Assembly: GCA_001003475.1 (NCBI GenBank)
Contig: LCPF01000001.1
Span: 234,571-298,570 of the forward strand
Source of the DNA: Candidatus Jorgensenbacteria bacterium GW2011_GWA1_48_11
Lineage (GTDB): Bacteria > Patescibacteriota > Minisyncoccia > UBA6257 > GWB1-50-10
Length of the DNA stretch: 64,000 nucleotides
Reading direction: 5' to 3'
This document shows, in pieces, positions 1 through 64,000 of the stretch. A model generated the notes under the pieces. That model was not told the DNA's origin. It saw only the letters and a program-made list of their open reading frames with translations, and did not search any database. Position 1 is the stretch's first letter. The number at the start of each line of letters is the position of its first letter. The position numbers and the translations under genes were made by a program.

Positions 1-1087
1 CGCTCTCATTATGAACCCGAAAGTTTGGGAGGCTTCGGGTCATGTTTCCGGTTTTGCTGATGCTTTGGTTGAGTGCAAAAAATGCCATCACCGCTTTAAA
101 GCCGACGAAACGAAAGGAGACGAATGTCCTGATTGCGGCGGCAAACTTACCGGAGCCAAACAATTCAATTTGATGTTCAAAACCTTTGTTGGGGCGAGTG
201 AAGACAGTTCATCAGTTGCTTACTTGCGGCCCGAAACCGCCGGCGGCATTTTCGTGAATTTCAAGAACACGCTTTCTACAAACCGGCTCAAAATTCCTTT
301 TGGCATTGCCCAGATCGGTAAGGCTTTCCGGAACGAGATTAATCCCAAGGATTTTGTTTTTCGTACGCGGGAGTTCAAGCAAATGGAGCTGGAATATTTC
401 GTGAAGCCGGGCGAAGACGAAAAAATTTTTAACGAGTGGGTGGAAAGACGTTTTGCGTGGTATAAGACCATCGGCCTTGGGGACGTGCGAAAGCGCGAGC
501 AAACAAAAGAGGAGCGGGCGCATTATTCCAAAGCGACGACCGACATCGAGTACGAATTTCCTTTCGGCTGGCAGGAAATCGAGGGTATTGCGAACCGCGG
601 CAATTTCGACCTTAGTGCTCACGCCAAGGCTTCCGGTCAGGACTTTTCGTATCTCGACGAAGAAACAAAAGAACGCTTCATTCCTTACGTGATAGAGCCC
701 TCGGCCGGAGAAGAACGCATTGCGCTTGCGCTTCTCTGCGACGCTTATACGGAGGAAAAAGAGCGGGTGGTTTTGAAATTCCATCCCAAAATAGCACCCG
801 TTAAGGTGGCAATTTTTCCGCTTCTGGCAAATAAGCCCGAGCTCGTGAAACTTGCCCGTAAAATTTACGAAGAATTAAGGCTGGAATATACGGCGGTTTG
901 GGACGATAGGGGAAATATCGGCAAACGCTATTATGCTCAGGACGAGATCGGCACGCCCTACTGTATTACGGTTGATTTCGACAGTTTGGAAAAAAGCGAT
1001 GTTACGGTGCGCGATCGGGATTCGATGAAACAGGAAAGGATAAAGATGAAAGACTTGAAAGAGTATTTGAATGGAAAAATCGTTTGA
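1..1087 (+). CDS. glyQS: Glycyl-tRNA synthetase (dimeric class II GlyRS), C-terminal part; 5' end lies upstream of the window
   Basis: ORF 11..1087 is open to the window edge in the same frame. The C-terminal catalytic-core and anticodon-binding region of alpha2-type GlyRS is recognisable (…FRNEINPKDFVFRTREFKQMELEYF…, zinc-ribbon-like CxxC…CxxC insert). Confidence 0.75.
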   Translation, partial: ALIMNPKVWEASGHVSGFADALVECKKCHHRFKADETKGDECPDCGGKLTGAKQFNLMFKTFVGASEDSSSVAYLRPETAGGIFVNFKNTLSTNRLKIPFGIAQIGKAFRNEINPKDFVFRTREFKQMELEYFVKPGEDEKIFNEWVERRFAWYKTIGLGDVRKREQTKEERAHYSKATTDIEYEFPFGWQEIEGIANRGNFDLSAHAKASGQDFSYLDEETKERFIPYVIEPSAGEERIALALLCDAYTEEKERVVLKFHPKIAPVKVAIFPLLANKPELVKLARKIYEELRLEYTAVWDDRGNIGKRYYAQDEIGTPYCITVDFDSLEKSDVTVRDRDSMKQERIKMKDLKEYLNGKIV

Positions 1088-2342
1088 AAAGAAAGTGCTG
1101 GCGAACGGCCTGCGGGTGATCTTGGTGCCGGAATCGCAGAGTTTGGCGACGACCGCCCTGGTTTTGGTCGAGGCCGGCTCCAAATACGAAACTAAGGACA
1201 TCAACGGCCTCTCCCATTTCTTGGAGCACATATGTTTTAAAGGAACGAAAGCCCGGCCGCGGGCGATCGACATCGCGAGCGAACTCGACGGTTTGGGCGC
1301 GCAATACAACGCTTTCACTTCACAGGAATACACCGGTTATTACACCAAGGTTCGGAACGAAAAGATAGATAAGGCATTGGAGATAATCACCGATCTCTAC
1401 ATCGATCCGGTCTTCGACGAAAAAGAGATCGAAAAAGAAAAAGGCGTGATCATCGAAGAAATGAATTTGTACGAGGATACGCCCTACCGCAAGATCCAGG
1501 ACCTGTTTTTGGGTCTGGTTTACGGCGATCAGCCGGCTGGCTGGGCCGTGTTGGGCCGGAAAGAAGTGATTTTAAAATTGAAGCGCAGCGATTTTCTGGC
1601 TTACCGGCGCCGGCATTATTTGCCGCAGTCGACGGTCGTTATCGTGGCCGGCGGTTTTCAAAAAGAAAAAATGCTGGAACAAATCGAAGCGCATTTTTCA
1701 AAATTACCGGGCGGCGGAAAAGAAAAAAAGATCCCAGTCGCGGAATCCCAGTCGAAACCTGAAGAAATCATCAGGTTTAAAGAATCCGATCAAACGCATT
1801 TGGTTTTGGGCTTTCGGGCTTTCAGCGCTTTCGACGAGAGGAAGTACGCGCTTGAAGTCCTGGCCGACATTTTGGGCGGCGGCATGGGCTCGCGGCTTTT
1901 CCAGAAGATTCGGGAAGAAATGGGGGCGGCTTATTATGTCCGGGCTTCGACTGATCTTTCTACTGATCACGGCTTGATGACGGTTTCGGCCGGGGTCCAG
2001 CATCAGAAAGTGGAAGCCGTAATCCAGGTTATTTTGGAGGAGTTTAATCGTCTGGCCAAAGAGAGGGTTTTGCCCGCCGATCTTCAGAGGGCCAAGGAGC
2101 ATTTGGTGGGCAACCTGTTCTTGTCTTTGGAAACGTCAGACGAAACCAGCTCCTTTTACGGCGTTCAGGAAATAATGGGTTTGGAACCGATCTCGCCCCA
2201 AGCCGTAGCCCGGAAGATTCAGGCGGTGACGAGCGAGGAAATCCAGGCAGCGGCCAAATCCCTTTTTAATAACGAGAGCCTGAACTTGGCCTTGATCGGG
2301 CCCTTTAAAGAGAAAACCTTTATTGATATATTAAAGGTATGA
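1071..2342 (+). CDS. M16-family zinc metallopeptidase (insulinase/PqqL-like)
   Basis: An inverted zinc motif HxxEH (HFLEH) sits near the N-terminus with the Glu-rich region downstream; 423 aa; overlaps the glyQS end by 17 nt. Confidence 0.8.
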   Translation: MEKSFEKKVLANGLRVILVPESQSLATTALVLVEAGSKYETKDINGLSHFLEHICFKGTKARPRAIDIASELDGLGAQYNAFTSQEYTGYYTKVRNEKIDKALEIITDLYIDPVFDEKEIEKEKGVIIEEMNLYEDTPYRKIQDLFLGLVYGDQPAGWAVLGRKEVILKLKRSDFLAYRRRHYLPQSTVVIVAGGFQKEKMLEQIEAHFSKLPGGGKEKKIPVAESQSKPEEIIRFKESDQTHLVLGFRAFSAFDERKYALEVLADILGGGMGSRLFQKIREEMGAAYYVRASTDLSTDHGLMTVSAGVQHQKVEAVIQVILEEFNRLAKERVLPADLQRAKEHLVGNLFLSLETSDETSSFYGVQEIMGLEPISPQAVARKIQAVTSEEIQAAAKSLFNNESLNLALIGPFKEKTFIDILKV

Positions 2343-3355
2343 GCGAAAAATTCGAGATCGGCTGGCGGACCATTTTTCGGGTCATCTTTTTTCTGCTCCT
2401 TATTTATTTCATTTACGTGGCGCGGGAAGCCCTCGGCGTGCTTTTAACCGCAATGGTGATTGCTATGGGCATTGATCCGATAGTCAGTTTCTTGGAAACG
2501 AAAAGACTCAATCGTTTATTGGGAACAATCATCGTTTTTTTGACCGGTATTTTCCTTTTAAGCACGGCGGTTTATTTCGTGTTGCCCGTCCTTCTCTATG
2601 AGGCTGCGGGTTTCTTGGAGCACGTAAATCGGGCCGTCGCCAGCATAATCGGTTTGGGCTTGCCGCCGGTTTTGATCCAAAGCTTGAGTTCCAGTCTTGA
2701 CAAGGTGCTTGGCTTTTTCACGGGCGCCAATTTTTCTTTGACGGGCGCCATTTCGACGGTGGTGACCCGGGTAGTGCTCGTAATTTCCACCATTCTCGTT
2801 TCTTTTTATTTGTCCGTCGAGCAGAACGGCGTCGAGCGTTTACTCCGGGTGATTTTGCCGGATTTCTACGAAAAATCGGTTTTGTCGATTTTCGTCCGTT
2901 TCAAGGTTAGGATTCGGCGCTGGTTCGTGACGCAATTGGGTTTGAGTTTGCTGATCGGCGTGATTTACGGATTGGGCATGTGGCTTTTGGGCGTGGATTA
3001 CGCCCTGGTCTTGGGCATTATGGGCGCCATCTTCGAACTCGTGCCGGTTATCGGCCCGGTGCTTTCGGGGGCGGTTATGGTTTTGGTTGCGGTCTCCCAG
3101 TCTTTCTCCTTGGGTCTTTACGCCCTGCTTTTCGCTTTTATCGTCCAGCAGCTCGAGGGTCATATCCTGATCCCGATCATCATGGGTCGGGCCATGAAAG
3201 TTCATCCGGTTGTGGTCATTATTGCTCTTTTGGCGGGCGCCGAGATCGCCGGTTTCGTGGGCATCGTCCTTTCGGTGCCGATTGCGGTGATGGCTCAAGA
3301 AACCTTCAATTATTTTTCCGAGAAAAAGAGCAGCCGGACCAGTTTGGATATTTAG
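2339..3355 (+). CDS. AI-2E family transporter (UPF0118/PerM-like permease)
   Basis: 338-aa polytopic membrane protein with the family's typical topology and C-terminal motif; start overlaps the upstream stop (ATGA). Confidence 0.65.
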   Translation: MSEKFEIGWRTIFRVIFFLLLIYFIYVAREALGVLLTAMVIAMGIDPIVSFLETKRLNRLLGTIIVFLTGIFLLSTAVYFVLPVLLYEAAGFLEHVNRAVASIIGLGLPPVLIQSLSSSLDKVLGFFTGANFSLTGAISTVVTRVVLVISTILVSFYLSVEQNGVERLLRVILPDFYEKSVLSIFVRFKVRIRRWFVTQLGLSLLIGVIYGLGMWLLGVDYALVLGIMGAIFELVPVIGPVLSGAVMVLVAVSQSFSLGLYALLFAFIVQQLEGHILIPIIMGRAMKVHPVVVIIALLAGAEIAGFVGIVLSVPIAVMAQETFNYFSEKKSSRTSLDI

Positions 3356-3358
3356 GAA

Positions 3359-4189
3359 ATGTCGAAGTTTTTTGACGCGCATACGCATGCTCAGTTCGCG
3401 GCCTATGACGAAGACCGCGATTTTGTTATTAAGCGGGCTTTAGCCGCGGGTGTCGGCATGGTGAACGTGGGTACGACCCGGATGACATCCGAGGCCGCGG
3501 TTGGGCTGGCGCATCGATATTCCGGAATTTGTTTTGCGACTATCGGCGTCCATCCGAGTCACGCTTCGGTCTCGGAATACGTGGACCCGGATGAAATGGC
3601 CTCTGGCGGCGAAGAAAGATTGGAAATCGAATTGTACAAGAAACTGGCCGCGGACCCGGCCGTGGTCGCGATCGGAGAATGCGGTTTGGATTTTTTCCGC
3701 GTGACCGGCGAGGCGGTCCGGGAAAAGCAGAAAGCTCTTTTTGGCGAACACGTTGCTTTCGCGCACGACGTTAAAAAACCGCTGATGATCCATTGCCGGC
3801 AGGCGTTTCCGGAGCTTACCGCTATCCTGCAATCGCGCCGCTCCGAGCTTTTGAATCCGGCTGGCATTGTTCATTTTTTCACGGGCACGGAGGCGGAAGC
3901 GGAGGAACTTTTGAATCTGGGATTTTATTTTACCTTCGGTGGCGTTATCACTTTCGTCCGTGATTACGACCGGGTTATTAAAACGATCCCAATGGAGAGA
4001 ATTTTATCCGAAACCGATGCGCCCTACGTAACGCCAGTGCCCCATCGCGGTCGGCGCAACGAACCGGCTTATGTCACGGAAGTCGTGAAAAAGCTGGCCG
4101 AATTAAAAAACGTTTCGATCGAGGAGATGGCGGCGCAAATTTTGAAAAATGCGGAGCGAGTATTTGGTATTAACTTTTCCAGTCTTTGA
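3359..4189 (+). CDS. tatD: TatD-family metal-dependent hydrolase/DNase
   Basis: N-terminal FDAHTHAQF metal-binding motif and His/Glu/Asp ligands spread through a 276-aa TIM-barrel-sized protein. Confidence 0.8.
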   Translation: MSKFFDAHTHAQFAAYDEDRDFVIKRALAAGVGMVNVGTTRMTSEAAVGLAHRYSGICFATIGVHPSHASVSEYVDPDEMASGGEERLEIELYKKLAADPAVVAIGECGLDFFRVTGEAVREKQKALFGEHVAFAHDVKKPLMIHCRQAFPELTAILQSRRSELLNPAGIVHFFTGTEAEAEELLNLGFYFTFGGVITFVRDYDRVIKTIPMERILSETDAPYVTPVPHRGRRNEPAYVTEVVKKLAELKNVSIEEMAAQILKNAERVFGINFSSL

Positions 4190-4343
4190 TTACGATTTCT
4201 TTGCCGCGCTTTTCCACAACGACTTTCTGTGTTTCCTTCCAGCCGAATTCGCGGACAAGCTGAATCGGCAGGGTAATATAGTAACTCCTCTTTGATTTCT
4301 GGATATTTCTAATATTCTCATTAGCCAATTCTCTCCTTGTCAT
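4170..4343 (-). CDS. 57-aa AbrB/MazE/SpoVT-type (swapped-hairpin) DNA-binding mini-protein; not in the ORF track because it is under 60 aa
   Basis: Hand-translated minus-strand ORF: MTRRELANENIRNIQKSKRSYYITLPIQLVREFGWKETQKVVVEKRGKEIVIKDWKS. The '…ITLPIQLVREFGWKEGQ…VxVE…G..IVIK' pattern matches AbrB/MazE looped-hinge-helix proteins. An extended -10 TGATATAAT lies 7 nt upstream and the 32-bp palindrome 17 nt upstream. The ORF overlaps the tatD 3' end by 20 nt. Confidence 0.55.
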   Translation of the reverse strand: MTRRELANENIRNIQKSKRSYYITLPIQLVREFGWKETQKVVVEKRGKEIVIKDWKS

Positions 4344-4359
4344 AAAGATTATTATATCA

Positions 4360-4391
4360 CAGTTGCCCTAGGTTATAACCTAGGGCAACTG
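4360..4391. promoter_or_regulatory. 32-bp perfect palindrome CAGTTGCCCTAGGTTATAACCTAGGGCAACTG; candidate operator between divergent promoters
   Basis: The sequence is its own exact reverse complement over 32 bp. On the minus side it is followed by TGATATAAT and the AbrB-like ORF. On the plus side it is followed by TTGACA, about 100 bp, an AAGGAG Shine-Dalgarno site and the GC-rich ORF. Confidence 0.6.
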
Positions 4392-4499
4392 ATATTGACA
4401 TTGGGGAGTGGGAAGGTGGATTATTTAGGTACTTAGCCTCAATTCCGGGGCAGGGTCGGGATGGATAATCCCGGGCACCTTTACAACAAGGAGCAAGCC

Positions 4500-5123
4500 A
4501 TGAGTAGTCGTCGTCGTGGCCGGATAAGCCCCAAGCGTGCCCGAGAGATCATGGGTCAGAACTTCTTCGGCATCGAGGAAGCGATTTGGCATTTCGGGGT
4601 GAAGCCCACGCGCGCGGGGCTCTCGACTTTGGCCGAGACCTCATTCCGAGAAGTTATTCTTCGTGAATGCGGGAACACGCACGTTCTCGTTGCCATTCTT
4701 CCGCTCTCGATCCTCGGGATTCGGCGGAGAGTCGGACGCAAGCTCTTCCACAACCACCCGGGCGCCTGGTACGACAGCGAGTCTTTCGCGAAAGTGAAGG
4801 GCGAGGCTTGTTGGCAGCTCGTCCGGAAGACCCCGATCGACAAGAATTTCGGTTCGAAGACCAGGGATGAAGAACAGGCCCTTCTCGGCGAGGACGAAGG
4901 AGTCCCTTCGGCCCGGGTGTTGGTCTACACCACGATCGGCCACTACCTCGCGACTGGCGAGCGGCTCTTCGAACGGGCCTATGCCCGCTCGTCGGACGTG
5001 GATTCGGACGGCGACCATGTCGTCGTCGGCTTCTTCAACTCAGTTGGTCTCGACATAGACCGCTACTGGGACAGCGTCCGCGTCGACAATACCGGTCCTG
5101 CTTCCGCCTTGAAGTTGGACTGA
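4500..5123 (+). CDS. Hypothetical protein, unusually GC-rich (about 60% against about 50% for the flanks)
   Basis: ORF 4461..5123; the preferred start is ATG at 4500, 6 nt after AAGGAG. No recognisable motifs. Composition and codon usage are distinct from the neighbours. Confidence 0.45.
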   Translation: MSSRRRGRISPKRAREIMGQNFFGIEEAIWHFGVKPTRAGLSTLAETSFREVILRECGNTHVLVAILPLSILGIRRRVGRKLFHNHPGAWYDSESFAKVKGEACWQLVRKTPIDKNFGSKTRDEEQALLGEDEGVPSARVLVYTTIGHYLATGERLFERAYARSSDVDSDGDHVVVGFFNSVGLDIDRYWDSVRVDNTGPASALKLD

Positions 5124-5276
5124 ACCTCCGTCTGCCGACAGGCGGGCCGCAGTTCTTCCGTCTGGAGCGGAATGATCACCTTGAGCCTTCGGCGTATCCG
5201 CGATTTTTGCGGATTGCGCCGGAGGCTCTGTTTTTATTGAGAAAACGAAGAAATGCCGCTAGAATATTGAATATCA

Positions 5277-7703
5277 ATGCCAAAGTACGATTTCAGAAAG
5301 ATCGAGCCAAAATGGCAAAAGAAGTGGCTTTCCGAAAGGCTTTATGAGCCGGATCTGAAATCGGCTAAAAAGCCGTTCTATAACCTGATGATGTTCCCTT
5401 ATCCTTCGGCTGAGGGCCTGCACGTCGGGAACATGTACGCTTTCGTGGGTTCGGATATCTACGGCCGGATGAAACGGATGCAGGGCTACGACGTGTTTCA
5501 GCCGATCGGGCTCGACGGTTTCGGCATCCATTCGGAAAATTACGCTTTGAAGATCGGTACCCATCCAATGGATCAGTCAAAAATTTCCCAAGAGCGTTTT
5601 TACAAACAACTTGAAGAAATCGGCAATGGCTTTGCTTGGGACGAGAAACTCGAGACCTACGATCCGAAATATTACAAATGGACCCAGTGGATCTTTACGC
5701 AAATGTTCAAGAACGGTTTGGCTTATCGGAAACGTCAGGCCGTGAATTGGTGCCCGAAGGACCTCACGGTTTTGGCTGATGAGCAGGTTGTGGGTGGTAA
5801 GTGCGAGCGTTGCGGCGCCGAAGTCATAAAAAAGGATTTGGAGCAGTGGTTTTTCCGGATTACTAAATACGCGGATAAGCTCTTGGCGAATCTGGAGAAA
5901 ATCGATTGGTCGGAAAGAGTGAAGATCGCTCAAAAGAACTGGATCGGAAAATCTGAAGGAGCGTTAATAAAATTCAAAATTCAGAATTCAGAATTTGAAA
6001 TTGAGGTGTTTACGACCAGGCCGGACACCTTATTCGGCGCGACTTACATGGTTTTGTCACCGGAGCATGAACTTATCAAGAATCAAGAATCTAGAATTGA
6101 GAATTTAGAAGAAGTTAAAAAATACATTGTCACAGTCGGGAAAAAATCCGAAACGGAAAGAGTTGCCGAAGGCAAAGAAAAAACCGGCGTGGAACTAAAA
6201 GGCATTAAAGCCGTTAATCCGGCGAATAAGGAGGAAATTCCGATTTTCGTGGCCGATTATGTTCTTTCGTCTTACGGCACGGGCGCGATTATGGCTGTGC
6301 CGGCTCATGACGAACGGGATTTCGAGTTCGCGAAAAAATACAACTTACCGATAAAGATGGTTATCTGTCCAAATTATCCGGCGCCGGTTTGCCCCATCTT
6401 GGATGCCGCCTACGTTGATAGTGGTTATCTTGTCGGTTCCGGAGAGTTTGATGGTCTGCCGGCCGAAAAAGCCAAATGGGAAATCACGAAATTCGTTCAC
6501 GGCAAAAGGAAAGTTCAGTATCGTTTGCGCGACTGGCTTGTGTCTCGCCAGCGTTACTGGGGCGTCCCAATTCCGATGATCCATTGCGAGAAATGTGATT
6601 GGCAGCCGGTGCCGGAAAAAGATTTGCCCGTGGAGTTGCCGCATATCAAAAATTTTCGGCCGAAAGGCAAAGGCGAATCACCCCTGGCGAGCGACAAATC
6701 TTTTTACGAAACGAAATGCCCAAAGTGCGGCGGCAAAGCCCGGCGGGAAACGGACGTTTCCGACACGTTTCTTGACTCTGCGTGGTATTACATCAGATAT
6801 CCGTCGGTTAATGTGGAAAATTCAAGTTTGAAGATTGGAAATTCGAAATTGGAAATTCCGTGGAATTCAGAAATTACACGGCGGTGGTTGCCGGTCAGTC
6901 TTTATACCGGCGGGGCCGAGCATTCCGTGCTCCATCTTTTGTACGTCCGGTTCATGGCCATGGTTTTTCACGACTGGGGACTGCTGGATTTCGAAGAGCC
7001 TTTTCCGAAATTCCGCGCCCACGGCCTTTTGATAAAAGAAGGCGCCAAAATGTCCAAATCCAAGGGTAACATCGTTAATCCGGATTTTTACATCAAGGAA
7101 TTCGGCGCCGACACATTGCGAATGTATTTGATGTTTTTGGCGCCATTCGAGCAGGGCGGCGATTTCCGCGACGCCAGCATTTTGGGCATCTCGAGATTTT
7201 TGGAGAGAGTTTGGAAATTGGGCAATTCCGAATTCAAAAAATTTTCATCGGAACAGTTGCTTCATAAGACCATTAAAAAGATCACGGAGGATATCGAAAA
7301 TCTGCATTACAATACGGCCATTAGCGCTTTAATGATATTGTTGAATGCCTTTGAAAGCGATGGTGTAAGCCAAAAACAATTTGAAACTTTCTTGAAACTT
7401 TTGGCGCCTTTCGCGCCGCATGTAACCGAAGAAATGTGGCACGGCCTGGGCAACAAAACATCCGTTCATAAGGAAGGATGGCCGCAGCATGACAAAAAAT
7501 TAATTCAAGATGAAACAATTTTGTTCATTGTTCAAATAAACGGCAAACATCGGGCGACGATTGGCGCGGTTGCCGGACTTCCTCAAGAAGAAGCCGAAAC
7601 TTTGGTAAGGCAGGACGAAAAAGTCGGTAAATTATTGGCTAATCGGGAAATTAAGAAAATTATTTTCGTGCCCGACCGGCTCATTAATTTTGTATTAGAA
7701 TGA
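5277..7703 (+). CDS. leuS: Leucyl-tRNA synthetase
   Basis: 808 aa with N-terminal MPKYDF…WQKKW, an editing (CP1) domain and KMSKSKGN. It contains several AT-rich low-complexity in-frame inserts (KFKIQNSEFEIEV, VENSSLKIGNSKLEIPWNSEI). Confidence 0.9.
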   Translation: MPKYDFRKIEPKWQKKWLSERLYEPDLKSAKKPFYNLMMFPYPSAEGLHVGNMYAFVGSDIYGRMKRMQGYDVFQPIGLDGFGIHSENYALKIGTHPMDQSKISQERFYKQLEEIGNGFAWDEKLETYDPKYYKWTQWIFTQMFKNGLAYRKRQAVNWCPKDLTVLADEQVVGGKCERCGAEVIKKDLEQWFFRITKYADKLLANLEKIDWSERVKIAQKNWIGKSEGALIKFKIQNSEFEIEVFTTRPDTLFGATYMVLSPEHELIKNQESRIENLEEVKKYIVTVGKKSETERVAEGKEKTGVELKGIKAVNPANKEEIPIFVADYVLSSYGTGAIMAVPAHDERDFEFAKKYNLPIKMVICPNYPAPVCPILDAAYVDSGYLVGSGEFDGLPAEKAKWEITKFVHGKRKVQYRLRDWLVSRQRYWGVPIPMIHCEKCDWQPVPEKDLPVELPHIKNFRPKGKGESPLASDKSFYETKCPKCGGKARRETDVSDTFLDSAWYYIRYPSVNVENSSLKIGNSKLEIPWNSEITRRWLPVSLYTGGAEHSVLHLLYVRFMAMVFHDWGLLDFEEPFPKFRAHGLLIKEGAKMSKSKGNIVNPDFYIKEFGADTLRMYLMFLAPFEQGGDFRDASILGISRFLERVWKLGNSEFKKFSSEQLLHKTIKKITEDIENLHYNTAISALMILLNAFESDGVSQKQFETFLKLLAPFAPHVTEEMWHGLGNKTSVHKEGWPQHDKKLIQDETILFIVQINGKHRATIGAVAGLPQEEAETLVRQDEKVGKLLANREIKKIIFVPDRLINFVLE

Positions 7704-7707
7704 ACCC

Positions 7708-8646
7708 ATGACCAAATTTTTCGAAGTATTGATTTTCATTATTTTAATAATCGCCGCTTTTTTGATGATTTCCCATTTTGTGACGACCGTTAAGTTCGGC
7801 CAGTATCTTTATCTGGTGAAACCGAGATTTTCCCCCTCACCCCCCCAAGTCGTTACGCCGGCGCCGGTGCTCCAGCCAAGAACTTCGTTATCGTATACGT
7901 CGCCTTCGGTGCGGCCGACCCAACCGACTCAACCGATCCAGCCGGTGCGGCCGACCGTGATGCCGCCGCCGGGCTTCACATTGGGCGATCTCTCGCCTTT
8001 TTACGGCAAGGTTAGGATAGGTTACGTCACCACTTTTTCTTATCTCGGTTCGGGCAACCGGATAAATCTGGTGAGCGATTATTCTTTGGATACGAATTTG
8101 GATATCACGGGTTGGCGGTTCAGGAACAATAAAGGGCAGGAAGTCACGATTCCCCAGGCCGTCAATCTTTTCCCGCCGCATTTGGTTTCGTCCCTCGGCG
8201 ACATCATTCTGGGACGGAGCACCAATGTTTATTTTTTCAATTCTTCGAGTCACGGCCCCAGCCTCCATTTGAACAAATGCACCGGCTATTTGAACGGGAT
8301 TTACCGTTATGATCCGGTCCTGCCAAAAAACTGTCCCTATATTGACAGGAGCAGCATTTCCCATCTTTCGGGCCAGTGCCAGAATTTCATTTTGTCCCTG
8401 GGTTCTTGTGAAACGCCGGATTTGAACAAATTTTATTCTTCGGTCCGAAGCGACGATACGGCCTGCCGTTCCTATATAGATAATTTCAGTTACCGCGGCT
8501 GTTACGCGCGTTATTCAGGCGATTCGAATTTTATTTCCAATGAGTGGCGGATTTGGCTGGACGGCCAGCTGCCGCTCGATCCCAGTCACGACCGGGTGGA
8601 ACTTTTGGACAGGAATGGACTTTTGGTCAGCCTCTATTCTTACTAG
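7708..8646 (+). CDS. Membrane-anchored secreted protein with a Pro-rich linker and a Cys-containing C-terminal domain (possibly lamin-tail-domain-like)
   Basis: N-terminal TM helix, a PQVVTPAPVLQP…PTQPTQPIQPVRP linker, then a …DITGWRFRNNKGQEVTIP… segment resembling LTD beta-sandwich proteins; 10 Cys in the C-terminal half. Confidence 0.5.
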   Translation: MTKFFEVLIFIILIIAAFLMISHFVTTVKFGQYLYLVKPRFSPSPPQVVTPAPVLQPRTSLSYTSPSVRPTQPTQPIQPVRPTVMPPPGFTLGDLSPFYGKVRIGYVTTFSYLGSGNRINLVSDYSLDTNLDITGWRFRNNKGQEVTIPQAVNLFPPHLVSSLGDIILGRSTNVYFFNSSSHGPSLHLNKCTGYLNGIYRYDPVLPKNCPYIDRSSISHLSGQCQNFILSLGSCETPDLNKFYSSVRSDDTACRSYIDNFSYRGCYARYSGDSNFISNEWRIWLDGQLPLDPSHDRVELLDRNGLLVSLYSY

Positions 8647-8651
8647 ATTTT

Positions 8652-9710
8652 TTATTTCCTTTCCGTCAGGGTTACTCCAACGTTTAATTCTTTGCCGTCG
8701 CGCAAGATCTTGAGCGCGACTTTATCGTCTGGCGCGCAATCAGAGAGGAAGTCTTGAATGCTTTTTTCGGCCGTGATTTTTTTACCGTCCCAATCGGTTA
8801 TGATATCGCCTTCGCGCAGACCAGCGGCCGCAGCAGGACTGCCGGGGATGACCGCCTGATCCAGGGGGTGTTCCCTTACTACGTAGGCGCCGTAATCGCA
8901 GGCTAATTTCAATTTTTCTTGAATGTCTTTATTGAGCATCAGGTAGCGAAGGCCCAGGAGCGGTCTTTTGATTCGGCCGTATTTCTTGAGATCGGCCAAA
9001 TCTCTTTCGGCGGCTTGGATGGGGATCGCGAAGTTTATGTTTTGGGCGCCGAAAACAACGGCGGCATTAATGCCGATTGCTTGGCCGAAAATATCCACCA
9101 AGGGTCCGCCGGAGTTACCGGGGTTGATGGCGGCATCCGTTTGGATGAGCCCCCGCATTTCCTGGAAAGCGCTGCCGGGTTCGGCTTGGGCGCTGATCGC
9201 CCGGGAAAGGCCGGAAATGATGCCGGCCGAAACGGTGTTTTTGAAAATACCTAGGGCATTCCCGATGGCGAGCACGTTCTGGCCGAGCTCCAAATCGCGG
9301 GAATTGCCGAGCTTAACCACGGGCAGTTTTTTGTTGGGCTTGATTTTGAGGATGGCGACGTCGTTCACCGGGTCGCGGGCCAAGACCTCGGCGTCGTAGG
9401 TTTGATTGTCGTTCGTGATCACGGTGTAGCTGGCGTTCGGTTCGGCGATGACATGCTTATTGGTCAAAATAACGCCTTCTGCGTCAACGATAAAACCGCT
9501 GCCGCCGCCGACCTGCACCTGGCCTTGGGCGTTAATTTGCTCCGGCGGAATGCTCAACTCCGGCCGGCCCAAAGGCGCGTCCTTGAAATACTCGGGCATT
9601 TCCTTGGCCAGGTCTTTGATGTTTTTGGAAATCGTGATTGAAACCACGGCCGGCATCACTTTTTTCACGGTCTCGATTGTCTGGGATTTTTCGCGTTTAT
9701 CGAGGATCAT
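8652..9710 (-). CDS. htrA: HtrA/DegP-family serine protease with a C-terminal PDZ domain
   Basis: Trypsin-like catalytic triad including GNSGGPL, with a PDZ domain at the C-terminus. Confidence 0.85.
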   Translation of the reverse strand: MILDKREKSQTIETVKKVMPAVVSITISKNIKDLAKEMPEYFKDAPLGRPELSIPPEQINAQGQVQVGGGSGFIVDAEGVILTNKHVIAEPNASYTVITNDNQTYDAEVLARDPVNDVAILKIKPNKKLPVVKLGNSRDLELGQNVLAIGNALGIFKNTVSAGIISGLSRAISAQAEPGSAFQEMRGLIQTDAAINPGNSGGPLVDIFGQAIGINAAVVFGAQNINFAIPIQAAERDLADLKKYGRIKRPLLGLRYLMLNKDIQEKLKLACDYGAYVVREHPLDQAVIPGSPAAAAGLREGDIITDWDGKKITAEKSIQDFLSDCAPDDKVALKILRDGKELNVGVTLTERK

Positions 9711-9767
9711 TTTTGTAAAATATGAAGTTATTATAGTATAGTAAGGCCAATTCAGCCATTGATTTAT

Positions 9768-9853
9768 GTACCCCCCGCATAATAAAGATTATGGAATTAT
9801 TTTGAATTCGCCTGAAATCGGTCGGTTTGGTTTTTATTATGCGGGGGATGTAC
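9768..9853. promoter_or_regulatory. Near-perfect 19–21 bp inverted repeat (GTACCCCCCGCATAATAAA … TTTATTATGCGGGGGATGTAC) spanning the 5' end of the glycosyltransferase gene
   Basis: The arms at 9768-9786 and 9833-9853 are about 46 bp apart. The right arm covers the first three in-frame ATGs of ORF 9827. It lies in the divergent htrA/GT2 intergenic region. Confidence 0.45.
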
Positions 9854-11344
9854 AGGTTTTTTGAAATTCTGCCCGGCGCGGCCGTCTGGCTTTCCTTGAT
9901 CGTATTGGTTTTGCTTTCCTGGAAGCAGCCGTTTTTGGTTTCCATATTTTTCATCGTTTATTCTTTCTTTTGGCTGGTTCGGATTTTTTACCTCCATCTT
10001 CACCTTCGTTTCTCTTTCATGAAAATGCGGGAGTATTTGAAGATCGATTGGCTGGAAAAAGTCAAAACCTTGAGCGATCACGAAAAGAGCCAGGCCCTCG
10101 ATTGGTCGGATCTCCGCCACCTGATAGTCCTCCCGATGTACCATGAGCCTTTCGAGGTGGTGAACGAAACCTTTTTGAAGATCAAGGCGGCGAATTATCC
10201 CAAGGAAAAAATGATCGTGGTTTTGAGCGTGGAAGAAAAAGGCGGAGAAGCGGCCCTGGCGGTCGCGCATCGGGCCGAAGAGCAATTCGGCGATCTGTTC
10301 TTCAAATTCTTGATTACCCGGCATCCGGCTGGTCTCGCCGGCGAGATTCCGGGGAAGGGCTCGAACGAAACCTGGGCCGTTAAAGCCGTGAAGGAGAAAA
10401 TAATCGATCCTCTTGATGTCCCTTACGAAAACGTCGTTGTTTCGGTTTTTGACATCGATACCCAGCCTTTCCCGGAATATTTCGGTCGGCTCGCTTATTT
10501 GTTCCTCACCGTCCGCCGGCCCCAACGCTCCAGTTATCAGCCTATGCCGCTTTTTTTGAACAATATTTACGAGGCGCCTATTTTTTCCCGCATATCCTCC
10601 TTTTTTCCGACTTTCTGGCAGATGATGCAGCAGTCGCGGTCCGAGCAGCTCACCACTTTCACTTCGCAGGCCATGCCCTTAAAGGCCCTGATCGAGGTGG
10701 ATTATTGGGATAAGGACAGGGTTTCGGAGGACGCTTTGATTTTCTGGCGCTTTTATCTTCATTACGAGGGCGACTGGCGGGCCGTGCCGATGCATTATCC
10801 TGTTTCGATGGACGCCAATGCCGCCCCGACCTTATGGCAGACTGCCAAAAATTTGTACAAACAGCAGCGGCGTTGGGCTTGGGGCGTGGAAAATCTGCCT
10901 TATATGCTAACCGGCTTTATCAAACACAAAAAAATTCCTTTCCGGGAAAAATTCTTTTGGACTCTGATTTTCGCCGAAGGCTTTTATTCTTGGGCGACGG
11001 CGCCTTTCATTCTTTTTACCATGGGCTGGCTGCCGGTTTTTTTGGGCAGCGCTGCTTTCAATACGACGCTTTTGTCCTACAATCTGCCGAAAACGATCGG
11101 TTTCTTGATGAATTTTTCCGTTTTTGGCCTGGCGGCTTCGGCGATCTTAAGCGCCATGCTTTTGCCGCCAAAGCCGGACTGGTTCAAACGGCGGCATTAT
11201 CTGATTTATTTTTTGCAGTGGATTTTGACGCCGATCGTGATAATTTTCTGGAGCGGCGTGCCGGCAGTTGATGCCCAGACACGGATGATGATCGGCGGCA
11301 AATACCGGCTCGGTTTTTGGCTCACGCCCAAGAGCCGGCGCTGA
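9827..11344 (+). CDS. Integral-membrane family-2 glycosyltransferase, processive cellulose/chitin-synthase-like (QxxRW)
   Basis: Cytoplasmic GT-A domain flanked by TM helices, with the QQRRWAWG (QxxRW) motif characteristic of processive beta-glycosyltransferases. The start could be one of the downstream ATGs at 9839 or 9848. Confidence 0.6.
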   Translation: MVFIMRGMYRFFEILPGAAVWLSLIVLVLLSWKQPFLVSIFFIVYSFFWLVRIFYLHLHLRFSFMKMREYLKIDWLEKVKTLSDHEKSQALDWSDLRHLIVLPMYHEPFEVVNETFLKIKAANYPKEKMIVVLSVEEKGGEAALAVAHRAEEQFGDLFFKFLITRHPAGLAGEIPGKGSNETWAVKAVKEKIIDPLDVPYENVVVSVFDIDTQPFPEYFGRLAYLFLTVRRPQRSSYQPMPLFLNNIYEAPIFSRISSFFPTFWQMMQQSRSEQLTTFTSQAMPLKALIEVDYWDKDRVSEDALIFWRFYLHYEGDWRAVPMHYPVSMDANAAPTLWQTAKNLYKQQRRWAWGVENLPYMLTGFIKHKKIPFREKFFWTLIFAEGFYSWATAPFILFTMGWLPVFLGSAAFNTTLLSYNLPKTIGFLMNFSVFGLAASAILSAMLLPPKPDWFKRRHYLIYFLQWILTPIVIIFWSGVPAVDAQTRMMIGGKYRLGFWLTPKSRR

Positions 11345-11366
11345 TTTTTGGTGTATACTGAAATAA

Positions 11367-11987
11367 ATGTCCAGGAGGAAGACCAGCGGTTACGTTGATG
11401 TTGGCCGGAGGGAATTTTTGGCCAAGCTTGAACCGATTGTTTCGCCGCGGGAGCTCGAAACGATCGAAACCGCTTACGTGCTCGCCAAGTACGGCCACAA
11501 GGAGCAAATTCGGGAAGACGGCGAAACCCGCTATTTCGAACATCCGAAATCGGTGGCTTGGATCGCCGTCGACGAGCTGAAGGTAAATAATTGGCAGACG
11601 ATCGTGATGGCCCTGCTCCACGACGTGCTCGAGGATTCGCACATCCTTTCGCCTTACCGCATCGAGCTTAATTTCGGCAAAGAAGTGGTGGTCGGCCTGA
11701 AACTTCTCACTAAAAAACCGAAAACCGGTTATCTCCGCCGGCTGAAACTTTACGGCGATACGAAGATGATAACCGTGAAGCTTTGCGACCGGCTGCATAA
11801 TCTGCGGACGCTCGGCAGTTGCGCCAGGCCGAAACAGCGGCGCCAGATCAAGGAAACCAAAAAATATTATCTGCCGCTTTGCGATTTGCTAATAGAAAAA
11901 CTACCGCAACGTGACCGCTGGCGGGGCGAATATCTTAAAAATCAAATCGAGAAAATCTGCGTTCGCTACGATAAGAAATTAAGTTAA
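11367..11987 (+). CDS. Small HD-domain protein, SpoT/Mesh1-like (p)ppGpp hydrolase family
   Basis: HD-domain signature HDVLED, with …YFEHP…AVDEL… and …KLCDRLHNLRTL…, like the N-terminal hydrolase domain of RelA/SpoT; 206 aa and no synthetase domain. Confidence 0.65.
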   Translation: MSRRKTSGYVDVGRREFLAKLEPIVSPRELETIETAYVLAKYGHKEQIREDGETRYFEHPKSVAWIAVDELKVNNWQTIVMALLHDVLEDSHILSPYRIELNFGKEVVVGLKLLTKKPKTGYLRRLKLYGDTKMITVKLCDRLHNLRTLGSCARPKQRRQIKETKKYYLPLCDLLIEKLPQRDRWRGEYLKNQIEKICVRYDKKLS

Positions 11988-12147
11988 TTTTTAAACTGGC
12001 GGATTACATCTCGCCCTCGCTCTTATGAGCTTCGGCGACGCGGAGGCGGGGGCGAGTCCACTCTAACTAATCTTGAAAAGGTATTGAAAATCCTACTTTT
12101 TATCTTTAATTCCGGTTTGAATCCCGGACGGGTCGTAAAATTGCCGG

Positions 12148-12891
12148 CTACTTCTTTTCACACCACAGCAAAAACCTTTTTGTTGTGTAAGTGAGCTTTT
12201 CTCCGCGATCTAGCTTTTCCTGAAGGGATTCCAAATACTTTAAATGTGTATCTACTGAAAATCTCTCTACGGTCCAAGGAGTATTTATGAGTTGATACAC
12301 CAACGCTCCAACATCAAGGAAGGTAACTTTGCCAATCCAGTCTTCAGATTGCTTTACAACAAAGCCATGTGCAACAGCTCTTTTTGATACTCCTTCAAGA
12401 TTGTTCTCCGGCCACTTTGGCTTAGTGTCGAAAAATGTCTGAAGATCTTCCATGTTCCTACCGTCCACTTGCTGAGTCAGGAACTGACCGCTAGGCTTAA
12501 GTATTCTTGCAATTTCTTGAATAGTCAGTCCTCCGTGGCGATTAAGCACAAGATCAAATTCACCATCATGAAAAGGATATGAGCCGGTATCTTCAACCTC
12601 AAAAACCTGAACGCCTAACGGCTCAAGTTTTTCTTTAGCGACTTCAACATTCGGATGCCAGCCTTCGATCGCGACAGTGTGAGATGGAAAGGGGGCGAGA
12701 GCGGAGAACTTTTCTCCTCCGCCAGTAGCTATATCCAGGACCGACTTGGAGTTTTGAATCAGCCCTTTAGCTAGGGCCTGATAATCCCAAGACGGTTCCT
12801 CCCAAATAATCCTATCTTTGGTATATGAAAACTGCCAACCCTGAAAGGGTACGGCCTCATCCTTTTTCCACTGTTCATAGTGAGAGTTCAT
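12148..12891 (-). CDS. Class I SAM-dependent methyltransferase, low GC
   Basis: Motif I VLDIATGGGE and downstream acidic and aromatic motifs; 247 aa; about 40% GC. Confidence 0.6.
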   Translation of the reverse strand: MNSHYEQWKKDEAVPFQGWQFSYTKDRIIWEEPSWDYQALAKGLIQNSKSVLDIATGGGEKFSALAPFPSHTVAIEGWHPNVEVAKEKLEPLGVQVFEVEDTGSYPFHDGEFDLVLNRHGGLTIQEIARILKPSGQFLTQQVDGRNMEDLQTFFDTKPKWPENNLEGVSKRAVAHGFVVKQSEDWIGKVTFLDVGALVYQLINTPWTVERFSVDTHLKYLESLQEKLDRGEKLTYTTKRFLLWCEKK

Positions 12892-12988
12892 AATATTTTT
12901 TTCTTTCCACTATAGCAGATGCTCAGAGCAACGAATAATCAGCTGTGTGGTTCGCCACACAATCTCGGACGTATGATTGAATCAGATA

Positions 12989-13516
12989 CTATTTCCTTAA
13001 TAACTCAAGCAATTGCGCTACTGTTTCCTTTGGGGCATTATGAGTATTATCAATTTTGAATTCATTTTTTACTACTGGCCTTTTCATTAATGCTTGATTC
13101 CACTCTATAGCTTTTTGTATTCTTTTGTATCCGCTATCCCTTGGTTCCTCAAGTCTCCTTTTTAATTCTTCGTCCTTACTAACAAAAAGAGAAAAAATCA
13201 TATAGTTCAAATCAGATAAAACATCTGGAATTTGCAGGATTCTAAAATCCTGCAAATCGTTTAGTATGACATTTTTATGGCCGTGCTTTTTGTAGTTTTT
13301 AAGAATGAAAATCAAGTTCTCAAAAGCCATCTGTTCTTCTGCCTCGCTCCAATTAGACCAATCGTTATCTAAATGAATTTGGCGCAGAACACCAAAATCA
13401 AAAACAAAGGAATTGAGCTCCCGTGCTAAGAGATTGCTAATGGTGGTTTTCCCCGTTCCCGGTGCGCCAGCGATAACAATTAAGTCTTTCATAAGATTAA
13501 GTATATATAAAAACAC
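12989..13516 (-). CDS. Small P-loop NTPase/kinase-like protein (AAA_33-like), low GC
   Basis: Walker A GAPGTGKTT near the N-terminus; about 170 aa, the size of a nucleotide-kinase fold. The real start is probably the internal M at 13492. Confidence 0.5.
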   Translation of the reverse strand: MFLYILNLMKDLIVIAGAPGTGKTTISNLLARELNSFVFDFGVLRQIHLDNDWSNWSEAEEQMAFENLIFILKNYKKHGHKNVILNDLQDFRILQIPDVLSDLNYMIFSLFVSKDEELKRRLEEPRDSGYKRIQKAIEWNQALMKRPVVKNEFKIDNTHNAPKETVAQLLELLRK

Positions 13517-13640
13517 CTACTTTTATAGGTATATTTTTTATATCACCCTATTTATGGGAGTGTTATTCAAAAAATTTCGAATCTCATCCATCTGCTCATT
13601 TCTGCCGCCCCACAGGCTTTCAAAAAGTATTGGAAAATAC

Positions 13641-13670
13641 AGAGCGCTCGTTCGAGAGACCGAGCGCTCA
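13641..13670 (-). terminator. Hairpin (GAGCGCTCG…CGAGCGCTC) directly 3' of tRNA-Ser; possible terminator
   Basis: A 9-bp GC-rich stem is followed on the minus strand by a T-rich stretch. Confidence 0.3.
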
Positions 13671-13676
13671 ACCCTG

Positions 13677-13763
13677 CGGAGGGTGGAGGATTCGAACCCC
13701 CGAGGGGATTTCTCCCCAACCGCATTTCGAGTGCGGCGCATTAGACCGCTCTGCCAACCCTCC
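13677..13763 (-). tRNA. tRNA-Ser (anticodon CGA)
   Basis: Hand fold: acceptor GGAGGGT/ACCCTCC, anticodon loop CTCGAAA, long variable arm, T-loop TTCGAAT; CCA not encoded. Confidence 0.8.
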
Positions 13764-13772
13764 TTAACGCCG

Positions 13773-13844
13773 TGCCCCCAGAAAGAATCGAACTCTCATC
13801 TTTCCCTTAGGACGGGACTGCTCTATCCATTGAGCTATAGGGGC
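13773..13844 (-). tRNA. tRNA-Arg (anticodon CCT)
   Basis: Acceptor GCCCCTA/TGGGGGC, D-arm GCTC…GAGC, anticodon loop GTCCTAA, T-loop TTCGATT. There is one mismatch at 27:43. Confidence 0.7.
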
Positions 13845-13910
13845 GTGGTTTCACTATTTATAAACTAAGTTGCGGTTTTGGTAAAGTTTTGATATTTTAA
13901 TTAAACAGCC

Positions 13911-13982
13911 GCGCGATTAGCTCAGTGGTAGAGCGTCACATTGACATTGTGAAGGCCGCTGGTCCGATCCCAGCATCGCGCA
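13911..13982 (+). tRNA. tRNA-Val (anticodon GAC)
   Basis: Acceptor GCGCGAT/ATCGCGC, D-arm TAGCTCAGTGGTAGAGC, anticodon stem TCACA/TGTGA with loop TTGACAT. Confidence 0.8.
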
Positions 13983-14089
13983 CACAAAAATCTGACTCGG
14001 GTTTTTGTCGGCCTATATCAAAATATTATTTTGATATAGCCCCAGCGATCGGACGTAATAAAAGTAAGCTTTTATTCCGCTCCTCGCTT

Positions 14090-14163
14090 GGGCCTATAGT
14101 AAAATGGCATTACGCTTCCGTGGCACGGAAGAGGTCGGGGTTCGATTCCCCGTAGGTCCACCA
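14090..14163 (+). tRNA. tRNA-Ala (anticodon GGC), 3' CCA encoded
   Basis: Acceptor GGGCCTA/TAGGTCC with the G3·U70 Ala identity pair; anticodon loop GTGGCAC; T-loop TTCGATT; ends …ACCA. The uppS GTG start follows 1 nt later. Confidence 0.8.
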
Positions 14164-14164
14164 G

Positions 14165-14872
14165 GTGGAAAATTTACCAAAACACATCGTTATTATTCCG
14201 GATGGCAATCGGCGTTGGGCCAGGGCTAAGGGCCTCGCGGCTTTTTTGGGTCACGAAAAAGGCGCGGAAACGACCGAAAATATAATGGAGGTCGCCCTGG
14301 AACTGAAGATTCCCTATTTCACCTTTTGGGGTTCTTCTTTGGACAATATCGAAAAGCGGCCCAAGGCCGAGGTGGAGTTTTTGTTCAAGATCTTCGAAAA
14401 GGAATTCAAGAAACTTCTTACGAGCGACAAGGTTAGTGAAAACGGCGTCCGGGTGAATGTCCTCGGCCGCTGGCAGGAATTGTTTCCGAAAAGTTTGGTT
14501 GATTTGATGAAAGAAATAATCGCGAAAACGAAAGATTACAGCAATTACCACCTGACATTTTTAATGGCCTATAGCGGCCTTGACGAGATGAAAACGGCTG
14601 TTCAGAGGATTGCCGATAATAAAATCCAAGATTCCGATTTTAAAATAGACGGCGATTCGATTAAGGCCAATCTTTGGACCCGTGATTTGCCGCCGGTGGA
14701 CCTGGTCATTCGGACCGGGGGCGAACCCCATTGGTCAAACGGCTTAATGATGTGGGACGTTGCCGATGCCCAGCTTTATTTCACGGAAACCCTGTATCCG
14801 GACTTTTCGCCCGAGGAATTCAAGAAGGCGCTGATGGCTTACGGGAAAACGTCCCGCCGTTTCGGCGCCTGA
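14165..14872 (+). CDS. uppS: Undecaprenyl-diphosphate synthase (cis-isoprenyl transferase)
   Basis: Hallmark [13 protein letters not shown] near the N-terminus; 235 aa; GTG start directly after tRNA-Ala. Confidence 0.85.
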
Positions 14873-14933
14873 ACAAAACCCGATTATTTTTTTGCCTTTA
14901 TCATTGGAAAATGAGTATGATGTATTGAGTTCG

Positions 14934-15023
14934 GGAGGGGTGCCTGAGTGGTTGAAAGGGACGGTCTTGAAAACCGTTATACTGGAAACAGTATCGTGGG
15001 TTCGAATCCCACCCCCTCCGCCA
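14934..15023 (+). tRNA. tRNA-Ser (anticodon TGA), 3' CCA encoded
   Basis: Acceptor GGAGGGG/CCCCTCC, anticodon stem ACGGT/ACCGT with loop CTTGAAA, long variable arm, T-loop TTCGAAT, then GCCA. Confidence 0.8.
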
Positions 15024-15025
15024 AG

Positions 15026-15670
15026 ATGCAAGTCAAAAAATTACATCCGGCTTTTGATAGGCTGCAGAAACGATTTGGCGGTTCGTCCCTCAAGCCCGTT
15101 TACGGGGCGGGTTGCGTTAAAAATCCAAAAGCGATGCTGGTTTTCATGAACCCGACCGGCAAGAATGTTTCAGCCCATGCGGGTTGGGACGGATTGCGGG
15201 CGCCGTGGCTTGGGACAAAATCGATTTGGCCGATGTTCCATGAGTTGGGATATATTTCCGAAAAAAGCTTTGGAAAAACCCAAACCCTGAAATATAACGA
15301 GTGGTCAGCCGCGTTCGCGAAGGAGATTTACAAAGAGCTTCAAAGGAGCGGGATATACGTAACGAACTTGGCGAAATGCACCCAGGCAGATGCGCGACAC
15401 TTAAAAGATTCTACTTTCAAAAATTATGTCGATCTCCTGTTTCGGGAAATTTCGCTGATTTGTCCCCAAAAAGTCATTGCTTTCGGAAACCAAGTCAGCT
15501 CGATCATTTTAAACAAGCCCGTATCGGTGAACCGTTATAAAGGAATACAAAAAGAGGTTTTGAAGATAAGGAATAAAAGTTTTAACGTATACCCGGTTTA
15601 TTACCCGGTAGGACAGGGCAGGAGAAACATGCCGTTAGCCATGAGGCGGGTGCGGAAAGTGGTCAAGTGA
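15026..15670 (+). CDS. Uracil-DNA glycosylase superfamily protein (family 4/5-like)
   Basis: True start MQVKKL at 15026, since the ORF-track start overlaps the tRNA. Contains …[10 protein letters not shown]… and …[10 protein letters not shown]…, resembling the UDG family-4 motif (ITNxVKC). Confidence 0.5.
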
Positions 15671-15694
15671 TTTGAATTCTCCGTCTTCCGGCGC

Positions 15695-16720
15695 TCAAGA
15701 AACCAAATCCGGCTCTATCTCGAGTTCGATGCCGAATTTAGTGCGCACCGACTTGATGATTTCTTGGGCGGTTTCGATAACCGTCTGAAAAGTAGCCGAG
15801 CCGTCGTTTACCAGAACGAGGGCGTTTCTTTTGTCTACGTGGAGGTGATCGAAATCTTTTTCTTTCAGGCCGCAGGCGTCGATGAGCCAGCCCGCGGAAA
15901 CTTTTGCTTTACCGCCGCTAGCCGGGAAAATCGGCAGATTCGGGTAGTTGCGCTTCAGCTTTTCCGCTTGGGCCTGGGAAATTAACGGGTTTTCGAAAAA
16001 AGAACCGACATTGGGATATTTTCGGGGATCGGGGAGCTTTTCGGCGCGAGTCGCCAAAATAATTCTCCTTATATCTTGGAGGGAAGGTGAGCTTATTCCT
16101 TCTGAAGCGAGCTTTTCTTTTATGCCCGGATAAGCGGGTATGGCGGGCGGGAGAAGGGAGAGCCGGATCGTGACGCCGGTAATGATATAGCGGCCGCGCC
16201 CGGATTTTTTGAAAACACTTATCCGATAGCCGAATTCGCAATCTTTCGGGCGGAGAACAATAGGGGAAGACGATTCAATGTCGTAAGCACGGATTTCCAC
16301 TGCGACATTCGCGAATTCCTGGCCGTAAGCGCCGATGTTCTGGATGGGCGCGGCGCCGACCGTACCGGGAATGCCCGAAAGAGTTTCGATGCCCTGATAG
16401 CCGCGTTCGACCGACCAGGCGACGGCCTTATCCCAAGAAACGCCGGCCTCGATTTCTATAACAACCTCGGTTTGGTCTTTCCGAATTTCGCGGATGGCGT
16501 CGAAGCCGAGTTTTAAGAAGAATTTGTTGATGGCCGCATCGGAGAAAATCGTATTCGAGCCCTCGCCCAAAACGTGGATGGGCAGGTTCTTTTTTTGGGC
16601 GAAAGCAACGAGTTCGGGAATGGCGGCGGGGCTTCCGGCTTCGGCAAAATAACGGGCCAAGCCGCCCAGCCGGAAGGTGGAGTGGGGAGCCAGGGGAATG
16701 TTTTCCAGGATCGGGGTCAC
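15695..16720 (-). CDS. murB: UDP-N-acetylenolpyruvoylglucosamine reductase
   Basis: N-terminal FAD-binding PLAPHSTFRLGG… and a C-terminal MurB domain; 341 aa; divergent from murA. Confidence 0.8.
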   Translation of the reverse strand: MTPILENIPLAPHSTFRLGGLARYFAEAGSPAAIPELVAFAQKKNLPIHVLGEGSNTIFSDAAINKFFLKLGFDAIREIRKDQTEVVIEIEAGVSWDKAVAWSVERGYQGIETLSGIPGTVGAAPIQNIGAYGQEFANVAVEIRAYDIESSSPIVLRPKDCEFGYRISVFKKSGRGRYIITGVTIRLSLLPPAIPAYPGIKEKLASEGISSPSLQDIRRIILATRAEKLPDPRKYPNVGSFFENPLISQAQAEKLKRNYPNLPIFPASGGKAKVSAGWLIDACGLKEKDFDHLHVDKRNALVLVNDGSATFQTVIETAQEIIKSVRTKFGIELEIEPDLVS

Positions 16721-16739
16721 GGCATCAGTATATCACATA

Positions 16740-16748
16740 TGATATAAT
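16740..16748 (+). promoter_or_regulatory. Extended -10 element TGATATAAT upstream of murA
   Basis: An exact TGnTATAAT lies 16 nt before the murA ATG. Confidence 0.4.
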
Positions 16749-16763
16749 GGTAGTGTCAATAAA

Positions 16764-18272
16764 ATGTCGGAACAAAGAAAAATCGGTTCTTTCATCAAAT
16801 CTCTGCGCGAGGCGCGCGGTTTGACGCAGGAAGAATTTGCCAAAGCGCTCGGCACTTCGCAGAGCGCGGTGGCGCGGATGGAACGCGGCGGTCAGAATTT
16901 CACGACGCACGTCTTGGGAAAGATCGGCCGGACCCTGGAACATAAGATCGTCGCCTTGACGAACTCCGTTGACTTCAAGATCGAGGGCGGGCGCAAGCTG
17001 CACGGCGCGATTACGACGAATTCTTCCAAGAACGGCGCTTTGGGTTTGCTCGCCGCCTCATTGATAAACCGGGCGCCGACCACATTGCGCGGCATTCCGC
17101 GCATCGAGGAGGTGAACCGGTTCGTGGAAGTTTTGCAGAGCATCGGCGTAAAAGTGGAGTGGATAGATAAGAATAGCGTACTCGTTACGCCGCCCAAGAC
17201 ATTGCGATTGGGCGAAATGAACAATCTTTCGGCGGAGAAGATCCGTTCGATTCTGATGCTCATCGGCGGTCTTATCCATCGGGCCAAATTATTTTCCATT
17301 CCGCATGCGGGCGGCTGCAAGATGGGGAATCGGACGATTGCCGCCCATCGTTATGGCCTCGAGGCATTGGGAGTGAAGATCGCCACTCGCGATAAGAAAT
17401 ACGATATTAAGGTCGGCAAGCTGCAGCCAGCCGAAATCACGCTTTATGAAGCGAGCGATACGGCCACGGAAAATTTGCTGATTGCGGCGGCGGGCATTCC
17501 GGGCACGACCGTCATTTCTTTTGCCACCCCGAATTATCAAGTGCAGGAAGTTTGTTTTTTCTTGGAGGCATTGGGTATCCGTTTGGAGGGCATCGGTACC
17601 TCGACGCTTACGGTGCACGGCGTGGAAAAAATCGATACGCCCATAGAATACGAGAACAGCGAAGACCCGATCGAATCAATGATGTTTCTCTCGGCGGCAA
17701 TCACGACCAAATCGGAATTGACCGTGAAGCGCTGCCCGATAGATTTTTTAAAGTTGGAGCTTTTAAAATTGGAGAAGATGGGATTGCGGTACAAAAAAAC
17801 GCGAGAGTATCTTTCCCGGAACCGGCGGACAAAATTGGTGGACGTCACGGTCTATCCGTCACGGCTCACGGCCCTCGACGACAAAATTCATGCTCAGCCT
17901 TACCCCGGGATCAATACCGATAATTTGCCCTTTTTCGTGCCGATCGCGACGCAGGCCCTGGGTACCACCTTGATTCACGATTGGATGTGGGAGAATCGGG
18001 CAATTTATTTTACGGAACTCAATCGTTTGGGCGCGAAAGTCACCTTGGCCGATCCGCACCGCGCTTTTATCCAGGGGCCGACGCCGCTTAAGGCGACGCA
18101 AGTGGTTTGTCCGCCCGCTTTGCGGCCGGCAATGATCATTTTGATCGCGATGCTCGGCGCCAAAGGCGTTTCCATTTTGCGCAATGTTTATTCGATTAAC
18201 CGGGGCTATGAGGAGATCGCCCATCGTTTGAACAGCATCGGTGCCCGCATCTCGGTTTTGAGCGGGGTGTAG
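16764..18272 (+). CDS. murA: UDP-N-acetylglucosamine 1-carboxyvinyltransferase (MurA) with an N-terminal XRE-family helix-turn-helix domain
   Basis: Residues 1–65 form a Cro/C1-type HTH (…LREARGLTQEEFAKALGTSQSAVARMERG…). The rest is full-length MurA (KLHGAITTNSSKNGALGLLAASL…, catalytic Cys in IPHAGGCKMG). It is one continuous 502-aa ORF. Confidence 0.8.
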   Translation: MSEQRKIGSFIKSLREARGLTQEEFAKALGTSQSAVARMERGGQNFTTHVLGKIGRTLEHKIVALTNSVDFKIEGGRKLHGAITTNSSKNGALGLLAASLINRAPTTLRGIPRIEEVNRFVEVLQSIGVKVEWIDKNSVLVTPPKTLRLGEMNNLSAEKIRSILMLIGGLIHRAKLFSIPHAGGCKMGNRTIAAHRYGLEALGVKIATRDKKYDIKVGKLQPAEITLYEASDTATENLLIAAAGIPGTTVISFATPNYQVQEVCFFLEALGIRLEGIGTSTLTVHGVEKIDTPIEYENSEDPIESMMFLSAAITTKSELTVKRCPIDFLKLELLKLEKMGLRYKKTREYLSRNRRTKLVDVTVYPSRLTALDDKIHAQPYPGINTDNLPFFVPIATQALGTTLIHDWMWENRAIYFTELNRLGAKVTLADPHRAFIQGPTPLKATQVVCPPALRPAMIILIAMLGAKGVSILRNVYSINRGYEEIAHRLNSIGARISVLSGV

Positions 18273-18327
18273 CTTTTAATGAAAGCAAACACCCCGTTAA
18301 CATAGCGAGGCGTCGATTTTTATTTTG

Positions 18328-18398
18328 TGCGGGTAGGCGGAATCGAACCGCCGTCTCATCCTTGGCAAGGACGTGTTCTGCCACTAAACCATACCCGC
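18328..18398 (-). tRNA. tRNA-Gly (anticodon GCC)
   Basis: Acceptor GCGGGTA/TACCCGC, anticodon stem CGTCC/GGATG with loop TTGCCAA, T-stem GGCGG/CCGCC. Confidence 0.8.
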
Positions 18399-18473
18399 CT
18401 TCGCTCGCCTTGCGAGCTTCGGCGGGCAGGCCCGCCATAAAACTCGTGAAAACGAAAGCTATCTTATTTTAAA

Positions 18474-18659
18474 TTACTGCACCGGTGGCGGACCGCTGGG
18501 ACCTGTTATGTAAGGCGTACTCGTCGGTCCTTTGAAGGCCCGGTCCGGTGTCGCGGTCGGCGCCTCTGTTCTCGGCACGCCGAAAACCAGCGGCCAGACG
18601 ATCGATAAAACGATTAAGGCCAGCACGATAAGAAGAATTATCAATCCGACCCTGCTCAT
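18474..18659 (-). CDS. Small membrane protein (61 aa) with a Pro/Thr-rich tail
   Basis: One TM helix followed by PRTEAPTATPD…GPSGPPPVQ; located between two tRNAs. Confidence 0.35.
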   Translation of the reverse strand: MSRVGLIILLIVLALIVLSIVWPLVFGVPRTEAPTATPDRAFKGPTSTPYITGPSGPPPVQ

Positions 18660-18718
18660 TGAAATAATTTAAACCAAAAACGTTTTTAATTCAAATTGCG
18701 ACTTCATTATTTTTTTTG

Positions 18719-18790
18719 TGCCCTCGAGAGGAATCGAACCTCTATTACAAGATCCGCAATCTTGCGTCCTGTCCGTTGAACGACGAGGGC
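18719..18790 (-). tRNA. tRNA-Arg (anticodon GCG; unusual isoacceptor)
   Basis: Acceptor GCCCTCG/CGAGGGC, anticodon stem CAAGA/TCTTG with loop TTGCGGA (G34 C35 G36, G37), T-loop TTCGATT. Confidence 0.6.
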
Positions 18791-18875
18791 AAATGAGACG
18801 ATAAAATGTGCCTTTGTGTATATTATACCGCTGAATGCCGCCCTTGTTTTGCTTTTAGCAAAGCCGGGGGGGCGT

Positions 18876-19358
18876 TCAGAATCCCAGCCAATCCGCGAAA
18901 ACGTCGATTATCGATTCCTTGTGTTCGATTGCCGGCAGTTTTTCGCCGAGGAACGTTTGGGCTTCGGCCGCGGTTTTGGCGTCAATCGGGATCTTTACGT
19001 AGGGATTGAAAGCGGACTTTTTCTTCAAGATCATTTCATCCAGTCGGCCCGGCCGGTTATTGATCGTAAAGCCTTCCAAGGCCTCGTAATTATAAAATAT
19101 CTTGGGGCCGATCCCGACGCCTTCATCGGTCAGGCGGAAGTCCAATGTTTGGGATTTAGTCCGGCCGAAAGCGACAAGCACCACGAAGGCAAAAACAATG
19201 AAAATCCCAAAAAAGAAATTGCCGCTGGCGAGGGAAAAAACAACCAATAAGAAAGAGATGCCGCCCACCACGAGATACCAGATTGGCCCCCGGTCGAAAC
19301 TCTCATATTCGGCGGCCCGCCAACTCAAGCCTTTTTCTGAACCCGTTTTTTTTGACAT
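18876..19358 (-). CDS. Hypothetical membrane protein (two TM helices plus a soluble C-terminal domain)
   Basis: 160-aa ORF with two hydrophobic helices; no recognised motifs. Confidence 0.45.
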   Translation of the reverse strand: MSKKTGSEKGLSWRAAEYESFDRGPIWYLVVGGISFLLVVFSLASGNFFFGIFIVFAFVVLVAFGRTKSQTLDFRLTDEGVGIGPKIFYNYEALEGFTINNRPGRLDEMILKKKSAFNPYVKIPIDAKTAAEAQTFLGEKLPAIEHKESIIDVFADWLGF

Positions 19359-19375
19359 ATGTTATTTTTAAAACT

Positions 19376-19453
19376 TGGTAGCCCCGACGGGATTCGAACC
19401 CGTGTACCAGGCTTGAAAAGCCTGTGTCCTAGGCCAGACTAGACGACAGGGCC
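19376..19453 (-). tRNA. tRNA-Glu (anticodon TTC), CCA encoded
   Basis: Acceptor GGCCCTG/CGGGGCT with two G·U pairs; a GTCTAG…CTAGGAC D-arm like E. coli tRNA-Glu; anticodon loop TTTTCAA; T-loop TTCGAAT; ACCA at the end. Confidence 0.75.
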
Positions 19454-19454
19454 A

Positions 19455-19691
19455 TTACTTTAAGTGTCTTTTCATAAAAGCACGGCCTGAGCCGGACTTC
19501 AAGTATTTTTCAAACTTGAAAGCTGTATATTTATCAGCAAACACGAGATAACAATCTAATTTTACTGGTCTAATGTTTCTTGTCGCTGGGACATAACCTT
19601 TCTCATGTCTCTCAAGCCCATCTTTTAAGTCGTCAGTACAACCTGTATAAGATTTATCGTTTTTGCAATTCAGGATATAAACATACCACAT
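19455..19691 (-). CDS. GIY-YIG nuclease-superfamily small protein (UPF0213/YhbQ-like)
   Basis: MWYVYIL…YTGCTDDL…RHEKG…, a typical GIY-YIG core; 78 aa; sits between two tRNA genes. Confidence 0.7.
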   Translation of the reverse strand: MWYVYILNCKNDKSYTGCTDDLKDGLERHEKGYVPATRNIRPVKLDCYLVFADKYTAFKFEKYLKSGSGRAFMKRHLK

Positions 19692-19768
19692 AAAATTTCT
19701 TGGCGAATCCCGCCGTCGCGATCTTCTGGCGGACTGCGTCCGCCGAAGCCCGCTATGGCGGACGAAGG

Positions 19769-19857
19769 CGGAGGCGGAAGGATTCGAACCTTCGGTACGG
19801 TTTTACCCGTACAACGGTTTAGCAAACCGCTTCTTTAAGCCACTCAGACACGCCTCC
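19769..19857 (-). tRNA. tRNA-Ser (anticodon GCT)
   Basis: Acceptor GGAGGCG/CGCCTCC, anticodon stem GCGGT/ACCGT with loop TTGCTAA, long variable arm GTACGGG…CCGTAC, T-loop TTCGAAT. Confidence 0.75.
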
Positions 19858-19931
19858 AAAAAATCGCAAGACTGCTTGTTTTTATACCATTTATCTGCTA
19901 ATTTTACAAATACCAACAAGCTTTTACTACT

Positions 19932-21326
19932 ATGAAACGTCCTCCAATTGTGGTGGTCATGGGTCACGTTGACCACGGCAAAACCACCTTACTCGATTAT
20001 ATCCGCGAGACGACCGTTGCTTCGAGAGAAGCGGGCGGCATCACGCAGGCCATCGGCGCTTATGAGATCGAGCGCAACAATCGGAAGATAACTTTCATCG
20101 ATACGCCCGGCCATGAAGCTTTCCACAAAATGAGGGCGCACGGCGCGCGGATTGCCGACGTTGCCATTCTCGTCGTGGCGGCCGATGAGAGCGTGAAGCC
20201 CCAGACCAAAGACGCTCTCCAGAATATTTTGGAAGCGAAAATTCCCTATCTCGTGGCGATTAACAAAATCGATAAGCCTGGAGCGAATATCGAAAAAACC
20301 AAACAGGACCTGGCTCAAAATAACGTGTTCCTCGAGGGGTTCGGCGGCAACATTTCCTGGCAGGCAATCTCAGCGAAGACCGGCGAGGGCGTGCCCGAAC
20401 TTCTGGACTTGATCTTGCTTACGGCCGATATCGAAAACCTGGCTTACGACGAGAAAGCGCCAGCCTCGGGCGTCGTGATCACGAGTCATTTAGATCCTCG
20501 CCGCGGCAATATCGTCGGCCTAATTCTCGAGGACGGCGTTTTGAAAACCGGTTCCGAAATTTTCACGCCTGGAGCCAAGGGGAAGATAAAAAGCCTGGAA
20601 AATTTTAAGGGCGAAAAAGTGGAAAGCCTTGAGCCGAGCGCACCGGCTTTGATTTTGGGCTTTGAAAATATGCCGGCGGTCGGCGACCAATTCTCCACCG
20701 ATCCCGCCGCCCTGGAAAAAATCGCCAAAAAATCCGTGGTGGCTGAAGCGGCAGCGGAAAACGCTCTGGCTGTAATTTTGAAAGCCAACGAGATGGGTTC
20801 GCTTTCGGCTCTGGAGCACGTTATCGGACAAATCAACAAAGAATCTCCTTTATGGATAATTGACAAGAGCGTGGGCGATGTCTATGAAAACGACATCAAG
20901 CTTGCCCAGTCTACAAAAGCTTTGATTGCCGGCTTCAAGATTAAAGTCGATCGGGCCGCCTTGAATCTCGCCAAATCCCAGAGCATCGATATCATTACTT
21001 CGCCCGTGATCTACGATCTTGAAAAGCAGCTCAAAAAATACATCGGTTTCCATGCCGTGCGTCCGAAAAGAATTTTGGAGATTTTGGCGGTTTTCGGCAA
21101 GCGCAAAAATAACAAGCAGATCGTCGGCGGCCGGGTTGTTTTGGGGCCGATTAAAAATAAGGAAAATTTCGAGATCGAGGACAACGGTCAAATTGCGGGC
21201 AAGGGAAAAATCATCAATCTTCAATCGGGCAAGCAAGACGTGCTTGAAGCGGCCGCCGAGAGCGAGGCCGGCCTGCTGGTTGAGAGCGACGCGGAAATCA
21301 AGCCAGGCGTGAAACTTCTTTTTTAA
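19932..21326 (+). CDS. infB: Translation initiation factor IF-2, short form that starts at the G domain
   Basis: GHVDHGKTTLLD, DTPGHEAF and NKID GTPase motifs plus C-terminal IF-2 beta-barrel domains. At 464 aa it has no long N-terminal extension. Confidence 0.9.
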   Translation: MKRPPIVVVMGHVDHGKTTLLDYIRETTVASREAGGITQAIGAYEIERNNRKITFIDTPGHEAFHKMRAHGARIADVAILVVAADESVKPQTKDALQNILEAKIPYLVAINKIDKPGANIEKTKQDLAQNNVFLEGFGGNISWQAISAKTGEGVPELLDLILLTADIENLAYDEKAPASGVVITSHLDPRRGNIVGLILEDGVLKTGSEIFTPGAKGKIKSLENFKGEKVESLEPSAPALILGFENMPAVGDQFSTDPAALEKIAKKSVVAEAAAENALAVILKANEMGSLSALEHVIGQINKESPLWIIDKSVGDVYENDIKLAQSTKALIAGFKIKVDRAALNLAKSQSIDIITSPVIYDLEKQLKKYIGFHAVRPKRILEILAVFGKRKNNKQIVGGRVVLGPIKNKENFEIEDNGQIAGKGKIINLQSGKQDVLEAAAESEAGLLVESDAEIKPGVKLLF

Positions 21327-21327
21327 A

Positions 21328-21686
<359 letters not shown>

Positions 21687-21698
21687 CCCAGATGATTT

Positions 21699-21783
21699 GC
21701 CCGGGTGCTGAAATTGGTATACAGGAGGGACTTAAAATCCCTTGTCCCTAAAGGACGTGTGGGTTCGACCCCCACCCCGGGCA
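21699..21783 (+). tRNA. tRNA-Leu (anticodon TAA)
   Basis: Acceptor GCCCGGG/CCCGGGC, anticodon stem AGGGA/TCCCT with loop CTTAAAA, long variable arm, T-loop TTCGACC. Confidence 0.75.
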
Positions 21784-21824
21784 CCGAACAATATTAATCG
21801 TTGCAATAGAGGTTGCCTGGAGTT

Positions 21825-22640
21825 ATGGAATTAAAATTATTGACATTCAATATCTGGGACGTTCCACTTCACCTTTCCCTGAATCGCCACGAGCGCGCCC
21901 ATCGCATCGGCGGCTATCTCAAAAAATGGACGCCGGACATTATTTGCCTTCAAGAAGCCTTCGACGTCGAGCACCGGCGGCGGATAAGGGAGGATGTAGG
22001 TAACCACGATTACAACATTATTGAAGAGTACGACGAAACCCGTCGCACCCTTCTTTTCAAGCGTTTTGATTTGACCGGCGGCCTGGTAATTCTTTCGCGT
22101 TATCCCATTAAGGAGAGCTTGTTCACGCCCTTTAAGCGGCCGTTGCGCATGACCTTGCCCGAGCGCATCGGCCGGAAAGGATTTCTGAAAGCGCTAATCG
22201 AAACACCGGCCGGTCCGCTTTTGGTCGTGAATACTCATCTCTGCTCACCCGGCCTCTGGACGAACCATCGGATGCGGATTTTCCAAATTAAGCAGTTGCT
22301 TGAAGACCTGGGGGGATCAAACAACGTTCCAATTATCCTAGCCGGGGATTTAAACGAAGATCTTGCTTTGGGCGGGGAGGACTTTTTCCAGCTTATTAAA
22401 AACGCCGGTTTTGACGACGGCGCCGAATTTTTCGGCCAGGCGGAAAAACCGACCCGCCGCTCCGAAAACGTTTACGATGATAAATGGTACGGCAATGGCG
22501 ACGGTTCGCATCGGTTGGATTACATTCTTTTGAGAAATCCGAAAAATAATTTTAAGTTCAGCGATTATCGGGTTTTGTCTCAGCCTCGGGAAATTACCCT
22601 TTCGGATCACGAGCCGGTCCTGGCGACTCTTAGGGCCTGA
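21825..22640 (+). CDS. Endonuclease/exonuclease/phosphatase (EEP, DNase I-like) family protein
   Basis: …LLTFNIW… and …DIICLQEA… N-terminal motifs and a C-terminal …LSDHEPV… motif, as in the EEP fold. The start is taken at ATG 21825, 4 nt after GGAG. Confidence 0.7.
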   Translation: MELKLLTFNIWDVPLHLSLNRHERAHRIGGYLKKWTPDIICLQEAFDVEHRRRIREDVGNHDYNIIEEYDETRRTLLFKRFDLTGGLVILSRYPIKESLFTPFKRPLRMTLPERIGRKGFLKALIETPAGPLLVVNTHLCSPGLWTNHRMRIFQIKQLLEDLGGSNNVPIILAGDLNEDLALGGEDFFQLIKNAGFDDGAEFFGQAEKPTRRSENVYDDKWYGNGDGSHRLDYILLRNPKNNFKFSDYRVLSQPREITLSDHEPVLATLRA

Positions 22641-22652
22641 TTTTCGGGAAGA

Positions 22653-23798
22653 CTAGCCGACGATTTTCCAAAACCGGCGCTTGCCGATTTTGAGTACCTC
22701 CCTGCCTTTAAGGGAGATTTTTTCTTGGGCGTTTGTTTTGGTTTCCTCGTTGATTTTGACCGCTCCTTGGTCAATAAGTCGTCGGGCTTCGCTTTTACTT
22801 GGAATGCCGGCCTGGAGCAGTAGATCGATCAGGGCGATATTCTTGTTTTTTATTTTCAATTCCTCCAATTCTTCGGGCATTTCTTTCTTGGAAAATATTT
22901 TTACGAATTCTTCGCGGGCTTTTAGAGCCGTCTTTTCGCCGTGATACATCTCCACTAGCGTTTGGGCGAGGAGCATTTTCGCGGCATAAGGGCCGGTATT
23001 TTTCGGCTGGTCAACGTCGGTTAAAAGTGTGAAGTATTTTGGGATGAGATTATCGGGAATGGACATTGCCTTGCCGAACATTTCTTCGGGCTCGTCTTCC
23101 AAGCCGATATAATTGTCGTAACTTTTGGACATCTTGCGGACGCCGTCGGTGCCCTCGATCAGGGGCAGGATCATGATGTCTTGTTCCGGCAAACCAAAGT
23201 GTCTTTGAAGGCGCCGGCCCATCAGCAAATTCAGTTTTTGGTCGGTTCCGCCGAGTTCAACATCGGCCTTGATTACGACCGAATCGTATCCTTGAAGAAT
23301 GGCATAGAGAGATTCAAGGACCGTGACGTCGCCGCCGGCATTCAATCTTTTTTGAAAATCTTCCCTTTTCATAACCTGGCTTATGCTGACTGCTTTTGTC
23401 ATGGCAAGGAAATTTTTCAGTCCTTGTTTGTGCCACTCGCCGTTGTATCTGACCTCGGCTTTTTTGACGTTAATGACCTTGCCGGCCATTCGGATATAGT
23501 TTTTGAGATTATACTTCACCTCTTTTTCGGTAAGGGGCTGCCTTTCCGCGGATTGGCCGGAAGGGTCGCCGATCTGGGCCGTAAAATCGCCGATGATCAA
23601 AATGATTTTATGTCCGGCGTCCTGGAACTGCTTGAGTTTTCGCAAAATTACGGTGTGCCCCAGGTGAATGTCTGATTTCGTCGGGTCAATGCCGAGTTTC
23701 ACCCGGAGTTTTTTGCCGGACTTCAGGGCCGCTTCCAAATGAGGGCGCGTGATTATCTCTTCCACGCCCCGATTCAAGATAATTTCATTCATATCCAT
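22653..23798 (-). CDS. tyrS: Tyrosyl-tRNA synthetase
   Basis: HIGH-type IHLGH, KMSKS, and a C-terminal S4 domain (…KSEARRLIDQGAVKIN…). Confidence 0.9.
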   Translation of the reverse strand: MDMNEIILNRGVEEIITRPHLEAALKSGKKLRVKLGIDPTKSDIHLGHTVILRKLKQFQDAGHKIILIIGDFTAQIGDPSGQSAERQPLTEKEVKYNLKNYIRMAGKVINVKKAEVRYNGEWHKQGLKNFLAMTKAVSISQVMKREDFQKRLNAGGDVTVLESLYAILQGYDSVVIKADVELGGTDQKLNLLMGRRLQRHFGLPEQDIMILPLIEGTDGVRKMSKSYDNYIGLEDEPEEMFGKAMSIPDNLIPKYFTLLTDVDQPKNTGPYAAKMLLAQTLVEMYHGEKTALKAREEFVKIFSKKEMPEELEELKIKNKNIALIDLLLQAGIPSKSEARRLIDQGAVKINEETKTNAQEKISLKGREVLKIGKRRFWKIVG

Positions 23799-23810
23799 TG
23801 GGTTTATTAT

Positions 23811-24050
23811 AATTGGCAGCGAGGCGAAAATAAACAGGAAGGTTTATTTTCAACGAGCAAACCAATTAGTGAAGCGAAGCCTCACTTTAATTGGCAGCGA
23901 GGCGAAAATAAACAGGAAGGTTTATTTTCAACGAGCAAACCAATTAGTGAAGCGAAGCCTCGCTTTAATTGGCGGTGGGCAAAAAGCAAAAACGAAGCGG
24001 TTTTATTTCGGTCGAACGAGCCAATTATATCTGGCGAAACGAAGATATAG
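23811..24050. repeat. 78-bp tandem direct repeat: two copies differing at one base plus a degenerate third copy
   Basis: Units at 23811-23888 and 23889-23966 are identical except for a→g at position 75. The third unit, 23967-~24050, has diverged. Each unit contains an internal inverted motif (AATTGG…CCAATT). Unit length is a multiple of three. Confidence 0.9.
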
Positions 24051-24619
24051 TATGTCCAAAACATGAGGCCGTAGTCCTCGGCTTCCTGGGAAGTGAGGTA
24101 AAAATCCCGGTCCGTGTCCTTCTCTATTTTTTCGAGCTTCTGGCCGGTATGTTTGGCCAGGATGTGGTTGATCTTGTCTTTTATTTTCACGATTTGTCTC
24201 GCCGTGATTTCAATTTCAGTGGCTTGGCCTTCGGCGCCGCCCATCACTTGATGCAGGAGAATTTCGGAATTGGGCAAAGCGAACCTTTTGCCTTTCTGGC
24301 CGGCGGCGAGCAAAACCGCGCCCATTGAAGCGGCCATGCCCACGCAAATCGTCGAAACCGGCGCTTTGACGTGTTGCATCGTGTCGTAGACCGCAAGGCC
24401 GGCCGTGACCGAACCGCCGGGCGTATTCAAATAAAGCTTGATATCTTTTTTCTGGTCTTCGTGGTCGAGGAGCAAAAGTTGGGCGATGACGCTGTTCGCC
24501 ACCTGGTCGTTGATCGGGCCGCCTAGAAAAATGATCCGCTCTTTTAAAAGGCGGGAGTAAATATCGTAAGCCCGCTCGCCGTAAGCCGATTTTTCGATGA
24601 CTGTAGGAATTAAATTCAT
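23882..24619 (-). CDS. clpP: ATP-dependent Clp protease proteolytic subunit, with a C-terminal extension of about 55 aa encoded by the tandem repeat
   Basis: N-terminal [32 protein letters not shown] and the catalytic Ser in GMAASMGA. The conserved core ends near …AEDYGLM (about codon 190). The ORF then reads through repeat units 3 and 2 and stops at the single-base difference of unit 1. Confidence 0.85.
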
Positions 24620-24723
24620 CCCGTTAGAAATGGAATCACCTGCGACGTTTTATTCTGGCCGCAATATTTTCGAAAAATACTCAGTTTAGTAATAGTTAGA
24701 ATATTGGCGCCATTTCTAACGGG
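24620..24723 (-). repeat. Leader element copy 1: about 104-bp unit bounded by 14-bp inverted repeats (CCCGTTAGAAATGG … CCATTTCTAACGGG), abutting the clpP ATG
   Basis: Arms at 24620-24633 and 24710-24723. On the minus strand the 3' arm ends …TTCTAACGGG and is immediately followed by the clpP ATG. The interior is homologous to copy 2 (…GCGGCCAGAATAAAA… against …GCGGTCTGAATCAAA…). Confidence 0.7.
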
Positions 24724-24728
24724 ATTCA

Positions 24729-25211
24729 TTACGGATATTTTACCAGGCTGATTTCGGTGGCGTCAAATTTTTCGGCGTCCTTGATGTTCTCGGTGCTTGT
24801 TACAGTCACGGCATCGCCGACTTTAAGGTCGGAAAGTTTGAGGCCGGCTATCCTCGGTTGGCCGGTGGCGCTCAATTTACTGTAATCAATCAGGAAGAAT
24901 TTCGTGTCTTTCGTGACGAGGGCGAATCTGGTCTGGGTCGCCCGGGGCGTATTGTCGGTGTGGGGGAGATAGTCGTTGGGGTCAGGCACGAGGAGATTCA
25001 CGGTGCCGCCGTAGATGCCGGTAATCTTGCCGCTTAAGCTCTTAATGACGTCGGGCGGCTTCGGAAAAGCGTAATCCAGAAGCGGCGATAGTTTTTCCGT
25101 CGTTTCTTTCGCCCCTTGGTTTTTGCCGAGGTAAACACCCAAGGCCAGGACCAGGGCCAAAACAGCCAGGCCGACGAAGATGAAGACAATAGTTCTGCTT
25201 CTGGGGGTCAT
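24729..25211 (-). CDS. Hypothetical membrane-anchored protein
   Basis: N-terminal TM helix (IVFIFVGLAVLALVLALGVYL) and a 130-aa extracytoplasmic domain. Its stop lies 5 nt from leader element copy 1. Confidence 0.5.
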   Translation of the reverse strand: MTPRSRTIVFIFVGLAVLALVLALGVYLGKNQGAKETTEKLSPLLDYAFPKPPDVIKSLSGKITGIYGGTVNLLVPDPNDYLPHTDNTPRATQTRFALVTKDTKFFLIDYSKLSATGQPRIAGLKLSDLKVGDAVTVTSTENIKDAEKFDATEISLVKYP

Positions 25212-25344
25212 AATGCTTATATATAGTATAGCATTTTCGTTTCATAATTTTTAAAGCTAGGCTTGACTTTTTTATATAATATGCTATACTTATATAATCG
25301 AAGTTCATTGACAGTCTTATACAACCCTTTGCGAGGATACGACG

Positions 25345-26124
25345 GTGAAGCTCAAGCGCTTGTTCCACAGCGTGTGGGCGTTGGGCTTTGTCGCGTGTAG
25401 CGATAGCCCGATTGCTCCACCGCCACCGCCCCCGCCTCCCATCCCGCCTACTCTTTCGGTCACGACCAACGAGGTCGGTCCGGAGAGTGCGTTGGTCCAC
25501 GCCTCGGCAAACACAGCCGTAGCATGGCGCGTCTTCTGGGGTTCGACGCTTGCTTTCGGCGACACAACGCCGGAAACCAGTCCGTCGCCCGAGCTGAACC
25601 AAACCCTCCGGGGACTCCGAGCGCTCACCACCTATTACTATCAGGTGGAGGCGCGGCTGGATTCTCTGCGGGTGCGGCTCTCAGGCGAGTTCCGAACCCC
25701 CGACTACCCGGTTTGCGACAACCGGAACACGACTACGCCGACCGTGACAGTGACGATCACCTGGACTTCGCCGACGCCGCCGGTCATGGGAAACATTCCG
25801 GTTCTGGACAACGTCGATCTACGCGACTGCAACGGTAGGGTTCTGACCCAGAACGGTGATCAGTTTTTCAGCGGGAGTCCAGGCACGGTCCAGATGCGCG
25901 TGAACTATGGCTCCGGACCGCACTGGTTTGGAGGCATGGTTTTCACGAACGACATTTGGTTCGTGCGCTGGGTTGACGCTTCGGAATTCCGCGTGAACGG
26001 CGTTCGGCTCACCCAGCCTACGGATTCCATGCCGCCGACCTGGCCATGCCGGCCCGATGTCGGTTGCATCCCGGGGCCCCGCTGGAAGTTCTGGGTGGAC
26101 AGCCTGGGCGGTGTCCATTCCTAA
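25345..26124 (+). CDS. Putative lipoprotein with an FN3/PKD-like segment; high GC (about 62%)
   Basis: Signal peptide with the lipobox-like LGFVAC; a poly-Pro run (PPPPPPPPIPP); …TTYYYQVEA… beta-sandwich signature. Its GC content is clearly above the neighbours. Confidence 0.5.
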   Translation: MKLKRLFHSVWALGFVACSDSPIAPPPPPPPPIPPTLSVTTNEVGPESALVHASANTAVAWRVFWGSTLAFGDTTPETSPSPELNQTLRGLRALTTYYYQVEARLDSLRVRLSGEFRTPDYPVCDNRNTTTPTVTVTITWTSPTPPVMGNIPVLDNVDLRDCNGRVLTQNGDQFFSGSPGTVQMRVNYGSGPHWFGGMVFTNDIWFVRWVDASEFRVNGVRLTQPTDSMPPTWPCRPDVGCIPGPRWKFWVDSLGGVHS

Positions 26125-26137
26125 CCCTCGCTCCAAG

Positions 26138-26153
26138 AGCTCTCTAGAGAGCT
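26138..26153. repeat. 16-bp perfect palindrome AGCTCTCTAGAGAGCT
   Basis: Exactly self-complementary; 14 nt after the stop of the lipoprotein gene. Confidence 0.5.
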
Positions 26154-26163
26154 AATGCAATGT

Positions 26164-26207
26164 GGCCCTGTTGTCCCTCCCCGGGATAACAGGGCCATGC
26201 TTTTTTC
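26164..26207 (+). terminator. Rho-independent terminator
   Basis: Stem GGCCCTGTT…AACAGGGCC, followed by ATGCTTTTTT. Confidence 0.7.
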
Positions 26208-26242
26208 CAAAATATCGGTATGTTATAATATAGATAACTTGT

Positions 26243-26348
26243 CCCGTTAGAAGCGGCTCTAAATAACTATCAAAAATATTAATAAAATGACTTTCCTTAA
26301 TTTAAGCGGTCTGAATCAAATGCGGAGTTTTGTTCCGCTTCTAACGGG
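26243..26348 (+). repeat. Leader element copy 2: inverted-repeat-bounded unit (CCCGTTAGAAGCGG … CCGCTTCTAACGGG) abutting the ATG of ORF 26349
   Basis: Arms at 26243-26256 and 26335-26348; the ATG is at 26349. An extended -10 TGTTATAAT lies at 26217-26225, so the element would be a transcribed 5' leader. Confidence 0.7.
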
Positions 26349-27587
26349 ATGAAATTATTCAAAAACCCATTCTTTTATTTAAGTTTGGTTTTGGCAATTC
26401 TTTTGGGTTTTCAGGTCGGGGCGATTGTGCGTGGCGCCGACTGGGTGGGGCCCACTGATTCCAGGGGCTTTCCCTACGGCAATCCGGCAGCGCCGCTTTA
26501 TCAAAGCAATGCCATTCAGCAAGACCCAACATCCGGCGCTTTGGTTGCTCCGGTTGCGGCTGGTTCAACTAATGGCGTTACCTTAGGCAACGGCTTTGTC
26601 GGTTTTAGCGCGGATACTTCGATTCAAACTACTAATAATGGTTTGGCTTTCACGCCCTTAACTAGCGGTAATCTAACTCTTTTGTATTTTGGGTCAGCGG
26701 GATTCAGGTTAAACCAAATGGGCTCTGCGTTAGGCAATGCATTGACAATTAATGTGAGCACGCCAAGCGCAAGCTTGGACACGGGTTTTAATTTGGACTT
26801 CAACGGTTCCATTAACGCGAAAAGTTTTTATGTGAACGGCGTGCCGTTTGTCACCGATGCCGGCGGCCAGTGGACAATAAACGGCAATGACATCTATTAT
26901 AATCAGGGCGGCGTGGCCATCGGGGCAAATACGAATACCGCCGGTTTCAATTTTGAAGCCTACGCGCCAATGCGTCTTTATACCCCGAATGCCGACACGC
27001 ATACGCGGTCAATCAATGTTTGCGCCGACAACGACATAGGGATAATTTATACCCGATCTGGTTCGCTCGGCCAAATCTGGGTGGCCGGCACTGGCAATTC
27101 TGATGCCAGAGCATCGGTTGGCAGTTTCACCGACTGGGGCGTAAACTGCGCTAACAATGCTAAAGTTCAAGGAAATAATGTTTTTGATTTTGCGACCGAA
27201 GCCTATAAAATGTATGAATTTGATTGGAATTACGTTCCCGCTGGCGCCAGCCTTACGGCGACAGCCGGCGTAGGCGGCTCGGTCAGGCACGGACTGGCCG
27301 ATTCGGAGGGAAACAGTTTTGTCTATACCGAACCGTTCGCTATCCTTGACTGCTCTGCCACCTTCAAGGATTCAAATGATCAGATTATTGCGTTGACGCC
27401 CTCAATAAATCGCCCCTACAACTATAATGGCACAAGTTATCTTTTGGGTATCAGCAGAAATTGTACGGCGGCTGCCCTGGGCGGCGCCCAGATGGTGGCG
27501 GTGACTTTGAAGATAAACTGGAATGAAGCGAACGTTTTCCAGGATCCGCCGAACACTTTTTACATTCAAAACCAGCCTACTTTTTAG
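26349..27587 (+). CDS. Secreted protein, tail-fibre-like (…GQWTINGNDIYYNQGGVAIGANTNTAG…)
   Basis: N-terminal signal/TM segment. The Gly/Asn/Thr-rich beta-rich composition and the 'NDIYYNxGxVGIG' motif are common in phage tail fibres and intramolecular-chaperone-type surface proteins. Confidence 0.5.
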   Translation: MKLFKNPFFYLSLVLAILLGFQVGAIVRGADWVGPTDSRGFPYGNPAAPLYQSNAIQQDPTSGALVAPVAAGSTNGVTLGNGFVGFSADTSIQTTNNGLAFTPLTSGNLTLLYFGSAGFRLNQMGSALGNALTINVSTPSASLDTGFNLDFNGSINAKSFYVNGVPFVTDAGGQWTINGNDIYYNQGGVAIGANTNTAGFNFEAYAPMRLYTPNADTHTRSINVCADNDIGIIYTRSGSLGQIWVAGTGNSDARASVGSFTDWGVNCANNAKVQGNNVFDFATEAYKMYEFDWNYVPAGASLTATAGVGGSVRHGLADSEGNSFVYTEPFAILDCSATFKDSNDQIIALTPSINRPYNYNGTSYLLGISRNCTAAALGGAQMVAVTLKINWNEANVFQDPPNTFYIQNQPTF

Positions 27588-27601
27588 AAAGCTTTAAAAT
27601 C

Positions 27602-27626
27602 AAAAAACGCCCTAAGGCGTTTTTTG
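27602..27626. terminator. Bidirectional rho-independent terminator (AAAAAACGCC-CTAA-GGCGTTTTTT)
   Basis: Perfect 9-bp stem with an A-run on one side and a T-run on the other. Confidence 0.75.
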
Positions 27627-27648
27627 ATTATTTGCTATAATAAGATTA

Positions 27649-29824
27649 ATGGAGAAAGGCATTGCTTTTCGGTTTCTGTTTTTTGGTTTGGTCGCGACCG
27701 CGCTGGCGTTTTTCGGCGTTGTCTCTTATGTCCGGGCCGTGACCGCGCCGACGGGTGTCGGCGCGACCGCTCTTTCTGCCTGCGCCGCGAAAGTTACCTG
27801 GGTTCAAAATTCGCCGCCGGCGAATCCGCGCTATGACGCAGCTAGAAACGATTCGGGCACTTCGGTCGGCATAGTCTACCAGGGCGTGATCACGAGCGTG
27901 GAGGTAGCGGATCCACTTACCCTTTCTTTTACTGATCCTAATCCGCCCAATTCTTCGCCGCAGTATTGGTCAGGGCCCTTAAATCCGGGCACAACCCACA
28001 CTTATCATGTCCGGATTTTTGATCAGCAAAGCGGCGAACTTTCGGCCTGGGTTGGTCCGGCAACAGTGACGACCAATGCTTTGCCGCCGGCGCCGGGCGC
28101 GCCGTCTATTTCGGGCGTTGACACTGCTAATTTGGGAACGATCAATGTTTCGTGGAGCGCTAATACTGTTTCCAGTCTTTTCAATCAATACGGAAAGTTC
28201 GTGGTCAGAAGAGCGATCTCTGCGGACAACGGCGCAAGCTTCGGCTCTTTTTCTCAAGCCGGGCCTTTATTGCCTTCAAGCAATACTTTTTACAATGATA
28301 TGGTTTTTTCGAACGATGCCGGCGGTTACCTCACTAATTCCTATAAATACGAGGTTTATGCCCGGGAAGTGGGCGGCCAAGGCTGTGATCCGCAAAATGC
28401 CCAACAGACCATTGATTCGCCCCCGTCGCTTACGGTCGTCGTGCCCGTGCGGCCAGCCGGCCTTGCTGCCGCCTTCACGCCCGAGCCCGATCGGAAAATT
28501 TCCTTGGTCTGGCAGAATAGGGCGGTCAATGCGACGCGATTGGAAATTCGAAGATCGCTCGGAACGAGTTTTAACCCCGCGACCGCTTTTGTCGTGACGA
28601 ACGGCCTGCCCCCGGACGCCTCTTCTTATGACGATTCAAGCATTAATCCTGGCGTTCAGACCTATACTTATTCGATTCGCGCCTGCACGGCGACGGCTTG
28701 TTCTTTCTTTTCCGACGTGGCCTCTGTGATGACCGGCGTGGTCGTGCCCGCGAATGTGGCGGCCGGAATCATGAATATTAATTTGAATCCGGGAGCGGCC
28801 AACTACAATACGGCCGATGTTTATCTGACCTGGGAGGGCGATGTCATTTCCAAATATGTTTATACGATCCAGCGGGCCGCTGACGGCGGCGCTCCCGCTG
28901 ACATTGCGTCATTGACCGAGACGCAGTTTTTCAATTTAAACCATCTTTATAAAGACAGCGTTGCCTTGAATCACGGTTATTCTTACAGGATCAAGGCCCA
29001 GGCGCCGGACGGCTTAAGCGATTATTCGAATATGGCAACAATCAGCGTGGACATCCGTTACAAGATTACAGGCGTGGCTTGGAGCGCTTCGGCGCAAGCG
29101 GTGCCGCCACAGGATACGATTTCGCCAACGGTGGCCATTACGGCGCCAGCGGACGGCGCTACGGTGAGCGGCCTGGTCCAGATTTCCGTTGATGCTTCCG
29201 ATAACGTCGGCGTTACGGGCCTCCAGTTTAAAATAGGCGCTGTTAATCTTGGGTCGGCTATCGCGAATGAGCCGTATTCCGCAAATTGGGATACTAGCGG
29301 CGTTCCAAACGTCGGCCGTCGCTTCGGATGCCGCCCTAAATAGCGGCAGCGCCTCGCTTACGGTAAACGTCAATAATCCTCCGCCGCCGCAGCCGATTGC
29401 GGCACCTAATTCTCCCAGCAATCTCATCCCCGTATCAGTCAGCTCGACCCAGGCCACTATTTCTTGGAGCGATGATTCGACGGCTGAGGCACCGGCCAGG
29501 AATTTCAGTGTTTGGCGCAGGGATATTGGTCCTGCCCCCGATTCGCGTATTGCCGATCAGGCTTGGCTTGAAATCGCTCTCATAACGGCGCCAGCAACTT
29601 CTTATACCGATACGAATCTTACGCCGAATTATTTTTATGATTACAAAGTGCGGGCCTGCAACGAAGGCGGCTGCTCGGATTATTCCGATGTTCTTAGGGT
29701 GACAACTCCCCTCACGGACGGTGGCGGCGGGGGAGGCGCTTGCGTGACCGATGAGGACTGTTCTAATGACGATGTATGCTTGCCCGAGGGCTATTGCGGC
29801 CAGCCCACCGAATCCACGCAATAA
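27649..29824 (+). pseudogene. Large secreted FN3/bacterial-Ig (Big) surface protein with the frame interrupted near 29300-29330 (ORFs 27649..29343 and 29249..29824)
   Basis: Signal peptide, several FN3-like modules, then a Big/He_PIG-like module (ISPTVAITAPADGATVSG…YSANWDTSGVPN). This ends in frame A at …VGRRFGCRPK*, while frame B continues with the expected …AVASDAALNSGSASLTVNVNN…, further FN3 and a Cys-rich tail. This is consistent with a frameshift, either a real mutation or a sequencing error. Confidence 0.5.
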
Positions 29825-29838
29825 CATCAAACGGATTT

Positions 29839-31146
29839 ATGAATAAAATAAAAGATTATCAAAAAGGAATTTTAACGATAGCGGCGGCGGCCCTTGCCTT
29901 GTTTGTTTTTCTCACCGCTTCTTTCGTGATTTTTTATCTTCATAACGTGGAAGCGCAGACGTTTACGCCGGCCGCCGGTCCGGGCTGGATCAGGTTCAGC
30001 TCGGATAGCTACGGCGGCGCGTCAGCCGATGCCGTGCCTTACGGCGTTTTCGTGACGAGCGATGGAACGGTGGTGGGCGAGGCTTGGTCTGACAATTACG
30101 GCTGGCTTTCTTTCAATCAGGCGGATTTAACGAATTGCCCGCTCACCCCATGCCGGGCGGTTTTCAGCGCTTCAACCGGCCAATTGAGCGGCTGGGCCAA
30201 ATTCTTGGGCGCGGACAGCTGGGTCAGTTTGCGGGGGACGATTAACGTCGTTTCCCTGCCGACGCCGGTTTCAAGGACCGCTCTTTTTCTGAGAAAAACA
30301 GTGCCATTGGCGGCTTCTCTTTTTGACATATTGAATGTTCGGGCCGAGACTAATTACGGCGTGAATTTCGATCCGAGCTCGGGTAAAATCACCGGCGTTG
30401 CCTGGAGCGATAACGCGGGTTGGATAGTTTTCGGCGATCCAGCCACACCCTCGGCGGTCAGTGCTTGCGCGGACTGCCTGGTTATGGCCGAGCTTTTGAA
30501 TCAGCCGCCGACAGTGGTGGCCGGAAGCGTCACGGTGGATGAGCCGCCCGATTCTTGGTGCGCCGCTTCGCCTTTTTACGAAACTTCCTGGCAATACAAC
30601 GATCCGGAGCCCAACCCCACTGCTCAAGCATCGGCCAGAATAGATTTCATAAAAGTGGGCGATACGACGCCGACCCATACCGCGAACACGACCAGCAGTG
30701 ATTGGAGTTACACTTTTTTTGGTCCTTTAAGTCGTCTTGCGGCCGACACCGAATATCGGGCCTGGGTGACGGTTTCGGACGGCGCCGTCGAAAGCTTGGC
30801 GCCGGCCTCCTCGTCGATATTCCGGACGCCGCAATATTATTACCCGCTGGTTGATTTCAATTGGTCGCCCAGCCCGTTCAGCGCTCCGGCCCAAGTCACT
30901 TTCAACGGTAATGCTACCGATCGTTCAGGAGGAGCCCAACCGATTTCTTGGCAATGGGAGTTCTCGAATGCCGCTCCGGCCCGGTCCAGCGTGGCGCAGC
31001 CAACGATGATTAGGATTCAGCAATTGCCCGCTTGGGCCACCTCGACAGTGATTCAGGACTCCCACCAGTGTATTCTTGGCCAATCCTTGGGTATCAGCGG
31101 TTCTATCGGGCCGGGCATTAAAAGGAGGATTTTTAAGGAGCTTTAA
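29839..31146 (+). CDS. Secreted/membrane-anchored protein with repeated …AWSDN(Y/A)GW(L/I)xF… modules and a C-terminal PKD-like domain
   Basis: Preferred start MNKIKDY at 29839, with a TM/signal helix. Two copies of the 'GVxxxxDGxVxGxAWSDNxGWxxF' module are followed by YYYPLVDFNWSP…QVTFNGNATD (PKD-like). Confidence 0.5.
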   Translation: MNKIKDYQKGILTIAAAALALFVFLTASFVIFYLHNVEAQTFTPAAGPGWIRFSSDSYGGASADAVPYGVFVTSDGTVVGEAWSDNYGWLSFNQADLTNCPLTPCRAVFSASTGQLSGWAKFLGADSWVSLRGTINVVSLPTPVSRTALFLRKTVPLAASLFDILNVRAETNYGVNFDPSSGKITGVAWSDNAGWIVFGDPATPSAVSACADCLVMAELLNQPPTVVAGSVTVDEPPDSWCAASPFYETSWQYNDPEPNPTAQASARIDFIKVGDTTPTHTANTTSSDWSYTFFGPLSRLAADTEYRAWVTVSDGAVESLAPASSSIFRTPQYYYPLVDFNWSPSPFSAPAQVTFNGNATDRSGGAQPISWQWEFSNAAPARSSVAQPTMIRIQQLPAWATSTVIQDSHQCILGQSLGISGSIGPGIKRRIFKEL

Positions 31147-31236
31147 ACTTCCCGATAAAATAGACTGTTCGATTCGTCGCCTCAATTCCTTGCATATGCA
31201 AGGAATTGAGGCTATCGATTTGCTTGGATTTCTGTT

Positions 31237-31986
31237 TCAAGCTTTCGTCAAGACAAAGCCGATTATTTTATGGGCGCCCGCTTCCTTCAGGAGACGGGCC
31301 GCTTCGTTCATGGTCGCGCCGGAAGTGAAAACATCGTCCACGAGAAAAACGTCTTTTCCTTTTAAAGATCCCGGATTTTTGAGGCCGAAAGAGCCGGCAA
31401 TGTTTTTTGTTCTCGCTTTATAATCTTTGCAGTCGGTTTGCGAAGCCGTCGGTTTTATTTTGACAAGGCAATCGTTCCCGATTGAAAGCGGTTGCGGCCG
31501 TTCGAATTTTCCAGCCAAAATTGTGGCAATAACTTCGGCAATTAGACGACCCTGGTTAAAGCCCCTTTGTCTTTCCTTGTTTTTATAAATCGGTATGGGA
31601 ACGAGGACCGTATTCTTTGGATCCATGTTGAATGTCGGCAATTTTTCCAGATATTCTTTTATCAATCCCGGCCAAGGCTTCAGGGAGGGAGTAAGACCGC
31701 CGTATTTAAGGGTTTGAATGAGTTCGCGGACGGGTTTTATTTCGTAGCTCGTGACGGCCGCCAAAATGAATTCCGCCCGGGAATGGCAGGTTTTCTCGGC
31801 TTGATAAAGGCGGCCGCCGCAGGCCGGACAGTAAAAACCGTTGTTTACCCGGATTTGGCGGCGGCACAGCCTGCAGATAAAGGTCGATTTTTCCTCGGTT
31901 GTCTCTAGGCGTTTTTTGCAGGCCAAGCATACCGGCGGAAACAAAATATTCAGAACATTTTGTCCAAACTGATCCAGCTTCATCAA
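31237..31986 (-). CDS. comFC: ComF-family competence protein (ComFC; phosphoribosyltransferase domain plus N-terminal zinc finger)
   Basis: N-terminal CxxC…CxxC and a C-terminal PRTase motif (…DVFLVDDVFTSGATM…). Confidence 0.8.
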   Translation of the reverse strand: MMKLDQFGQNVLNILFPPVCLACKKRLETTEEKSTFICRLCRRQIRVNNGFYCPACGGRLYQAEKTCHSRAEFILAAVTSYEIKPVRELIQTLKYGGLTPSLKPWPGLIKEYLEKLPTFNMDPKNTVLVPIPIYKNKERQRGFNQGRLIAEVIATILAGKFERPQPLSIGNDCLVKIKPTASQTDCKDYKARTKNIAGSFGLKNPGSLKGKDVFLVDDVFTSGATMNEAARLLKEAGAHKIIGFVLTKA

Positions 31987-32203
31987 TTTTATTATACAGT
32001 TGCTGCTTCGGCCATCGGAAGAGGATCGGCCTTACCGTCATGTTCCGGAAATTTTATGCGCCGCCAAAGCTGTGTTAAAATTAGATGACAATCAACATCA
32101 ATTCGTCAGCATCGGCACAAACCAGAATTAATGGTTTTTCTTGGAACGAATTTGTTGCGCCGATTGATGCGGATTACGGCCGATTTACGCAGATGAATAA
32201 AAT

Positions 32204-33301
32204 ATGAAATTAGGCTTTTTGGATTTTTTCGGCGATATCGCCAATTTTTTGAGAGGCGGTTCGGTCTTGGGCGTCGATATCGGCACGAGCTCCATTAAAA
32301 TTGCGGAAATCTTGAAAAAAGGCGACAGCTTTCGGCTCGCCAATTACGGCATTCTGGAAACGAAAAGTTATCTGGAGCATCCGAATCAGGCTATTCAAAC
32401 CAGTTCCTTGCGGATCGTTGAAAAAGATGCGGCCGAACTTTTAAAAACCATGCTTAGGGAGATTAAGCCGAAGACGCGGACCGCGATCGCCTCAATACCG
32501 GCTTTCGTTTCTTTTGTGACGCCGATCGAGATGCCCCTCATGAAGCCCGACGAGACCTCGAAGGCCGTGGCTTTCGAAGCCAGGCAGTTGATCCCGCTGC
32601 CGCCCTCCGAGGTAACCTTGGATTGGCTGAAGATCGAAGAGTTTCAGGGATCGCGCGGCCAGAGCATGCAGCGCATTCTCTTGATGGGGGTGCCGAACGA
32701 GATCGTGAGGAAATACAAAACTATTTTTAAGACCGCCGACGTGAAGATCGCGGCTTTTGAAATCGAAAGCCTGGCTTTGGTGCGCGCTCTCGCCGGCGCC
32801 GATAACGTCCTGACCCTGTCTGTTGATATCGGCGCCGAAGCGACGAACATACTGGTCAGCGAAAACGGCGTATTGAAATATAACGGCGTCACCGACTACG
32901 GCGGCATTTACATCACCCAGGCCGTTGGCCGCAGTTTGGGCGTGAGTTCGATGCGGGCCGAGGAATTGAAACGCCGGCGGGGACTGACCGGCACCGGCGG
33001 TGAAATGGAGTTATCAACATTAATCGTGCCGTTTTTAGATGTTATAATACAGGAGTGCAGACACGTGGTTGATGTTTGCGAGCGGCGCTATGGCAAGCGA
33101 GCGGAAAAATTGATTTTGACCGGCGGGGGAGCGAATCTGCTGGGCATTGAAAAGTATTTCGTAAGCCAGTTGAATTTGCCGTTAGGTCAAGCTCCGCAGT
33201 TAAGCAACCTCGTTTACGAACCGGATCTGGAGCCAGCGCGGAAGGGGTTGGATAACGCTCTTTTGGTCGCCATCGGTTTAGCGAAAAGATATTTCAAATA
33301 A
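32204..33301 (+). CDS. pilM: Type IV pilus assembly protein PilM (actin-like ATPase)
   Basis: …VLGVDIGTSSIKIAE… N-terminal phosphate-1 motif and a …LTGGGANL… C-terminal motif. Confidence 0.8.
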   Translation: MKLGFLDFFGDIANFLRGGSVLGVDIGTSSIKIAEILKKGDSFRLANYGILETKSYLEHPNQAIQTSSLRIVEKDAAELLKTMLREIKPKTRTAIASIPAFVSFVTPIEMPLMKPDETSKAVAFEARQLIPLPPSEVTLDWLKIEEFQGSRGQSMQRILLMGVPNEIVRKYKTIFKTADVKIAAFEIESLALVRALAGADNVLTLSVDIGAEATNILVSENGVLKYNGVTDYGGIYITQAVGRSLGVSSMRAEELKRRRGLTGTGGEMELSTLIVPFLDVIIQECRHVVDVCERRYGKRAEKLILTGGGANLLGIEKYFVSQLNLPLGQAPQLSNLVYEPDLEPARKGLDNALLVAIGLAKRYFK

Positions 33302-33310
33302 TAAAATAAA

Positions 33311-33874
33311 ATGCCCGAGCCAACCACTCAAGCCAAATTGGAAGAACAGTTCACGACCGCGGCCATTCCGGTCGGTTTGCCGTGGCGGCTTTTGGTCTTC
33401 ACGATCATTATTTTCGCCTTCAGCATCGTGATTTATTTCGGTCTGCGCTTCGGTTACGAGAATTATTTGACTCAGCAGGGCGACAATCTGGATAAGCAGA
33501 TTGATCAGCTGACGAGCCAGGTCAATCAGACCGATCAGCAGAACTTCATTAATTTTTATTCCCAGCTTATCAATTTGAGAACGGTCCTGGGCAACCACGG
33601 TTTTTCCTCGAATGTTTTCGGTTTTCTCGAGAAAAACACGATCGGCTCCATTTATTACACCGAAGCCGATTTTTCCCGGGAAGGCAACGACTTGAATCTG
33701 GCCGGCGAAGCCGCTTCGGTTGACGCCCTGGTCCAGCAAATGAATATTTTCGACAAATCGCCGGCTTTGGCAAGCGTGAATTTGAATCAGCTCAATTTTG
33801 AATCCCGGGGTACCGTCGGCTTCAGCGTTCACTTGGTCTTTAATGAGGATTTCACGAGCAAACCGGCGCAATAA
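33311..33874 (+). CDS. pilN: PilN-like pilus assembly protein
   Basis: Single TM helix, coiled coil, periplasmic domain; position directly after pilM. Confidence 0.55.
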   Translation: MPEPTTQAKLEEQFTTAAIPVGLPWRLLVFTIIIFAFSIVIYFGLRFGYENYLTQQGDNLDKQIDQLTSQVNQTDQQNFINFYSQLINLRTVLGNHGFSSNVFGFLEKNTIGSIYYTEADFSREGNDLNLAGEAASVDALVQQMNIFDKSPALASVNLNQLNFESRGTVGFSVHLVFNEDFTSKPAQ

Positions 33875-34013
33875 CCCCTCACCTTTCAAAGATAAGAAGC
33901 TTAATCCGATCAATCTAACTATGTATAAAATGAAAACAACAAATTTTGCAAAAAAAGGGACGTTAATTTTTGAAGACCGCTTCCAAATAAGCGCAATCTT
34001 TGAAGGGTGAGGG
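33875..34013 (+). mobile_element. pil-junction element copy A: about 139-bp unit with 18-bp terminal inverted repeats (CCCCTCACCTTTCAAAGAT … ATCTTTGAAGGGTGAGGG) and a 29-codon mini-ORF (33921..34010)
   Basis: The left repeat starts immediately after the pilN TAA. The right repeat ends in GGG immediately before the pilO ATG. The mini-ORF MYKMKTTNFAKKGTLIFEDRFQISAIFEG stops at a TGA inside the right repeat, 3 nt before the pilO ATG. The interior is about 80% identical to copy C. Confidence 0.7.
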
Positions 34014-34580
34014 ATGAAGACTTCCACTAAAAGAATTTTGAGTATCGGCCTCGCGGGCCTGCTTTTGGTCGGCACGCTCGTGGTTTACGTAAGCTTCATT
34101 AAGCCGGAAATAGACGTTATCGCCCAGGAGCGGTCCTTGGCCGTTTCCAAGGCCAATTTGTTCAGCGATCAGAAAGCGGCCGTTCAGGGCGTCCAGAAAT
34201 TGATCGCTCAATTCCAGAGCATTACGTCCATTCAGCAGGACGTTAATCTGGAAATGCCGATCGGAGCCAATACGACCCAGGCCTTAAACCAAATCCAATC
34301 CGTTACTCGTTTGAACCAGGTGAATCTCAATTCCCTTTCGATCAAAGCCGAATCTTTTTTGCCCAGCCGTCAGCCTTTGGCCAAGCGACTGGGGACGCTG
34401 ACCGTGAACATGGCCGTGACCGGCGCCTATGACAATATCAAGGGATTTTTGCGGGCTTTGGAGACCAACGTCCGGGTAGCAAACACGAAAACTTTTACCA
34501 TCAGTCCGGTTAGTGGCCTGAACCAGAATAATTATTCCCTGACGCTTTCGGTCGAAATTTATTACCAGGAAGGTTCATAA
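34014..34580 (+). CDS. pilO: PilO-like pilus assembly protein
   Basis: N-terminal TM helix, coiled coil, C-terminal domain; gene order pilM-N-O. Confidence 0.55.
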   Translation: MKTSTKRILSIGLAGLLLVGTLVVYVSFIKPEIDVIAQERSLAVSKANLFSDQKAAVQGVQKLIAQFQSITSIQQDVNLEMPIGANTTQALNQIQSVTRLNQVNLNSLSIKAESFLPSRQPLAKRLGTLTVNMAVTGAYDNIKGFLRALETNVRVANTKTFTISPVSGLNQNNYSLTLSVEIYYQEGS

Positions 34581-34584
34581 AATC

Positions 34585-34875
34585 ATGGCTATTGAATTTG
34601 AAGAAGAGAAAAAACCGGTCAATTGGGTCGCGATTCTTACGGTCATCGTGATCGTGGCGGTGCTGTTTTTCGGCAGCTATTATTTGTTTTTCAAGCAGCC
34701 GCAACTCATCGAGGTGGTGGCGCCGAAGTCGCTCCAAACGATCGGCAGCCTTTCCAAGCTTTCTTTTGATCCGTCGACGGTGGTGAACGACCCGACGCGC
34801 AAACTGCTCCGTCAATACGGCACGAACGTTCAGCCGGTCACGCCCGGCCGCAGCAATCCCTTCCAGCCGTTTTAA
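34585..34875 (+). CDS. Small membrane protein (96 aa) ending …NPFQPF
   Basis: TM helix plus a short periplasmic tail. A paralogue-like protein at 53518..53805 ends …INPF. Confidence 0.4.
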   Translation: MAIEFEEEKKPVNWVAILTVIVIVAVLFFGSYYLFFKQPQLIEVVAPKSLQTIGSLSKLSFDPSTVVNDPTRKLLRQYGTNVQPVTPGRSNPFQPF

Positions 34876-34941
34876 ATATTCATCCCGATCCGCCTAAGTT
34901 TTGCGAAGCAAAATTTTGGCGGGGAGGTTAAGCAGATTTAA

Positions 34942-35054
34942 CCCCGCACCTTTATGGCAGAGACTAAAACCATGTATCAAAGTAGAGCCGCAGGCGAACC
35001 GCTTCGCTCTTATTTTAATTTGCAATTCAAATCTTTGCAGCAAAGGTGCGGGGT
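34942..35054 (+). mobile_element. pil-junction element copy D (divergent): CCCCGCACCTTT … AAAGGTGCGGGG inverted repeats enclosing a 39-codon ORF that starts ATGTATCAAAG…
   Basis: Same architecture and the same ATGTAT(A/C)AA mini-ORF start as copies A and C; it lies between the small-protein gene and pilB. Confidence 0.5.
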
Positions 35055-35113
35055 GCTTAATGTTGTAGCTAAATTTACTACGCATTGAGCTTGTAAATTT
35101 AGACAACATTGGC

Positions 35114-36844
35114 ATGACCGACCAAGAATTATTCAAGGAATTAACCAAACGGCAAATTTTAACGGCCGCTACCGCCAATAAAATTCTGAAAGAGGCCGAC
35201 CTTTCCGGTTCTTCGGCTGAGAACATGCTTTACGAGCAGCGTCTGGTCGACGACGTGGCGGTTGCCAAAGTGAAGAGCGAGCTTATCGGCGCGCCTTACA
35301 AGAAAATCGAGCCGTCTTCCATTTCCGACGATCTTTTAAAAGTTATTCCTCGGGAGGTTTCCCAAAATTACAAAGTGGTTCCGATCGAACGAAGCCGGGA
35401 TTTGCTCGTGGTGGGAATGCTGCGTCCGGACGATCAACGAGCGCAGGAGACGCTGAAATTCATTGCCAAGCAATTACGGGTTTCTTTGGGCGTTTACATC
35501 GTGACGCCGTCGGATTTAGCCGCCGTTTGGCGCCGATACGCCCCTTATTCGAGCGAAATTGAAGCGGCCGTGAAGGAAATGGGGGCGGTCGTGAACCGCG
35601 AAGAAGGCATTGTTTCCCTCGAAGAGGGCGCGGCGAGCGCCGAAGACGCGCCGATCATAAAAATCGTGGCTACGACCCTGCGGCAGGCTGTTGAGATTTT
35701 AGCTTCCGATATTCACATCGAGCCGCAAAGAAAAAGATTACGCATTCGTTTCCGGGTTGACGGCAAACTCGAGGAAGCGGTTTCGCTTCCGACGGCTTTG
35801 AGTCAGCCGGTCCTTTCGCGGGTCAAGGTTTTGGCGAAATTGCGCCTTGATGAGACGAGGATTCCCCAGGACGGCCGTTTTCGAACGATCATTGCCGGCC
35901 GGGACATCGATTATCGGGTTTCCACCTTCCCGACGCCTAACGGCGAAAAAGTTGCCATTCGGGTTTTGGATCCCACAACCGGCCTTAAGGGTTTGAAGGA
36001 AATCGGTTTAAGCGATTACAATTTCCGGATTTTGAACGAAGCCGTCGAGGCGCCTTACGGCATGGTTTTGATCACCGGCCCGACCGGTTCCGGTAAAAGT
36101 ACGACCCTTTATGCCATCATGCAGAAAATAAATTTGCCGGACGAGAATATCGTAAGTTTGGAAGATCCGGTCGAGTATTTCATGGAGGGCATCAATCAGT
36201 CCCAAGTGCGGCCGGAGATCGGTTACGATTTCGCCTCCGGTTTGCGGGAGATTTTGCGGCAGGACCCGGACGTGATCATGGTGGGCGAGATCCGCGACGC
36301 CGAGACCGCCGGTTTGGCCGTAAACGCGGCCTTGACCGGCCACATGATGCTCTCGACGCTCCATACCAATAATGCCCTGGGGGTCGTGCCCCGCTTAATC
36401 GATTTGGGCGTGCCCGGTTTCCTTTTGACCTCTTCCCTGAATCTGATGCTGGCTCAAAGATTGGTGGCCCGGCTGTGTCCCAACTGCAAAAAACCGGCGG
36501 TTGCTTCAGCCGAAGCCCAGAAGGTGATCGGCGAGACGCTCGAGAATCTGCCGGTCGAACTCAAGAAGGAAATCAAAGTCAAGCCGCCTTACCAGATTTA
36601 CCACGCCGAACCAGACCCGAATTGCAAGATTTGCAAAGGCAAAGGCGTGGTCGGCCGAATCGCGCTTTTCGAAATATTCAAAATGACCAAGGAATTGGGC
36701 GAGATCATCTCCTCCGGCTTTACGGAAAGCAAATTGGCGGTCGAAGCCCGACGCCAGGGCATGGTCACTTTGCGGGAAGACGGCATTTTGAAGGTGCTCG
36801 AAGGCACGGTATTATTAGAAGAGGTGATTAAAGAAACGGAATAA
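35114..36844 (+). CDS. pilB: Type IV pilus assembly ATPase PilB (GspE family)
   Basis: N-terminal GSPII_E_N domain, Walker A GPTGSGKSTTLYA, Asp and His boxes, tetracysteine CPNC…CKIC. Confidence 0.9.
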   Translation: MTDQELFKELTKRQILTAATANKILKEADLSGSSAENMLYEQRLVDDVAVAKVKSELIGAPYKKIEPSSISDDLLKVIPREVSQNYKVVPIERSRDLLVVGMLRPDDQRAQETLKFIAKQLRVSLGVYIVTPSDLAAVWRRYAPYSSEIEAAVKEMGAVVNREEGIVSLEEGAASAEDAPIIKIVATTLRQAVEILASDIHIEPQRKRLRIRFRVDGKLEEAVSLPTALSQPVLSRVKVLAKLRLDETRIPQDGRFRTIIAGRDIDYRVSTFPTPNGEKVAIRVLDPTTGLKGLKEIGLSDYNFRILNEAVEAPYGMVLITGPTGSGKSTTLYAIMQKINLPDENIVSLEDPVEYFMEGINQSQVRPEIGYDFASGLREILRQDPDVIMVGEIRDAETAGLAVNAALTGHMMLSTLHTNNALGVVPRLIDLGVPGFLLTSSLNLMLAQRLVARLCPNCKKPAVASAEAQKVIGETLENLPVELKKEIKVKPPYQIYHAEPDPNCKICKGKGVVGRIALFEIFKMTKELGEIISSGFTESKLAVEARRQGMVTLREDGILKVLEGTVLLEEVIKETE

Positions 36845-36948
36845 TCCCTTACCCTTCAAAAATTATGAAATTTATTTTAAGAGCAAAATTAGGCATTCAG
36901 GAAAAAGCTTCTTTGTCGGGAAGCGAATTTATATTTAAAGGGTGAGAG
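36845..36948 (+). mobile_element. pil-junction element copy B: TCCCTTACCCTTCAAAAAT … ATTTAAAGGGTGAGAG with a 26-codon mini-ORF (36865..36945)
   Basis: Starts right after the pilB TAA and ends immediately before the pilT ATG. The mini-ORF MKFILRAKLGIQEKASLSGSEFIFKG ends in a TGA 3 nt before the ATG. Confidence 0.6.
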
Positions 36949-38022
36949 ATGACGGACTACAAGGCTAAGTTGGACGAGCTCTTGATGACGACGGCGAAAC
37001 AGAACGCTTCGGATTTGCATTTGGCGGTCGGCCGCCGGCCGACGATCAGGGTGGACAGCGTTCTTATCCCCATTGCCAAGGAAGCGATCTTGACCAAGGA
37101 AGACGCCGAGGGTCTCGCGATGGCGCTTTTGAACGATGCCCAGAAGAAAGAATTTTTGGAAAAACGGGAGCTCGACCTTTCCTATAATTTTGAAGATAAG
37201 GCCCGGTTCCGGGTGAATGTTTATTTCCAGCGCGGATTTATGGCTGCCGCCCTGCGTTTGATTCCGGCCCAGATCAAGACAATTGAGGAGTTGAATCTGC
37301 CGCCGCTTTTGCATGATTTCACCAGGTTGAAGCAGGGATTCATTTTAATGACCGGCCCGGCCGGCCACGGCAAGTCCACCACTCTGGCGGCTCTCTTGGA
37401 TGAGATCAATCACAAGCGGACTGACCACATCATTACGATTGAAGACCCGATTGAATATTTGTTTTCCCAGGATCGTTGCATCATTTCCCAACGGGAAGTG
37501 GGGTTGGACACTTTTTCTTTTCAAGACGGCCTTCGTTCGATTTTGCGGCAGGATCCGGACGTGATCATGTTGGGCGAAATCCGCGACCCGGAGACGATGG
37601 CGACAGCGATGACGGCTGCCGAAACCGGCCATTTGGTTTTTTCGACCATGCATACCAATTCCGCTTCCCAGACCATTGATCGAATGATCGACAGCTTCCC
37701 GCCGAACCAGCAGGGTCAGATCATTTCCCAACTCGCTTCGACTCTGATCGCCGTGGTTTCGGAACGTTTGGTGCCGCGTTTGGGCGGCGGCCGAGTGCCA
37801 GCGGCCGAAATCATGATCGCGAACGCCGCCATCCGCAATTTGATCCGCGAAAAGAAGATTTACCAGATCGATTTGGTGATCGAAACCTCGATTCAGGAAG
37901 GAATGATGTCTTTAAATCGTTCACTCGTGAGCCTCGTCAGGAAAAAAGAGATTTCTTTGGAACAAGCCGAAGGTTATTCCTTGAACCCGGCCGAACTCAG
38001 GATATTATTAGAAAGAGCCTAA
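36949..38022 (+). CDS. pilT: Twitching-motility ATPase PilT
   Basis: Walker A GPAGHGKSTTLAA and the PilT-type Asp and His boxes; 357 aa. Confidence 0.85.
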   Translation: MTDYKAKLDELLMTTAKQNASDLHLAVGRRPTIRVDSVLIPIAKEAILTKEDAEGLAMALLNDAQKKEFLEKRELDLSYNFEDKARFRVNVYFQRGFMAAALRLIPAQIKTIEELNLPPLLHDFTRLKQGFILMTGPAGHGKSTTLAALLDEINHKRTDHIITIEDPIEYLFSQDRCIISQREVGLDTFSFQDGLRSILRQDPDVIMLGEIRDPETMATAMTAAETGHLVFSTMHTNSASQTIDRMIDSFPPNQQGQIISQLASTLIAVVSERLVPRLGGGRVPAAEIMIANAAIRNLIREKKIYQIDLVIETSIQEGMMSLNRSLVSLVRKKEISLEQAEGYSLNPAELRILLERA

Positions 38023-38159
38023 TCCCTCACCCTTCAAAGATATGAAGCTTAATCCAATCAATAAAATAATGTTTATGAATAAAACAGGCCGATTTCATAA
38101 AGGGTCGTTAATCATCAAAGACCGCTTCGAGAAGAAGCGTAATCTTTGAAGGATGAGGG
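38023..38159 (+). mobile_element. pil-junction element copy C: TCCCTCACCCTTCAAAGATA … TAATCTTTGAAGGATGAGGGA with a 26-codon mini-ORF (38069..38149)
   Basis: Starts right after the pilT TAA and ends 1 nt before the pilC ATG. The mini-ORF MFMNKTGRFHKGSLIIKDRFEKKRNL is close to copy A's (…KGTLIFEDRF…). Confidence 0.7.
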
Positions 38160-39365
38160 ATGAAATTCGGTTATAAAGCGAGGACGAAAGAAGGGGAATT
38201 GCAGGTGGGGAACGTCGACGCCTCGAATCGCGACAGTGCCCTCTCGATCCTTTTGAGTCACGGGCTTTACGTCCTTACGATCGAGCCGGTCATTGAGGAA
38301 AGATGGTACGACCGGATATTGAGTTTTTTCAAGAAGGTCAAAGCCGACGACATCATGATCTTTACGCGGCAGTTTGCGACGCTTTTGGCCTCGCAGGTGC
38401 CCTTATCCGACAGCTTGGCCAATCTTTACAAACAAGTTACCAATCCGACCCTGAAGGAGGCGGTTGCGGAGATCGCCTCGGACATTGATGCCGGCTTTTC
38501 CCTGTCTCAAGCCCTGGAGCGGCATACCGCCATTTTTTCCGCTTTTTACATCAACATGGTGAAATCGGCCGAAGTCACCGGCCGATTGGCCGAAGTGCTG
38601 GACTTCTTGGCCGACTATCTGGAGAAGCAGGCGACTTTGGTCGCGAAAGTGAAGAACGCCCTCATTTACCCGGTGATCGTGATCGCGCTTTTCCTCGTTG
38701 TCGTCGTCATTATGGTGACCGTGGTTTTGCCGCAAATCACGCCGGTCTTCAAGGAAACCAACGTTAAATTGCCGTTCTTTACCGAGGTTTTGCTTACGGT
38801 CGGCACTTTTGTCGCCGATTGGTGGTGGGCACTCGGCATAATTTTGATAATTCTTTTTTTGATGGTCGTTGATTATTTCCAATCGAAGGAAGGGAAAGTG
38901 GTTTTCGACGAGCTCTCCTTGCGACTGCCCGTCGTGGGGCCGATGTTCCAGAAACTTTTCATCGCCCGTTTCGCCGAGTCGAGCCGGGTCCTGATCAAAG
39001 GCGGGCTCACCATTCCCCAAGCGATCGAAATTTCCTCGCGTACCATCAGCAACGCGGTCTATCAGGATTTGCTCCACGAAGCGGCGATCCAGATCAGGAA
39101 GGGCCAGCTTTTATCGAAGACCTTGGCGCAAATGCCCGAGTTTCCGCCCCTGGTTTCCCAGCTCGTTTCGGTCGGCGAGTCCACTGGCCGACTGGAACAG
39201 CTTTTGGAGAAAATAAACGATTTTTACACGCGTCAAGTGGAAGACGTGGTCAATAACCTGGTAAGTTTGATCCAGCCGATCTTAATGGTGGTGATCGGCG
39301 TGATGATCGCTATTTTATTCGCTTCCATTCTTTTGCCGCTTTACGATTTGGCGCGGACCTTCTGA
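38160..39365 (+). CDS. pilC: Type IV pilus platform protein PilC (GspF family)
   Basis: Two GspF repeats and three TM segments; 401 aa. Confidence 0.85.
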   Translation: MKFGYKARTKEGELQVGNVDASNRDSALSILLSHGLYVLTIEPVIEERWYDRILSFFKKVKADDIMIFTRQFATLLASQVPLSDSLANLYKQVTNPTLKEAVAEIASDIDAGFSLSQALERHTAIFSAFYINMVKSAEVTGRLAEVLDFLADYLEKQATLVAKVKNALIYPVIVIALFLVVVVIMVTVVLPQITPVFKETNVKLPFFTEVLLTVGTFVADWWWALGIILIILFLMVVDYFQSKEGKVVFDELSLRLPVVGPMFQKLFIARFAESSRVLIKGGLTIPQAIEISSRTISNAVYQDLLHEAAIQIRKGQLLSKTLAQMPEFPPLVSQLVSVGESTGRLEQLLEKINDFYTRQVEDVVNNLVSLIQPILMVVIGVMIAILFASILLPLYDLARTF

Positions 39366-39378
39366 ACTTTTTTCGATA

Positions 39379-39387
39379 TGTTATAAT
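39379..39387 (+). promoter_or_regulatory. Extended -10 TGTTATAAT upstream of the major pilin gene
   Basis: An exact TGnTATAAT lies about 47 nt upstream of the pilin ATG. Confidence 0.4.
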
Positions 39388-39433
39388 TAGAACAATCTTT
39401 CAAGGTCGACAGTTTAATCAAAAATAAACAAAA

Positions 39434-39829
39434 ATGAGAAATAACAGAAAAGGCTTCACCTTAATCGAGATGTTGGTCGTAATTGCGGTCATCGGCATTT
39501 TGTCGGCGGCGGTCCTCACGGCTTTGGGTCCGTCAAGGGCGAAAGCTAAGGACACGAGGATAATTTCCGGCTTAAACCAGGTGCGGGCTTTGGCAGAAAC
39601 GCTTTATGACGGCGATTACGATGCCGTTGTGGTGACCCAGACCGACATTGCCAAGGTGGCAACCGATATCACCAATAATCAGGGTACGCTCACGATCAAT
39701 GTCGCGACAGACAAATTGAGCTATGCTGCTTATTCCAATCTGGTGAGTGGTGGGTTTTACTGCGTGGATAGCGCCGGCACTGCCAAGACTGAAGCAGCGA
39801 CTCCGGGAATCGGAGCGGTCTGCCCGTAA
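39434..39829 (+). CDS. pilA: Type IV pilin (class III signal peptide)
   Basis: Prepilin motif KGFTLIEMLVVIAVIGIL, where G|F is the cleavage and N-methylation site; C-terminal Cys pair. Confidence 0.85.
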   Translation: MRNNRKGFTLIEMLVVIAVIGILSAAVLTALGPSRAKAKDTRIISGLNQVRALAETLYDGDYDAVVVTQTDIAKVATDITNNQGTLTINVATDKLSYAAYSNLVSGGFYCVDSAGTAKTEAATPGIGAVCP

Positions 39830-39856
39830 TTCAGGGGTTGTTAAGCGAAAAAGTTT

Positions 39857-40300
39857 ATGAAGAAACAAGAAGGCTTCACTTTAATTGAAATGCTCGTGGT
39901 CGTGGCCGTAATCGGCATCCTGTCCTCGGTTGTTTTGAACGCCCTTGGGCCAGCCAAGGAAAAGGCCAAAGACTCGCGGATCATCCAGGAGATAAATCAG
40001 GTGCGGTCTTTGGCCGAAACCATGTACAACGGTAATTACGGCACTCTCGAAACCCTGCCCAAAGAAACGATCAACAATTCGGATTTAAGGGCTTTGGCGG
40101 ACGATATCACCTTGCAGGGCGGCGAGTTGGTCATTCAGAAAGCTACCCCACCGACGAATTACATCGCCTATTCGAAATTGAATACGCTGGTCGGGGCGAG
40201 TGATAACCCGAAAATTAATTATTATTGCATTGATTCGAGCGGCCGTTCCGGGTTCACGACCGCCGATTTGACCGGCAAAATTCAATGTCCTTTTGAGTAG
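39857..40300 (+). CDS. Second type IV pilin paralogue
   Basis: EGFTLIEMLVVVAVIGIL prepilin motif and a C-terminal disulfide pair; about 50% identical to the first pilin. Confidence 0.85.
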   Translation: MKKQEGFTLIEMLVVVAVIGILSSVVLNALGPAKEKAKDSRIIQEINQVRSLAETMYNGNYGTLETLPKETINNSDLRALADDITLQGGELVIQKATPPTNYIAYSKLNTLVGASDNPKINYYCIDSSGRSGFTTADLTGKIQCPFE

Positions 40301-40315
40301 GGTTTTTACCTGAAT

Positions 40316-41218
40316 GTGGCTTACGTCTTTTACTTGATTCTTTTTGTTTTAGGTTTGGGCTTCGGCAGTTTCCTGAATGTCCTTGCGATGCGCTACGATC
40401 CGAATCGTAGCGTTTTTGCGCCCGAAAGCCTGGGCGGCCGTTCTTATTGCCCGCATTGCCATAAAATTTTACGGGAATTCGAATTGATCCCGATTTTAAG
40501 TTTCCTGTTTCAGAGGGGCCGTTGCCGCTCCTGCCGCCACAAATTATCCCCGCAATACCCGATCGTCGAAATCTTGAGCGGTTTGATTTTCGTTTCCATT
40601 CCTCTATTCCTGAATTCTTTTTATCAGATCTCGAATTCGGCTTTTATCAATTTCAGTGCTCCGCGGGCGCATTACAGCATTATTTTTATTTGGCTCGTTG
40701 CCTTTTGGGTTTGGCTTTTGATCGCCGCAATCGACCTGAAGCATTATTTGATTCCCAACGAGTTAAGCCTGGTTTTTATCATTTTGGCGGCGATTTTGGT
40801 TATGGTCTTGATTTTCGGCCGTAGCTGGTTGCCGCCTTTCCACGATTCTTTTCTGCGGCACTATTCTCTTGTCTTTTCGCCGACCCAAAACGTAATTTTG
40901 AACCATTTGCTGGGCGGCATTTTCGGCGCCCTTTTCTTTTATTTTTTGTATTTTTTGAGCCGCGGCAAAGCCGTTGGTCTTGGGGACGCAAAATTGGCCG
41001 GCGCTTCCGGCCTCCTCATGGGTTGGCCGGATATCGTCTTGGCCACGGCTTTGGCTTTCGTCTTGGGCGGCATTTTCGGCGCCGTTCTTCTTATCGAAAA
41101 AAAGAAAACCTTGAGTAGCCGGTTGCCTTTCGCGCCGTTTTTGGTGGCCGGCTTTGCCTTGGTTTTTTTCTTCGGTTACTCGATCGTGGGCGGTTATTTC
41201 GGCTTGTTTAATTTGTAA
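40316..41218 (+). CDS. pilD: Prepilin peptidase (A24 family) PilD
   Basis: N-terminal CxxC…CxxC zinc-binding tetrad plus a polytopic membrane domain with the two catalytic Asp; GTG start. Confidence 0.8.
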   Translation: MAYVFYLILFVLGLGFGSFLNVLAMRYDPNRSVFAPESLGGRSYCPHCHKILREFELIPILSFLFQRGRCRSCRHKLSPQYPIVEILSGLIFVSIPLFLNSFYQISNSAFINFSAPRAHYSIIFIWLVAFWVWLLIAAIDLKHYLIPNELSLVFIILAAILVMVLIFGRSWLPPFHDSFLRHYSLVFSPTQNVILNHLLGGIFGALFFYFLYFLSRGKAVGLGDAKLAGASGLLMGWPDIVLATALAFVLGGIFGAVLLIEKKKTLSSRLPFAPFLVAGFALVFFFGYSIVGGYFGLFNL

Positions 41219-41255
41219 TTTTCGCCGTTCGAAAGCTGTTGTATAATGAGAGAGC

Positions 41256-41807
41256 ATGAAGGAATTTTCTTCCGCTTCAGCCCGCGCCGGCTTTACGCTT
41301 ATGGAATTGATCATAGTGATTGGGGTCACAATGGTCCTTTCGGCGGTGGTCTTGGGCTACAGCCGTTCGAGCGAAAACCAAATCGCTCTATATAAGGATC
41401 AGGCGGCGATTGTGGGGTTTTTAAACGAAGCTAAATCTTTGGCCATTCAGAAATACAATCAACCGGGAACCACAGGTTACATCGCCTGCGCTTTCGGCGT
41501 TCATTTCGAAACAGCGAACACATTCGTTATCTTTCAGGATTTGGAACCGGGCGATGTTTGCCCCAGGAGCAGGACCTACGCTTATAATGCCGGCGCCGAC
41601 CCGACCGAACTCATTAAAAGCGCGACGCTCGATTCGGGCATAAGTTTTTCCGATTTATCGGGCGGCAGCAGTTTGGATATCGAATTCATCGCTCCGGAAG
41701 TGACCGTGACGTCGACCGTCGTGAATCCGAGCGTCACCTTGCGGACAGTGAGCGGCATTTCCGCCAGGATTGAGGTCGGCTCGGGCGGCCAAATAGTCAC
41801 CCAATAA
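41256..41807 (+). CDS. Minor pilin / pseudopilin
   Basis: AGFTLMELIIVIGV prepilin signal. Confidence 0.7.
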   Translation: MKEFSSASARAGFTLMELIIVIGVTMVLSAVVLGYSRSSENQIALYKDQAAIVGFLNEAKSLAIQKYNQPGTTGYIACAFGVHFETANTFVIFQDLEPGDVCPRSRTYAYNAGADPTELIKSATLDSGISFSDLSGGSSLDIEFIAPEVTVTSTVVNPSVTLRTVSGISARIEVGSGGQIVTQ

Positions 41808-41812
41808 ACCTC

Positions 41813-42340
41813 ATGGCTACTAATAACCGTACCGGCAGCTTGATGATCGAATCCCTGGTTGCGATCAGTATCACCCTCGTCAGTCTTTTGGGGATTTTCG
41901 CTCTTCTGTCGCAAAGCATCGCTTTAAACAAGAACGCCAGCCAAAAATTTGTCGCCGTTTATTTGGCGGCGGAAGGCATTGAGATCGCGAGGAGCATTGT
42001 TGACGCCAATTATACGGCCTCGACTTACCCGAGCTCGACGAGTTGGAACAGTGGCATTAATAACGGCAGTTTTGAATTGGGTTATGACAGCGACGTTTCA
42101 GCCCTGGATTTATCCAAGGATTTGGGCGGTTTGAGCGCGACGCCTCTTAATATCGATGCCGGGAGCGGCATTTACGGCTATGGCGCCGGCCAACCGACGC
42201 CTTTCATGCGGACCGTGATCATTTCCACCCCTAACGCCTCCGACCACGAGATAAAAGTCGTCTCCCTGGTCCAGTGGCCGGAAAGAGGCGCGCTGCAGAG
42301 CGTTTCCTTGGAGGATCATTTTTTCAATTGGCGACCATGA
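41813..42340 (+). CDS. Minor pilin (PilV/GspI-like)
   Basis: GSLMIESLVAISI N-terminal prepilin-like helix. Confidence 0.6.
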   Translation: MATNNRTGSLMIESLVAISITLVSLLGIFALLSQSIALNKNASQKFVAVYLAAEGIEIARSIVDANYTASTYPSSTSWNSGINNGSFELGYDSDVSALDLSKDLGGLSATPLNIDAGSGIYGYGAGQPTPFMRTVIISTPNASDHEIKVVSLVQWPERGALQSVSLEDHFFNWRP

Positions 42341-42952
42341 GAAAATTAACCGATAACAAACAACTTATAACTAATAACAAGCGTTATCGGTTATCATTTA
42401 TAAGTTATAGGTCGAGAGCCGGTTTTACGATCGTCGAGCTCATCGTGGCCATGGGGGTGTTTTTAATCGCCATCACTTTGGCAATCGGGGTTTTTGTCCA
42501 GGCGTTGAAAACTCAGCGGATCGTCAATTATTTAATGTCCGTGAACAGCAACGCCTCAATCGCTTTGGAGGGTTTGGCCAGGGAACTCAGAACGGGTTAC
42601 GCCTTTAGTTTGAGCGAACTTGATCCGCCGCCGCCGAACCCCTGCCTTAATCCCCAATTCGACAGAATTTCTTTCAAGAATTCCAACAGCAAGCTCGTGA
42701 CATACGATATTGAGAACGGCGTTCTGGCACGGCAAGAATGCGACAGCGCCGGTTGCGCCGGAGCAGAACCGTTTATGGCCATAACCGCTTCCAATATTTT
42801 GGTGAGCCGCCTTTGTTTTACGAAGACCCAGCCAACATCGAATGATCCTTGGCGGATCTCCATTTTTTTGACGGTCGGTTCGCCCAACCCCGATTTAGCC
42901 ACAAACGTGCTCAATTTGGAGACAACAGTCAGTTCGAGAATTTTACCCCAAG

Positions 42953-42963
<11 letters not shown>
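42337..42963 (+). CDS. Minor pilin (PilW/GspJ-like)
   Basis: Start taken at MRKLTDN…, which has ATGA overlap with the upstream gene; AGFTIVELIVAMGV prepilin motif. Confidence 0.6.
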
Positions 42964-45396
<2,433 letters not shown>

Positions 45397-45422
45397 TCGG
45401 TTCGTCGCGGTATAATTCTTTC

Positions 45423-45740
45423 ATGCTTTCCAAAAAAGATTTGGAAAACTTGGCGGCTTTGGCCAGGCTCCGGATTGATGCGAAAAACGAAAAGAAATTG
45501 ATCCAAGATCTAGAAAAGATCCTGGGGCACTTTAACGAGCTGAAAAACGTCGATACGCAGAACGTGGAACCAATGACCGGCGGCACGGCGTTCACGAATA
45601 TCTTCCGGGAAGACGACGCCATTGGCGGCGGTTTGGATAAAACCTCGGCTCTGGAGCAATTTCCGGAAAAAAAGGACGGTTTTTTGAAAATCCCGCCGGT
45701 TTTTTCCGACAAAGGCGGATTCGTCTTGGACGAAGAATAA
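45423..45740 (+). CDS. gatC: Glu-tRNA(Gln)/Asp-tRNA(Asn) amidotransferase subunit C
   Basis: 105-aa GatC-like protein located directly upstream of gatA. Confidence 0.75.
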   Translation: MLSKKDLENLAALARLRIDAKNEKKLIQDLEKILGHFNELKNVDTQNVEPMTGGTAFTNIFREDDAIGGGLDKTSALEQFPEKKDGFLKIPPVFSDKGGFVLDEE

Positions 45741-45741
45741 T

Positions 45742-47199
45742 ATGGCTCATCTGCACGATCTCACCCTCAAAAGTTTTCACGCCGGGCTTTTAAGAAAAGA
45801 TTTTTCCGCTTTGGAAATCGCCCGGGATTTTTTCGATTATATCGATTTGCACGACAAAAAAATTCACGCCTATCTGAGCTTGTTGAAAGACGAAGCGGTA
45901 AAACAAGCAAGCGAAGTTGACGTGGCTTTGGCCAAAGAAGGGGAATTGGGTTTTTTGGCCGGCGCCCCCTTGGCCATAAAAGACAATATGCTGATTGACG
46001 GTACCCAAACCACGGCGGCTTCGAAAATTTTGGAAAATTACACGGCGGCTTATGATGCCGCCGTGATTGGGAAATTGAAAGCGGAAAAGGCGGTTTTTCT
46101 CGGCAAAACCAATTTGGATGAATTTGCCATGGGCTCTTCGACCGAAAACTCGGCATATGGCGCGACCATAAATCCTTATGACGAATCCCGCGTGCCGGGC
46201 GGTTCATCCGGCGGTTCGGCGGCGGCCGTGGCGGCGAATATGGCCTTGGCGGCTTTGGGCTCGGATACGGGCGGTTCGGTCCGTCAGCCGGCGGCCTTTT
46301 GCGGCGTGGTCGGCCTGAAGCCGACCTATGGCGCGGTTTCGCGACATGGCCTTATTGCCATGGCTTCGAGTTTGGACCAAATCGGGCCGATCACGAAAAC
46401 TGTGGAAGATGCCGCAATTTTATTCCAGGCCATCCGGGGTAAGGATGAATTTGACAGCACGAGCGTGAACAACGCTTATGAGGATATTTTGGAACCGCCG
46501 GAATTGGAAAAAATCCGAAAATTGAAAATCGGCATTCCCAAAGAATATTTCACCAACGATCTGGAAAGCGGGGTGGCCGAGGCCGTGGAGCAGGCGATCA
46601 GAAATTTTAAATCCCTGAAAATAGAATTCAAAGAAGTCAGCTTGCCGCACACGAAATATGCGCTTTCAGTCTATTACATCATTATGCCGGCCGAAGTTTC
46701 CACGAATTTGGCGAGATTCGACGGCATAAGGTATGCGCGGCTTAAGGAAGCGGAGAAAGCCAAAAACCTTCTCGAAATTTATCTGGAACAAAAAAGTCGG
46801 GGTTTTGGCGCCGAATCAAAGCGGCGGATTCTACTCGGCACTTTCGTGCTTTCCGCCGGCTATTACGACGCTTATTACGGTAAGGCTCAGCGGGTGCGCC
46901 GCTTGATCAAGAATGATTTTGACAGCGCTTTCAAGGAGGTGGACGTGATCTTGGCGCCGACGACGCCGGACGCGGCTTTCAAGCTCGGCGAAAAGACCGC
47001 CGATCCGCTTCAGATGTACCTTTCGGATATTTTTACGATTCCGGCGAGCTTAACCGGCCTGCCCGCCATCTCCATCCCGGTCAAAAAATATTCTTTGGCC
47101 GACAGGGAATTGCCCGTCGGCTTCCAGCTGATCGGCCGGCCTTTCCGCGAAAAAGACATTTTGGACCTGGGTCAATTCTACGAAAAGATCGGTTCCTAA
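45742..47199 (+). CDS. gatA: Glu-tRNA(Gln) amidotransferase subunit A (amidase signature family)
   Basis: Amidase signature GGSSGGSAAAVAA with Ser-cisSer-Lys triad context; 485 aa. Confidence 0.9.
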   Translation: MAHLHDLTLKSFHAGLLRKDFSALEIARDFFDYIDLHDKKIHAYLSLLKDEAVKQASEVDVALAKEGELGFLAGAPLAIKDNMLIDGTQTTAASKILENYTAAYDAAVIGKLKAEKAVFLGKTNLDEFAMGSSTENSAYGATINPYDESRVPGGSSGGSAAAVAANMALAALGSDTGGSVRQPAAFCGVVGLKPTYGAVSRHGLIAMASSLDQIGPITKTVEDAAILFQAIRGKDEFDSTSVNNAYEDILEPPELEKIRKLKIGIPKEYFTNDLESGVAEAVEQAIRNFKSLKIEFKEVSLPHTKYALSVYYIIMPAEVSTNLARFDGIRYARLKEAEKAKNLLEIYLEQKSRGFGAESKRRILLGTFVLSAGYYDAYYGKAQRVRRLIKNDFDSAFKEVDVILAPTTPDAAFKLGEKTADPLQMYLSDIFTIPASLTGLPAISIPVKKYSLADRELPVGFQLIGRPFREKDILDLGQFYEKIGS

Positions 47200-47208
47200 G
47201 ATTTTTTG

Positions 47209-47283
47209 CGCAGCCGACGGGATTCGAACCCGTGATCTTCTCCGTGACAGGGAGACGTGTTAACCAGGCTACACTACGGCTGC
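47209..47283 (-). tRNA. tRNA-Asp (anticodon GTC)
   Basis: Acceptor GCAGCCG/CGGCTGC, anticodon stem TCTCC/GGAGA with loop CTGTCAC, T-loop TTCGAAT. Confidence 0.8.
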
Positions 47284-47344
47284 ATCAATGCCACTTTATC
47301 AAGATTTGGGAAAAATGACAATAATCCCTTCCCATTTTTTGGTA

Positions 47345-47785
47345 TTAGTAGTGTTTAATAGTGATTATTGGCGTACAGGCTTTTATAAATTCTTCTAGAG
47401 TTGATTCCATAACTCCCCCTTGCTCTATAATCGGTTTTTCGTTTGTTCTTTTGGAAGCGGCGTGGATGATTGCGTCGTTGCCGACATAAACGCCGACATG
47501 GCCGATGCCTTGCGGAAAACGGGGATTGTAATGGCCGTGCGTGCCGTGGGCGAAAATAAGGTCACCGACCTCCAGATTTTCCAAGTTCGTTTCTCGGCCT
47601 TCGGCCGCTTGCTCGATCGTGCTTCGTGGGATGGCGATCCCTATTTGCTTCAAAATATATTGCGTGAATGAAGAGCAGTCAAAAAAATCCGGCGCCTCCT
47701 CCTCCTTGGCGCCATATTTGTAGGGTTTACCGATCAGGCTTTTGGCCAAAGCCACGATTTTTTCTTTTTGTGTTTCGGTCGTCAT
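47345..47785 (-). CDS. NlpC/P60 (C40) family cell-wall peptidase
   Basis: Catalytic Cys in FDCSSF and His in GHVGVYVG. Confidence 0.75.
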   Translation of the reverse strand: MTTETQKEKIVALAKSLIGKPYKYGAKEEEAPDFFDCSSFTQYILKQIGIAIPRSTIEQAAEGRETNLENLEVGDLIFAHGTHGHYNPRFPQGIGHVGVYVGNDAIIHAASKRTNEKPIIEQGGVMESTLEEFIKACTPIITIKHY

Positions 47786-47789
47786 TCTG

Positions 47790-47861
47790 TGCCGGCAGCA
47801 GGGATTGAACCTGCGACCTAGGGCTTATGAGTCCCTCGCTCTGCCACTGAGCTATGCCGGC
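47790..47861 (-). tRNA. tRNA with anticodon CAT (elongator Met or lysidine-modified Ile2; not initiator, since 1:72 is G-C)
   Basis: Acceptor GCCGGCA/TGCCGGC, anticodon loop CTCATAA, T-loop TTCAATC; A31·G39 mismatch. Confidence 0.7.
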
Positions 47862-48013
47862 AAAATATTGTTGCGGGAATTGGAACTGCCCCAACTTAAA
47901 CAAGGTTATGAGCCTTGCGAGATACTAATACCTCCCTCCCGCACCATTAAGATATAACGATTTTCCAAATTTGGCAAATTTGGATATAATGGATTTAAAA
48001 TAAACCTTGATTT

Positions 48014-49165
48014 ATGGCGGGATTGAATGAAAGAAAGACGATAGAAGATCCGGCGGTCCGGGCCGTGCTTGATCGCTTGGAAAAAAAAGAAGACATCAAA
48101 AGCTTGCGCATTAAGCGGCTTTTGGCCGCGCCCGACCTCACTCGAACCGCAGGCTCGCCCTTGAAGATGATCATTGATGCGATTATCGCGATGCCGCGTT
48201 TCCGTGATTTTGACCTTCTCCAAGTGCCGGAAATCGTGAGCGTCAAGAATAATTTTGATCTGTTGAATACGCCCTTGGACCACCCGAGTCGGCGGGAAAC
48301 GGATACTTATTATCCGGAAAAAGAATGGGTTTTGCGGACGCATACGACCGTGATGTGGCCCTATCATTTGTCGGATGAAGTCAGGAATAAATTGGAAGAA
48401 AAAAACGAAGTCGGCGCTCTTTGCTACGGCAAGGTTTACCGAAAGGATGAGATCGACCGTTCCCATTATCCCGTTTTCCATCAGATTGACGGCTGGTATC
48501 TTTGTCGCAAGGACAAAAAAATAATCGGCATCCCGGAGCTCGAGGAGGTCTTGCTCGATATCGCGAAGAATATTTACGGGCCGGCGGTGAATTACAAATT
48601 TTCGGAAGACACTTTTCCGTTTACGGATCCGAGTATTGAAATGGCCATTGAATCGAACGGCAATTGGTTCGAAATTCTCGGCGCGGGCGTGGTTCATACC
48701 GAAGTTTTGAGAAAGTTGGGGATTGATCCGAACGTCTGGAACGGCTGGGCCTTCGGCTTCGGCCTGGAACGTCTCGTGATGGCCAAAATGAACGTCCCGG
48801 ACATCCGCATTTTCTGGTCCAAAGACCCGCGGATCACGAGCCAGTTCAGGAATTTAGAGAGCGTTTATCGCGAGGTGAGCAAATATCCGATGACCTACCG
48901 CGATATCTCGTTTGTCATCGGCAATGGCGTCGATTTGAAAAACTATTACGAGATGGTGAGGGATTGCGCTCAAGACTTGGTTGAAGAGGTGAAATTGCTC
49001 GATACCTATGAGAACGAAGAGAAGTTCGGCAGGGACAAAAAAAGTTACACCTTTCGCATTGTCTATCGCTCGCCGGAAAGAACGCTTACGAACGAAGAGG
49101 TGGACAAGATCCAAAAAGAAATAGAAACCCGCACGAAAGAAGAATTCGGCGCTGCGGTTCGGTAA
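48014..49165 (+). CDS. pheS: Phenylalanyl-tRNA synthetase alpha subunit
   Basis: Class II motifs, including …FPFTDPSIEMAI… and …GAGVVHTEVL…. No pheT follows; recG is next, on the opposite strand. Confidence 0.85.
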   Translation: MAGLNERKTIEDPAVRAVLDRLEKKEDIKSLRIKRLLAAPDLTRTAGSPLKMIIDAIIAMPRFRDFDLLQVPEIVSVKNNFDLLNTPLDHPSRRETDTYYPEKEWVLRTHTTVMWPYHLSDEVRNKLEEKNEVGALCYGKVYRKDEIDRSHYPVFHQIDGWYLCRKDKKIIGIPELEEVLLDIAKNIYGPAVNYKFSEDTFPFTDPSIEMAIESNGNWFEILGAGVVHTEVLRKLGIDPNVWNGWAFGFGLERLVMAKMNVPDIRIFWSKDPRITSQFRNLESVYREVSKYPMTYRDISFVIGNGVDLKNYYEMVRDCAQDLVEEVKLLDTYENEEKFGRDKKSYTFRIVYRSPERTLTNEEVDKIQKEIETRTKEEFGAAVR

Positions 49166-49235
49166 GTTTTTGAATTTTTAGATTTACCGTCATAACACGC
49201 GATCGCAAGTTATGTTGGTAATGTTTCTAAAATTT

Positions 49236-51350
49236 TCACTCCCAATGGACTTCTTTTTGGAATTGATTTAACCGTTCCGAAAGGCTCGGGTGGTTTTTGA
49301 GCGCCGGGTCGCTTTTGAGGATTTTGACCGCGGCTTCACGGGCGACTTTGACCAGTTCCGGATTTTGAATGGCGGTCATAGCGATGTCCGGCAGGCCTGT
49401 TTGGCTTTGGCCTAGGAATTCGCCCGGCCCCCGGAGTTTAAGGTCTTTTTCCGCCAATTCAAAGCCGTTTTTCGCTTCAACGATGGATTTTAGTCTCTCG
49501 CGGGTGGCGCTCGAAGCAGAATCGGTGAATAAAAAGCAAAAAGATTGATGTTCGCCCCGGCCGACGCGGCCGCGGAATTGATAAAGCTGGGCCAGGCCGA
49601 ACCTGTCTGCTCCCTCAATCATCATCACCGTGGCGTTCGGGATATCGATGCCGACCTCAACGACCGAAGTTGAAACCAGGATATCGGCCCGTTTCTCATA
49701 AAAATCCTTTATAACTTTTTCTTTTTCGGCTGGTTTCATTTTCCCGTGGAGCATGACGATTTTGAGATCGGGAAATATTTTTTTTGAAAGTTTTTCGTAT
49801 TCTTCCTTGACCGATTTCACTTCTAATTTCTGCCATTCGTTCCAATCATTACCTTCGCTCACTTCCTGTTTTTCGATCCGGGGGCAGATGACGAAGGCTT
49901 GGCGGTCGCGTTTGATCTGGCCGCGGATGAAAGAGTAGGCCTTGGCGCGGTCGGCGGCCGCGACCGCCCTCGTAATTATCGGCTTGCGGTTCTTGGGCAT
50001 TTCCGTAATGAGCGATATGTCGAGGTCGCCGAAGATCGTAAGGCTTAAGGTTCGGGGAATGGGCGTGGCTGACATCGAGAGAAAATGCGGCACCAGTTTC
50101 TTGTTTTTCGTGAGGTGGGCGCGCTGTTCTACGCCAAAACGGTGTTGTTCGTCCACGATGACCAGGGCCAGATTCTGAAAACCGATCTTTTTCTGGATCA
50201 GGGCATGGGTGCCGACCACGATCTTTACCCTGCCGGCCGCAATTTCTTTCACGAGTTTGGTTTTTTCTTTTCTGGCTTCCAAACCGGCGCCGTAAAAAAT
50301 CTTGGCGTCGTTTGCGGTTAAGAGCGCCAGGCCGCCTTCATGGGCCGGGAAAAATTGGGTCATGGTTTTAAAATGCTGTTGGGCCAGTATTTCCGTGGGA
50401 GCCATGAAAGCGCTTTGGCAATTGTCCTCGGCGGTTAAAATGGCCGCGATCGCGGCAATGATGGTTTTGCCCGAACCGACGTCGCCTTGAAGCAGCCGGT
50501 TCATGGGGTGGGTTTTACCGAGGTCCTGAACGATTTCCCAGAGAGATTTTTTTTGGGAAGGCATCAGTTCGAAGGGCAGGGCGGCGAGCAATTTCTTGAT
50601 GTCTTTGATCCCGGTTTTCACGGCCGTGGTTTTTTCCCGGGCCAGCCTCAATTTTTGCTTGAGGTTCTGCATTTGGAGCAGGAATATGTCCTCGAAAGCG
50701 AAACGTTTCTTGGCAGCCAAGGCGTCCTCGAGGCTGTTCGGGAAATGGATGTCGCGGATGGCCCGGTTTATTTCCGGCAATTTCTGGCCCTGGAGGATTT
50801 CTTTCGGGACGATTTCGTCGATTTTTTCGATTTGGTCAATAATCGGTTTCACGAGGTAGCGCAAGCCCTTCGAGGTCAGGCCTTTGGTTTCCGGGTAAAC
50901 CGGCACGATTCGGCCGGTATGTCTGGTTTCGCGATAGGGATCGCTTACCAGTTCATAGACCGGATTTGAAAGATAGATTTCTTCGCTATTGGCGACGACC
51001 TTGCCGGAAAAGTTGGCAATCCGGCCTGGCCGCAGAACATTCTTGATGTAGGGCTGGTTGAACCAGACGATCCGGATCGAGCCGGAATCGTCCGAGACCA
51101 AGGCTTCAACCAGGAACAGGTGGCGGCGCCAGGTGCGCCGGCCGCCGATTTCCTTGATTTCGCCCTGGATCGTCGCTTCCTGGTTGGGCTCAAGATCGGC
51201 GATCCGGTAGATTTGGGAAAAATCCTCGTAGCGGGTCGGGAAGTGGTAAAGGATTTCCCGGACCGTTTCGATTTTCAGTTTCTTGAGTTTGGTTAAAAAT
51301 TTGAGGCCGATGCCGTGGACCTCGGCGAGCGGTGTGGCTGGTTCCAACAT
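49236..51350 (-). CDS. recG: ATP-dependent DNA helicase RecG
   Basis: Wedge domain plus SF2 helicase motifs (GDVGSGKT, DEQHRFG) and a C-terminal domain; 704 aa. Confidence 0.9.
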   Translation of the reverse strand: MLEPATPLAEVHGIGLKFLTKLKKLKIETVREILYHFPTRYEDFSQIYRIADLEPNQEATIQGEIKEIGGRRTWRRHLFLVEALVSDDSGSIRIVWFNQPYIKNVLRPGRIANFSGKVVANSEEIYLSNPVYELVSDPYRETRHTGRIVPVYPETKGLTSKGLRYLVKPIIDQIEKIDEIVPKEILQGQKLPEINRAIRDIHFPNSLEDALAAKKRFAFEDIFLLQMQNLKQKLRLAREKTTAVKTGIKDIKKLLAALPFELMPSQKKSLWEIVQDLGKTHPMNRLLQGDVGSGKTIIAAIAAILTAEDNCQSAFMAPTEILAQQHFKTMTQFFPAHEGGLALLTANDAKIFYGAGLEARKEKTKLVKEIAAGRVKIVVGTHALIQKKIGFQNLALVIVDEQHRFGVEQRAHLTKNKKLVPHFLSMSATPIPRTLSLTIFGDLDISLITEMPKNRKPIITRAVAAADRAKAYSFIRGQIKRDRQAFVICPRIEKQEVSEGNDWNEWQKLEVKSVKEEYEKLSKKIFPDLKIVMLHGKMKPAEKEKVIKDFYEKRADILVSTSVVEVGIDIPNATVMMIEGADRFGLAQLYQFRGRVGRGEHQSFCFLFTDSASSATRERLKSIVEAKNGFELAEKDLKLRGPGEFLGQSQTGLPDIAMTAIQNPELVKVAREAAVKILKSDPALKNHPSLSERLNQFQKEVHWE

Positions 51351-51387
51351 GCCGCCTATTTTAGCATATTTTCCGGCGATCGGGAAT

Positions 51388-52251
51388 CTAAACGCCGAAA
51401 CTTTTTCGCCAGCGTTGGATATAGTCTTGAATGCTGAAAAAAACCGGGTCGGTCTTCAATTCGTCGTCACTGATTTCTTTGCGGAAAGCGGCCTTGCCAG
51501 CTAAAATCGCTTTAACGATTTCCAGAGCCTCCCGATATCTGTTGGCTACGTCTGTTTTGCCGTTTTTGAGAGCGTACGCTTTAAAGGCTTCCAGCTGAAT
51601 TTTGATTTCCTCAAGGATCATGAATTGGATTTTGTGTCTGGCTAGCTCTTTATTGTCGCGTTCCATCCAAACAGGAATTAATTCTTGGATGGTCTTGCGG
51701 CTGGCGCCGATAATGACAGCTGGTACGTTTCTTAATTCGCCGCGGATATGCAAACGTTCCGATGAAAAATATTTGATTCGCGGCAGGCGGCCAGCCTTGA
51801 TCTGATCCGTAATCCTGCCGAATTTTTTTGAAGTGTCGGCGGTGAAAGTGACGTCTATGCCCAAACCCAAATGGGTCGCTTCCTGCGGTTTTTCGAATTC
51901 AACTATGGCGTCAATGCCGTTTTCGTAATCGTCATAGCGAGAAGTTTTCCTCGTGAAAGCATTGGGTCCAAACCAGTCATTTAATTCGCCCTGCTCAATG
52001 ACAATTGCTTCGAAGACGTCGGCTAGCATTTTCATTTCCCGGGATTCCGGTGCCTGATTGGCCCGAAAACCGGCCTCCCGTGAGTTCGCGTTATCGATAT
52101 CGTGCTTGATCCTTGCCGCGTCATAAAGATCGGTAAAATCAGTTTCTCTGATGGCGGCCGCGGCGAGAACGCCTCGCGCTTTTTTGAGGGCGATTTCTAG
52201 GTCGGCACGTTCCAATGCGTCTTCAAATGGTTGTTCGTAAGGATGGCTCAT
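51388..52251 (-). CDS. Hypothetical protein (about 286 aa)
   Basis: Start taken at MSHPYEQ (52251), because the longer ORF would overlap tRNA-Lys. No recognisable motif. Confidence 0.45.
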   Translation of the reverse strand: MSHPYEQPFEDALERADLEIALKKARGVLAAAAIRETDFTDLYDAARIKHDIDNANSREAGFRANQAPESREMKMLADVFEAIVIEQGELNDWFGPNAFTRKTSRYDDYENGIDAIVEFEKPQEATHLGLGIDVTFTADTSKKFGRITDQIKAGRLPRIKYFSSERLHIRGELRNVPAVIIGASRKTIQELIPVWMERDNKELARHKIQFMILEEIKIQLEAFKAYALKNGKTDVANRYREALEIVKAILAGKAAFRKEISDDELKTDPVFFSIQDYIQRWRKSFGV

Positions 52252-52259
52252 GGTTTTAG

Positions 52260-52330
52260 TCCCCCCACTAGGAATCGAACCTAGATACACGGTTTAAGAG
52301 ACCGGTGCTTTACCATTAAGCTATGAGGGG
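52260..52330 (-). tRNA. tRNA-Lys (anticodon CTT); unusual C1-G72 start
   Basis: Acceptor CCCCTCA/TGGGGGG, D-arm GCTT…AAGC, anticodon loop CTCTTAA with a C27·U43 mismatch, T-loop TTCGATT. Confidence 0.65.
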
Positions 52331-52332
52331 AT

Positions 52333-53067
52333 TTATAAATTTACTGGAGGTCTTTGCGTAACTGTTAAACCTGACCATTTTCTCTGTTTTGATTTTATTT
52401 TAGGAACGATATCTTGTAAAGCCGCTTTTATCCATCCAAAAATTCTATGTTTCATATCAGTCCCTTTGGGTACGCGCACTTTTATGGTTCCGTAATATAA
52501 ATTATTTTTCTTATAACCTTTATTAGGAGGTTTTATAAAGCTTTTGCCGAATCTATTTAACGGTATTCCTGTAATATCAGACCAAAATCTTTTGATTTGT
52601 ATTTCATTCTGTTGCGGATAAATATTCAGATGAGCTTTCATTGTTTTGGGTGAAACGTGAAAAATATCTTCAAACCATTTAGTCGCGAAGGCAATGAGGC
52701 CGGGATCGGAATTTGTGATTTCGAAGTTTTTTGTCTTGCTTCCTTCGGCCCAGTATAAGGCAGCGCCGAAAAGTTTATAAGTTTCGTGCGACAGGGGGGT
52801 TTTAATTTCTTTTATTGCTTTTTCAATTATTTCTTCGATTTCCCGTTCTCTCCTTTCTTTTTGGCTTTTTGGCCCTTTCGTAAGTATTTGAATTTGCTTG
52901 GTGTAGAGTCGTTGGTGATGCTCTGGTTTCAAGGGTATTTCCTTAAGCCAGAGACTTAAAGTACTTTTAGCAATGGAGTTTTTAAGTTGTTTCCTGATTT
53001 CGTTATAACTCAAGCCTTTTTTGCGGAGGAGGACCGCATTAATTCTAAGCGATGGATCGCTTTTCAT
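52333..53067 (-). CDS. LAGLIDADG-type homing-endonuclease-like protein with an N-terminal HTH; low GC (about 38%)
   Basis: N-terminal …KGLSYNEIRKQL…STLSLWLK… (HTH). The central LFGAALYWAEGSK matches the LAGLIDADG (LxGxxDGDGS-like) helix, followed by the beta-strand pattern of that fold. A strong SD AGGAGGT lies 6 nt upstream. The gene directly abuts a truncated tRNA. Confidence 0.55.
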   Translation of the reverse strand: MKSDPSLRINAVLLRKKGLSYNEIRKQLKNSIAKSTLSLWLKEIPLKPEHHQRLYTKQIQILTKGPKSQKERREREIEEIIEKAIKEIKTPLSHETYKLFGAALYWAEGSKTKNFEITNSDPGLIAFATKWFEDIFHVSPKTMKAHLNIYPQQNEIQIKRFWSDITGIPLNRFGKSFIKPPNKGYKKNNLYYGTIKVRVPKGTDMKHRIFGWIKAALQDIVPKIKSKQRKWSGLTVTQRPPVNL

Positions 53068-53088
53068 ACCTCCAATTGTATCATATAT

Positions 53089-53121
53089 GGCAACTGCTCT
53101 ACCAGTTGAGCTATGGGCGGC
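53089..53121 (-). pseudogene. Truncated tRNA: 5' half only (acceptor strand, D-arm and 5' anticodon stem; Lys-TTT-like), broken in the anticodon loop
   Basis: Minus-strand GCCGCCCATAGCTCAACTGGTAGAGCAGTTGCC has a perfect D-arm (GCTC/GAGC with AACTGGTA loop) and resembles bacterial tRNA-Lys up to position about 32. It then runs straight into the SD and ATG of the LAGLIDADG-like gene. No matching 3' half was found nearby. Confidence 0.5.
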
Positions 53122-53236
53122 TTTTATGATTCCTATTCTACCTGATTGATTTTTATTTTTGAAGCTTTAGAATATTTGGCAGTCCCCAATGTTCGCGGTT
53201 TCCGCTAGACGCATCCCTTCAGAACGGGGAGGAGAG

Positions 53237-53419
53237 ATGATTTGCAATTACGGCCGTCACCCGCATTACGGCGAGGAATCGGGGAGGTGTTCGGGGCATC
53301 CCGAGGAAGAACTGGTTTGCGGACCGGCAGTCCACGCCGTCTGCCTCAAGTGTCATCCCCGAATGGCCGAAGAGTGCCCCAACTGCCGCAAGCCCGCTTA
53401 TATTTGTCCTTGCCCATGA
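53237..53419 (+). CDS. Cys/His-rich 60-aa miniprotein (putative zinc-ribbon); GC-rich
   Basis: MICNYGRHPHYGEESGRCSGHPEEELVCGPAVHAVCLKCHPRMAEECPNCRKPAYICPCP: 9 Cys arranged in CxxC-like pairs, with GGAGG 5 nt upstream. The local GC content is well above the flanks. Confidence 0.35.
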   Translation: MICNYGRHPHYGEESGRCSGHPEEELVCGPAVHAVCLKCHPRMAEECPNCRKPAYICPCP

Positions 53420-53517
53420 GCGGCGGTGCCCAAAGCACCGCCGCGTCCATTTTTGTTTGGCGCCAACCCGCCGTTTACCGGAAGATTAAAAACCGATTTT
53501 GTTATAATTAAGTCAAG

Positions 53518-53805
53518 ATGGCGGCAATCGGCGAACCTTCGCAATCCCAGAAAAAAACGGTCATAACCATCGCCTTGGCGATTTTGGTAGTGGTTTTAAT
53601 AGCCGTCGTTTATTGGCGGTTCGGGCTCAAGAGCGCGGCGACGCCGGCGGAACAGGCGGCCGATTCTTTCCAAAAAGCGGTTGATTCCGCCGCCGGTATC
53701 CTGCCGGAAATAGATCCCGCTTCCAATCCCTTGGAGCAAATGCCGGACATAAACGCGGTTGAAAGATCTAATCCTTTCACGGATATCAAAATCAATCCAT
53801 TTTAG
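53518..53805 (+). CDS. Small membrane protein (95 aa) ending …IKINPF
   Basis: One TM helix; its C-terminus resembles that of the 34585..34875 protein. Confidence 0.4.
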   Translation: MAAIGEPSQSQKKTVITIALAILVVVLIAVVYWRFGLKSAATPAEQAADSFQKAVDSAAGILPEIDPASNPLEQMPDINAVERSNPFTDIKINPF

Positions 53806-53813
53806 CGGGAATC

Positions 53814-55355
53814 ATGAGGACAAAATATTTGCTTAGCGGGATTATTTTAAGCGCGGGTATCGTTACTGCCGTTTTTTTGATAACGAATGTTTTTGCCCAG
53901 ACCGCGTCCGCGCCGGCGGGCAATACCGCGAACGTCCAATTTCCCGTGCCGGAGTTGGGCAATTGCCGGAGCGAAACAGATTGCCGTTCTTTTTGCGATA
54001 AACCGGAAAACAGTCAGGCTTGTCTGAGTTTCGCGGAGAAAAACAATTTGATGTCGGCGGAAGAAATTGCCGCCGCCAAAAAGTTTTTGGCAGTCGGCAA
54101 GGGCCCGGGCGGCTGCACCACCAAAGATTCTTGTGAGAATTATTGCAACAGCACGGATCATATTAATGAATGCGTGGCTTTTGCGGAGAAAACCGGCATT
54201 TTGCCGCCGCAAGATCTAGCTGAAGCGAAGAAGGTTCAAGCGGCCTTGGCGCGGGGCCTTACGCCGCCCGGCAACTGCAAGAGCAAGCAGGATTGTGACA
54301 ATTATTGTTCGGATCCCGGCCATATGGAAGAATGCGTTACTTTTGCGGAAAAAGCCGGCTTCATGCCGGAGAATGAAATAGCTGAAGCCCATAAAGTTTT
54401 GGCGGCGATCAAAAAAGGCGCGAAGCCGCCGCCCTGCCGCGGCAAGGCGGAATGCGACGCTTATTGCGCCGAGCCGGTCAATTTCGAGCAGTGCATCTCC
54501 TTTGCCGAAGCGGCCGGATTCATGACGCCGGACGAGGCAGTGATGGCGCGGAAGACCGGCGGCAAGGGCCCGGGGGATTGTAAAAGCAAAGAACAATGCG
54601 AAGTGTTTTGCGAGGATCCGGCCAATCAGGAAATTTGTTTCAATTTCGCTAAAGAGCACGGCCTGATTTCTCAAGCCGACCTCCAAAAAATGGAAGAAGG
54701 TCGGGGGCAGATGATGCGGGGGTTTACCCAAGCGCCACCCGAAGTAATGGAGTGTCTTACGGGCGCTCTTGGCAGTGAAACAATCGAAAAGTTGAAAACC
54801 GGCACGGCAATGCCGAGCCGCGATATAGGAGATAAAATGCGCGAATGTTTTGAAAGAATTGGGCCGCCCGGTTTTGAGGGCGGAGGAGCGCCAGGGGGAT
54901 TTAGCGGTCCGGGCGGTTGCAGCTCGCCTGAAGAATGCATGAAATTCTGTGAGAGCAATCCCGAAGCCTGCCAAAATTTCAAGCCGTCGTCCATCATGCC
55001 GCCCGTTAATTTTGAACCCAATAATCAGCCGCCGGGCGATTTCAGGCCGCCGGAAAACATGCAGCCGCTAGAAGGCGGCACGCCTAGCGGGCCGATGCCG
55101 GGCATGATGTCGCCGCAGGGCTTATTGCCAGGTCAGGAATTTAATCCGCTACAAACCTTCTCGCCGGGTAGTATGCCGCCACCCGGCTCATTGGGAGGCG
55201 CTGACATAATGCAGCCGCCGTCAGCGGAACAAATCCAACAAATGATGCAGCAGGGAATCCAGCAATTCCAGCAAATGGCGCCGCCGCCGGAATCGGCGCC
55301 GCCGCCCAGCGGAGGAAATCTTTGGCAGGCCGTTAAGGACTTTTTTAGCCGATAA
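53814..55355 (+). CDS. Secreted protein made of six tandem four-cysteine repeats of about 45 aa, plus a Pro/Gln/Met-rich low-complexity tail
   Basis: Signal peptide, then repeats of the form G(N/G/D)C(K/R)S(K/E)x(D/E)CxxYCxxPxxxxxC(V/I)xFAEKxG(F/I)(M/L)xxxExxEAxKVxAAxxxG, repeated six times with the last copy partial. The Cys spacing is C-x5/6-C-x3-C-x8/9-C. A C-terminal segment of about 130 aa is rich in P/Q/M/G. Confidence 0.7.
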   Translation: MRTKYLLSGIILSAGIVTAVFLITNVFAQTASAPAGNTANVQFPVPELGNCRSETDCRSFCDKPENSQACLSFAEKNNLMSAEEIAAAKKFLAVGKGPGGCTTKDSCENYCNSTDHINECVAFAEKTGILPPQDLAEAKKVQAALARGLTPPGNCKSKQDCDNYCSDPGHMEECVTFAEKAGFMPENEIAEAHKVLAAIKKGAKPPPCRGKAECDAYCAEPVNFEQCISFAEAAGFMTPDEAVMARKTGGKGPGDCKSKEQCEVFCEDPANQEICFNFAKEHGLISQADLQKMEEGRGQMMRGFTQAPPEVMECLTGALGSETIEKLKTGTAMPSRDIGDKMRECFERIGPPGFEGGGAPGGFSGPGGCSSPEECMKFCESNPEACQNFKPSSIMPPVNFEPNNQPPGDFRPPENMQPLEGGTPSGPMPGMMSPQGLLPGQEFNPLQTFSPGSMPPPGSLGGADIMQPPSAEQIQQMMQQGIQQFQQMAPPPESAPPPSGGNLWQAVKDFFSR

Positions 55356-55389
55356 ATCAACCCGCCTCAGCCGGGTTGGTTTGTTGTTG

Positions 55390-55461
55390 TGCCCCCGCCA
55401 GGAATTGAACCTGGATTTCATGGTTCGAAGCCATGCGTGATATCCGTTTCACTACAGGGGC
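55390..55461 (-). tRNA. tRNA-Arg (anticodon TCG)
   Basis: Acceptor GCCCCTG/CGGGGGC, D-arm GTGA…TCAC, anticodon stem CATGG/CCATG with loop CTTCGAA, T-loop TTCAATT. Confidence 0.7.
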
Positions 55462-55504
55462 GCTTTATATTTTTTCGTTTCCAAAGTTCAGTGTACAATT
55501 AGAA

Positions 55505-57001
55505 ATGATGAAGTTCAACGTTCCCAAGGAAATCAAAAATATCTCCGAAAAATTAGCGGGCGCCGGCTTTGAGGCTTATTTCGTCGGCGGCTGCGTGCGG
55601 GATTTGATGTTGAAACGGGAACCCAAAGATTGGGACGTTACGACGAATGCCAAGCCCGAAGAAATCCAGGGAATCTTTCCGGAAAGCGTTTACGAAAATA
55701 AGTTCGGCACGGTCGGCGTGAAGATCTCTGGGTCGCTTCAGGCGACCGGGACCCCGGCTGAAGGCCCAGGGGCTGACCCTGCAACAGACATCGTGGAGGT
55801 GACAACCTATCGGATAGAAGGCAAGTATACCGACAAGCGTCATCCCGACGACATAAAATCCGCCAAAACGATTAAGGAGGATCTGTCGCGCCGCGATTTT
55901 ACGGTCAATGCCTTGGCCATGGACCTGGCTGGCAAGATAATCGATCCTTACGGCGGCGTGAAAGATCTCAAGGCAAAGTTGGTGCGGACCGTCGGCGAGC
56001 CGCGGGCCCGTTTTGAAGAGGACGCTCTCCGGCTCCTGCGGGCCGTTCGTTTTGCCTGCGAGTTGGGATTTGAGATCGAGGTTGGAACCGGTGAGGCGAT
56101 CCGGCATCACGCCGGCCTTCTCGAAGCTGTCGCTAAAGAAAGAATCCGGGACGAATTTCAGAAAATGATCATGACGCCGCGGGCGGCCGAAGGCGTCATA
56201 CTGCTCGAAGATTACGGCTTGCTGCAGTACGTGATGCCGGAACTTCGGGAAGGAATCGGCTGCGGGCAGAATAAGCATCATATTTATACGGTTTTCGAGC
56301 ACAATGTCCGGGCTTTGAATTATACGGCCGAGAAGAATTATTCTTTGGTCGTCCGCTTGGCGGCTCTGCTCCATGACGTCGGAAAGCCGAGGACGAAAAG
56401 AGGCGAAGGGCCGGATTCCACTTTTTATAACCACGAAACCGTGGGCGCGAAAATGGCGGTTAAAATAATGGATCGGCTGCGGTTTCCGAAGGAAATAGTC
56501 GAAGGCGTCGGCCATCTGGTCCGCTATCATCTTTTTTATTACAATGTCGGCGAAGTGACCGAGGCCGGCGTGCGCCGGTTTTTGTCCCGGGTCGGGCCGG
56601 AGAACGTGGACGATTTCATCAGGGTGCGGGAAGCGGACCGGATCGGTTCGGGCGTGCCCAAAGCCGTACCTTATAAAATCCGTCACCTGCTCTTCATGAT
56701 CGAAAAAGTGAAGCATGATCCGATCCATCCCAAAATGCTTAAGATCAAAGGCGACGACGTGATGAAGATTTTGGGAATCGAACCCGGGCCCAAAGTCGGC
56801 CAAATTCTTTCGATTCTTCTCGAGGAGGTTTTGGACGAGCCGAAGAAAAATGAAGTCGAATATCTCACGGCCCAAGTTAAAAAATTAGGCGTTTATTCCG
56901 ACAAGGATTTGCATCAGCTTTCGGGGAAGGCCCGGGAAAAGAAAGACGAGTTCGAGACCGGGGTTGAAGCCGAGATGAAGAAGAAGTACTATGTGAAGTA
57001 G
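55505..57001 (+). CDS. cca: CCA-adding enzyme / tRNA nucleotidyltransferase (Pol-beta-like head plus HD domain)
   Basis: …AYFVGGCVRDLML…DWDVTT… nucleotidyltransferase motif and a central HD motif (…LLHDVGKP…). Start taken at MMKFN (55505), since the ORF-track start overlaps the tRNA. Confidence 0.8.
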   Translation: MMKFNVPKEIKNISEKLAGAGFEAYFVGGCVRDLMLKREPKDWDVTTNAKPEEIQGIFPESVYENKFGTVGVKISGSLQATGTPAEGPGADPATDIVEVTTYRIEGKYTDKRHPDDIKSAKTIKEDLSRRDFTVNALAMDLAGKIIDPYGGVKDLKAKLVRTVGEPRARFEEDALRLLRAVRFACELGFEIEVGTGEAIRHHAGLLEAVAKERIRDEFQKMIMTPRAAEGVILLEDYGLLQYVMPELREGIGCGQNKHHIYTVFEHNVRALNYTAEKNYSLVVRLAALLHDVGKPRTKRGEGPDSTFYNHETVGAKMAVKIMDRLRFPKEIVEGVGHLVRYHLFYYNVGEVTEAGVRRFLSRVGPENVDDFIRVREADRIGSGVPKAVPYKIRHLLFMIEKVKHDPIHPKMLKIKGDDVMKILGIEPGPKVGQILSILLEEVLDEPKKNEVEYLTAQVKKLGVYSDKDLHQLSGKAREKKDEFETGVEAEMKKKYYVK

Positions 57002-57011
57002 AAAAATTATC

Positions 57012-57440
57012 ATGAAACTGGTCAGATTTTTCGACAAATTAGAAGATAGGGTCCGAGGCTGGTTGAGTCATTGGCCGATTATCTACGGTTTTTTCGGCGG
57101 CGTCGGCGTCGTTCTTTTCTGGCGCGGCGTCTGGTATACGGCCGACGTCGTTTATTCTTTGGTGGCGCCGACACCCGAGAAGCAATTTCTAATGAGCACG
57201 TCCCAGATTTGGGACGGGCCGATTTCGATTGTGGCCGGAGCGATCCTGCTTTTGATGTCCGGCCTTTTCGTTTCCAATTTCATCGGTAACGAAATCATCA
57301 TTTCCGGTTTGCGGGGCGAGAAAAAATTGACCGAAAAGACCGAGGTTGAAGTGAGAACCGAGACGGGAGCAATCGCCGAGATAAAAGAAAAATTGGACGA
57401 AATCTCGGCGCGTCTTGAAGAATTAGAGAAAAAACGATAG
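57012..57440 (+). CDS. Hypothetical membrane protein with a C-terminal coiled coil
   Basis: Two hydrophobic helices and a charged helical tail (…EIKEKLDEISARLEELEKKR). Confidence 0.45.
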   Translation: MKLVRFFDKLEDRVRGWLSHWPIIYGFFGGVGVVLFWRGVWYTADVVYSLVAPTPEKQFLMSTSQIWDGPISIVAGAILLLMSGLFVSNFIGNEIIISGLRGEKKLTEKTEVEVRTETGAIAEIKEKLDEISARLEELEKKR

Positions 57441-57451
57441 GATTTTTTTAC

Positions 57452-57522
57452 CGGGGAGGAGTATGCCGGTAGTACGCACGCTTCGGGTGCGTGTAGACCG
57501 GGTTCGATTCCCGGCTCCCCGA
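57452..57522 (+). tRNA. tRNA-Pro (anticodon CGG)
   Basis: C1-G72 acceptor (CGGGGAG/CTCCCCG), as in bacterial tRNA-Pro; anticodon stem CACGC/GCGTG with loop TTCGGGT; T-loop TTCGATT; discriminator A. Confidence 0.7.
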
Positions 57523-57533
57523 CAATTTCAGGC

Positions 57534-58220
57534 ATGAAAGTATTAATTTACGGCCGCAAACAGAATGAAGCCGAGCCGCTGGCCAAAAAAATCGGCTTTG
57601 ATTTGGTCCGTCAGAACCCCGATTTCGTGTTGAGTTACGGCGGCGACGGTACTTTAATGAAAGCGGAACATTCTTTCCCGGGCGTGCCCAAAGTGATTTT
57701 GAGAGGCGGTTCGGTCGGCAAGAAAGCTTCTTATTTATCCAACGAACAAGTTCTGGCCCTTTTCAAAAAAGGCGATTATAAGATAAAAGAATTCCTGAAG
57801 TTGTCGGTGACGGCGAAAAACAAGGAAATGACGGCCTTGAACGACGTCACGGTTCATAATCAGGATCCCCGGCACGCCATTCGTTACCGGATTTGGACCG
57901 ACGATAACCCGATTGAACACGAAATTATCGGCGATGGCATTGTCGTCGCGACGCCTTTCGGCTCAACCGGCTATTATCGCTCGATTACCGGCAGTTTTTT
58001 TGACTTAGGCTTGGGTTTGGCTTTTAATAATTCCACCGAGCCGGTTGACCACATGATTTTGGCCGAAAGTGGCGAAATTAAAATAAGAATTACGCGCGGG
58101 CCGGCCGCCGTTTACGCCGACAATCAGGAAGAGTATATTTTACTGAACGACGGCGAGGAAACGATAGTGAAAAAATCCGCCGGAAAAGCTAAAATTTTAG
58201 TGTTTGAGCAGGGCCCATAG
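57534..58220 (+). CDS. nadK: NAD+ kinase
   Basis: GGDGT(L) motif and NE/D short motif; 228 aa. Its last codons overlap a tRNA-Ala 5'-half-like sequence. Confidence 0.8.
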   Translation: MKVLIYGRKQNEAEPLAKKIGFDLVRQNPDFVLSYGGDGTLMKAEHSFPGVPKVILRGGSVGKKASYLSNEQVLALFKKGDYKIKEFLKLSVTAKNKEMTALNDVTVHNQDPRHAIRYRIWTDDNPIEHEIIGDGIVVATPFGSTGYYRSITGSFFDLGLGLAFNNSTEPVDHMILAESGEIKIRITRGPAAVYADNQEEYILLNDGEETIVKKSAGKAKILVFEQGP

Positions 58221-58239
58221 TAAAGTGGTATTACGCGGC
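58211..58239 (+). pseudogene. Duplicate of the tRNA-Ala(CGC) 5' half (29 bp, 2 mismatches)
   Basis: GGGCCCATAGTAAAGTGGTATTACGCGGC compared with GGGCCTGTAGTAAAGTGGTATTACGCGGC of the intact gene 118 bp downstream. No anticodon or T-arm follows. Confidence 0.6.
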
Positions 58240-58329
58240 CCCGCCCATACTTCGTGTGATGGGATTGCGATTTATAGATAAAAATCATAAGATTTTTATA
58301 CAAATCGGTAACATTCGTTCTTCACCCTT

Positions 58330-58400
58330 GGGCCTGTAGTAAAGTGGTATTACGCGGCATTCGCATTGCCGAGGCAGGGGTCCGATTCCCCTCGGGTCCA
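58330..58400 (+). tRNA. tRNA-Ala (anticodon CGC)
   Basis: Acceptor GGGCCTG/CGGGTCC with G3·U70, anticodon stem CGGCA/TGCCG with loop TTCGCAT, T-loop TCCGATT. Confidence 0.75.
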
Positions 58401-58547
58401 CAACAAAAAACAAGCCTTTATGGTTGGTGTTTTTTGTTTTATGACGGGGGAATCGGACAGGGAAAAGGGTCGGGAAAACGGGAGTTTTCCCGTGGCGGAA
58501 GTATTGAAACCGCAAGGTGTCAAAAAATTTCGTGGATACGGAATTTT

Positions 58548-58640
58548 GTCCGCTTCCCCTCAGGTCCACGGGTCTAAGGGTGAAGAACGGAGAGCCCGAC
58601 TTGTGGTGAGCAGGGCCGAACCATTCTCGCTGGGTCCACA
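58548..58640 (+). repeat. Two degenerate tRNA-Ala 3'-end-like fragments (58548-58569 …TCCCCTCAGGTCCAC; 58625-58640 …TCGCTGGGTCCACA)
   Basis: Both resemble the T-arm and acceptor 3' strand …TCCCCTCGGGTCCACA of the intact tRNA-Ala(CGC). The ORF-track ORFs in this stretch are probably spurious. Confidence 0.45.
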
Positions 58641-58675
58641 AAAAAAACGCCGGTCTTTATGACCGGCGTTTTTGT
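58641..58675. terminator. Bidirectional rho-independent terminator (AAAAAAA-CGCCGGTC-TTTA-TGACCGGCG-TTTTT)
   Basis: 8–9-bp GC stem flanked by A- and T-runs. It serves the plus-strand tRNA region and the minus-strand PHP gene. Confidence 0.75.
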
Positions 58676-59364
58676 CTGACGAGATATTTCTGTCGGTATT
58701 TTCTCGCGTCGCCCCAGAGAGTGGAGATTATCATTTCGCTCCAAAACTTGCTCGGCTCCGAGAAATTTTCAAAGTTTTTCAGGCGGATAGCTTCGAAGAC
58801 CGCGGCCGCGGTCTTTTCCTCGGCATCGATTACGGCGTAAGCCTTGGTCAGTATTTTCAATTCGTGCGTGTCCGAGGTGGCGAGATACGGCAGGTTTCGC
58901 TTTTTAGCTAGGGTTTCCGCTTTCGAATTGAGGTTTACTCGTTTGGAATAAAACCAGGAATGTTCGATCGCGTCGAAAATGCCGATGTGCTCCTCTAATT
59001 TTTCGCCGAGACAGTAAGGCGTCGGGAAATAAGGATGAGGCGCCAACACAAAGGCGGCGGGCCGACTTTTTTTGTAGGCTGCAAGTCCGGCGAAAGTATC
59101 GATTTTTTCTATATCCTTGTCGGCGTTCAAAATCACCACGTGCCGCCGTTCGATGTTCTTTTCGATGCCGGGAATGAAAAGAATGTTGTTTTTGGCGGCA
59201 TGGGCCGCATATTCGGGGAGATCAATGAACCGGTTATGGCAAGTCAAGGCGATTACTTCAAAACCGAGCCGGGCGGCCTCGTCGATCCCTTCTTGGAAAG
59301 AATAATCAATAACGTCATGAGGATCGTCCTTGGAGTGGAAATGCAGATTGGCTTTTAATTTCAT
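58657..59364 (-). CDS. PHP-domain (polymerase/histidinol-phosphatase-like) phosphoesterase
   Basis: N-terminal NLHFHSKDDPHD metal-binding motif and further His/Asp ligands; 235 aa. Confidence 0.65.
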   Translation of the reverse strand: MKLKANLHFHSKDDPHDVIDYSFQEGIDEAARLGFEVIALTCHNRFIDLPEYAAHAAKNNILFIPGIEKNIERRHVVILNADKDIEKIDTFAGLAAYKKSRPAAFVLAPHPYFPTPYCLGEKLEEHIGIFDAIEHSWFYSKRVNLNSKAETLAKKRNLPYLATSDTHELKILTKAYAVIDAEEKTAAAVFEAIRLKNFENFSEPSKFWSEMIISTLWGDARKYRQKYLVRQKRRS

Positions 59365-59579
59365 CCCTTTGGAAACAGAACAAATGTCCGTGTTTGGTCC
59401 AGACTTTCTGGATTGTGGTAAATCATACGATGGCTGTTTTTTTGTCTTTTATTAAAGCTGTTTCTAAAGGGATGAATGTGGATAGATTAGATTTGGCGGA
59501 TTGGTCTTATGTTATAATTAATTCAGTTAATATCAAAGGTCGAACTTACTAGTCAATTTATTATTCAGAACAGCAAATT

Positions 59580-60260
59580 ATGGTTATTCAAGATTGGGCA
59601 GCTTTGATTGTCGGATCGCTTCAGAATTTATGGATCGGCGTGATTGCCACGATTGGCGACATCATCGGCGCCTTGGTCGTTCTTTTAATCGGGCTTTTGG
59701 TGGCCTCCGGGCTTGCCGCGCTCGTGGAACGGATCGTCGCGATGATCAAGCTTGATAGCGTTTTAGCCAAGCTGGGGATTGAAGAATACTTTGAACGCGC
59801 CGGCCTTAAATTGAACAGTGCTCTATTCTTTGGTCGGATAGTTTATTGGTTCTTCGTTGTCGTCTTCCTTTTGGCCGCTACCGACATTCTGAAGTTTTAT
59901 TCGCTTTCTAATTTCTTGAGCGATGTCCTTTTGTATGTCCCAAATGTGATCGTCGGGGTGCTTATCATGCTCGCCGCCGTAGTCGTCGCCAATTTCCTGA
60001 GGAAATTGGTTTGGGCTTCGGTTAAAAGCGCGCGTTTGCACAGCGCCGGTTTCTTGGGCTCGCTTACCTGGTGGGCGGTGATCCTTTTCGGATTTTTTGC
60101 GGCCTTGACCCAATTGGGCGTGGCCGTGAGTTTGATCAATTCGTTGGTCACCGGTTTCGTGGCGATGCTCGCTATCGCTGGCGGCATTGCGTTCGGTTTG
60201 GGCGGTAAAGATTACGCCTCCTCCTTAATCAACAAATTAAGGGAGCACACCGAAAGGTAG
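59580..60260 (+). CDS. Polytopic membrane protein with repeated 'conserved TM helix' units (MscS-N-terminal-like)
   Basis: Four similar hydrophobic helix units (…IIGALVVLLIGLLVA…, …VIVGVLIMLAAVVVA…); 226 aa. Confidence 0.45.
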   Translation: MVIQDWAALIVGSLQNLWIGVIATIGDIIGALVVLLIGLLVASGLAALVERIVAMIKLDSVLAKLGIEEYFERAGLKLNSALFFGRIVYWFFVVVFLLAATDILKFYSLSNFLSDVLLYVPNVIVGVLIMLAAVVVANFLRKLVWASVKSARLHSAGFLGSLTWWAVILFGFFAALTQLGVAVSLINSLVTGFVAMLAIAGGIAFGLGGKDYASSLINKLREHTER

Positions 60261-60282
60261 GGCAAATAAAATTTTGTGAAAC

Positions 60283-60316
60283 TTGCAGCCCCCGCGACGG
60301 GGGTTGCAAGTTTTTT
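60283..60316 (+). terminator. Rho-independent terminator
   Basis: CTTGCAGCCCCCG-CGA-CGGGGGTTGCAAG followed by TTTTTT. Confidence 0.75.
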
Positions 60317-60375
60317 AAGGGCTTTATTCAAAAATCAGAATTAAAGATGAATTATTTTTGAAGATAAAACCCTAC

Positions 60376-60477
60376 CCCGTTAGATAGCGGTTAAAACCAT
60401 TGAATTGAATTAAAATAAAATAAAAATCAGAAAAATAGTCGGATTACCTCGGACAGCGCTGGAGCCGCATCTAATGG
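60376..60477 (+). repeat. Leader element copy 3 (divergent): CCCCGTTAGATAGCGG … CCGCATCTAATGGGG followed by GTG; lies in the 5' region of the rplU operon
   Basis: Arms at 60376-60391 and 60463-60477, with the same CCCGTTAGA…TCTAA(C/T)GGG core as copies 1 and 2. The 3' arm is followed by GTG, opening a 33-codon ORF, about 200 bp upstream of rplU. Confidence 0.45.
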
Positions 60478-60684
60478 GGTGAGCGATTTTGTTTTAAAGC
60501 TTGCCCCGCACCGAGCCGAGCACTGCAGCGTCCAGTCGTTTTCCTCGTTAAGATATTTTCGTTCGCAAATCAGGGAATAATATCGAAAAACATAATCTGT
60601 TGCAAAACGCTATAGAAAACGTAGTGCTCGATCTGGTGACGGGACTTGACTTCGCTTCGCTCATCGGCTTTAATTAAAATCGTT

Positions 60685-60990
60685 ATGTTTGCGGTTATTG
60701 AGACCGGCGGCAAACAGTATTTTGTGAAGCCGGGCCAGAAAATTAAGATTGAAAAAATAGAAGCGGATGCGAAAAAGCATCCGGTTTTCGACAAGGTCTT
60801 GCTCAAAAAGGGCAAAACAGAAGTCGAAATCGGTCTGCCCTACATTAAAGGCGCGAAGGTGGAAGCGAAATTTCTGAATCAGGGCCGCAGCGAGCGGAAA
60901 ATAGTTTTCCGGTATCATTCGAAAACCCGTTACCGCAAATTCAAAACCCACCGCCAGCCGTTTACCGAGATAGAGATTACGAGTATCTAG
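60685..60990 (+). CDS. rplU: 50S ribosomal protein L21
   Basis: MFAVIETGGKQYFVKPGQKIKIEK…; the internal Met at 60685 is taken as the true start. Confidence 0.85.
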   Translation: MFAVIETGGKQYFVKPGQKIKIEKIEADAKKHPVFDKVLLKKGKTEVEIGLPYIKGAKVEAKFLNQGRSERKIVFRYHSKTRYRKFKTHRQPFTEIEITSI

Positions 60991-61011
60991 AATTTAGAAT
61001 CTAGAGTAATT

Positions 61012-61353
61012 ATGAGCAAGTCTTTTAGGGATTTAATTGTTTGGCAAAAATCTCGGGATTTAACCATCGTTATTTACAAAATAACCAATAATTTCCCCCA
61101 ATCAGAACTTTATGGCTTGACGAGTCAAATGAGGCGAGCGGCTATTTCTATTTCTTCAAATATAGCCGAGAGTTACAACAGATTTCATAATAAAGAAAAG
61201 AAACAGTTTTTGGCCGTTGCTTTCGGCTCCGGCTCCGAATTAGAGAGTCAATTAGAGATTGCCAAAATTTTGTTTTCAAAAATAGATTACGAAGAGGCTG
61301 GAGATTTATTGGAAGAAGTAATGAAAATTCTAAACAGTTTTCTTAATAAATAA
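61012..61353 (+). CDS. Four-helix-bundle protein of the 23S rRNA intervening-sequence (IVS) protein family
   Basis: …LIVWQKSRDL…IYKITNNFP…ELYGLTSQMRRAAISISSNIAE…FL…AFGSGSELESQL… matches the IVS/four-helix-bundle family pattern. It occupies the position where rpmA (L27) would normally follow rplU. Low GC. Confidence 0.65.
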   Translation: MSKSFRDLIVWQKSRDLTIVIYKITNNFPQSELYGLTSQMRRAAISISSNIAESYNRFHNKEKKQFLAVAFGSGSELESQLEIAKILFSKIDYEEAGDLLEEVMKILNSFLNK

Positions 61354-61392
61354 GGAATTAATTGCGCATTTCCAGATTTTAGATACTAAATT

Positions 61393-62025
61393 CTAGTTTC
61401 TTCGCGCTAGGGCCTGGCCTAAGGTTTCTTCGTCGGCAAATTCTATTTCACCGCCGGTGGGTATCCCCCGGCCGAGGCGGGTAATTTTTTCCGCCAGGCT
61501 TTCAAATTCTTTCTTAATCATTTGGGCCGTGAAATCGCCGGCACCCGTGGGGTTCAAGGCGATAATAATTTCCTTGATTTTACCGCCCAGTTCTTTCTGG
61601 ATCCTTGATTTGAGGTGTTCCAGCCGGAGTTTTTGGCTACTCTCGAGCGATCCTCTTCCTGGCAGTTCGCCCAAGAGGAGATAATGGCCTTGAAACTGGC
61701 CGGTTTTTTCGAGCGAGATCAAATCGGTTTCTTTTTCGACGATTGCAATCACCGTTTTGTCCCGTTTCGGATTGGCGCAAATGGCGCAAAGATTGCCGCC
61801 GCCTTTCAAAAAGAAGCACTGCTTGCAGCGGCTCAAGTGCCGTAAATCGCCCAGGGAAGATTCAAGGTTTTTCAGGTCGTTTTTGTCGAGACCAATTAGG
61901 TAAAAAGCAAGTCGGGTCGCAAGACGGGGCCCCAAAGAAGGCAGGCGCGAAAAATTATCGATGAATTTTTGAATTTGTTCCGGGATCATAGTTACGAAAA
62001 TTTCCAATTTCCAATCAAATTCCAA
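61393..62025 (-). CDS. recR: Recombination protein RecR
   Basis: HhH N-terminus, C4 zinc finger (CxxC…CxxC) and Toprim domain; 210 aa. Confidence 0.85.
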   Translation of the reverse strand: MEFDWKLEIFVTMIPEQIQKFIDNFSRLPSLGPRLATRLAFYLIGLDKNDLKNLESSLGDLRHLSRCKQCFFLKGGGNLCAICANPKRDKTVIAIVEKETDLISLEKTGQFQGHYLLLGELPGRGSLESSQKLRLEHLKSRIQKELGGKIKEIIIALNPTGAGDFTAQMIKKEFESLAEKITRLGRGIPTGGEIEFADEETLGQALARRN

Positions 62026-62044
62026 TAAAACAATTATTCAAACC

Positions 62045-62091
62045 TGAAAATTAAAACATTGAAAATTCAATGAAAATTGATAATTGAAAAT
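62045..62091. repeat. Four TGAAAATT direct repeats spaced 11–15 bp apart, with TTCCAAT triplets upstream, in the dnaB/recR intergenic region
   Basis: The octamer occurs at 62045, 62060, 62071 and 62084. ATTTCCAATTTCCAATCAAATTCCAAT lies at 61990-62016. Confidence 0.6.
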
Positions 62092-63443
62092 TATTCTTCG
62101 GGTGCCTGATGGGTGGTATCAATGTTCCTGAAACTGACTTTTTCCTGATCGAATTTCAGCTGGACGCTGCCCAAAGGGCCGTTGCGGTGTTTGGCGATGA
62201 TGACCTCCACCAGATTTTTTTCATCTTCGGTCGCGTCCATTCTGTCCCGGTCTTTGCGGTAAAGAAGCATCACGACGTCGGCATCCTGTTCTAGAGAGCC
62301 TGACTCGCGCAGGTCCGAAAGGCGGGGAATTTTAATTTCTCTTTGATCAACGGCGCGGGAAAGCTGGGAAATGGCCAGAACCGGAATGTTCAATTCTTTG
62401 GCCAGGCCCTTCAGGCCGCGGGAAACCTCAGTGATCTGCTGGACCATGTTGTCGCTGCCGGTGCGGGGTTGGACCAATTGCAGGTAGTCCACTATCAAAA
62501 GGTCCAGGCCGCGCTCAAGCTGGAGGCGCCTGGCCATGGAACGCATTTGGAGAATGTTGGGCGAAGGCGAGTCGTCGATGAAGAGCGGGTTTTTGGAAAG
62601 GTCGTCCAGGGCCTGCCGGACAAAGCCGAACTCCGTATCGCCCGCAAGGCGGCCGGTGCGGAGACGCCACAATGGGATTTGGGCCTGGCTCGCGATGATC
62701 CGATCGATGACTTGTTCTCGGGACATTTCGAGCGAAAAGATGCCGACCACGTGGCCTTTTAGCGACGCTTCCCGGGCGATGTCCAGGGCAAGCGCGGTCT
62801 TGCCGAATGACGGCCGGGCTCCCACGATGATCAGGTCCGATTTTTGGAGACCGGAGAGGAGATTGTCAATACCCGTAAAGCTCGTCGCGACGCCCCGCAG
62901 AGCGCCTTCGCCGCGGTGGAGTTTCTCGAGCCGTTCGTAGGCCGCCGGCAAATCGTCTTTGAGATGGACGAATTTCTGGATGCGGGAACGGCCAGCGATG
63001 TCGAAAACTTTTTGTTCCACTTGGTCCAGAAGCGTTTCGAAATCGTCGTGTTCGAAGGCCTTTTCGTGGATTTCCGAAGAGACGTTGATTAAATCGCGCC
63101 GCACCCGTTTTTCGCGGACCGCGTTCGAGTAGTGTTCGATGTGGGCCGAAGTCGGCACGCTTTCTATTAAAGTCGTGAGATATTTTTCGCCGCCAACCTC
63201 TTTCAAGAGCTTTTTTTCTTTTAATTTGGAAGCGACCGTCAAAAGGTCGATCGGCTGACTCTTGGCGAAAAGATTGATGATCGTTTCGTATATTTTCTGG
63301 TGGCGGGGGTCGTAAAAATCCGCCGGCTTCAGCGTGTCGGCGATTTTCACGATGGCGTTCTTGTCGAGCATCAAGGCGCCCAAGACCGACATTTCGGCAT
63401 CGAGGTCTTGGGGCGGAACTTTTAAGGGATTGGTTTTAGCCAT
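62091..63443 (-). CDS. dnaB: Replicative DNA helicase DnaB
   Basis: N-terminal DnaB domain (…LDAEMSVLGALMLD…), Walker A GARPSFGKTALAL and RecA-like C-terminal motifs; 450 aa. Confidence 0.9.
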   Translation of the reverse strand: MAKTNPLKVPPQDLDAEMSVLGALMLDKNAIVKIADTLKPADFYDPRHQKIYETIINLFAKSQPIDLLTVASKLKEKKLLKEVGGEKYLTTLIESVPTSAHIEHYSNAVREKRVRRDLINVSSEIHEKAFEHDDFETLLDQVEQKVFDIAGRSRIQKFVHLKDDLPAAYERLEKLHRGEGALRGVATSFTGIDNLLSGLQKSDLIIVGARPSFGKTALALDIAREASLKGHVVGIFSLEMSREQVIDRIIASQAQIPLWRLRTGRLAGDTEFGFVRQALDDLSKNPLFIDDSPSPNILQMRSMARRLQLERGLDLLIVDYLQLVQPRTGSDNMVQQITEVSRGLKGLAKELNIPVLAISQLSRAVDQREIKIPRLSDLRESGSLEQDADVVMLLYRKDRDRMDATEDEKNLVEVIIAKHRNGPLGSVQLKFDQEKVSFRNIDTTHQAPEE

Positions 63444-64000
63444 GGTCCGAGGGGCGTGTCCTGTACCTCATATCCTAATCCAATCATCCTTTTTCTCAAG
63501 GCATCGGCTTGAACAAACTGTTTATTGATTCTGTATAATTCGCGTTTTTCCGCCAGTTTGATTACCGCTCTGGGAATTTTTGTCTGTTTGACGGCGGCCT
63601 TAAACCCCAAGCCGAGCACCTCGTCGTATTTGAAAGCGAGCGAGAGCTTTGTTCTTGGGGCAAGCAGCGGGTTTTTAAGCGTGTTCCAAAGGATCGAAAG
63701 GGCTTTGGGGGTATTCAAATCATCGTTGATCGCTGTTTGAAATCGGCGGAGGAATCCAGCGGCCATTCCTTTTTGCTTTTTGCCCGCCCCCCTCGCTTTC
63801 GAAGCAGGCGAAGCAAGCCAATTAAGGTCGTTGTAAAGTTTACGAAGGGTATTGGCCGCACCCTCAAGGCCATCCCACGAAAAGTTTAATTTTTTGCGGT
63901 AATGGGCGCTGAGGACGAAATAACGATAGGCGATGGGTTTAAATCTCTTCTTTTTTAGATTTTCAAGCGTGATGAAATTGCCTTTTGATTTTCCCATTCT
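63422..64000 (-). CDS. cysS: Cysteinyl-tRNA synthetase, C-terminal part; the gene continues past the window end
   Basis: KMSKS-type motif (M)GKSKGNF at the start of the visible part and a DALR-like anticodon-binding region. The ORF is open to position 64000. Confidence 0.7.
   Translation of the reverse strand, partial: RMGKSKGNFITLENLKKKRFKPIAYRYFVLSAHYRKKLNFSWDGLEGAANTLRKLYNDLNWLASPASKARGAGKKQKGMAAGFLRRFQTAINDDLNTPKALSILWNTLKNPLLAPRTKLSLAFKYDEVLGLGFKAAVKQTKIPRAVIKLAEKRELYRINKQFVQADALRKRMIGLGYEVQDTPLGPWLKPIP

What the first reader, a model, noticed from the sequence alone, without database searches (positions are those of the whole stretch)
53814..55355. Secreted protein built from six tandem copies of an undescribed four-cysteine repeat of about 45 aa
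After a signal peptide the protein consists of repeats with the fixed pattern G-x-C-(K/R)-S-x3-C-x2-(Y/F)-C-x6/7-C-x-x-F-A-E-K-x-G-(F/I)-(M/L)…E-x2-E-A-x-K-V…. It ends in a 130-aa Pro/Gln/Met-rich, collagen-free low-complexity tail. Four strictly spaced Cys per unit suggest a disulfide-stabilised or metal-binding extracellular module. I cannot assign it to a known domain family. It is encoded next to the mobile-element-like stretch at 52.3–53.5 kb.
Basis: seen in the sequence. Interest (0 to 1): 0.55.

Follow-up and report, generated by a model that had tools for sequence, protein, structure and literature searches.

The report
Cysteine-stapled helical repeat surface protein pair
This is a real exported protein of a Parcubacteria (CPR) bacterium, built from an uncatalogued four-cysteine, three-helix repeat and always encoded just after a tiny membrane protein, so the two probably form a lineage-specific cell-envelope module whose job is still unknown.

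Summary
ORF 53814..55355 (+) encodes a 513-aa protein with a Sec-type signal peptide. It has five full units and one truncated unit with the spacing C-x5-C-x3-C-x8(6)-C, a 2-Cys helical insert, a 131-aa P/Q/G-rich tail and a short amphipathic C-terminal helix.

AlphaFold2 models residues 40-350 with block-mean pLDDT of 87-96, all-alpha, with three helices per unit. The family has 1,834 clusters at 50% identity, all seen in Parcubacteria-type CPR genomes, usually with seven units. All four Cys are kept in 1,956 of 1,958 units.

New here: a roughly 90-aa single-pass membrane protein ending in ...NPF lies immediately upstream on the same strand in 85 of 85 testable loci, and also in two divergent long members. 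No other neighbour is conserved.

Best reading: an extracytoplasmic, disulfide-stapled alpha-helical scaffold that works with this membrane partner. Its function is untested. The adjacent mobile-looking stretch is a separate 1.2-kb insertion.

The parts
53518..53805 (+). Partner gene: a 95-aa single-pass membrane protein (KKU91697.1). It has a short basic N-terminus, one TM helix, a variable linker, and a conserved extracytoplasmic C-terminal peptide GILPE..NPLE..PDIN....NPF..IKINPF-COOH.
   Evidence: Homologue immediately upstream on the same strand in 85 of 85 testable loci, with gaps mostly -8 to +30 nt. Alignments. Also present upstream of the divergent long members P0142 and P0137. No Pfam, NCBIfam or PHROG family.
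53814..55355 (+). Gene for the 513-aa four-cysteine repeat protein (KKU91698.1, UniProt A0A0G1WMY2). It starts 8 nt after the partner's stop codon.
   Evidence: 1,232 homologues at E<=1e-3, the best 120 at about 50% identity over 87-100% (mostly 98-100%) of the length.
53814..53897 (+). Signal peptide (aa 1-28, MRTK, hydrophobic core, VFA|QT). Sec type, with no twin-arginine motif and no lipobox Cys.
   Evidence: Read from the sequence. The A-Q junction is conserved in alignment A1. 96% of 266 members have an N-terminal hydrophobic segment. Cleavage is inferred, not shown.
53952..54101 (+). Unit 1 (aa 47-96), Cys 51/57/61/70.
   Evidence: AF2 helices 54-61, 64-76, 82-94 with high confidence.
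54102..54263 (+). Unit 2 (aa 97-150), Cys 101/107/111/120.
   Evidence: helices 104-111, 114-127, 132-146.
54264..54422 (+). Unit 3 (aa 151-203), Cys 155/161/165/174.
   Evidence: helices 158-165, 168-181, 186-200.
54423..54566 (+). Unit 4 (aa 204-251), Cys 208/214/218/227. A hybrid unit left by an in-register deletion of one or two units relative to most homologues.
   Evidence: Gap in the window row at columns 288-340 of alignment A1. Unit counts. Helices 210-219, 221-233, 239-248.
54567..54731 (+). Unit 5 (aa 252-306), Cys 256/262/266/275. Its third helix is extended. This is the most conserved unit across species (GPGxCKGKEECExFCNNPxNQETCFNFAKE).
   Evidence: Orthologous identity 0.75 for this position.
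54732..54905 (+). Conserved 2-Cys helical insert (aa 307-364, APPEV..C314L ... MPSRDIGDKMR.C345FE), followed by a Gly/Pro linker.
   Evidence: C314 nearly invariant and C345 invariant across 120 members. Helices 309-319, 321-329, 336-349, pLDDT about 90.
54906..54983 (+). Unit 6 (aa 365-390), truncated: GPGGC-x5-C-x3-C-x6-C with no third helix.
   Evidence: The x6 spacing is typical of the terminal unit (130 x6 units against 720 x8 units in 120 proteins). Helix 372-381.
54984..55307 (+). Low-complexity P/Q/G-rich tail (aa 391-498), predicted disordered.
   Evidence: Composition. pLDDT below 50. Family tails are P 16.5%, Q 10.6%, G 10.3%, E 9.3%.
55308..55352 (+). C-terminal amphipathic helix (aa 499-513, PPPSGGNLWQAVKDFFSR). 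The family consensus is PPPPS..S(L/F)LGS(I/L)xxxFxKxF.
   Evidence: 18-residue hydropathy median 0.9, too low for a full TM helix. AF2 helix 503-512.

Best explanation
The two genes 53518..53805 and 53814..55355 form a conserved operon specific to Parcubacteria. It encodes an extracytoplasmic module.

**The large protein.** It is exported through Sec and its signal peptide is probably cleaved. It folds outside the cell into a rod or solenoid of three-helix units of about 50 aa.
- In each unit, the C2-x3-C3 pair on helix 1 is clamped by two disulfides to C1 in the N-terminal arm and to C4 on helix 2. The connectivity is probably C1-C3 and C2-C4.
- The 2-Cys insert and the truncated last unit cap the array.
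- A disordered Pro/Gln-rich stalk and a short amphipathic helix follow.

**The small protein.** It sits in the membrane with its conserved NPx-rich tail outside. That tail always ends in NPF-COOH.

**The proposed interaction.** I propose that this tail is the ligand that docks the cleaved, otherwise free, scaffold to the cell surface. This would resemble the way TPR/Sel1-type alpha-solenoids hold extended or C-terminal peptides. The complex would then serve as a structural or adaptor element of the envelope, presenting the Pro-rich stalk or, in longer relatives, lectin-like domains.

**Shown:** the gene, the repeat, its conservation, the confident all-alpha model, the lack of any curated family, and the strict gene pairing.
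**Inferred:** export and cleavage, disulfides rather than metal, the connectivity, the physical interaction and the envelope role.
For: **Reality and repeat.**

**Family.** One search found 1,232 homologues. One search found 1,834 clusters at 50% identity, and all of the best 150 carry 6-13 units. One search found the family in 344 species genomes, with Parcubacteria-type titles.

**Constraint on the cysteines.** 1,956 of 1,958 units keep all four Cys. Total Cys count is even in 109 of 120 proteins. Tail Cys count is even in 202 of 205, mostly as C-x4-C loops.

**Integrated structure rather than beads.** The AF2 block-mean pLDDT is 87-96 across aa 40-350, and the model is all-alpha. Each unit position has its own identity: orthologous units are 59-75% identical, paralogous units 28-53%.

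**Extracytoplasmic location.**
- Signal peptides are present.
- Longer members add Laminin_G_3 or Kazal domains.
- CPR genomes are enriched in an MdbA-like thiol-disulfide oxidoreductase plus VKOR, so exported disulfides are feasible (PMC6744442, read).

**Partner.** It is present in 85 of 85 loci with tiny or overlapping gaps. It is also upstream of the divergent members P0142 and P0137. It is the only conserved neighbour among 88 loci. Its extreme C-terminus is NPF plus 0-1 residues in nearly all cases.
Against: - No experiment or complex model supports the docking step.
- The number of NP motifs in the partner does not track the number of units (r = 0.11), so there is no sign of one-motif-per-unit binding.
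- Coordinates of the model were not available, so Cys-Cys distances, and therefore disulfide versus metal site, were not checked.
- The C-terminal helix or the Pro-rich tail could be the real anchor, with the small protein acting as an assembly or export factor instead.
- The envelope role rests only on location and conservation.
Confidence: 0.55

Rival explanations
1. Each unit is a Cys4 metal site (Zn, Cu(I), Fe or an Fe-S centre) rather than two disulfides. On this reading the protein is an extracellular metal store or buffer, or a chain of redox centres lined up along a helical rod.
For: Four invariant Cys per unit, with C-x3-C on a helix. The habitats of these groundwater organisms are often anoxic (general knowledge, not checked here). 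In one relative the neighbouring gene is an HMA/P-type ATPase (L005). The window protein's tail is Met-rich.
Against: - The signal peptide is Sec type without a twin-arginine motif, so a cofactor-loaded protein could not be exported folded.
- The metal-transporter neighbour is not conserved.
- Met-richness is not a family trait.
- Cys elsewhere in the family also come strictly in pairs (C-x4-C loops, the 2-Cys insert), and they co-occur with classical disulfide domains such as Kazal.
- CPR genomes encode MdbA/VKOR-type oxidising machinery.
- The conserved H/N before C4 alternates as a helix N-cap would, not as a ligand would.
Confidence: 0.15
2. The protein is a polyprotein precursor of defensin-like antimicrobial peptides. 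The conserved G-x-K-P-P/G-P-G-G linkers would be processing sites that release Cys-rich peptides of about 50 aa against hosts or competitors.
For: Borderline PF25052 AtDEF-like hit and weak Nodulin_late and Euplotes-pheromone hits to the C-x5-C-x3-C segment. Tandem units with conserved linkers. A secretion signal.
Against: - The hit is below Pfam's cutoff without the signal peptide, and most members lack it.
- The predicted fold is all-alpha and continuous across unit boundaries, with high confidence.
- Unit positions are individually conserved across species, which is unlike interchangeable peptides.
- The core is acidic, pI about 4.8, whereas most defensin-like peptides are cationic (general knowledge).
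- The conserved insert, tail, C-terminal helix and membrane partner have no role in such a model.
Confidence: 0.05
3. The large protein is tethered by its own Pro-rich stalk and C-terminal amphipathic helix. The small protein is not an anchor but a dedicated export, folding or assembly factor, or a co-secreted substrate, for the repeat protein.
For: The C-terminal helix motif preceded by PPPPS is conserved. Translational coupling of the two genes fits a chaperone-client pair equally well. NP-motif and unit numbers do not correlate.
Against: The C-terminal helix is too short and too amphipathic for a transmembrane anchor. It is missing in some members that end in Pro-rich sequence or in other domains, whereas the partner is still present. 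The most conserved part of the partner is its extracytoplasmic extreme C-terminus, which is typical of a docking peptide.
Confidence: 0.2
4. The gene is cargo of the neighbouring mobile-looking element at 52.3-53.5 kb.
For: It lies 450 nt from a sporadically distributed 244-aa ORF that abuts tRNA-Lys.
Against: Four related genomes keep the same order (RecG, 300-aa gene, tRNA-Lys, small gene, large gene, tRNA-Arg, CCA enzyme, tRNA-Pro) without the 244-aa ORF. The pair is found in hundreds of species in unrelated neighbourhoods.
Confidence: 0.02

Closest known systems
Helicobacter cysteine-rich proteins (HcpA/B/C), Sel1-like repeat family
   Same: Secreted bacterial proteins built from tandem alpha-helical repeats, in which each repeat is stapled by disulfide bonding, giving a solenoid that is thought to bind ligands on its concave face. 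This is the closest analogue in design (own knowledge of the family).
TPR/PPR-type alpha-solenoids that hold C-terminal or extended peptides (for example Hop TPR with EEVD-COOH, PEX5 with SKL-COOH)
   Same: A rod of repeated helices. The best, non-significant, Foldseek matches are designed PPR, IFIT and TPR proteins. The proposed recognition of the partner's invariant NPF-COOH end would work in the same way.
   Different: E-values are 0.2 or worse and TM-scores 0.17 or lower. Those families are cytoplasmic and cysteine-free. The peptide binding proposed here is untested.
Plant defensin-like family PF25052 (AtDEF-like) and the cystine-stabilised helix motif
   Same: A signal peptide followed by the spacing C-x5-C-x3-C-x8/9-C, with C-x3-C on a helix. 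This explains the borderline Pfam score.
   Different: Defensins are single alpha/beta domains of about 50 aa with 8 Cys, and are cationic. This protein is a multi-unit, all-alpha, acidic protein. The score is below the gathering threshold without the signal peptide, and the hit is absent in most members.
Small disulfide-rich three-helix bundles (Euplotes raikovi pheromones, PF06360)
   Same: Three short helices of about 40-50 aa, cross-linked by disulfides and secreted. There is a weak hit to unit 1 (E = 0.013, 16.4 bits).
   Different: That family has six Cys in a different pattern, is single-domain and eukaryotic. The score is far below the cutoff of 25.
XRE / lambda-repressor-like helical bundles

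Membership tests
PF25052 AtDEF-like (defensin-like) | Score at or above Pfam's gathering threshold (25 bits) on the mature Cys-rich domain. | tested here: not met
   25.7 bits only when the signal peptide is included (aa 18-76). The mature protein scores 21.5 bits and single units 15.8-17 bits.
PF25052 AtDEF-like (defensin-like) | The hit is shared by the homologous family. | tested here: not met
   5 of 22 members reach E<0.01. 3 of the 120 best homologues carry the precomputed domain.
PF25052 AtDEF-like (defensin-like) | Cysteine-stabilised alpha/beta fold (a helix packed on a beta-sheet). | tested here: not met
   The AF2 model is all-alpha at block-mean pLDDT 87-96, with no beta-sheet.
Sel1-like repeat / Helicobacter Hcp | Match to the Sel1 repeat profile (PF08238); helix pair of about 36 aa. 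| tested here: not met
   No Sel1, TPR or related Pfam hit at E<=10 on single units or the whole mature protein. The unit is about 50 aa with three helices.
Sel1-like repeat / Helicobacter Hcp | Structural superposition on solved Hcp/SLR solenoids. | tested here: not met
New Parcubacteria four-Cys repeat family (defined here) | Tandem units with C-x5-C-x3-C-x8-C and the flanking Y/F and F-A/G-E motifs. | tested here: met
New Parcubacteria four-Cys repeat family (defined here) | Full-length collinearity: signal peptide, units, 2-Cys insert, truncated unit, Pro-rich tail, amphipathic C-terminal helix. | tested here: met
   The best 120 homologues cover 87-100% (mostly 98-100%) of the query at about 50% identity. 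Alignments A1 and A2. C-termini.
New Parcubacteria four-Cys repeat family (defined here) | A small TM protein with an NPF-COOH tail encoded immediately upstream. | tested here: met
   Window 53518..53805. 85 of 85 loci..
Disulfide-bonded extracytoplasmic protein | Oxidised cysteines in the mature protein. | not testable with these tools
   Only indirect support: even Cys counts, a Sec signal, and MdbA/VKOR enrichment in CPR.

The most novel reading that the evidence does not exclude
The pair is a lineage-defining surface apparatus of Parcubacteria. A membrane protein presents an NPF-COOH peptide, and a disulfide-stapled alpha-solenoid of a previously unseen repeat class captures it. The assembly would mediate envelope organisation or attachment to host cells. 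In the more radical version, the six to eight evenly spaced Cys4 sites bind metal and form an extracellular redox or metal-handling rod. Either version would give a first functional handle on one of the Parcubacteria-enriched 'hypothetical membrane' families noted by Meheust et al. 2019.
Probability: 0.12. Interest if true: 0.75.

Novelty: new variant of a known kind. Interest (0 to 1): 0.45.

Why it matters
CPR/Patescibacteria make up a large share of bacterial diversity, and most of their lineage-specific surface proteins are unannotated. This work turns one "hypothetical protein" into a defined family:
- 1,834 clusters at 50% identity;
- a confidently predicted but unmatched all-alpha repeat;
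- absolute conservation of four Cys per unit;
- an obligatory membrane partner.

It also yields concrete, cheap experiments: the redox state of the cysteines, peptide binding, and localisation. If the module proves to organise the envelope or to mediate host attachment, it would be a useful marker and target for studying how Parcubacteria live. If not, it is at least a candidate new Pfam repeat and a new example of a disulfide-stapled alpha-solenoid.

Tried and rejected
1. **Complex prediction.** The interaction therefore stays untested.
2. **AFDB search.** The afdb50 Foldseek library was not installed.
3. **Disulfide connectivity from natural Cys losses.** Only 2 of 1,958 units lack a Cys, so there was nothing to learn from this.
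4. **One NP motif per unit.** There is no correlation (r = 0.11), so the idea was dropped.
5. **Copper or Met-motif idea for the tail.** Met enrichment is peculiar to the window protein and a few relatives (median 2.9%), so it was dropped as a family feature.
6. **DNA binding.** The core is acidic, pI about 4.8, so this was rejected.
7. **S-layer protein.** Considered and thought unlikely, because S-layer proteins are typically Cys-poor (own knowledge).
8. **Natural fusions of the two proteins.** None among 266 members.
9. **DNA-level tandem repeat.** None.
10. **Literature.** Searches for the accessions and for Cys-rich repeats in Parcubacteria found nothing specific.
11. **Word-index search with the 95-aa partner.** It found only 2 proteins. 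The local HMM on fetched loci was the informative route.
Full report
**What is there.** The window carries an ORF at 53814..55355 on the + strand that encodes 513 aa.
- The protein has 26 cysteines. The spacing C-x5-C-x3-C-x6/8-C occurs six times, at aa 51-70, 101-120, 155-174, 208-227, 256-275 and 369-386.
- In 20,000 shuffles of the same protein the pattern never occurred more than once, and no other ORF in the 64-kb window has it.
- Cutting the protein at the units shows five complete units of 48-54 aa with a shared frame: (G/P)-P-G-x-C-x2-K-x2-C-x2-(Y/F)-C-x8-C-x2-F-(A/G)-E-x-x-G-(F/L)-x5-E-x3-A-x-K.
- Pairwise identity between these units is only 27-52%. Tandem Repeats Finder accordingly sees nothing at DNA level.
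- The sixth 'copy' (aa 365-390) is only the cysteine half, with x6 spacing. A conserved helical insert with two further Cys (C314, C345) separates it from unit 5.
- The last 131 aa are rich in P, Q, G, S and M, and the protein ends in a short amphipathic segment.
- The N-terminus (MRTK, 19 hydrophobic residues, VFA|QT) is a typical Sec signal peptide, without a twin-arginine motif or a lipobox.

**Identity of the locus.** The protein is identical to KKU91698.1 / UniProt A0A0G1WMY2, 'hypothetical protein UY23_C0001G0304' of Candidatus Jorgensenbacteria bacterium GW2011_GWA1_48_11. The 95-aa ORF just upstream is KKU91697.1. No paper in the searchable library mentions these accessions.

**Is it a known family?** No.
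- Pfam gives one hit, PF25052 AtDEF-like, at 25.7 bits against a cutoff of 25, over aa 18-76. That region is the signal peptide plus unit 1.
- With the signal peptide removed the mature protein scores 21.5 bits and single units 16-17 bits.
- Only 5 of 22 family members reach E<0.01, and only 3 of the 120 closest homologues carry the precomputed domain.
- The match reflects the plant-defensin spacing C-x5-C-x3-C-x9-C and nothing more.
- For this protein and its upstream partner, no NCBIfam hit reaches a family cutoff (the big protein has none) and PHROGs gives no named family.
- Profile searches of the whole family and of the single unit against all PDB sequences give nothing below E = 0.38.

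**Structure.** AlphaFold2 with a 120-sequence alignment gives block-mean pLDDT of 87-96 for aa 40-350, and pTM 0.57.
- The model is entirely alpha-helical, and every unit has three helices.
- Helix 1 carries C2-x3-C3. Helix 2 starts two residues later and carries C4. Helix 3 is the E-x3-A-x-K segment. C1 sits in the extended arm before helix 1.
- The tail is disordered, and the last ten residues form a helix.
- Foldseek against the PDB finds only generic solenoids (designed PPR, IFIT, TPR) at E of 0.2 or worse and TM-scores of 0.17 or lower.
- The repeat thus has no solved relative.
- From helix geometry I infer that C2 faces C4 and C3 faces C1, which implies C1-C3 and C2-C4 disulfides.

**Family and distribution.**
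- The word-indexed search returned 1,232 homologues. The best 120 are about 50% identical over 87-100% (mostly 98-100%) of the query, are 436-620 aa long, and all those that carry a name are called hypothetical or proline-rich proteins of Parcubacteria-type MAGs.
- A profile of the single unit, searched against 1.84 billion representatives, finds 1,834 clusters (1,555 at E<=1e-10). All of the best 150 carry 6-13 units. The best-scoring members therefore all show this multi-unit architecture; the weaker hits were not listed and could not be inspected.
- A scan of one genome per GTDB species found it in 344 genomes. Their titles name Jorgensen-, Wolfe-, Nealson-, Staskawicz-, Harrison-, Brenner-, Yanofsky-, Kaiser-, Wildermuth-, Taylor-, Terry-, Niyogi-, Lipton- and Gribaldobacteria.
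- Seven units is the norm (75 of 120) and eight is common (27 of 120). The window protein's six result from an in-register deletion that fuses half of unit 4 to half of a later unit.
- All four Cys are present in 1,956 of 1,958 units.
- Each unit position has its own signature. The same position compared between species is 59-75% identical, while different positions are 28-53% identical. The array is therefore ancient and works as one integrated object, not as interchangeable beads.
- Longer members append Laminin_G_3 (P0142, P0204, P0234), Kazal (P0149) or further Cys/Thr-rich modules (P0132, P0137). All of these are typical extracellular domains.

**The partner gene.** The main new finding is the 95-aa ORF at 53518..53805, which ends 8 nt before the repeat gene starts.
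- Homologues of 85-100 aa sit in the same place in every locus first inspected.
- With a small HMM, the partner was found in 85 of 85 loci that have enough upstream sequence, with gaps mostly between -8 and +30 nt.
- Two very divergent members, of 1,062 and 1,431 aa, have it too.
- Clustering all ORFs of 88 loci shows that nothing else is conserved, apart from synteny among the closest relatives.
- The partner has a basic N-terminus, one transmembrane helix followed by G-Y-x-Y-W, a variable linker, and a conserved tail G-V-L-P-S..N-P-L-E..P-D-x-N-P..K-A-N-P-F-K-x-I-K-T-N-P-F. The tail ends at the C-terminus or one residue before it in nearly all sequences.
- It matches no curated family.

**Interpretation.** I read the pair as an extracytoplasmic module.
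- Export and folding outside the cell are supported by the signal peptide, by the extracellular domains fused in relatives, and by the strict pairing of cysteines everywhere in the family. That pairing shows up as four Cys per unit, two in the insert, and even numbers in 202 of 205 tails, often as C-E-G-E-N-C loops.
- CPR genomes are enriched in an MdbA-like oxidoreductase and VKOR (Meheust et al. 2019, PMC6744442, read), so these cells can plausibly make extracytoplasmic disulfides.
- After signal-peptide cleavage the scaffold has no obvious anchor. Its C-terminal helix is too short and too amphipathic to span a membrane.
- The obligatory membrane partner, with its invariant exposed C-terminal peptide, is the natural candidate for the tether, by analogy with peptide capture by TPR/Sel1-type solenoids.
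- That step is a hypothesis.

**Rivals.**
- A metal-site reading of the Cys4 units cannot be excluded. It is disfavoured by Sec export, by the pairing of Cys outside the units, and by the lack of any conserved metal-related neighbour.
- A defensin-like polyprotein is disfavoured by the continuous, confident all-alpha model, the position-specific conservation and the acidic pI.
- The idea that the gene belongs to the neighbouring mobile-looking stretch is refuted by synteny. Four related genomes have RecG, a 300-aa gene, tRNA-Lys, small gene, large gene, tRNA-Arg, CCA enzyme and tRNA-Pro in the same order. They lack the 1.2 kb that the window carries between tRNA-Lys and the small gene.

**Comparison with known systems.**
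- In design, the closest known proteins are the Helicobacter cysteine-rich (Sel1-like repeat) proteins: secreted alpha-helical repeats with a disulfide per repeat. Repeat length, helix number, Cys pattern, profile matches and structure searches all fail for membership.
- The cystine-stabilised-helix motif of defensins explains the one marginal Pfam score, but the fold differs.

I therefore classify this as a new variant of a known kind, namely disulfide-stapled extracellular alpha-repeat proteins. It is an uncurated repeat family with a new obligatory partner. It is not a categorically new system, because no new mechanism has been demonstrated.

**Verdict.** Interest is moderate (0.45). A CPR specialist would value a lineage-wide, two-gene surface module with a confidently modelled but unmatched repeat. 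Its function is unknown, and many such lineage-specific families exist.

Noticed in passing
window 52333-53067 (-), with tRNA-Lys(ctt) at 52259-52330 (-): A 244-aa ORF with a weak N-terminal HTH hint and no family ends 2 nt before tRNA-Lys. A 59%-identical homologue in L062 (2729-3457) lies 10 nt upstream of that genome's tRNA-Lys, and two more homologues occur in L050 and L045. The ORF is absent from the syntenic relatives L009, L019, L011 and L008. It therefore looks like a sporadic selfish or inserted gene associated with tRNA-Lys.
   Followed up: partly
window 53189-53444 (+): A 76-aa Cys-rich ORF (C-x2-C-type motifs, zinc-ribbon-like) has a promoter-like site at 53146-53173. It is directly followed by a strong terminator-like hairpin (10-bp stem with 9 G-C pairs, then a T run) at 53420-53444. 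It has no homologue in any of the 88 loci, and it is part of the same roughly 1.2-kb insertion.
   Followed up: partly
window 52250-52290 and 55389-55505: Two mechanical ORF starts overlap tRNA genes.
- The 300-aa ORF 51388..52290 begins 'MYLGSIPSGGTK', which is tRNA-Lys read as protein. Its real start is probably the Met at 'MSHPYEQ'.
- The CCA-adding-enzyme ORF 55433..57001 overlaps tRNA-Arg(tcg) at 55389-55461. Homologues align only from residue 19-30, mostly about 25.
   Followed up: no
L008, L010, L025 and other 'uncultured Candidatus Saccharibacteria' TPA MAGs; L035, L046, L056: Many loci labelled Saccharibacteria share 55-58% identity, and L008 and L025 also share the tRNA/CCA synteny with Jorgensenbacteria, so the label is probably a coarse taxonomy mapping. 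Single loci labelled Methylomirabilis, Gammaproteobacteria and Aenigmatarchaeota also carry the gene, and these are probably mis-binned Parcubacteria contigs.
   Followed up: no
tails of homologues, e.g. P0009, P0015, P0102 (alignment A1 columns 640-760): Many family tails contain short C-(E/Q)-G-(E/D)-N-C loops and extra truncated GPGGC..C..C..C units. Tail Cys numbers are even in 202 of 205 proteins. The window protein's tail has none.
   Followed up: partly
L001 8009-8386, L006 7832-9093 and five further loci: A stand-alone response-regulator gene lies just downstream of the pair in 7 of 88 loci; in L006 a histidine-kinase gene follows it. This is not conserved enough to be part of the module, but it is a possible regulatory link.
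   Followed up: no
L005 7991-13854: In one relative the pair is next to a copper-type P-type ATPase (HMA + E1-E2 ATPase), DUF2933, DUF1573 and a DsbD/CcdA-like membrane protein. This is suggestive for thiol or metal chemistry, but it was seen only once.
   Followed up: no
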